Source: Legionellaceae bacterium (lineage in GTDB: Bacteria > Pseudomonadota > Gammaproteobacteria > CBCSKA01). From it: 51,697 bases of DNA. The position numbers and the translations under genes were made by a program. The notes under the pieces are model-generated. The model had not been told where the DNA came from. It made no database searches and saw only the letters and a list, made by a program, of their open reading frames with translations. The DNA lies in the NCBI GenBank assembly GCA_965140885.1, contig CBCSKA010000148.1, forward strand, positions 1-51,697. Direction: 5' to 3'. Positions 1 to 51,697 of the stretch are shown one piece after another (the stretch's first letter is position 1; every line of letters starts with the position of its first letter).

Positions 1-60
1 ACTTGTCTTTTCAGACACTCACATGACTTCTCACGTAAGTGCCCACACAATTTGCTTGGC

Positions 61-78
61 TTTAGTTTTTAAAGAACT
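61..78 (-). promoter_or_regulatory. boxA-like antitermination motif in a leader transcribed leftwards out of the window (probable rRNA-operon leader)
   Basis: Minus strand reads AGTTCTTTAAAAACTAAA, close to rrn boxA consensus (TGCTCTTTAACAA; Firmicute-type TGTTCTTTGAAAACTAAA). It lies downstream of two strong minus-strand promoters, with no credible ORF. Confidence 0.4.
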
Positions 79-120
79 CCGAATCTCAGTTAATTTACTT
101 TCGATTCAGCTAAGTTGTCG

Positions 121-148
121 ATTCTACCGATTATTTTTTATTTGTCAA
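121..148 (-). promoter_or_regulatory. sigma70-type promoter (proximal) firing leftwards
   Basis: Minus strand TTGACA (148-143), 16 nt, TAGAAT (126-121), with an A/T-rich UP-like tract upstream. Confidence 0.45.
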
Positions 149-228
149 CCTGTTTTTTCAGGGAAGTTAAATTTTTTTAATTTTAACTTCGAAACAGTAA
201 AAAATAATCCGTCAATTCAAGGTTGGTC

Positions 229-256
229 ATGATATAGTAATAAAATATTTTGTCAA
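229..256 (-). promoter_or_regulatory. sigma70-type promoter (distal) firing leftwards
   Basis: Minus strand TTGACA (256-251), 16 nt, TATCAT (234-229). The tandem arrangement with the proximal promoter resembles rrn P1/P2. Confidence 0.35.
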
Positions 257-278
257 CCTAATTAACAAGGTTTAATAT
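250..278 (+). promoter_or_regulatory. candidate sigma70 promoter for rbfA-truB
   Basis: TTGTCA (250-255), 17 nt, TAATAT (273-278), 37 nt upstream of the rbfA ATG. Its -35 overlaps the divergent promoter in the palindromic core TTGTCAA. Confidence 0.4.
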
Positions 279-315
279 ATAAAAAATAACTTTCTTTTGA
301 TAAACAGGATTCATT

Positions 316-693
316 ATGCCTAAAGACTATAGTAGAACCTCTCGCATTGCCGAATTAATTCAGCAAGAAATCGCACTAATGTTACAAACTGAAATTGAAG
401 ATCCACATTTAAAACAAATTACTATTACACGTGTTGAAGTTACCCGTGATCTGACTTTAGCGAAAATTTATTTTTCTTTCTTTAATGAAGATGACGATGA
501 AAAAGAAAAAACTAAATGTTTAAATAAAGCAGGAAACTTTTTACGGTACCATTTAGCGAATCGAATAGAGTTACGTATCACTCCACAATTACGTTTTATT
601 TTCGATGCAGAACTCCAAAAAACACAAAAATTATTAAGTTTACTTCAATCCCTATCACCTATTGATAAGGATAAAACAAATGATGAAAGTTAA
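316..693 (+). CDS. rbfA: ribosome-binding factor A
   Basis: 125 aa, alignable along its full length to E. coli RbfA (QQEIALMLQ.EI.DP, V.V.RDL..AKIY). AGGA lies 6 nt upstream of the ATG, and truB follows as in the canonical operon. Confidence 0.95.
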   Translation: MPKDYSRTSRIAELIQQEIALMLQTEIEDPHLKQITITRVEVTRDLTLAKIYFSFFNEDDDEKEKTKCLNKAGNFLRYHLANRIELRITPQLRFIFDAELQKTQKLLSLLQSLSPIDKDKTNDES

Positions 694-1588
694 GAAAACC
701 AGTGAAAAACAAAAAATCAATGGCATTTTACTATTAGATAAAGGCATAGGCATTAGTTCTAATAAAGCATTACAACAAGTAAAACACTTATTTAATGCAG
801 AAAAAGCAGGACATACAGGAAGTTTAGATAATTTAGCAACAGGAATGTTACCCATTTGTTTTGGAGAAGCGACTAAGTATAGCCAATACTTACTTAATGC
901 AGATAAAACGTATTTCACGATTGGACATTTAGGGATTAAAACGAGAACAGGGGATGCTGAAGGAGACATTATTGCAATCAATAAACCTAAAACTTATATT
1001 TACCAAGATGTCCAAACGATTGTTAATTCTTTTTTAGGGACTATTACTCAAATTCCTCCCATGCATTCTGCGCTAAAACATAATGGACAACCACTTTATA
1101 AACTTGCACGTAAAGGAATAGAAATTGAGCGCTCTCCTCGTCAAATCACTATTTCAAAAATTGAAATTATTGATTATTCGAAAGAACAACTTGCTTTAAA
1201 AGTTACTTGTAGCAAAGGAACTTACATTCGAACCTTAATTGAAGATATTGGGGAAAAACTAGGATGTGGCGCACACGTTACTAAATTACATCGCTTATCT
1301 ATTGGTAATTTTAAACCCGAAGAAATGCTCTCTCTTACACAATTAATAAGCGATGAAGATGATAAAGAAAAATTGCATTCACACTTACTTTCTATCGATA
1401 CCTTATTACCACAATTTATGAAAGTTAATATCACTGATAGTGAAGCCATTCGTTTACAACAAGGACAAAAAATAGAATTTGTAAGCCCTACAATACCCAT
1501 TGTACAAATATATACAGGCAATCAATTTATTGGTTTAGGTGAAATAATCGATAATCTATTAATCCCTAAACGTCTTATGGCTACTTAA
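680..1588 (+). CDS. truB: tRNA pseudouridine-55 synthase
   Basis: INGILLLDKGIGISSN..L..VK and AGHTGSLDNLATGMLPICFGEATK match E. coli TruB. ATG at 680 has AAGGA 8 nt upstream. The ORF-track start at 662 is a TTG, which I consider less likely. Confidence 0.93.
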   Translation: MMKVKKTSEKQKINGILLLDKGIGISSNKALQQVKHLFNAEKAGHTGSLDNLATGMLPICFGEATKYSQYLLNADKTYFTIGHLGIKTRTGDAEGDIIAINKPKTYIYQDVQTIVNSFLGTITQIPPMHSALKHNGQPLYKLARKGIEIERSPRQITISKIEIIDYSKEQLALKVTCSKGTYIRTLIEDIGEKLGCGAHVTKLHRLSIGNFKPEEMLSLTQLISDEDDKEKLHSHLLSIDTLLPQFMKVNITDSEAIRLQQGQKIEFVSPTIPIVQIYTGNQFIGLGEIIDNLLIPKRLMAT

Positions 1589-1605
1589 GTAAAAGCACGT
1601 TTTCT

Positions 1606-2112
1606 TTAAAAAAGAATAGATTTAATAAATGTAAATAATTCTTTGCTATATAATTTCGCTTGAAGGTTTTCTTTATTGATATCTTTGATTGCTTTTCGAA
1701 TTAATTGCCTAAGATATTGGCGCTCAATTTGAGGATAAATAGCTAAAAATTCAGTGATAGCTTGATCACCACCAGTCATTAATTGTATACACCAGTGTTC
1801 GATTTGCTGTTTTCTTACTTTTTCTATCTCATCCTTATGCTCTATTTGTTTGAATAAATCATCGATAAATGAAGATTCATACCCTCTCATTAATTTACCA
1901 ATATATTGGATTTGTCTGCGTTTGGCTTCATTTGATTTGATAATTTTTGCTAATTCTATCGCCTCAAGTAATTCACTATCTAATGGTAAGCGAGATAATT
2001 GCTTGGCGGGAAGTTTAACTAATACTGCGCCTAATTCTTGTAACGCATGCATATCTTGTTTCTTTTGAGTTTTACTCTTTTCTAACGGGGATGTATCTAC
2101 ACTATATGACAT
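1606..2112 (-). CDS. yjgA: DUF615/YjgA-family ribosome-associated protein
   Basis: 168 aa, alignable to E. coli YjgA (L.LD..L..AIELA..I....A.RRQ.QYIGKLMR). Divergent from pmbA exactly as in E. coli. Confidence 0.88.
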   Translation of the reverse strand: MSYSVDTSPLEKSKTQKKQDMHALQELGAVLVKLPAKQLSRLPLDSELLEAIELAKIIKSNEAKRRQIQYIGKLMRGYESSFIDDLFKQIEHKDEIEKVRKQQIEHWCIQLMTGGDQAITEFLAIYPQIERQYLRQLIRKAIKDINKENLQAKLYSKELFTFIKSILF

Positions 2113-2301
2113 TATTTTCTTCCAAAATCACAGTAATTGAATGACTTGTTGCTACCAATAATCAAAAAATATTTTAATAAGCTTATCACTAACATTTAAT
2201 ATATAAAAATTATTCCTAATTTATTATATTGTTTTTTTATGCTAATGTTTATATAGAGTTATACGGTAACATATTAAAACATTTAATTCGATAAATACCC
2301 A

Positions 2302-3687
2302 ATGGATGGCTATATGAAAGATAATAAGTTAATTCAACAAAGAGTGGACTCATTAACAACACTCACTTATGAAAATTCAGATTGGCCAACATTAATCAAT
2401 CAAGTATTAAAAAATGCAAAAGCGCTTGGCGCTACTGATGCTGAAATTAGTGCAAGCTCATCCATGGGATTTACCACTGCTGTTCGTTTAAGAGAAGTTG
2501 AAACCATTGAATTTACGCGAAGTAAAGCCGCGGTAATCACCGTTTATTTTGGTAAACAAAAAGGTTCAGCAAGTACCACTGATACGAGTTATGAAGCATT
2601 AAATGCCGCTGTTAAAGCAGCTTGCGAAATTGCGAAAGCGTCGGGTAAAGACGAATATGCAGGTTTAGCAAAAAAAGAACAACTGGCTTTTCATTATTCA
2701 CCCTTAGACTTATATCATTCCTGGACGGTAACGCCAGAACAAGCTATAGAAATAGCTTTAGAATGTGAAGAAGCCGCTCTTAGTTATGATCCCCGAATTA
2801 TTAATTCAGAAGGCGCGGCTTTAAGTACCCATCAGCATCATTATGTTTATGCAAATACCTTGGATTTTTACGGTCACTATGATTCTACCCAGCATAGTCT
2901 GAGTTGTTGTGTCATAGGACAACAAGGAGAAGAAATGCAACGTGACCATAGTGTGACCATGGCTCGTTCTGCGCAAAATTTAAAAAATGCTAACTTTATT
3001 GGTAAAGAAGTCGCAGAAAAAACGTTAAAACGCTTAGGCGCAAGAAAATTAAATACACAAAAAGCCCCTATTATTTTTGAAAAAACCATTGCGAGTTCAT
3101 TACTGAGTAGCTTTATCCAAGCCATTCGGGGGGGAAATCTTTATCGTAAATCCTCCTTTTTATTGGATCACTTAGGTAAAAAAGTTTTCCCAGATTTTAT
3201 TGATATTTATGAAGAACCTCATTTGATAGGTGGCTTGGGTAGCGCCCCTTTTGATAATGAAGGAGTATCTACACGTAACAAATATTTTATACAACAAGGC
3301 ATATTAGAAAATTATCTTTTAAATAGTTATTCTGCACGAAAATTAGGTTTAGAAACGACGGGTAATGCTGGCGGAGTTTATAATCTTTCTATTAAAACAA
3401 GTTCTGATAACTTATCTTCATTACTCAAAACCATGGATACGGGTTTACTCGTTACTGAATTAATGGGTCAAGGTATTAATCTAGTGACAGGAGATTATTC
3501 ACGTGGTGCGAGTGGATTTTGGGTAGAAAAGGGTGAAATTCAATTTCCAGTAGAAGAAATTACTATCGCTGGAAATTTAGGTGATATGTTCAAGAATATT
3601 GTTAAAGTCGCGAATGATATTGAAAAACAACGAAATATCATTACTGGATCACTCTTAATTGAAGAAATGATGATAGCGGGTAATTAA
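2302..3687 (+). CDS. pmbA: metalloprotease PmbA/TldE
   Basis: 461 aa, colinear with E. coli PmbA (GDYSRGASGFWVEKGEIQFPVEEITIAGNL, NSYSARKLGLETTGNAGG). ATG at 2314 is an alternative start. Confidence 0.95.
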   Translation: MDGYMKDNKLIQQRVDSLTTLTYENSDWPTLINQVLKNAKALGATDAEISASSSMGFTTAVRLREVETIEFTRSKAAVITVYFGKQKGSASTTDTSYEALNAAVKAACEIAKASGKDEYAGLAKKEQLAFHYSPLDLYHSWTVTPEQAIEIALECEEAALSYDPRIINSEGAALSTHQHHYVYANTLDFYGHYDSTQHSLSCCVIGQQGEEMQRDHSVTMARSAQNLKNANFIGKEVAEKTLKRLGARKLNTQKAPIIFEKTIASSLLSSFIQAIRGGNLYRKSSFLLDHLGKKVFPDFIDIYEEPHLIGGLGSAPFDNEGVSTRNKYFIQQGILENYLLNSYSARKLGLETTGNAGGVYNLSIKTSSDNLSSLLKTMDTGLLVTELMGQGINLVTGDYSRGASGFWVEKGEIQFPVEEITIAGNLGDMFKNIVKVANDIEKQRNIITGSLLIEEMMIAGN

Positions 3688-3689
3688 AT

Positions 3690-3974
3690 TTATTGATTTT
3701 CACCAAAGTAAGCGTAAATTAATTCTTGTAATCCATTTAAAGCATTGGTTTCATCATTCCCTTTAATAATTAATTCAATTTCACTCCCTTTTTTAGCACC
3801 TAACGAAATAATTGACATAATACTTTTGCCATTCGCCTGTTTCCCATTACATAAAACTTCAATTTCACTACCATAATGCATGGCTGTTTTAACAAATTTA
3901 TCTGCTGCTCGAGCATGAAGCCCATGTTTATTCATAATTTGTAGTTTTTTTCTCAGCATACACGGCGTATCCAT
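3690..3974 (-). CDS. ptsO: HPr-family phosphocarrier protein (NPr-like)
   Basis: 94 aa with the HPr active-site context NKHGLHARAA. It lies at the end of the rpoN-hpf cluster as in E. coli. AAGGA is upstream of the ATG at 3974; ATG at 3959 is an alternative start. Confidence 0.85.
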   Translation of the reverse strand: MDTPCMLRKKLQIMNKHGLHARAADKFVKTAMHYGSEIEVLCNGKQANGKSIMSIISLGAKKGSEIELIIKGNDETNALNGLQELIYAYFGENQ

Positions 3975-4099
3975 AAAATTCCTTTATTTAAATTTAAAAT
4001 ATATAAAGAATTCATTGTGAAATATGATCAGTGGAAAAAGCGAGAATAGCGAGGAATAATAGGTCGATAAAAAGTCTATTTCATTACTTTTATACTTGT

Positions 4100-4139
4100 A
4101 TAAATTCTTCGCGGTTATTAATAACCGCGAAGAATTTAT
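4100..4139. terminator. 40-nt perfect palindrome, bidirectional terminator-like hairpin between hpf and ptsO
   Basis: ATAAATTCTTCGCGGTTATT/AATAACCGCGAAGAATTTAT is perfectly self-complementary. It starts 5 nt after the hpf stop and is flanked by A/T runs. Confidence 0.6.
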
Positions 4140-4143
4140 ATAT

Positions 4144-4434
4144 TTATTCGCCATTTTCTTTTTGACGATGTTTTGCAACTTGCCTTTCCAATTTATCAAA
4201 TAAATCATCAATAGAATTATACATATCTTGTGAATCAGCTTGTGCGTGAATAATACCTCCATGAGGTACATGTATTGTCGCTTCCGCACGCTGTATTAAT
4301 TTTTCAATATCAAAGATAACATGAATTGATGTAATCTTATCATAATGTCGGCATAAACGCTCTAATTTTTCTGTCGCATAGGCTCGTAAAGCATCAGTTA
4401 CTTCAATATGACGTCCTGTAAATGTTACATTCAT
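4144..4434 (-). CDS. hpf: ribosome hibernation promoting factor (sigma54 modulation protein family)
   Basis: 96 aa, colinear with E. coli HPF (M.[LV].[IF]TG....[IV]T.ALR, H....G.IHA.A...DMY..ID.L.DKL.RQ). Immediately downstream of rpoN. Confidence 0.95.
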   Translation of the reverse strand: MNVTFTGRHIEVTDALRAYATEKLERLCRHYDKITSIHVIFDIEKLIQRAEATIHVPHGGIIHAQADSQDMYNSIDDLFDKLERQVAKHRQKENGE

Positions 4435-4450
4435 TTTACTACTCCTATTT

Positions 4451-5908
4451 TTAAGTTAAATATTTTCTATCATGAGATGGTGGTATAGCCATAAGTTCAC
4501 GATATTTAGCAACGGTTCGTCTCGCAATCAAAATGCCTTGTTCTTCAAGTATTTGGACAATTTTACTATCACTTAAAGGACGTTTTGAATTTTCTGCACT
4601 AATTAATTTTTTAATTAATGCACGAATAGCTATAGACGAACAAGCTTCTCCATTACCCCCCACAATATGACTGGAAAAGAAATATTTTAATTCAAAGACA
4701 CCTTGTGGCGTATACATATATTTTTGCGTCGTCACACGTGAAATTGTCGATTCGTGTACGCCTAATACTTCAGCAATATCGCGTAATACAAGTGGTTTCA
4801 TCGCTTCGGCTCCCTGTTGTAAAAAGCCTTGTTGTCTTTCAACAATCGCTGTAGCCACTTTTAATAAGGTTTCATGTCGACTTTGCAAACTTTTTATAAA
4901 CCAACGCGCTTCTTGTAATTGATTGCGCAAAAAAACATGGTCACCATCATTACTTGATTGTCTTGCTAATTCCATATAATGTTTATTAATTCTTAATTTA
5001 GGTAAAGCATCTAAATTAAGTTCTACCACCCACCGTTTCTCTTCTTTTTTTACAATAATATCAGGAATGATAGCACTTGCATTATGGGAGCAAAGTTGTG
5101 CTCCGGGTCTTGGGTTTAATGATTGAATTAACTGTAATACATTTTGTAATTTTTCATGAGATAAATTTAATCCTTTTTGTAAATCATCATATTCATGTTT
5201 TACTAAACAAGTGAAATAATTATTTATAATATCAAATGCTTCATGAATCCAAGGAGTATCTTCAGGTTTATCTTGTAATTGAATCAATAAGCATTCTTGA
5301 ATATTCCGCGCACCAACACCGACGGGTTCAAATTCATGAATTTTTTTTAATACACCTTCAATTTCTTCTATACTGACATTTTTCTGAAATTGATTTAAAT
5401 ATTCTTGTATATCTTTTAAATTACTATCTAACATACCATCTTCATCGATAGAATCAATTAATGTGATAGCAATTGCTCTTTCAATATCTGTAAATGGCGT
5501 TAATTCAACTTGCCACATTAAATGTTCAAATAAATTTGCTTCTTTATTTGATAACCAATCTATATTATTTTCAGTTATTGCCGTTCCTAGAATAGGTTGT
5601 TGATATATTTCTTCCCAATTCGTATCGACTGGCATTTCATCACTCACTAATTGTGTAGTTTGTAAATCTAACTCTGCTGTATCTTTATAATTATCATCGC
5701 TACACTCTGGCTTATCATATTCAGCCATTTTTTGTTCTATGCTTAAATCTTCTTCTTCATAAGTTTCTAATAAAGGATTTGTTTCAATCGCTTGCTGAAC
5801 TTCATTATGTAAATCTACAGTTGATAATTGCAAAAGACGAATTGCCATTTGTAATTGTGGTGTTAGAGCAATTTGTTGACCAATATGTACTTGTAGTGTT
5901 GCTTTCAT
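4451..5908 (-). CDS. rpoN: RNA polymerase sigma-54 factor
   Basis: N-terminus MKATLQVHIGQQIALTPQLQMAIRLLQLSTVDL matches the RpoN region I consensus. C-terminal RpoN box ARRTVAKYRE is present. ATG at 5908 has AAGGA upstream; the ORF track extends spuriously to 5962. Confidence 0.95.
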   Translation of the reverse strand: MKATLQVHIGQQIALTPQLQMAIRLLQLSTVDLHNEVQQAIETNPLLETYEEEDLSIEQKMAEYDKPECSDDNYKDTAELDLQTTQLVSDEMPVDTNWEEIYQQPILGTAITENNIDWLSNKEANLFEHLMWQVELTPFTDIERAIAITLIDSIDEDGMLDSNLKDIQEYLNQFQKNVSIEEIEGVLKKIHEFEPVGVGARNIQECLLIQLQDKPEDTPWIHEAFDIINNYFTCLVKHEYDDLQKGLNLSHEKLQNVLQLIQSLNPRPGAQLCSHNASAIIPDIIVKKEEKRWVVELNLDALPKLRINKHYMELARQSSNDGDHVFLRNQLQEARWFIKSLQSRHETLLKVATAIVERQQGFLQQGAEAMKPLVLRDIAEVLGVHESTISRVTTQKYMYTPQGVFELKYFFSSHIVGGNGEACSSIAIRALIKKLISAENSKRPLSDSKIVQILEEQGILIARRTVAKYRELMAIPPSHDRKYLT

Positions 5909-6005
5909 TATTTCCATCCTTTTACGCAAAAATAAAGCATAAACCAGAAAATTGAAATTCACTTAATTAATATAAGTTTAGCGCAAAATTAAGACTGTAT
6001 GTAAT

Positions 6006-6734
6006 TTATAATGAAAAATCCTCTCCCAAATATACTTTTCTGACTTGCTGATTATTTAAAATTGCTTGTGGTTCATCTTCACAAATAATTTCTCCATCAT
6101 TAACAATATATGCACGTTCACAAATATTTAATGTTTCTCTCACATTATGATCGGTAATTAATATCCCTATTCCTTTTTCACGTAAATGTTTAATAATACG
6201 TTTAATATCAATAACAGATATAGGGTCTACCCCTGCAAAGGGTTCATCAAGTAAAATAAACATAGGTTCATTTGCCAATAAGCGAGCAATTTCAACTCTT
6301 CTTCGTTCTCCACCCGATAAACTAATACCCATTGAATCTCGTAAATGACTGATGTGAAATTCATGAAGTAATTCATCTAATTTATGTTTTTTTTCTTCCG
6401 TAGATAGCTTTTTTCGTAATTCTAAAATAGCCATAATATTTTGTGCGACAGTTAATTTTCTAAATATAGAAGCTTCTTGTGGTAAATATCCCAAACCTAT
6501 TTTCGCGCGCTGATCAATTGTTAAATGGGTAATATTTTGATTATTTAAAATTACAGTTCCATTATCAATGGGAATTAAGCCAACTATCATATAGAAACTA
6601 GTTGTTTTTCCCGCGCCATTGGGACCGAGTAAACCTACAATTTCTCCCTTGCCAACTTGTAAAGATACATCTTTAACTATTTTTCGACCAGAATATGTTT
6701 TAGCTAAATGTTTAACCTGAAGTGAAGCATACAT
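6006..6734 (-). CDS. lptB: LPS export ABC transporter ATPase
   Basis: 242 aa with Walker [10 protein letters not shown], signature [13 protein letters not shown] and Walker B FILLDEP. Positioned between lptA-like sequence and rpoN. Confidence 0.95.
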
Positions 6735-6833
6735 TTCTCTTATCCTTTATGACTAGATTGTTAGCAGTCTAATTAAATTAATCATTAATTATTAAAGTTT
6801 TTGCTTAAATTATTTATTTTCCTACTGACACTA

Positions 6834-7832
6834 TTATTGTGATGAGGAAGTTTTTATAGTAATGGTGCCACCCTCTTGAGTAAAGGGTGTTTTGATTGTT
6901 TGTTTTTTCATGTTATACGTCATATAAGGTGATTTATAGTTATTATGATCTTGGGTTATATTGACATTACCTTTAAAAACAATGAGATTTTGCTTTGGCA
7001 AATATTGAATTTTTTCTGCATTTCCTTGCATTGACGATATTTTTTCTTGTTCGGCGATATGAATTATCGCAGGTTTTCCTAGAGCCGTCGCTTCTTGTAA
7101 TGCATTTTGAGAGTCCAAATAAACGCTTAATTGATTGGCATATAAGTGGCGTAAATCCTGACTGAAAATAACATTTCCTTCATAAACAGCCATTTTATTT
7201 TTTATCTTAAAATAAGCTTTAGAAGCATTAAGTAGCCATTTTTTATCTGATTCAAACATTGTACTTCTTACATTCTTAGATAATTTTATTATTTCTTTAT
7301 TAAGATCAATGTTTGCACCTTCACTCTTTATCAAAAAATCACCTTGTTGTGTGCTTATTTCACTATTAGTTTGTGCGTATTTTTTTTCAGGTAAAATAAA
7401 AAGATAATTTGTTAATATCTTTGTCGCAGGATGTTGTAAATTTTTAGGTTTAAAGCCTACCACATGATTCCATAATATTAATTCACTAACGCCTTTACGT
7501 GTTTTACCTTTTTGCGCAGAAATTTTCCAAGGTGTATTTTCTTGATCATAAATATAAAAAAGGGGATTTTCCATTTCAGTGATATTTTCATTGGGATAAT
7601 GTTTCATAGAAGAAGAATAAAATTCTGCATCTATATTACCCATTTCATTAAAAGAAACGCCTCGGATTTCTTCCATAAATGCATCAAATTGATATTTATT
7701 AGCATTTTGTAAAGTATGTTGCGCATTGAAAGCTTCAAATATTAACCAAGCACTCAGCATAGCAATAAGAAATAATACAAGGCTACTGATTTTTTGCTTA
7801 TTATTAGATTGAAATATATTTAGATATCGCAT
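6834..7832 (-). CDS. LptC-LptA fusion protein (N-terminal membrane-anchored LptC-like domain plus C-terminal LptA/OstA-like domain in one ORF)
   Basis: 332 aa. The N-terminal TM anchor (SSLVLFLIAMLSAWLIF) and residues up to about aa 195 follow the LptC pattern. Residues from about aa 200 to 332 follow the LptA pattern (VYEGNVIFSQ..L.AN.L.VYLD, ALGKPA, L.FKGNVNITQ). There is no internal signal peptide or stop. Confidence 0.75.
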   Translation of the reverse strand: MRYLNIFQSNNKQKISSLVLFLIAMLSAWLIFEAFNAQHTLQNANKYQFDAFMEEIRGVSFNEMGNIDAEFYSSSMKHYPNENITEMENPLFYIYDQENTPWKISAQKGKTRKGVSELILWNHVVGFKPKNLQHPATKILTNYLFILPEKKYAQTNSEISTQQGDFLIKSEGANIDLNKEIIKLSKNVRSTMFESDKKWLLNASKAYFKIKNKMAVYEGNVIFSQDLRHLYANQLSVYLDSQNALQEATALGKPAIIHIAEQEKISSMQGNAEKIQYLPKQNLIVFKGNVNITQDHNNYKSPYMTYNMKKQTIKTPFTQEGGTITIKTSSSQ

Positions 7833-8331
7833 TTTCCCACTTATTTTGCGCTTTTAATAAAAATTCACATACTTCTCGCACGGCACCTTTTCCTCCATTT
7901 GCATTGGTAATCCAATGAACATAGGGAAATATGGCTTCATTCGCATTTTGAACAGTAATACTTAAACCTGCTCGTTGAAAAAGGGGAATATCGACTAAAT
8001 CATCGCCGATACAAGCAACTTGCTCGGGCTTTAAGGATAATTCATTTAATAGAGTTTGAAAAATAGGTAATTTTTCAGGGTGACCTTGGTATAAATACTT
8101 AACACCCATTTTTTTTATACGGTGAGTAACACAAGGCACATTACGCCCCGAAATAACAGCAACAATAATTCCCATTGCTTGTAATAATTCTATACCTAAA
8201 CCATCTTGAACATGAAATGCTTTCGTTTCAATACCATTATCATCAATATAAATATGCCCATTGCTTAGAACACCATCCACATCAAGCACCAGTAATTTTA
8301 TTTCTTGTGCGCGAGCAATGTTTTCTTGCAT
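7804..8331 (-). CDS. kdsC: 3-deoxy-D-manno-octulosonate 8-phosphate phosphatase
   Basis: 175 aa HAD phosphatase with LLVLDVDGVLSNG and CIGDDLVDIPL. Immediately upstream of lptC as in E. coli. Confidence 0.93.
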   Translation of the reverse strand: MQENIARAQEIKLLVLDVDGVLSNGHIYIDDNGIETKAFHVQDGLGIELLQAMGIIVAVISGRNVPCVTHRIKKMGVKYLYQGHPEKLPIFQTLLNELSLKPEQVACIGDDLVDIPLFQRAGLSITVQNANEAIFPYVHWITNANGGKGAVREVCEFLLKAQNKWENAISKYISI

Positions 8332-8386
8332 AAAGGGAACTCCTTAATACTCATGAAATGTTTAATGCAAATAGAAAAGTAATAGT

Positions 8387-8736
8387 GAGAGTTAGCCTAT
8401 AAGCCGAGTTCTGTCGAAGGCAATCATTCATCTGCGATGGCTATCACTAGACATCTGTAGCAACCTACCCAAACCCAACGCGGGCAACGTCAATGGGTTT
8501 CTATTTGGTCTTGCTCCAAGCGGGGTTTTCCATGCCATTCAATGTTACCACGAATGCGGTGCGCTCTTACCGCACCATTTCACCCTTACCGCTTATTTAA
8601 AAGCGGCGGTATACTTTCTGTTGCACTTTCCGTAGGTTCACACCTCCCAGGAATTACCTGGCGCTTTGCCCTATGGAGCCCGGACTTTCCTCCCTATTCT
8701 TTATAAAAGAATACAGCGATTACCCAGCTAACTCTC
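8387..8736 (-). ncRNA. rnpB: RNase P RNA, bacterial type A
   Basis: Minus strand contains GGAGGAAAGTCCGGGCTCCATAGGGCA, GTGCAACAGAAAG, GGTAAGGGTGAAA.GGTGCGGTAAGAGCGCACC and ACAGAACTCGGCTTATAGGCTAACTCTC. The P1 pairing GAGAGTTAGC/GCTAACTCTC defines the ends. Confidence 0.93.
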
Positions 8737-8813
8737 GCAGATAGAATAACACAATTAATAAGATATTTAAGTTAAATTTTACTTTTTACACATTGAATTT
8801 CACCATCACTCAT

Positions 8814-9281
8814 TCAACCTAATAAACTACGCAACATCCACGCATTTTTTTCATGGGCTTGCATTCTTCCTGTTAAAATATCCGCCGTAGGTTCATCATG
8901 AGTTTCATCCACTTTAGGAAAAATTAAACGCGCTGTTCTCACAATAGTTTCTTGTCCTTCGATTAATTGCTGAATCATTTCTTCCGCACCAGGAACTCCT
9001 TGTGCTTCTTTAATCGAGGTTAAGCGCATGAATTCCCCATAACTCCCAGGTGCTGGAAAACCCAATGCTCTGATACGCTCAGCAATAGTATCTATTGCTA
9101 ACGCGAGTTCTGTATATTGCTGTTCGAATAATAAATGCAGAGTATTAAACATAGGCCCTGTCACATTCCAATGAAATGCTTGTGTTTTTAAATAAAGCGT
9201 ATAGCTATCAGCTAAAACTTTCGATAAGCCTTCACTAATAATTTTTCTATCTAATTCACTAATACCTATATTTATACTCAT
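8814..9281 (-). CDS. dps: Dps-family DNA starvation/stationary-phase protection protein (ferritin-like)
   Basis: 155 aa with the Dps pattern LADSYTLYLKTQAFHWNVTGPMF..LH..FE.QY and DE.TADIL. Confidence 0.88.
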   Translation of the reverse strand: MSINIGISELDRKIISEGLSKVLADSYTLYLKTQAFHWNVTGPMFNTLHLLFEQQYTELALAIDTIAERIRALGFPAPGSYGEFMRLTSIKEAQGVPGAEEMIQQLIEGQETIVRTARLIFPKVDETHDEPTADILTGRMQAHEKNAWMLRSLLG

Positions 9282-9304
9282 ATATATCTCCTATTGATTA
9301 AGTC

Positions 9305-10546
9305 TTAGTTAGGTTTGTTCTGTTTAGTATCGGAAGAATTATCCATTGGCTGTTTATGCTTAAACACCTTATTTACAGCTTCTATCATATTTTGATTATT
9401 GTGAGGCGTATCTTCGGAAGTCTTATGCTCTATTTTTTCCTTAGCTTCAGACACCGTTTCATGAAACTTTTTAGCACGGTCACTTCTTTTTAAATCTACA
9501 ACCCTTGTTTGCGTGGATTCTTGTTTTTGCATATCTTCAAGTCTTTGCTTAACTGGATTTTCATTTACTTGTTCCTTTTCTAGATTATTATGTTCACTTT
9601 CAATTTTAGATGGAGGCTTCGTTTCAGTATTAGAATTGTTTACAATTTTAGATAGAGACTTCGTTTCAGTATTAGAATTGTTTACAATTTTTTTCAATTC
9701 GGTAAATAAATTTGTCAGCTTATCTGTTGTTTTTTTAATTAAATCAGAAATAAACTTGTCTCCTATGTTTGCAAATGAAGGGAAACCATTTTCAATATTT
9801 TCATTTATTGAAACATTACCCTTAGTGTCATTAGATGTTTTTTGAGCTTTTTCAGCAGGGTTTTCTTCTATAGCTATTATTTCATTCATCAAATTATCAA
9901 CTTCAGTGATTACCTCTTTTTGAAAGTTATCTAGATCTTCGTTTAATCCTGTAACTGAAGATATATCTTTCTTCTTTTCAGCATTATTTTCCTGTATCTC
10001 TTCTTTCACTTTTTTAAATATATTCTCACTTGAAAAAGATTTTTTTGCTTCTAATAATGTCTCTTTCGCAGTATTTAAAATTTGAATTATATTTTTTATT
10101 GAAAAATCAATGATCTTTGATGTATTTTCATTGATTTTTTGATTTTCACTATGTTCCGCTATCTTCGCTTTTAAGTTTTCGCCTTTCCTGTTAATTTTTG
10201 CAATAAAAGATTCAAATTTGTCATCTATTTCTTGAATTTTACTTTTTTCTACACCGTAAACGATCTCCTTTAACGCTTCACTTATTTTTGTTAACAATTC
10301 TTCTTTGGATTCATTAGTGATATCGGGAGCATTCTGTGCTGCTTTTCTTTTAAATAAAGTTACTTTGTCCTCAGCCATTTCTACAGACTGCTTAAAATAA
10401 GCTATCAACCCTTTATCCTCTCCATTCATCTCCTTTGAATCATACTTTGAAAGCATCGCTTTAACCAATTCGTCTACTGTCTTCTTAATAGATTCTTCTA
10501 ATTCTTCCGCTAATTTTATTTTTGCTTCTATTGATAAACCGGCCAT
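9305..10546 (-). CDS. hypothetical Glu/Lys/Asn-rich, predicted coiled-coil protein with an internal 14-aa tandem repeat
   Basis: 413-aa ORF with no recognisable enzymatic motif, no signal peptide and no TM segment. Repeat KIVNNSNTETK(S/P)(L/P)S x2. Composition resembles secreted effectors of intracellular bacteria. Confidence 0.6.
   Translation of the reverse strand: MAGLSIEAKIKLAEELEESIKKTVDELVKAMLSKYDSKEMNGEDKGLIAYFKQSVEMAEDKVTLFKRKAAQNAPDITNESKEELLTKISEALKEIVYGVEKSKIQEIDDKFESFIAKINRKGENLKAKIAEHSENQKINENTSKIIDFSIKNIIQILNTAKETLLEAKKSFSSENIFKKVKEEIQENNAEKKKDISSVTGLNEDLDNFQKEVITEVDNLMNEIIAIEENPAEKAQKTSNDTKGNVSINENIENGFPSFANIGDKFISDLIKKTTDKLTNLFTELKKIVNNSNTETKSLSKIVNNSNTETKPPSKIESEHNNLEKEQVNENPVKQRLEDMQKQESTQTRVVDLKRSDRAKKFHETVSEAKEKIEHKTSEDTPHNNQNMIEAVNKVFKHKQPMDNSSDTKQNKPN
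9601..9684. repeat. 2 x 42-bp tandem repeat inside the 9305-10546 ORF
   Basis: Units 9601-9642 and 9643-9684 differ at 2 positions, and a partial third unit starts at 9685. The period is in frame (14 aa). Confidence 0.9.
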
Positions 10547-10739
10547 AATAAATACTCCTTATAATTAGTCTCATTTACATTATTGCTATTTTTGTAACTC
10601 TATATTACTAAGTATATCTTTAAAAAACATTAAGTCATAAAAATTCATTTTTTTTAGAAGTATTTTTATTCAAAAGGCTTGTAATAAAATTTAACAACGC
10701 TAATCTTATTCATCTTTAATTTAATTCAATGAAAACGGT

Positions 10740-12755
10740 ATGTCTAATCTAAATCCCCAACAGTCTCAAGCAGTCCATTACATAGATACACCTTTACTCG
10801 TGCTTGCTGGCGCAGGAAGTGGTAAAACACGTGTTATTACTCAAAAAATTGTTTACTTAATGCAAACCTGTGGTATCAACCCTCGTCATATTATTGCCGT
10901 AACCTTTACCAATAAAGCTGCAAAAGAAATGAAAGAAAGAGTGAATACCTTATTAGCGGGACAAAAAAATCGGGGTTTAATGATTTCAACTTTCCATCAA
11001 TTAGGCTTAGCATTAATTCGGCAAGAATTAACATCTTTAGGCTTAAAATCAGGATTTTCCATATTCGATACCCATGATGCGATAACATTATTAAAAAATT
11101 TATTACCCGATACAGATACTAAATTACTTGAACAACTGCAACATAAGATATCGCAGTGGAAAAATGATTTGATAGAACCCAAACAAGCCATATTATTAGC
11201 GCAAAATGAAATTGAAGAATGTGCCGCTAAAGTTTATATTGATTATAATCGCCACTTACGGGCATATAATGCAGTGGATTTTGATGATTTGATTGGCTTA
11301 CCCGTAACCTTATTACGAACCCATAGTGAAATTAAAGAACGCTGGCAAAATAAAGTACGTTATCTGTTAGTGGATGAATATCAAGATACAAATACAGCAC
11401 AGTATGAATTTATCAAACTTATTACGGGTGCTCGAGGCGCTTTCACCGTCGTCGGTGATGATGATCAATCTGTGTATGCTTGGCGCGGAGCAAAACCTGA
11501 AAATTTAGCCTTACTACAACAAGATTATCCTCAGTTAAAAATTATTAAATTAGAACAAAATTATCGTTCTGTTGCTAGGATACTTAAATCAGCGAATCAA
11601 TTAATCAGCCATAATACACATTTATTTGAAAAAAAATTATGGAGCAACCTAGGGTTTGGCGATCCTATACGAGTCATAGCCACAAAAGATGAGGAAGATG
11701 AAGCGGAAAGAGTCGTGACTGAATTGATTAGTCACCGCTTTAAACATCAAACTCAGTATCAAGATTACGCTATTTTATACCGAAGTAATCACCAATCACG
11801 TAATTTTGAAAAAGCCCTTCGACATTTTCGTATTCCTTATGCTTTAAGTGGTGGAACTTCATTTTTTGCGCGTACAGAAATTAAAGATATCATGGCGTAT
11901 TTAAAGCTCATGGTAAATACACAAGATGATAATGCTTTTTTACGCATTATTAATGCTCCTCGTCGAGGAATAGGCCCTTCAACATTAGAAGCCCTTGGCC
12001 ATTATGCCGCCCAACGCGAAATTAGTTTGTTTGACGCAACATTTGAAATGGGATTACATCAATTTTTACCTGATACCGCCATTGAGAAATTGCAACAATT
12101 TACTCATTGGTTAAATTTAGTCAGTGATAATGCCATTCGTGGAAATACCATTGAAGTAATCAACGATATGGTTAAAACCATAGGTTATGAAACCTGGTTA
12201 TTTGATAATAGTAGTAATCCAACTGCCGCAGAAAAACGTATGGCCAATGTGTATGAATTATTAGCCTGGCTAAAACGCATGTTGGAAAATGACGATGGAA
12301 AAGAGGTAACGTTAGAAGAAGTGATTAATAAAATGATTTTAATTGATATGCTGGAACAACAAAATGAAAATGAAATACGCGACCAAGTCCAATTAATGAC
12401 ATTTCATGCAGCTAAAGGCTTAGAATTTCCTCATGTATTTCTAGTCGGTATGGAAGAAGAAATACTACCTCATCGTACTAATATTGAAGAAGATCAAATT
12501 GAAGAAGAACGCCGTTTAGCTTATGTTGGTATAACCCGTGCTAAACGAAGTTTAACGATAACCTTCACAAATCAACGTAAACGCTTTGGAGAATTGAATA
12601 CTAATGAGCCTAGTCGTTTTTTAATGGAACTTCCGCAAGAAGATTTAGAATGGGAAGGATATAAATTCGTATCTAATCCCGAAAAAAGTGAAAAACGTGC
12701 GGAAGATTATTTAGCTAGTTTGCGTCATTTATTAAATAACACTACATCGACCTAA
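10740..12755 (+). CDS. rep: ATP-dependent DNA helicase Rep (UvrD/Rep superfamily 1)
   Basis: 671 aa, colinear with E. coli Rep (LVLAGAGSGKTRVIT, AVTFTNKAAKEMKERV, YLLVDEYQDTN, KLEQNYRS, QLMTFHAAKGLEFPHVFLVGMEE, RRLAYVGITRA). Confidence 0.9.
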   Translation: MSNLNPQQSQAVHYIDTPLLVLAGAGSGKTRVITQKIVYLMQTCGINPRHIIAVTFTNKAAKEMKERVNTLLAGQKNRGLMISTFHQLGLALIRQELTSLGLKSGFSIFDTHDAITLLKNLLPDTDTKLLEQLQHKISQWKNDLIEPKQAILLAQNEIEECAAKVYIDYNRHLRAYNAVDFDDLIGLPVTLLRTHSEIKERWQNKVRYLLVDEYQDTNTAQYEFIKLITGARGAFTVVGDDDQSVYAWRGAKPENLALLQQDYPQLKIIKLEQNYRSVARILKSANQLISHNTHLFEKKLWSNLGFGDPIRVIATKDEEDEAERVVTELISHRFKHQTQYQDYAILYRSNHQSRNFEKALRHFRIPYALSGGTSFFARTEIKDIMAYLKLMVNTQDDNAFLRIINAPRRGIGPSTLEALGHYAAQREISLFDATFEMGLHQFLPDTAIEKLQQFTHWLNLVSDNAIRGNTIEVINDMVKTIGYETWLFDNSSNPTAAEKRMANVYELLAWLKRMLENDDGKEVTLEEVINKMILIDMLEQQNENEIRDQVQLMTFHAAKGLEFPHVFLVGMEEEILPHRTNIEEDQIEEERRLAYVGITRAKRSLTITFTNQRKRFGELNTNEPSRFLMELPQEDLEWEGYKFVSNPEKSEKRAEDYLASLRHLLNNTTST

Positions 12756-13024
12756 TATAATAAGGTGAAATTATATTTTCGAAACTCACCTATTGCTTCA
12801 ATGAAATTGAACGAAAAAAATCGTTAACACATACATTATTATATATAAAAATGGACTATCCCTATCTGAGATTAGAATTTAGCGATGAACCATTTATGAT
12901 TAAATTTGAGGGTAGAATCTAAATGCCTAGGATTAAATTTGCACAATTTGTTGGAAAGACCCTAAAAATATTTCACATAACTAGTTTCTGAAATTACTTT
13001 GTAAAAATATTTATACTCTTTATG

Positions 13025-13062
13025 AAAAAAAGCCTCTGCTTTTTATCGCAGAGGCTTTTTTA
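13025..13062. terminator. bidirectional rho-independent terminator between convergent rep and groEL
   Basis: AAAAAA-AGCCTCTGC-tttttatc-GCAGAGGCT-TTTTT: a 9-bp GC-rich stem flanked by an A-run and a T-run. Confidence 0.8.
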
Positions 13063-13096
13063 GTTTGTAATGTTTGAGTCTTGGGAAATGACTTAA

Positions 13097-14770
<1,674 letters not shown>

Positions 14771-14804
14771 TTAAATAAACTGAGAATCGATGTGTTTTAT
14801 TTAA

Positions 14805-15095
14805 TTAACCTTCGATAACACCCATAATATCTTCTTCGCGCATGACTAATAATTCTTTATTGTCAATTTTAACTTCTGTGCCAGCATATTTGCCAAATAA
14901 TACAATATCCCCTACTTTAAGACTTACAGCACGAACTTGCCCGTTATCTAATAATTTTCCATTACCAACAGCACAAACTTTACCGCGCATGGGTTTTTCT
15001 TTTGCCGTATCAGGAATTAAAATACCTCCTGCTGTACGTTCATTCTCTTCTAAACGCTCAACAATAACCCGATCTTGTAAAGGACGTATATTCAT
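14805..15095 (-). CDS. groES: co-chaperonin GroES
   Basis: 96 aa, [35 protein letters not shown], a canonical GroES. Confidence 0.97.
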
Positions 15096-15160
15096 ATAGT
15101 TCTCCTAATCAACTAAAGATTTTTAAAAAACTTGTTAACATAATAAAATAGTTTGAGAGC

Positions 15161-15187
15161 TTAGCACTCTCTTATAATGAGTGCTAA
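15161..15187 (-). promoter_or_regulatory. CIRCE operator (HrcA binding site) of groESL
   Basis: Perfect TTAGCACTC-N9-GAGTGCTAA inverted repeat, 66 nt upstream of the groES ATG. Confidence 0.9.
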
Positions 15188-15214
15188 TGATAACGTGATT
15201 ACTGATTTAGTCAA
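15187..15214 (-). promoter_or_regulatory. sigma70-type groESL promoter overlapping CIRCE
   Basis: Minus strand TTGACT (15214-15209), 16 nt, TATCAT (15192-15187). The -10 abuts the CIRCE arm, which is the classical HrcA-repressed layout. Confidence 0.55.
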
Positions 15215-15243
15215 GTCTTTTAATCAGCACAAAAAAAGATTAT

Positions 15244-15507
15244 CGATAGTGTCGCCATTTTTGAGGCCCCTTTTGGGACATCCAAGTCCCCAAAAGGGAC
15301 AAAAATTGTCGACAAGTATGCCTGCGGCAGCCCTGGCCGTCCTGCGTACGCTCGTTATGACACGACTAGGTGTCATAACTTCACTTCCACAAATGACTTG
15401 TCGACCGTGTTGTGGACCTTATATTTTGCCTTCGGCAAAACATCCGGTACTACGGTCTACCAGGGACTATCGGCCTCGCTCCTTCGTCGCTTCCTTGGCC
15501 GACAGCG
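15244..15507 (+). repeat. GC-rich structured dispersed repeat, copy 1 (264 nt)
   Basis: 4 substitutions relative to copy 2 over 264 nt, with unrelated flanks. Intergenic between the groESL promoter and the dapD 3' end. Confidence 0.95.
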
Positions 15508-15588
15508 TTAGTATTTAAAATAAACCCCGTAAAATTTATTAAACCCTATAAAATACTGAAGATTTGCCATTTTTATTATTTTCTATTT

Positions 15589-16407
15589 TTATAAACGCAG
15601 TAATTCATTAATAGAAACTTTACTTCGGGTTTTTTCATCTACTTGCTTAACTATAACGGCACAATAAAGGCTATGTGTTCCATCTTCTGAAGGTAAATTA
15701 CCCGATACAACAACTGAACCCGCGGGAATACGCCCATAAGTAATTTCACCCGTTAATCGATTATAAATACGGGTACTTTGTCCTATATAAACTCCCATAG
15801 ATATTACAGCACCTTCTTCAACAATAACACCTTCTACAATTTCGGAACGAGCACCAATAAAGCAATTATCTTCAATAATAGTGGGGTTTGCCTGTAAAGG
15901 TTCTAAAACACCGCCAATTCCAACGCCACCTGATAAATGTACATTTTTTCCAATTTGTGCGCAGGAACCAACAGTTGCCCACGTATCCACCATAGAACCA
16001 CTATCAACATAAGCACCAATATTAATGTAAGAAGGCATGACTATCGTATTCGAAGCAATAAAAGCCCCTTTTCTTACACAAGCTGGGGGAACGATTCTAA
16101 TGCCATCAGCAATAAATTCATCTGTCGTGTAATCAGTGTACTTTAAAGGAACTTTGTCATAAAATTGTGTAAAATTTCCAGAAATGACTTGATTAGCTTC
16201 CAAACGAAAAAATAATAAAATAGCTTTTTTTATCCATTGATTAACTATCCAACCATTAGTCGATTTTTCAGCTACACGCAAAATACCTGTATTTAATAAA
16301 TGTATCACTTCTAATACAGCTTCTTTTACAACAATATCAACCTTATTTGGAGAATATTCCATTCTACATTCAAAGGCGTTTTCTATAATTCTTTCTAAAT
16401 CCTGCAT
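15589..16407 (-). CDS. dapD: 2,3,4,5-tetrahydropyridine-2,6-dicarboxylate N-succinyltransferase
   Basis: Colinear with E. coli DapD ([64 protein letters not shown]). ATG at 16407 ([13 protein letters not shown]) has GGAGA upstream; the ORF track starts at 16422. Confidence 0.96.
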
Positions 16408-16548
16408 TAAATTTATCTCCATTACTTTATGAGTAAAACTGACTGAGGTTTACATTTTTTTTCATTCAATAAATAAGAATTTTATAGTATATTACCCTCA
16501 TAAATTAAAATCACCATAATAATATTAATCACTATAAACGAGGACATT

Positions 16549-17676
16549 ATGCCAGCTCAAAAAAATTTGCCTCTATCTAAACCTACCTCTAACGCTACTA
16601 GTGACTTAACAAAGCAAGAAAATAAAATTGTTGAAAATAATATCGAAACTATGCACGAGCTATATCAACATTTAAATAATAAATTTAACATTGTATTAGC
16701 AAATAACACTGAATTTAAATTAATTAAAATCAATAATTTTATACAAAAAGATAGTCAAAAAAAATATACAGAATTTGGATATATGGGAAATGAAAACCCT
16801 ATTTATATTACGTCTCATAGTTTTAATCACACTCAAATTTCACTCGATAAAAATGAAATGACTTATGTTGATGGCTTACAAGCAATTAAAACTTATAGTA
16901 AAAACAATGAATTATTTGATAACACTAATGAAGCCTATATTGTAATACCTTTATTTAATAAAAATTCTTTTGGTTTAGGGATTGCTAAAGTAAAAAAATA
17001 TACGGATGAAATGGATTTTCAACTCATGACTTTATTTACTAATGCTATTTCTCCCTTCTCGTCATTTTATTATAAAAATGAAATAGCAAATGCCTGTAAA
17101 AAACAAGAAATGCAGTATCAAGGAACTTTTTATGCAAAAAATTCTTTAGCAATGTCTAATTCACTTAATACGGGTGCGGATATTCTAAAAAAAATAACCG
17201 ATGTTATTGATGGAAAATTAAATTTAGCACTGGCATTTGACCAATTTAAATCCCAAAAAGAAAAAAAACAAAATGAAGAAAAATTAATAAATAAGACATA
17301 TGATATTTTTTCCTTTCCTTTAGGGGTTATAGCTTTATTAGGTGGCGGCGCATTTCTTGGTTTAGCATTGACAATTATACCGACTGTATTACCCCTTGCC
17401 ATTCTCTTTTTTAGTGTAGGAATAGGCACATTATTATTAGCCTATCCTCTTATTTATTCTATGGGTAAAAGCTTGTTTCCTGGCAGTGGCATTGATGTTA
17501 CACAATTATATAAACGCTTAACTGCTACCGCTGATTCTGAACAAAAACAACCACCCCAAATTATATCTACTAATAACAAGATACTACACTCAACTATCGT
17601 TCAAAACCCAACAGTTAATAATACTGAAAACCATACTGAAAAAAAGAGTGAAGAAAAGAAACTTAGCTTAAATTAA
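16549..17676 (+). CDS. hypothetical protein with a C-terminal bilobed hydrophobic hairpin (Inc-like membrane protein)
   Basis: 375-aa ORF with an Asn/Lys-rich N-terminal domain. It has a roughly 55-aa uninterrupted hydrophobic stretch (FPLGVIALLGGGAFLGLALTIIPTVLPLAILFFSVGIGTLLLAYPLIY) followed by a polar tail. I recognised no homologue. Confidence 0.6.
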   Translation: MPAQKNLPLSKPTSNATSDLTKQENKIVENNIETMHELYQHLNNKFNIVLANNTEFKLIKINNFIQKDSQKKYTEFGYMGNENPIYITSHSFNHTQISLDKNEMTYVDGLQAIKTYSKNNELFDNTNEAYIVIPLFNKNSFGLGIAKVKKYTDEMDFQLMTLFTNAISPFSSFYYKNEIANACKKQEMQYQGTFYAKNSLAMSNSLNTGADILKKITDVIDGKLNLALAFDQFKSQKEKKQNEEKLINKTYDIFSFPLGVIALLGGGAFLGLALTIIPTVLPLAILFFSVGIGTLLLAYPLIYSMGKSLFPGSGIDVTQLYKRLTATADSEQKQPPQIISTNNKILHSTIVQNPTVNNTENHTEKKSEEKKLSLN

Positions 17677-17700
17677 ATAAAATTTTAGTAAAAAATATGA

Positions 17701-18918
17701 TTAGTCTTCTTTGATTTTAGATTCAAAATGTGGCAGAGCGACATAAAAAATAGCCCCTTTATTTTGTTCTGCTTCCGCCCAAATTCGACCTCCATGCCGT
17801 TGAATAATACGCTGCGCTGTCGCTAAACCTATACCTGTACCTTCGAATTCTTTTTGACTATGTAATCGTTGAAATACGCTAAATAATTTATCACTGTATT
17901 TCATACTAAAACCAACGCCATTATCTTTAATCATAATAATGACTTCTTCATTAGCTAAATAGGTATTAATAGTGATTTGTGTTTGAGGCTGATAACGCGT
18001 AAATTTAATCGCATTACTGATTAAATTTGAAAATACTTGATATAACATTGCTTTATCAGCATAAATTAAAGGTAATGGTTCGATATTCCAATCAATGTGG
18101 CGATTTTGACATTCGGGCACTAAATCTTCACAAATATGATTAATTAATTCATTTAAGTTAAAACTTTGTTTTTGGATTTCTAAACCTGCCGTGCGGGAAA
18201 ATTGTAATAAATCATCTACTAAGCTTTGCATACGCTTTGTAGATTCCGTTATTATACTAATATAACGATTACCTTTTTCATCCAATTGTTCAGCTAAATG
18301 AAAAGCTAATAAACCTATAAAACTTCCAATATGGCGTAAGGGAGTATGTAAATCATGTGAAACTGAATAACTAAAAGCTTCTAATTCTTGATTCGCTAAT
18401 TCTAATTGTACAGTACGTTCCTTAACCCGTTGCTCTACTTCTTCATAAAGTCTTGTTACTTCTTCTTGTGCTCGTTTTTGCTCATCAATATCTGTAGCGG
18501 TACCTACCCATTTCACAATATACCCTTTTTCATTTCTTATCGGTGCACCACGACTTAAATGCCAACGATAAAGTCCATCAGTGATATTTTTATATCGAAT
18601 TTCCATTTCATACTTTTCACCCTGCAAATGCGCTTTTTCTAAACATTGAATATATCCCGGAATATCATCCTGATGCATGATTTTTTGCCAGCCCGTGCCT
18701 TGGGCTTCTTCAAATGTTTGCCCTGAATAATCAAACCAGCGAGAATTAATATAATCGAGATAACCTTCAGGATCCGCCGTCCATACAATATGTGAAATAT
18801 ATTCAGCTAATGTATGAAACCGTTCGTTTTGTTCATTTATTACTATTTTGGGTTGAGTTAACATAGTTGGCATTATCCTATTACTTATTCTTCCTTGTGC
18901 TTTTTGTTTATTCTTCAA
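17701..18918 (-). CDS. soluble PAS-domain sensor histidine kinase
   Basis: 405 aa with a PAS region (VWTADPEGYLDYINSRWFDYSGQTFEE, YRWHLSRGAPIRNEKGYIVKWVGTATDI), H-box FSYSVSHDLHTPL, N-box LISNAIKF and G-box DNGVGF/GTGIGL. No TM segment and no adjacent response regulator. Confidence 0.88.
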   Translation of the reverse strand: MKNKQKAQGRISNRIMPTMLTQPKIVINEQNERFHTLAEYISHIVWTADPEGYLDYINSRWFDYSGQTFEEAQGTGWQKIMHQDDIPGYIQCLEKAHLQGEKYEMEIRYKNITDGLYRWHLSRGAPIRNEKGYIVKWVGTATDIDEQKRAQEEVTRLYEEVEQRVKERTVQLELANQELEAFSYSVSHDLHTPLRHIGSFIGLLAFHLAEQLDEKGNRYISIITESTKRMQSLVDDLLQFSRTAGLEIQKQSFNLNELINHICEDLVPECQNRHIDWNIEPLPLIYADKAMLYQVFSNLISNAIKFTRYQPQTQITINTYLANEEVIIMIKDNGVGFSMKYSDKLFSVFQRLHSQKEFEGTGIGLATAQRIIQRHGGRIWAEAEQNKGAIFYVALPHFESKIKED

Positions 18919-19255
18919 TAAAATACTTTTGTGGGGATTTCAGGTAAACATAAGGACGCTATTCTAACGTGTAGTTTTAATACAAGTAATTAGGGTTATA
19001 ACTAGGAATCATAAATTCTTTTAATAAAATTAACTATTAAACTCTTAGTGATATATAAAAATTAATGAAAACTTTTTTCACACGTTTCTTGATGTAATCA
19101 ATGATATTTACAAAATAATTCTGGAAAAAGGAGTAAATCAAAAAAAAATTACACATAGTGTTTTATAAAAACTTCAAATTAACACATTTCACTAATAATG
19201 TTTGGGTAACAAAAATATTCTAAAATAAATTTGAATACGAGCAGAAACTATAAAA

Positions 19256-19303
19256 GATAAAAAGATAAAAAGATAAAAAGATAAAAAGATAAAAAGATAA
19301 AAA
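19256..19303. repeat. (GATAAAAA)x6 tandem octanucleotide repeat
   Basis: Six perfect 8-bp units in the 670-bp gap between the histidine-kinase start and the rluC stop. Confidence 0.95.
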
Positions 19304-19361
19304 TATGATTTTGGCTAATTACACTTTGAAATAATAATGGTTTACAAACGTGATTGATTAA

Positions 19362-19393
19362 CCCCAAATACCACGACTTTGGGGCTTTATTTT
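19362..19393 (+). terminator. orphan plus-strand rho-independent terminator-like hairpin
   Basis: CCCCAAA-taccacgac-TTTGGGG followed by CTTTATTTT. There is no annotated plus-strand gene upstream within 1.6 kb. Confidence 0.45.
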
Positions 19394-19587
19394 AGTCACC
19401 CTTAAGCAAAGCTAAAATACGACTAAAAAGTTTTAACATTATTAATAAATTAATTTCTAAAACTTTTTAAATTTAAAAAAAATTTATACAAACATAAAAC
19501 ACTTTATTAAAACGTTGCTTAAACAAAATATAATAAAAAATCTATTTAATATTAGCGTAAAATCTTACTTATTTGAGTATAAACAAT

Positions 19588-20535
19588 TTATTCAGTCAGC
19601 GTGTTTAAACAATTATCTAAATCTTGTGGTAAAGGGGCTTCTACACATATTTCTTTTTGACTATCAGGTAATGTAAATTGAAGACGAATAGCATGTAAAA
19701 ATAAACGCTTAGCGCCTTTTTCTTTTGCCCATTTATTAAATTCTTTATCACCATATTTCTCATCAGCGGCTAAAGGATGTCCGGTATAAGCCGCATGAAC
19801 TCTTATTTGGTGCGTACGTCCCGTCACAGGCTGTGCTTCAATTAAGGTGCAATTGTCTAATCGTTTAAGCACTTTAAATTGAGTGAGTGATGGCTTTCCT
19901 TCAGAACTTACTTTTACTATACGCTCTCCAGAACTTAATTGGTTTTTATAAAGCGGCGCATCCACTAATTTTGCAGAGCGCGGCCAATTCCCTTTTACTA
20001 AAGCTATATACGTTTTTTGAATGTTTCCTTCACGAATAATTTCATGTAAGTATTTTAAAATACGAGGTTTTTTGGCAATTAATAAACAACCCGATGTATC
20101 TTTATCTAAACGATGAACTAATTCTAAACTTTTTTGGTTAGGAAAACATTCACGTAATGCTTCAATGATTCCTAAATTTATCCCACTTCCCCCATGTACA
20201 GCGGTGCCAGCGGGTTTATTTAAAATTAAAAATCCTTCATCTTCATATAAAATTCGACTTTTTAAAGTCATTACATATTCTTGAGAAACTTTTACTTCTT
20301 TTACTTGTCCTAAACGTACTGGGGGAATACGAATATTATCACCGCCTTGAACTCGGTAATCTGGCTTAATTCGTTTTTTATTTACTCTAATTTCTCCTTT
20401 ACGTAATAAACGGTAAAGTCGAGTTTTAGGTAACCCTTTCAAACGAGAAATGAGAAAATTATCCAAACGTTGATTTGCATAAATAGAATCAACTATTAAA
20501 TATTGAACTTCTGTTGTATTAATTATCTTAGTCAT
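19588..20535 (-). CDS. rluC: 23S rRNA pseudouridine synthase RluC
   Basis: 315 aa, colinear with E. coli RluC (QRLDNFL...LKG.PK, LRKGEIRVNKKRIKP.Y, HRLDKDTSG, VTGRTHQIRVH). Divergent from rne as in E. coli. Confidence 0.92.
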   Translation of the reverse strand: MTKIINTTEVQYLIVDSIYANQRLDNFLISRLKGLPKTRLYRLLRKGEIRVNKKRIKPDYRVQGGDNIRIPPVRLGQVKEVKVSQEYVMTLKSRILYEDEGFLILNKPAGTAVHGGSGINLGIIEALRECFPNQKSLELVHRLDKDTSGCLLIAKKPRILKYLHEIIREGNIQKTYIALVKGNWPRSAKLVDAPLYKNQLSSGERIVKVSSEGKPSLTQFKVLKRLDNCTLIEAQPVTGRTHQIRVHAAYTGHPLAADEKYGDKEFNKWAKEKGAKRLFLHAIRLQFTLPDSQKEICVEAPLPQDLDNCLNTLTE

Positions 20536-20550
20536 TTGTGATACATTCCC

Positions 20551-21157
20551 TTGAAGGAAAGCAAAATATTGATATAATTCATTATCACTGGCAGCGCAAG
20601 TTACTAAAGTACAAGCATAACGGTAAATGCTGCAAATTGTGAATAGATTTTAAAGCGGTTAACAGCTAGTAACTATAATATATTGTGTTAACATTTAACA
20701 ATAAATTGATCTTTTTTAAAGATACGAACATGAATTATACAGGTCCTTATCACTTATTGAAGAAATTTTCTTCTGATATTGAACACTTAAGTTGATAAGT
20801 TTTTAGGTACTGCTCGCAGATCGCGGAAAACGATGTAAATAATACTATAACTTCAGCTTTGATTTTTTATTTAGGAATGCTGTTTTTTTACTAATAGCCT
20901 AAAACCTAATGAATAAGAATAAAAAAAACGATAATAGCTATTACACAGAGGCGCAAAAATTACTCTGATTAAGATCAACAAGAATTGAATAAGTGATACT
21001 TATCACACAATACTTTTGCACTCTCTTAACTATTTTCCTATTTCCATATGGCAATAATAGCCATTAAGTAATACTATGGGTTGAAATGTAGTCTACATAT
21101 ATATCATCATTTACCGAATACTGACCTGAGCAATTAAAATAGTAGGTTAGGATACAA
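20551..21157 (+). promoter_or_regulatory. candidate rne promoter plus long 5' UTR
   Basis: TTGAAG (20551-20556), 16 nt, extended -10 TGATATAAT (20570-20578). The following roughly 580 nt up to the rne ATG contain no ORF, analogous to the long autoregulatory E. coli rne leader. Confidence 0.45.
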
Positions 21158-23566
21158 ATGTTAAAAATGCTTATTAATGCAACTCAAAATGATGAGTTAC
21201 GCGTTGCTTTTGTGGATGGTGCAAAACTCACCAATCTTTTTATTGAAACACCAGGGAAAGAACAAAAAAAAGCCAATATTTATAAAGCTAAAATTACTCG
21301 AATTGAACCTAGTTTAGAAGCAGCTTTTGTCGATTATGGTTCTGAAAGACATGGTTTTTTACCATTTAAAGAAATTTCACCCGAATACTTTTCAACATCT
21401 TTGTCAAATAATGATGAAACCTATTTATCTCGGATAAATATTAAAGATGTGTTGTCCGTGGGCCAAGAAATTATGGTTCAAATCGACAAAGAAGAACGAG
21501 GTAATAAAGGTGCTGCATTAACAACCTATATTAGTCTTGCGGGCAGTTATTTAGTATTAATGCCGAATAACCCCAAAGCAGGAGGTATTTCTCGCCGAAT
21601 TGAAGGAGAAGACCGTTCTGAATTACGTGATTTAATGGCTGCTTTAGCTATACCTGATAATATGGGAATTATTATACGTACTGCTGGTTTAGGTAAAAGC
21701 CAAGAAGAATTACAATGGGATTTAAGTATATTATTAAGACACTGGCAAGCTATTAAAGAAGCATACCAGGGTTATCCAGAATCTTCTAAGTTAGAAAATG
21801 ATAGTACTTCAATAGCAAAATCTATTACATCTCGCCCTGCGCCTTTTCTTATCCATCAAGAAAGTGATGTCATTATTCGAGCTATTCGTGATTATTTAAG
21901 AAAAGATATTGGTGAAATTATTATTGATAATGAAGAAGTTTTTAATAAAGTTCGTTCTCATATCCAACATATAAGACCAGATTTTTTAAATAAAGTTAAA
22001 TTTTATCGTGATCGCTCACCTCTTTTTACCCGTTTTCATATTGAAAGCCAAATTGAATCAGCTTTTCAACGAGATGTTAGATTGACTTCTGGTGGAATAA
22101 TTGTCATCGATCATACTGAAGCATTAGTTTCAATTGATGTTAATTCCGCTCGCGCCATCCGTGGTGGAGATATTGAAGAAACTGCGTTAACAACGAATTT
22201 AGAAGCAGCAGAAGAAATTGCTCGTCAAGCTAATTTACGTGATTTAAGTGGTTTAATCGTTATTGATTTTATCGATATGGAAAAAACCAGTAGTCGTCGC
22301 GCAGTAGAAAATCACTTATCAAAAGTTTTTAGTCATGATAGAGCGCGAGTCCAAATTGGGCGGATTTCACGTTTTGGCTTACTTGAAATGTCACGCCAAC
22401 GTTTACGACCTTCATTAGGTGAATTTACCAGAAACCCTTGCCCTCGTTGCTTAGGTGAAGGAAATATTCGTAGTATAGAATCCATTTCTTTATCCATGTT
22501 GCGCTTATTAGAAGAAGAAGCCTTAAAAGAAAAAACAGCCTATGTAAAAGCGCAATTTCCTATTGAAGTTGCCTGCTATTTACTTAATGAAAAACGCCAT
22601 ATCCTTAATGAAATTGAAGAAAGACATTCTGTCCATTTATTAATTATCCCCAATAAGTATATTGAAACTCCCCATTATAAAATTGAACGGATACGTACAA
22701 GTGAACTTAATACTCAAACCACGACGGAATCTTCTGCATTAAGCTTTGAAATGGTAACAAAAATAGAACCTACACTAGCAATAGGAGAATCACAAAAACA
22801 ATCCTTAGCCACTGAACCCGCTGTAAAAGAAGTTAAATGGAATAAATTCAAAAAGCCTATAACAGCCCCAGGATTATTTAAACGTATACTTGGCGGTATT
22901 TTTGGTGTGACATATGAAGAACCTGAAAGTATTCCTGAAACTATTCCTGAAACTATTCCTGAAACTATTCCTGAAGCTATTTCTGAAACTAAACAGAAAG
23001 AACCCATTAAACATAAACACAAACCCATACAAACACAACCTGCGCGTCAACAAAATCGTAAAGACAGAAATCCTGCAAAATCACACTCTGTCCCCGCAGT
23101 TAAAGAAACATCCTCAGCGATTAAAGAAGCATCATTAGGTAAAAAACCATCTAAATCTGTTTCTCAAAAGCCACTTCCTTTAACCACTAACACAGAACCT
23201 TCTGTTTTACCCACAAAACCTAGTAAACAAAATAATTCTATTATTGAACTTCCAACTTTGATTGAAACCAATAAAGAATTGCTTACAGAAAAAGAATTGG
23301 TTGTAGAAAAAGAAAGTGTTGAAACAAATCAAGAAGAACTTAAAAATTCTCGCCGAAGAGATTTTCATAAAAAACGTAGAGGACAACGTAGACGAGGCCA
23401 CTTACGTTTACAAAGTAATACAGCCCGTCAATCATCCACTACGGAAACGACTAAGCTTGAAAATAATGACGTAAGTACTGAAAAATCTTTCAGTGAATTA
23501 CCGTTACCACCAAAATCAGAAATGGCTACAGAGAAAAAAGTTGACGCTGAAAAACCAGCAGAATAA
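21158..23566 (+). CDS. rne: ribonuclease E
   Basis: N-terminal catalytic half is colinear with E. coli Rne ([58 protein letters not shown]). The C-terminal half is low-complexity and Arg-rich, as is typical. Confidence 0.96.
22931..22990. repeat. 5 x 12-bp tandem repeat (ATTCCTGAAACT) encoding (IPET)n in the RNase E C-terminal scaffold
   Basis: Three perfect units and two variant units, in frame: [20 protein letters not shown]. Confidence 0.9.
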
Positions 23567-23576
23567 CTATTTTTTT

Positions 23577-23606
23577 TAGGGGGAAATTATTTCCCCCTAA
23601 ATTTTA
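23577..23606 (+). terminator. rho-independent terminator after rne
   Basis: TAGGGGGAAA-tta-TTTCCCCCTA, a 10-bp stem starting 11 nt after the rne stop. It is preceded by a T-run and followed by AATTTTA. Confidence 0.7.
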
Positions 23607-23901
23607 TACATTACGTTATTATTTCAAAAATTTTACTGTCTTTCAGATCCGACTCGCTTAACTGACTTTTTATGTCTTACAACATAAAGAATATTTTTTA
23701 AATCCTATTTTTACTGAAGTAATTTACTATTTTTTATAATTGTAGTTTATTGTATAAAACTCTAATATATTTAATGACCCATTCCAGAAACAATTTTTTT
23801 CTTTAAAATAAATATTATTTTCTGTAAACAAAAATTTCATATATACTTGAGTTAATGCTTCTATAATATCATTCACTAATACTAATAAATGGGAATAAAT
23901 T

Positions 23902-24435
23902 ATGACAAACGATGCTACCAAACCTGAAAATACTAAAAATATTCCAAACAGCACTATAGCCCCTAAAGATAAAAGAAACGACGAATTACAAAAAGAATTA
24001 GTTGAAGGTCCAGTAACAATTGATTTATCTAGAGAAAATACTAATAGAACTGATAAAAACACGCCTGATGATGAAAACACTAATAGTGATGAAAATTTAA
24101 TAAAGTCTTTGTATGAACTTCTAGCGAAAAAGGGAAGTATTTCTGTCGTTCCACCTAAAGCAGGAGCGAAAGAGCTGCAATTAATTACTTCTGATTTTAA
24201 ATTTAGCCCTATTCAAATTACTTGCCATAACGGGGTAATGAATGCAAGTTGTTACACAAGAGATATACTAGAATCCATGGTACAAATTGCTAAGGATAAA
24301 GGTTGGTCAGCTATTGTTATAGATGAACCCACTAAAAGTAAGGCTAAAGCACTTATACAAGAAATATGTAAGGAAAAAGGTATAGAAGTTAGCAATACCC
24401 CTGCAGAAAATGTTAATGTTAAATTAGTCAAATAA
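23902..24435 (+). CDS. hypothetical protein (disordered polar N-terminal half, compact C-terminal domain)
   Basis: 177-aa ORF with GGGA 7 nt upstream of the ATG. The C-terminal roughly 100 aa has a mixed alpha/beta-like pattern (GSISVVPP...ITCHNGVMNASCY...AKDKGWSAIVIDEP). No family recognised. Confidence 0.55.
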   Translation: MTNDATKPENTKNIPNSTIAPKDKRNDELQKELVEGPVTIDLSRENTNRTDKNTPDDENTNSDENLIKSLYELLAKKGSISVVPPKAGAKELQLITSDFKFSPIQITCHNGVMNASCYTRDILESMVQIAKDKGWSAIVIDEPTKSKAKALIQEICKEKGIEVSNTPAENVNVKLVK

Positions 24436-24510
24436 TTTAGTTTATAAACTATAAAAATTTAAACTTGAACTAATAGTTTAGCTTATTACTATAAAACTTT
24501 ACTATTAGAT

Positions 24511-24774
24511 CGATAGTGTCGCCATTTTTGAGACCCCTTTTGGGACATCCAAGTCCCCAAAAGGGACAAAAATTGTCGACAAGTATGCCTGCGGCAGCCC
24601 TGGCCGTCCTGCGTACGCTCGTTATGACACGACTAGGTGTCATAACTTCACTTCCACAAATGACTTGTCGACCGTTTTGTGGGCCTTATATTTTGCCTTC
24701 GGCAAAACATCCGGCACTACGGTCTACCAGGGACTATCGGCCTCGCTCCTTCGTCGCTTCCTTGGCCGACAGCG
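24511..24774 (+). repeat. GC-rich structured dispersed repeat, copy 2 (264 nt, used as reference)
   Basis: Near-identical to copies 1 and 3. Lies 75 nt downstream of the stop of ORF 23902-24435, in the same orientation. Confidence 0.95.
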
Positions 24775-25110
24775 CAAGTTACCATTCTCAAATTAAGTTC
24801 GATAAAATAAATCGCTTTTTTCTCGAATGATCGATTGATAAATTAAACCTACTCACTGCTTATAATTTAACTAAAGGATTATAGGGACACTAAAAATTCC
24901 TTATCTATAATTTTTTATATAAACCTTATGCTGAGGAATTTTATAAAAAAACCTACAGTCAAAAAAAAAAATGCAAAGCCTTGTAAAAATATATCTATGT
25001 TTAGATAAACCATAAAGCTGTAATTTTTCTGATACAGCATAACCCTCATTAAAAGCATTCTTTTTAAATCAAAAATAGGATGGATGATCCTGAAAAGAAA
25101 TAATTATTCA

Positions 25111-27396
25111 TCACGATTCAACGACATTTTCTGTAAAACCACACTCTTTTTGCGGACAAATTTTTTGTGTACCTTTACGCTTAGTCGTTTTTAATGTAAG
25201 AATTGGCCAATCACATTTAGGACAGGATTCTTTTAATGGCTCATTCCAAATCGCATAATTACATTTTGGATAAGTTGAACAAGAATAAAAAATCTTTCCA
25301 TACCGAGATTTACGCGTAAGTAAAGTACCTTCATGACATTGTGGGCAAACGATATCCGTATCTTTGGGTTTTTCAAGTGGTTCCATGTGCTTACATTTAG
25401 GATATTGGCTACAACCTATAAATTTTCCATAACGCCCTTTTTTAATATGTAGAGGAGAATTGCAATCTGGGCAAAGCCTTCCTTCAAGAATAACGGGTTC
25501 TTCTGGAATTGACTCATTATTTTCATTCATATTCCGAGTAAAATCACATTCAGGGAAGCCTGTGCATCCAATAAAACGCCCTCGTTTTCCTAAACGTATC
25601 GATAAAGGTTTTTCGCATTTTGGGCATAATTCATCGATTGTTTCTTGCGTTACATCTTTACGTTGTACATTTTCTTCAATTAAGTCGACTTGCTGATGAA
25701 AAGGCTGCCAAAATTCTTCCATTACTGGAACCCATGCTTTTTCTCCACGAGCAATAGCATCTAATTCATCTTCTAATTTTGCAGTAAAATCATAATCAAC
25801 ATATTGTGTAAAATGTTGTGTTAAAAATTTATTAACAATCCTACCGACATCAGTTGGTTTAAAACGCTTTAGTTCCAGTATTGTATAATCACGTTGTTGT
25901 AAGGTAGAAATAATGCTTGCATAAGTAGAAGGTCTTCCAATACCATATTCTTCAAGGGCTTTTACTAAACTTGCTTCCGAGTAACGTGGAGGCGCTTCTG
26001 TAAAATGTTGTTCATTACGTAGTGTAATAAGCTTTACTTTATCGCCTTCTGTAAGAGGTGGTAATAATTTTGGGTGATCGTCATTTTCTTTTCGGTCATC
26101 AAAGCTTTCTTGATAGACTTCAATAAAACCTGGCTCAGCAATAATAGAACCGTTAGCACGAAATATATTTGATTCTCCACAAAGTAAATCAACAGAAACT
26201 GTATTGATAGTCGCATGTATCATTTGGGAAGCGACTGTTCTTTTCCAAATTAATTCATACAATTTATACTGTTCTGATGTTAAATATGCTTTTACATCTT
26301 CTGGTAATAAAAATATAGAAGTTGGCCGTATAGCTTCATGTGCTTCTTGAGCATTCTTCGATTTAGTTTGATAAATTTTGGGACTTTCAGGTAATTTATT
26401 TTTTCCAAATTTATCAACAATTAATTGACGTATATCGGTAATAGCATCTTTGGCTAAATTGACTGAATCTGTACGCATATAAGTAATTAAACCGACAGCG
26501 CCTTTTCCAACATCTACCCCTTCATAAAGTTGCTGTGCTGTTCGCATCGTGCGTTGCGTAGTAAAATTCAATTTACGTGCGGCTTCTTGTTGTAATGTGG
26601 ATGTCGTAAAAGGGGCTGATGGATTACGTTTACGTTTTTTTCTTTTTACTTCTTTTACCACTAAATACCCTTTTGCGGCTTCTATTAATGTTTCATTTAT
26701 AGAAGTTGCATGTTCTGCCGTAGAAATAGAAAATTGCTCTAACTTTTGTGAATTAAATTGAATTAATTTTGCATTAAGCGTTTGCTCTTGCGATAATAAA
26801 TCAGCTTCAATAGTCCAATATTCTTTTGAAATAAATTTTTCTATTTCTTCTTCACGCTCGACAATCATTCGTAAAGCAGGACTTTGCACACGCCCCGCGG
26901 ATAAGCCACGTCTAATTTTTTTCCATAATAAAGGAGATAAATTAAAACCGACTAAATAATCTAATGCGCGTCTTGCTTGCTGAGCATCAATTAAATCAGT
27001 CGCTAAACTTCGAGGTTTTAATATCGCTTCATTAACTGCATTTTTAGTGATTTCATAAAAAACAATACGAAAAACTTCTTTATTTTTTAATGCTTTTTCT
27101 TCTTTTAAAATTTCATAAATATGCCAAGAAATAGCTTCCCCTTCACGATCAGGATCCGGCGCTAAATAAAGCTTTTCTGCTTTTTTTAAAGCACTGACAA
27201 TCGCATTAACATGTTTTTCATTTTTTTCAATACGCTTATATTTCATTGCAAAGTTTTTTTGTGGATCAACTGCCCCTTGTTTGGGTATTAAATCACGGAC
27301 ATGTCCATATGAAGCTAAAACTTCAAAATCTGAACCTAAATATTTCTTAATTGTTTTTGCTTTTGCAGGAGATTCAACAATAACCAAATTTTTCAT
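25111..27396 (-). CDS. topA: DNA topoisomerase I
   Basis: 761 aa with TOPRIM MKNLVIVESPAKAKTIKKYLG, active-site region GLITYMRTDS and multiple C-terminal CxxC...CxxC zinc ribbons. Confidence 0.96.
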   Translation of the reverse strand: MKNLVIVESPAKAKTIKKYLGSDFEVLASYGHVRDLIPKQGAVDPQKNFAMKYKRIEKNEKHVNAIVSALKKAEKLYLAPDPDREGEAISWHIYEILKEEKALKNKEVFRIVFYEITKNAVNEAILKPRSLATDLIDAQQARRALDYLVGFNLSPLLWKKIRRGLSAGRVQSPALRMIVEREEEIEKFISKEYWTIEADLLSQEQTLNAKLIQFNSQKLEQFSISTAEHATSINETLIEAAKGYLVVKEVKRKKRKRNPSAPFTTSTLQQEAARKLNFTTQRTMRTAQQLYEGVDVGKGAVGLITYMRTDSVNLAKDAITDIRQLIVDKFGKNKLPESPKIYQTKSKNAQEAHEAIRPTSIFLLPEDVKAYLTSEQYKLYELIWKRTVASQMIHATINTVSVDLLCGESNIFRANGSIIAEPGFIEVYQESFDDRKENDDHPKLLPPLTEGDKVKLITLRNEQHFTEAPPRYSEASLVKALEEYGIGRPSTYASIISTLQQRDYTILELKRFKPTDVGRIVNKFLTQHFTQYVDYDFTAKLEDELDAIARGEKAWVPVMEEFWQPFHQQVDLIEENVQRKDVTQETIDELCPKCEKPLSIRLGKRGRFIGCTGFPECDFTRNMNENNESIPEEPVILEGRLCPDCNSPLHIKKGRYGKFIGCSQYPKCKHMEPLEKPKDTDIVCPQCHEGTLLTRKSRYGKIFYSCSTYPKCNYAIWNEPLKESCPKCDWPILTLKTTKRKGTQKICPQKECGFTENVVES

Positions 27397-27404
27397 GGAG
27401 TGCC

Positions 27405-27869
27405 TTAATGCAAAAGCATAGGTTGTGATTTAATAAAATAACTTTCCATCAAAGCCAACGCTTCTTTATGTTCGGGCTGTGTGAAAAGTAACATTAAAAC
27501 TAAATTTTGCATTTTCTCAAGATTAATTTCTCTTTCATCTAAATCCATTGCTTGCTCAATAATTAATTCTCGACTAAAAGGATTAATGATTCCCAGTTGT
27601 TCAATAAAGTGTAGAAACCCTCTTGCTTGACTTGTCAGATGCAAAGTTTCTTCGAAATTAAAACATCGTATACCTTTACTATTATTAATACTTTTGGATA
27701 ATTCAACGAATTCTTCTGTCTTTATAAAATCAAAAAAATCTTGCATTTTTTCTAAATTTAATTCTTTAGGTAAAGCTAATTCTAGTTTTACTTTTTTATC
27801 ATCTGTTGAACTTATTTTTGATTTGTTTTCTAAAAAATTTTGAAAAAGTAGTAATAATATTTCTAACAT
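27405..27869 (-). CDS. smg: Smg protein (DUF494)
   Basis: 154 aa, alignable to E. coli Smg (RGFLHFIEQLGI, ELIIEQAM, C-terminal MLLH). Sits between dprA and topA. Confidence 0.85.
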   Translation of the reverse strand: MLEILLLLFQNFLENKSKISSTDDKKVKLELALPKELNLEKMQDFFDFIKTEEFVELSKSINNSKGIRCFNFEETLHLTSQARGFLHFIEQLGIINPFSRELIIEQAMDLDEREINLEKMQNLVLMLLFTQPEHKEALALMESYFIKSQPMLLH

Positions 27870-27973
27870 ATTAACCTTATCGAAAAAAGAAATTATTTTA
27901 TCTTAATAGCTTACTTAGATTTAGTATAGTCTAAACTTGATTTTTACTAAAAAGTGATTATTTTTGCATAGTA

Positions 27974-29080
27974 TCAAAAATCAGTACGAATGTATCCTCC
28001 TACCACCTGTTTTACTTTTTTTTCGAGTTCTAATAATAAAAGAAATGATGAAACTTCTTCTACTGACAAACCACTACGATGAACAATTAACTGTATTGGG
28101 GTAGGCGCATAATCAATAAAATTGATCATAGCATTCCTATTTGTGGAAGTAACTGTTTTTTCCTGTTGCGAAACAGTAACGCTCGAATTTTCTATTGAAA
28201 AATTTCCATACTCTTCCAAAATATCATTCACTGATTCAATTAATTTAGCCCCTTGTTTAATAAGATAATGACAACCTTTTGCCATGGGTTGGTGTATTGA
28301 ACCTGGTATAGCAAAAACGTCTCTATTTTGTTCTATCCCATACTTAGCGGTAATGAGCGAACCACTTTTAAAGCTGGCTTCTACAATTAATATTCCTATA
28401 GATAAACCACTTAATATACGATTGCGCCGAGGAAAATTCTGGGGTTTAGGTTTAACGCCGGTTGGAAATTCTGTGACTAATACACCTGATTGTTTAATTT
28501 GTTGTGCTAAATTGTATTGAGAGTGCGGATAAATTATATCCGGGCCTGTCCCCATTACAGCTATTGTTTTACCACTAGGAATGGAAAGTGCGCCTTGATG
28601 ACTCGCAGCATCAATACCTAAAGCTAAACCACTGGTAATCATTAATCCTTCTAAGGTTAATTTAGCGGCAAATTGATAAGCGGTTTCCATTCCATTAACA
28701 GAAGCATTACGACTACCCACGATGGCTAATTGCTTATGATTCAAAAGAGTTTTATCACCTTCGACAAATAATAAAGGCGGAGGATATGAAATTTGCTTTA
28801 AAAGAAAAGGATATTCAGGATCATAAAAAGTAATGATATGTCGATTTTCTTTTTCTAACCATGCTAAATCTTTATCTACGGCCTTCCAATCAATTTGCTT
28901 TAAAGAATTCACTAATTTTTCAGTGTATCCTTTTTCGGCTAATTCATTTTTATTGATGGGGAATAATTCTTGGAAATTGGGAAAATGATTTAATAAATTA
29001 AAAAAAGTAGCTGGCCCTACACTATGTGCACGCCATAAGGCAAGCCACTTTTTTAATTCTTCCGTACTAAAAGCCGTCAA
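27974..29080 (-). CDS. dprA: DNA-processing protein DprA (Smf)
   Basis: 368 aa with the Rossmann-like DprA core (IVGSRNAS..G, GLALGIDAASHQGAL, GKTIAVMGTGPDIIYP, FPRRNRI.SGLS.G.L.VEA...SGSLITA). Confidence 0.92.
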   Translation of the reverse strand: MTAFSTEELKKWLALWRAHSVGPATFFNLLNHFPNFQELFPINKNELAEKGYTEKLVNSLKQIDWKAVDKDLAWLEKENRHIITFYDPEYPFLLKQISYPPPLLFVEGDKTLLNHKQLAIVGSRNASVNGMETAYQFAAKLTLEGLMITSGLALGIDAASHQGALSIPSGKTIAVMGTGPDIIYPHSQYNLAQQIKQSGVLVTEFPTGVKPKPQNFPRRNRILSGLSIGILIVEASFKSGSLITAKYGIEQNRDVFAIPGSIHQPMAKGCHYLIKQGAKLIESVNDILEEYGNFSIENSSVTVSQQEKTVTSTNRNAMINFIDYAPTPIQLIVHRSGLSVEEVSSFLLLLELEKKVKQVVGGYIRTDF

Positions 29081-29229
29081 TTAACGTACCCAATGTCATT
29101 CTGGTATTTATATTGATAAAGTCACATTTGAATTTTATTTTCTTCAATTAAATATGATTAATTATCTTAATGTAATTAATGTTTATTTTTATTCCATCTT
29201 ACCATTCATTGAATAACGTTGAATATTTA

Positions 29230-49175: not shown

Positions 49176-49630
49176 CAGATCCTTTAACACTTGCCGTTGG
49201 TCTAGGTTTAGCAATTAGTCTAATCTTTACTGAATTTTTTGGCTTAAAAGCCGGTGGAATGATAGTGCCAGGTTATATGGCAATAAACTTAATTCATCCA
49301 GTTCCTATTATTTTGACACTTATTACAGCAGCTGCGGCATTTTTTTTAGTAAGGGGATTATCTTCGTTTTTAATCATATTTGGACATCGTCGACGCGCCT
49401 TGATCGTATTAGTTGCTTTTATTTTAGGCGCAATTGGCCATCATTTATTTACCCATATCATTAGTAATAATACGAGTGATGCTTATAATGTTGTTGGATT
49501 TTTGACGCCAGGATTAATTGCATCATCTTTTGATAAACAAGGGATTATTGAAACCTGTGCAACAATTTTTACTATTTCCATTATTGTTAGATTAATTTTA
49601 ATTCTTTGTATTGGTTCGGCACTGACATAA
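49172..49630 (+). CDS. pgsC: PgsC/CapC poly-gamma-glutamate synthesis membrane protein
   Basis: 152 aa with 4-5 TM segments, colinear with B. subtilis PgsC (LIF.E..G...GG.IVPGY, G.RR.A, PGLIA....KQG). Confidence 0.85.
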   Translation: MTDPLTLAVGLGLAISLIFTEFFGLKAGGMIVPGYMAINLIHPVPIILTLITAAAAFFLVRGLSSFLIIFGHRRRALIVLVAFILGAIGHHLFTHIISNNTSDAYNVVGFLTPGLIASSFDKQGIIETCATIFTISIIVRLILILCIGSALT

Positions 49631-50769
49631 TGAAAAAACTCTATTGGCAATCCCATCGCTTTTCACGTTTAACCTTATTATTTGTATGTTTATTATCTTT
49701 TGTTGGTATTATTACGGTTGAAAAATTTAAAACTTATATCCCACAAAATTATTATCATGAAAAACTTGCCGCGACATTATTAACAAAACAATGCATGCTT
49801 GCTATAAAAAAGTATCGTTTAAAAAAACATATTCCTATTGAATACGAAAACGATCCTCAACATTCGGGACTTATTGGCGAAGCCTTTAATTTTTTAACCA
49901 CCGGACACGGTAGTTTAACCGCGAAACAAACATCAATTAATCCGAATTTTTCTGCATTAATTGTTGCTTGGTTAAAAAGTATTGGAATAAAAGCGGGGGA
50001 TACTATTGCTTTAGGGATGAATGGTTCTTATCCTGCATTAAATATTGCTGTATTAGCCGCAGCAAAAACCCTACAGTTAAAGCCTATTTTAATAGTTAAT
50101 ATGTCTTCTACACAATGGGGGGGCAATATTCCTCGCTTGTTATGGTTGGATATGTTATCCATTTTGAATAAGCAAGATTTAATTCCCTATACTCCTATTG
50201 CAGCAACAATAGCAGAAACTAAAAATCAATTGAAAAATAATCCTAGAAAATCCAATTATTATTTACTTAAATTAATCAAAAAATATAAAATCCCTTTTAT
50301 TGATACCATAGATAATAGCGATATTATAACTAAAAGAATGAATATTTATTATGAGCAAGCAAAAAAGAATCATAGCCCTATTAAAATTTATATTAATGTA
50401 GGAAGTAGTGTTACCGTACATCGAAAACTGGGAAAACATAAAAATATAAAACCGGGGTTAAATACAATAATACCTATCGCAGCCGCAACAAGTGATTCTG
50501 TTATGTTGCGATTCATGAAAAATGGGATACCCATTATTAATTTAACCAATATTGAAACATTAGCAGAAAAATATGAATTACCTATTTCACCTTCTACTCA
50601 TCCTATACTAGGAAAAGGTAATATCTTTTTTGAAAAACATTATAATACTTATTTAGCTATCACTTATTTATTCGCTATTTTGGTTTTTTTAATACTATCC
50701 ACTATCTTAAATAAAGCACGTTTTAATCGACATTATAATTCAGGTGTCAAAACTACGCATGAAGAATAA
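49630..50769 (+). CDS. membrane-anchored protein of the poly-gamma-glutamate cluster (not CapA/PgsA-like; possibly the alternative PGA-system protein)
   Basis: 379 aa with N- and C-terminal TM helices flanking a large soluble domain. The start overlaps the pgsC stop (TAATG). The functional assignment rests on operon context only. Confidence 0.55.
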   Translation: MKKLYWQSHRFSRLTLLFVCLLSFVGIITVEKFKTYIPQNYYHEKLAATLLTKQCMLAIKKYRLKKHIPIEYENDPQHSGLIGEAFNFLTTGHGSLTAKQTSINPNFSALIVAWLKSIGIKAGDTIALGMNGSYPALNIAVLAAAKTLQLKPILIVNMSSTQWGGNIPRLLWLDMLSILNKQDLIPYTPIAATIAETKNQLKNNPRKSNYYLLKLIKKYKIPFIDTIDNSDIITKRMNIYYEQAKKNHSPIKIYINVGSSVTVHRKLGKHKNIKPGLNTIIPIAAATSDSVMLRFMKNGIPIINLTNIETLAEKYELPISPSTHPILGKGNIFFEKHYNTYLAITYLFAILVFLILSTILNKARFNRHYNSGVKTTHEE

Positions 50770-50772
50770 GCC

Positions 50773-51456
50773 ATGAAAAAAAAAATTTCTTTCCTCCTTT
50801 TAATTTTCATTACTATCCTTTTAATTAGTTTAAGTATTATTTATCCTAAACAAATCATTACTCATTTAAATCAATTGAAATTTTATACTGAAAATCATCT
50901 TGTAATTGCTATAATTTCCTTTATTAGTATTTATATTTTATCAACGATAATTATTTTTTTACCCATTTCTTTTCTAACCTTAATTGGTGGGTGGTTATTT
51001 GGCCCTTTATTAGGATGTACTTGTAATTTCTGTGGAGCATTAATAGGCGCATCTCTTTCTTTTTTAGTATCCCGCTATTTTGCAAAAAATTGGATATTAA
51101 AACATATGAATTCTCGCTTAAACATGGTAAGGCAAGGAATTTCACAAGCAGGATGGAAATTTGTTGCTTTAGCACGTTTAATTCCTTTATTACCGTTTAA
51201 TGTTATTAATTGCTTACTGGGATTAACTGATATTAAATTTAAAGAATATTTATTGGCTACGGCTTTTTTTATACTTCCAGCTAAAATTGCCTATACTTAT
51301 GTAGGTTCTTTAGGCTTAGCTTTTATTAGCCATCCCCAAAAAAGTGATATGATAAAAATGATCTATGCTGTAGGCATGCTTATTACTATTGCGATAACCC
51401 CTTACGTTATTCGTTATTTTAAAAAAAATAAATTAGTGATTAAGAGAGTATTATAA
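50773..51456 (+). CDS. DedA/TVP38-TMEM64 (SNARE-associated) family membrane protein
   Basis: 227 aa, polytopic, with the family core GGWLFGPLLG...G...G...F..SR and LIPLLPFNVINCLLGLT. Starts 3 nt after the preceding gene. Confidence 0.8.
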   Translation: MKKKISFLLLIFITILLISLSIIYPKQIITHLNQLKFYTENHLVIAIISFISIYILSTIIIFLPISFLTLIGGWLFGPLLGCTCNFCGALIGASLSFLVSRYFAKNWILKHMNSRLNMVRQGISQAGWKFVALARLIPLLPFNVINCLLGLTDIKFKEYLLATAFFILPAKIAYTYVGSLGLAFISHPQKSDMIKMIYAVGMLITIAITPYVIRYFKKNKLVIKRVL

Positions 51457-51661
51457 AAATTTTATAAAAATTAAGTAATAACCCATCATCATTTTTATAT
51501 ATAAACTATTAGTGATTAATAAGTATGTAAAACGTAATACATTGACAAGAGCTGATAACCAATCCTTTGAAGTCACTGATAAAATCCCTTTTCTTTCAGC
51601 TCTGTATCAATGTAGTGTTAGTATAGCTAATTCCTTGTAAATTGGATATAATTATTAATTT

Positions 51662-51697
51662 ATGACCTATTCAATCGATTTTAGAAAACATGTGTTA
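51662..51697 (+). mobile_element. first 12 codons of an IS630-family-like transposase (truncated by the window end)
   Basis: MTYSIDFRKHVL resembles the conserved M.YS.DFR.KV N-terminus of IS630/Tc1-mariner-type transposases as I remember them. Only 36 nt are visible. Confidence 0.3.

Follow-up and report, generated by a model that had tools for sequence, protein, structure and literature searches.

The three GC-rich repeats found in the 51,697-nucleotide Legionellaceae contig analysed here (referred to as the window) very probably belong to a family of mobile DNA elements. This widespread and apparently undescribed family consists of structured elements that do not encode a transposase, insert without duplicating target DNA and follow a sharp target rule. 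Its assignment to the single-strand (HUH-type) non-autonomous transposons, together with a single-strand mechanism of transposition, has about an even chance of being correct.

All three copies of the window are present at the positions and on the strands given in an earlier note on this DNA (Table 1) and share 98-99% mutual identity. As the note had reported, four substitutions separate copy 1 from copy 2, while copy 3 departs from copy 2 by one substitution plus one inserted T. A recount of the base composition reproduced its hand count of 140 G+C per copy (53% of 264), compared with 32.2% G+C in the window. The copies are indeed dispersed, with flanks unrelated to one another, and all three are intergenic. 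They are found next to the housekeeping genes groES-groEL, dapD (identified by eye from the translation only), topA, tRNA-Arg(CCT), asd and a pterin dehydratase gene, as well as a 177-aa ORF beside copy 2 which has no Pfam match. The comparison of about 35 genes of the window with Pfam bears out the claim that no transposase, integrase or reverse transcriptase gene adjoins any copy, and did not reveal an HUH protein either. The adjacency of copy 2 to topA, a housekeeping gene, is probably coincidental. As judged from the left flanks of relatives, the AGAT noted 0-3 nt to the left of each copy is not a feature of the family.

Table 1. Element copies, their surroundings and their conserved structural features in the window. 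Structural features refer to copy 2.
Feature	Position	Strand	Description
Element copy 1	15244-15507	+	264 nt; subfamily with G at 15471 and T at 15486
Context of copy 1			groES (upstream side) / dapD; element antisense to both genes
Target tetranucleotide of copy 1	15508-15511		TTAG
Element copy 2 (copy of the finding)	24511-24774	+	264 nt
Context of copy 2			177-aa ORF / 3' end of topA; flanking genes convergent
Target tetranucleotide of copy 2	24775-24778	+	CAAG; abuts the 3' end
Element copy 3	45976-46240	-	265 nt
Context of copy 3			13 nt downstream of tRNA-Arg(CCT), same strand; convergent with asd
tRNA-Arg(CCT)	46254-46330	-	directly 5' of copy 3; context, outside the element
Target tetranucleotide of copy 3	45975-45972	-	AGGG
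5' hairpin domain	24518-24580	+	base helix 24518-24522/24576-24580 (GTCGC/GCGAC-type)
Distal 5' hairpin	24524-24573	+	within the base helix; apical loop CATCC conserved
Mini-hairpin	24587-24595	+	GCC-NNN-GGC
Central domain	24598-24732	+	closed by long-range helix 24598-24601/24729-24732
Contents of central domain			variable hairpin 24621-24646; conserved unpaired ATGACT
Inner helix of central domain	24670-24673/24720-24724	+	
Strongly covarying hairpin	24683-24696/24702-24715	+	TTTTGCC/GGCAAAA; in the central domain
3' hairpin	24734-24742/24764-24772	+	stops two bases before the terminus, inside the invariant terminal CAGCG
Loop of 3' hairpin			conserved motifs TCGCT and TTCC

The metagenome-assembled genome from which the window derives ('Legionellaceae bacterium LEGION0398') contains at least 19 near-identical loci of two subfamilies (RPFCGP...HPAL and RPCCGP...HPVL), as counted by a peptide search with the frame that is open through the element, cluster members included. 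The copies are annotated as 'hypothetical proteins' because one frame happens to be open through them, and the peptide of this frame matched proteins of LEGION0398 only. The frame is lost in relatives, and many members of the family carry stops in all frames; the element is therefore regarded as non-coding, and a coding reading was dropped. Since the at least 19 copies are near-identical, they would appear to result from a recent burst in this genome. Exact 20-mers of the Legionellaceae copy gave no match in JGI metagenomes and, in species-representative genomes, nothing but one chance match in Mycobacterium (L001), and phage records did not contain a match to the element.

Diverged whole-length copies (5' ...GTCGC... 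to ...CAGCG 3') were detected by sensitive blastn on plasmids of Legionella antarctica (two plasmids), Methylobacter, Methylomonas (two strains), Ca. Methylocalor and a Methyloprofundus symbiont. One 289-kb Methylomonas plasmid harbors about 30 copies or fragments from several subfamilies, including eight near-identical 282-nt 'A' copies and nine near-identical 255-nt 'B' copies. A second search based on a spurious ORF located the methanotroph clade on the chromosomes of several Methylomonas species, in the methanotrophic gill symbionts of Bathymodiolus, with many copies, and in other Methylococcaceae. A degenerate pattern from a conserved block identified more than 120 metagenome contigs with the element among the matches listed, on which nhmmer recognized 41 full-length copies. 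Many of these contigs break off inside the element, as is characteristic of a multicopy repeat; IMG/VR contributed one contig with a copy. The members range in length from about 255 to 310 nt and were seen only in Legionellales and Methylococcales. The Rfam cmscan proposed in the earlier note was run against the covariance models of Rfam 15 with the Legionellaceae and Methylobacter versions of the element, and yielded nothing at gathering score and no more than noise when the threshold was relaxed to E <= 10. The models covered included HEARO, IS605-orfB motifs, group I/II introns, 6S and tmRNA, none of which matched. The plasmid records with the element do not carry an annotation for it, and the literature searched did not contain a matching paper. 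In these three respects, the description of the repeats as undescribed still holds.

The Methylomonas plasmid has a duplicated region with an 'A' copy in one paralogue; the other, uninterrupted paralogue represents the empty site. The empty site reads ...CAGCTAT/GTGGTAAC..., and the filled site ...CAGCTAT[CAAGCGAGTCGC...TTTTCAGCG]GTGGTAAC..., with the outer brackets enclosing the element, so that TAT/GTGG has become TAT[element]GTGG without any duplicated bases. The insertion was therefore base-exact and did not generate a target-site duplication, the lack of which had already been noted for the copies of the window and is hereby established in a relative. The proposed imperfect terminal inverted repeat does not exist, because the 5' end (CAAGCGAGTCGC or CGATAGTGTCGC) bears no resemblance to the 3' end when the latter is read as its reverse complement (CGCTG...). 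The element unit extends from 5' (C/A/T)NNN-YG.G... to ...CAGCG 3'. Exact removal of this unit restores the reading frames of a Tn3-family transposase gene of L. antarctica and of a P4-type integrase gene (at codon 13/14), and apparently also that of an IS91-family transposase gene, as seen by eye rather than by computation; a close uninterrupted homologue of the split Tn3 transposase was not found. In addition, a plasmid rep gene is split by the element near its 3' end. The ORFs interrupted on the Methylomonas plasmid contain the element in antisense orientation in three of four cases and in sense orientation in one, and the antisense copies therefore rule out an obligate intron.

The element also serves as a target for other insertions, as group II introns sit inside it twice, at the same position and in antisense orientation, and an IS110-family insertion sequence has entered one copy. 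Partial matches split by 0.7-2 kb were considered as autonomous forms, but were rejected because an inserted group II intron or IS110 element separates their parts. In one case, the separating DNA is an AT-rich insert whose 172-aa ORF belongs to no known family. Neither head-to-tail copies nor circle junctions were present in the fetched DNA. The earlier suggestion of a non-autonomous mobile element is well supported by the precise insertion relative to an empty site, the interrupted genes, the copy number of at least 19 and the more than 120 listed contigs.

The target rule is confined to one base. Of 126 distinct right flanks, 122 have a G as the fourth base after ...CAGCG (binomial p about 1e-67), and this +4 G is the only near-invariant base of insertion sites of the form W-W-T/N-N-N-G, in which positions +1 and +2 of the right flank are A- or A/T-rich and positions -3 to -1 of the left flank A/T-rich. 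Expressed for the complementary strand, the rule becomes 5'-C-N-N-N, directly followed by the cut. It is obeyed by every copy of LEGION0398, as the middle base of the second codon after ...SLADS is always a G (C, W, S, R, G or stop). The empty site and the restored Tn3 transposase and integrase ORFs indicate that the four bases belong to the target and not to the element. The first four bases of the element itself also conform to N-N-N-G in most clades (CAAG, AAAG, CCAG, CCGG, TAAG or [G/C/T]CGG), whereas the Legionella clade, including the copies of the window, starts with CGAT, TGAT or CGAA, and a cut at the left end can therefore not obey the C(-4) rule in this clade. Identical copies have a uniform 5' tetranucleotide and varied right flanks. 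Among the 30 contigs whose absolute GC skew exceeds 0.03, the C-rich strand carries the top strand of the element in 22 (p = 0.016), a modest bias that is compatible with strand-specific insertion at replication forks; the GC skew of the Methylomonas plasmid was uninformative. The gene upstream of the element is co-oriented with it in 25 cases versus 11, with which the preference for the C-rich strand is somewhat at odds.

The dense self-complementarity recognized in the earlier note is confirmed by the finding that the sequence folds far better than shuffled sequences on either strand, both as RNA (z = -6.2 and -5.8) and as DNA (z = -5.3 and -5.3). RNAalifold, which the note had recommended for the copies, was applied together with an explicit pair count to an alignment of 31 family members with less than 95% mutual identity. 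Six helices comprising 35 pairs span the whole element, and 96.3% of the 1081 cells are paired, as compared to 79% in column shuffles and 32-50% with the partners slid against each other. Changes on both sides are observed at 22 pairs (179 cells), while one-sided changes are almost absent, and the covariation score of 0.452 (vs. 0.143) was reached by none of 500 shuffles. As judged from this alignment, the whole element is under selection for six Watson-Crick helices. The long-range helix connects GCCCY with the RGGG of the invariant GGGACTA, with C-G in 18 sequences and U-A in 10. The conserved unpaired motifs are CATCC, ATGACT, GGGACTA, TCGCT, TTCC and the terminal CAGCG. Two of the stems originally proposed for the window copies, the distal 5' hairpin and the TTTTGCC/GGCAAAA hairpin, are preserved across the family through compensatory changes. 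Between clades, such changes are recognizable by eye in the distal 5' hairpin and in the middle hairpin. The long-range stem GTCGACAAGT/ACTTGTCGAC and the pairings of the 5' end with the 3' region, however, are limited to the copies of this genome and lost in relatives; the family instead forms the base helix of the 5' hairpin domain, the helix closing the central domain and the 3' hairpin (Table 1).

RNAs under selection normally tolerate G-U pairs far better than A-C oppositions. Among the 1081 cells of the alignment, about 12 are G-U and about 7 A-C, and as G-U is about as rare as A-C, the fold fits a structure of single-stranded DNA rather than RNA, a pattern taken as suggestive in view of the few cells and the relatedness of the sequences. 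This bears on the reading in which the fold acts as RNA, either as the product of a structured RNA gene or in an RNA-mediated (retro-)element, i.e., as a regulatory sRNA, a ribozyme or a template for reverse transcriptase, with copies that would have spread via an RNA intermediate. A whole-length fold that includes long-range helices and unpaired but invariant motifs is more characteristic of an RNA than of the end of a transposon, the element is GC-rich within an AT-rich genome, its upstream genes are preferentially co-oriented, copy 3 directly follows a tRNA, and several 5'-truncated copies with intact 3' ends exist. The surplus of the latter, however, is due to ascertainment, because the search pattern is located near the 3' end. 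Apart from the rare G-U cells (about 1%, no commoner than A-C), this reading is hard to reconcile with the antisense orientation in three of the four interrupted ORFs of the Methylomonas plasmid, the lack of any Rfam family at E <= 10 and of a promoter conserved across clades, and the finding that no reverse transcriptase is linked to the element, since the group II introns are antisense insertions into it. It is thus considered unlikely. Of the structured RNA originally proposed, the conserved fold is retained, but the rare G-U pairs, the antisense copies and the lack of a conserved promoter or frame argue against RNA as its material.

The element would instead be a non-autonomous single-strand transposon ('peel/roll-and-paste') that depends on a helper acting in trans, a reading for which the chances are roughly balanced. 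One folded single strand, probably the complement of the '+' strand, would move, and a trans-acting enzyme would cut 3' of C-N-N-N both in the target and at the donor junction on the right-hand side, and would also cut at the other end of the element. The strands would be rejoined through 5'-phosphotyrosine chemistry according to the logic of HUH transposases, and the fold would provide the subterminal hairpins and bring both ends together. In this logic, IS91 is arranged as target tetranucleotide / oriIS ... terIS-tetranucleotide /, and IS200/IS605 as TAM / LE ... RE /, with the slashes denoting the cuts. As judged by analogy, the closest formal match may be the IS91 family, followed by the IS200/IS605 PATEs (palindrome-associated transposable elements) and the REPIN/RAYT system. 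Several observations count against the HUH reading. No HUH gene shares the ends of the element across about 150 loci; the left end of the Legionella clade lacks the C(-4); neither a circle junction nor a tandem copy occurred among the fetched DNA. Known HUH transposons read a target motif of 4-5 nt rather than one base and need only subterminal hairpins, while the element exhibits a 270-nt fold with long-range helices and the invariant unpaired motifs ATGACT and GGGACTA.

The search for a partner enzyme was based on tblastn with Y1 (IS200/IS605), Y2 (IS91), TnpB and IS110 queries and on all-against-all clustering of 1195 ORFs from about 150 loci. No gene recurs beside the element in these loci save for generic families, namely tyrosine integrases (the commonest, at 10 loci), ABC ATPases and sensor kinases. 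HUH (Y1/Y2) genes that carry the ends of the element or recur beside it were found neither in the about 150 loci nor in the window or on the copy-rich Methylomonas plasmid. A tnpB gene 70 nt downstream of a Methylobacter copy was rejected as partner, because it belongs to an IS605-type insertion sequence with its own hairpins and ordinary IS605 ends (RE end ...GGATGTCAAT). The same applies to an IS605 on the Methylomonas plasmid (219.5-221.3 kb), whose ends are unrelated, and to an IS200-like tnpA pseudogene 14 nt upstream of one copy (L039), whose close intact relatives are standard IS200 elements with unrelated ends. Nhmmer confirmed that the nearby IS605/IS200 copies share no ends with the element, and Y1 genes beyond these were not present in the about 150 loci. 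The only two IS91 tnpA genes seen are both interrupted or truncated by the element.

IS91 family members are known to insert without target-site duplication, to require a target tetranucleotide beside oriIS and a cleavage tetranucleotide at terIS, to contain subterminal palindromes, and to use a functional bottom-strand ssDNA circle (PMC13181058). The element shares with this family (IS91, IS801 and IS1294; HUH Y2) and its miniatures the absence of target-site duplications and terminal inverted repeats, a required target tetranucleotide abutting one specific end and another tetranucleotide at the opposite end, subterminal palindromes and a strand-specific single-stranded intermediate, which is putative in the case of the element. 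It differs in its target, C-N-N-N with one fixed base instead of CTTG/GTTC, and in its other end, where most clades carry CTTG, CTTT, CCCG etc. and the Legionella clade ATCG. Moreover, no Y2 transposase with the ends of the element is available, the two IS91 tnpA genes being victims of insertion, the element is folded over all of its 260-310 nt and not at its ends only, and one-ended read-through products were not seen.

The PATEs of the IS200/IS605 family also lack target-site duplications and terminal inverted repeats, contain subterminal hairpins, have their insertion point 3' of a short active-strand motif, are mobilized in trans (which may likewise apply to the element) and are biased in orientation relative to GC skew. 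PATEs insert 3' of a specific TAM of 4-5 nt, read by a guide sequence beside the LE hairpin, where the target of the element shows one fixed base (C at -4 on the complementary strand, 122/126) with a weak A/T preference. In contrast to PATEs, the element shares its ends with no tnpA/tnpB-bearing insertion sequence, possesses two dissimilar end hairpins and is far larger and more elaborate than known PATE ends. REP/REPIN sequences with their single-copy RAYT (TnpA-REP) resemble the element in forming many near-identical, non-coding, structured and mostly intergenic copies with a conserved tetranucleotide beside the hairpin foot, and in having the enzyme, if there is any for the element, encoded once elsewhere. 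However, REPs of 20-40 nt and REPINs of about 100 nt are simple hairpins with GTAG/CGTC tags, compared to 255-310 nt and six helices for the element, which moreover inserts readily into genes as well as plasmids and is passed horizontally from one order to another. Classical MITEs such as Correia/NEMIS and the QMITEs of Coxiella are equally small, non-coding, multicopy, structured and helper-dependent, but show the terminal inverted repeats and target-site duplications generated by DDE transposases; as it has neither, the element is not a classical MITE. Integron attC sites similarly conserve structure over sequence along the whole site and act as folded single strands in a strand-specific manner, but they are 57-141 nt long, recombine at G/TT via IntI and occur in cassette arrays, while the element lacks such a motif, integrase or array.

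The absence of a transposase from every locus searched would also be explained if the element were a parasite of a host type IA topoisomerase (Topo I/III), which would cut and rejoin after C-N-N-N, with the folded strand offering both of its ends to the enzyme. To our knowledge, there is no precedent for topoisomerase-driven transposition of this sort. The use of host Topo I/III would likewise account for the one-base rule, because the only near-invariant base of the target is, on the complementary strand, a C at -4 relative to the cut, and bacterial topoisomerase I is selective for a C at the fourth base 5' of the site it cleaves (PMC3467081). These enzymes employ 5'-phosphotyrosine chemistry on single strands, and most clades of the element also end in C-N-N-N on the complementary strand. 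Nevertheless, the left end of the Legionella clade is devoid of C at -4, Topo I is universal while the family occurs only in Legionellales and Methylococcales, and the element-bearing plasmids do not carry a topoisomerase IA gene, which makes this explanation rather improbable.

An equally low probability is assigned to transposition via a double-stranded circle by a tyrosine or serine recombinase acting in trans, as known from Tn554/Tn916-like and IS607-like elements, with NNNG as crossover or coupling region. The lack of both target-site duplications and terminal inverted repeats, the N-N-N-G with which the element itself begins in most clades, reminiscent of a 'coupling' sequence carried along, and the tyrosine integrases as commonest recurrent neighbours would agree with it. 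On the other hand, identical copies share their 5' tetranucleotide while the right flanks vary, the presumed cores have a single base in common, the integrase neighbours are generic and inconsistent in position, and the conservation of a single-strand fold over the whole length is left unexplained. Finally, the analogy to guide-RNA modules (omega RNA or bridge RNA) of TnpB, IscB or IS110 systems, as drawn in the earlier note, or to a self-splicing intron is suggested by the Methylobacter copy 70 nt upstream of tnpB and by four gene interruptions in sense orientation, but is largely refuted and extremely improbable, because the adjacent tnpB and the IS200 tnpA belong to insertion sequences with ends of their own, just one locus among about 150 lies close to a tnpB, with no other copy so placed, HEARO, IS605-orfB and intron models of Rfam do not match, the insertion sites offer no common sequence for an internal guide beyond the +4 G, and antisense insertions occur within ORFs.

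If the reading as a non-autonomous single-strand transposon is right, the repeats represent an unrecognized family of mobile DNA that is abundant in genomes and plasmids of Legionellales and methanotrophs, including mussel symbionts. The element disrupts genes, among them transposases of other transposons, plasmid rep genes and prophage integrases, and it breaks metagenome assemblies. The family is therefore worth masking and annotating, as it currently gives rise to dozens of spurious 'hypothetical proteins' in these genomes. It combines a conserved fold over the whole length with a single-base target rule and the lack of a linked enzyme, which is unusual, and it offers a tractable route to a new enzyme of single-strand transposition or to testing topoisomerase-driven transposition. 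Should the latter prove true, the element would be parasitic on a housekeeping topoisomerase and move without any transposase at all.

On locus L039, the element copy is preceded by an IS200-like tnpA pseudogene, which carries a frameshift and ends 14 nt ahead of the copy. IS200 was considered as a possible partner of the element and rejected, because the intact relatives of the pseudogene (e.g., on L138) belong to ordinary IS200 elements with unrelated ends, and the copy on L039 therefore probably landed in the right end of an IS200. In the window, copy 2 is convergent with the DNA topoisomerase I gene (topA), a neighbor worth noting in view of the C(-4) target rule of the element, by which a C lies four bases 5' of the cut on one strand, opposite the G at the fourth base 3' of the insertion on the other. 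This topA is the housekeeping gene, and its position beside copy 2 is probably a coincidence. Copies 2 and 3 are each flanked, just past the 3' end, by the motif GTTAC(N)CATT, which is absent from the flank of copy 1 and may represent either chance or an earlier shared target context.

Besides the element copies, the window has one more GC-rich island, the gene for bacterial class A RNase P RNA. The ORF containing both an LptC and an LptA/LptD_N domain represents either a fusion or two genes joined by the mechanical ORF call, and the 413-aa ORF carrying a 42-nt tandem repeat has no Pfam match. Six further sizeable ORFs of the window are without a Pfam family at E <= 1e-4, and the proteins that this Legionellaceae genome encodes there may be lineage-specific (effector-like); their neighbors are otherwise ordinary housekeeping genes.

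Locations of features in the window and at other element loci
Feature	Location	Strand	Remarks
LptC + LptA/LptD_N ORF	window 6834-7832	-	332 aa, single ORF
RNase P RNA, bacterial class A	window 8384-8735	-	full-length match, 333 bits
Tandem 42-nt direct repeat	window 9598-9681		93% identical; within ORF 9305-10546 (-)
ORFs without Pfam family	window 16549-17676, 23902-24435, 35229-35828, 35900-37165, 47916-49175, 49606-50769		
GTTAC(N)CATT, copy 2	window 24779-24786		
topA	window 25111-27396	-	Toprim + Topoisom_bac + three Zn ribbons
GTTAC(N)CATT, copy 3	window 45962-45971	-	
Group II introns	L009 1645-3658 and 12620-12915 / 17540-17609	antisense to element	plasmid ~148.6-150.7 kb and 159.6-164.6 kb
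B-type copy, middle replaced	L010, ~19.2-20.1 kb		plasmid 215246-216113
Copy in rep gene	L014 5782-6059		Methyloprofundus symbiont plasmid
IS200-like tnpA pseudogene	L039 3933-4207	-	adjoins element
IS110-family transposase gene	L086 111-1151		between two halves of one copy
L. antarctica-type copy	L137 1708-1968	-	IMG/VR contig

Several element copies contain additional DNA. Two 'A' copies on the Methylomonas AM2-LC plasmid are interrupted at the identical site GCCTTGCAG|GTTTTC by group II introns, identified by Rfam D1-D4 and D5-D6 hits and a 436-aa RT ORF; one pair appears to be rearranged through inversion. An IS110-family gene splits the copy on L086, and the element itself is therefore a target of IS110-type insertion. 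In a B-type copy of the AM2-LC plasmid, the middle is replaced by ~600 bp of AT-rich DNA. This segment contains a 172-aa antisense ORF without a Pfam match and could represent either cargo or some unrelated insertion.

Conversely, the element interrupts genes. It splits a P4-type integrase gene on L137 between codons 13 and 14, the called 447-aa ORF now starting at an ATG within the element, and lies in sense orientation near the 3' end of a split rep gene of a Methyloprofundus symbiont plasmid, which is apparently still maintained. In several short ORFs (protein matches P0063, P0066, P0097, and P0135), a reading frame that enters the element is joined to part of an IS3 OrfA/OrfB or an IS1595 zinc-finger transposase, and these fused frames suggest that the element often inserts in the genes of other transposons.
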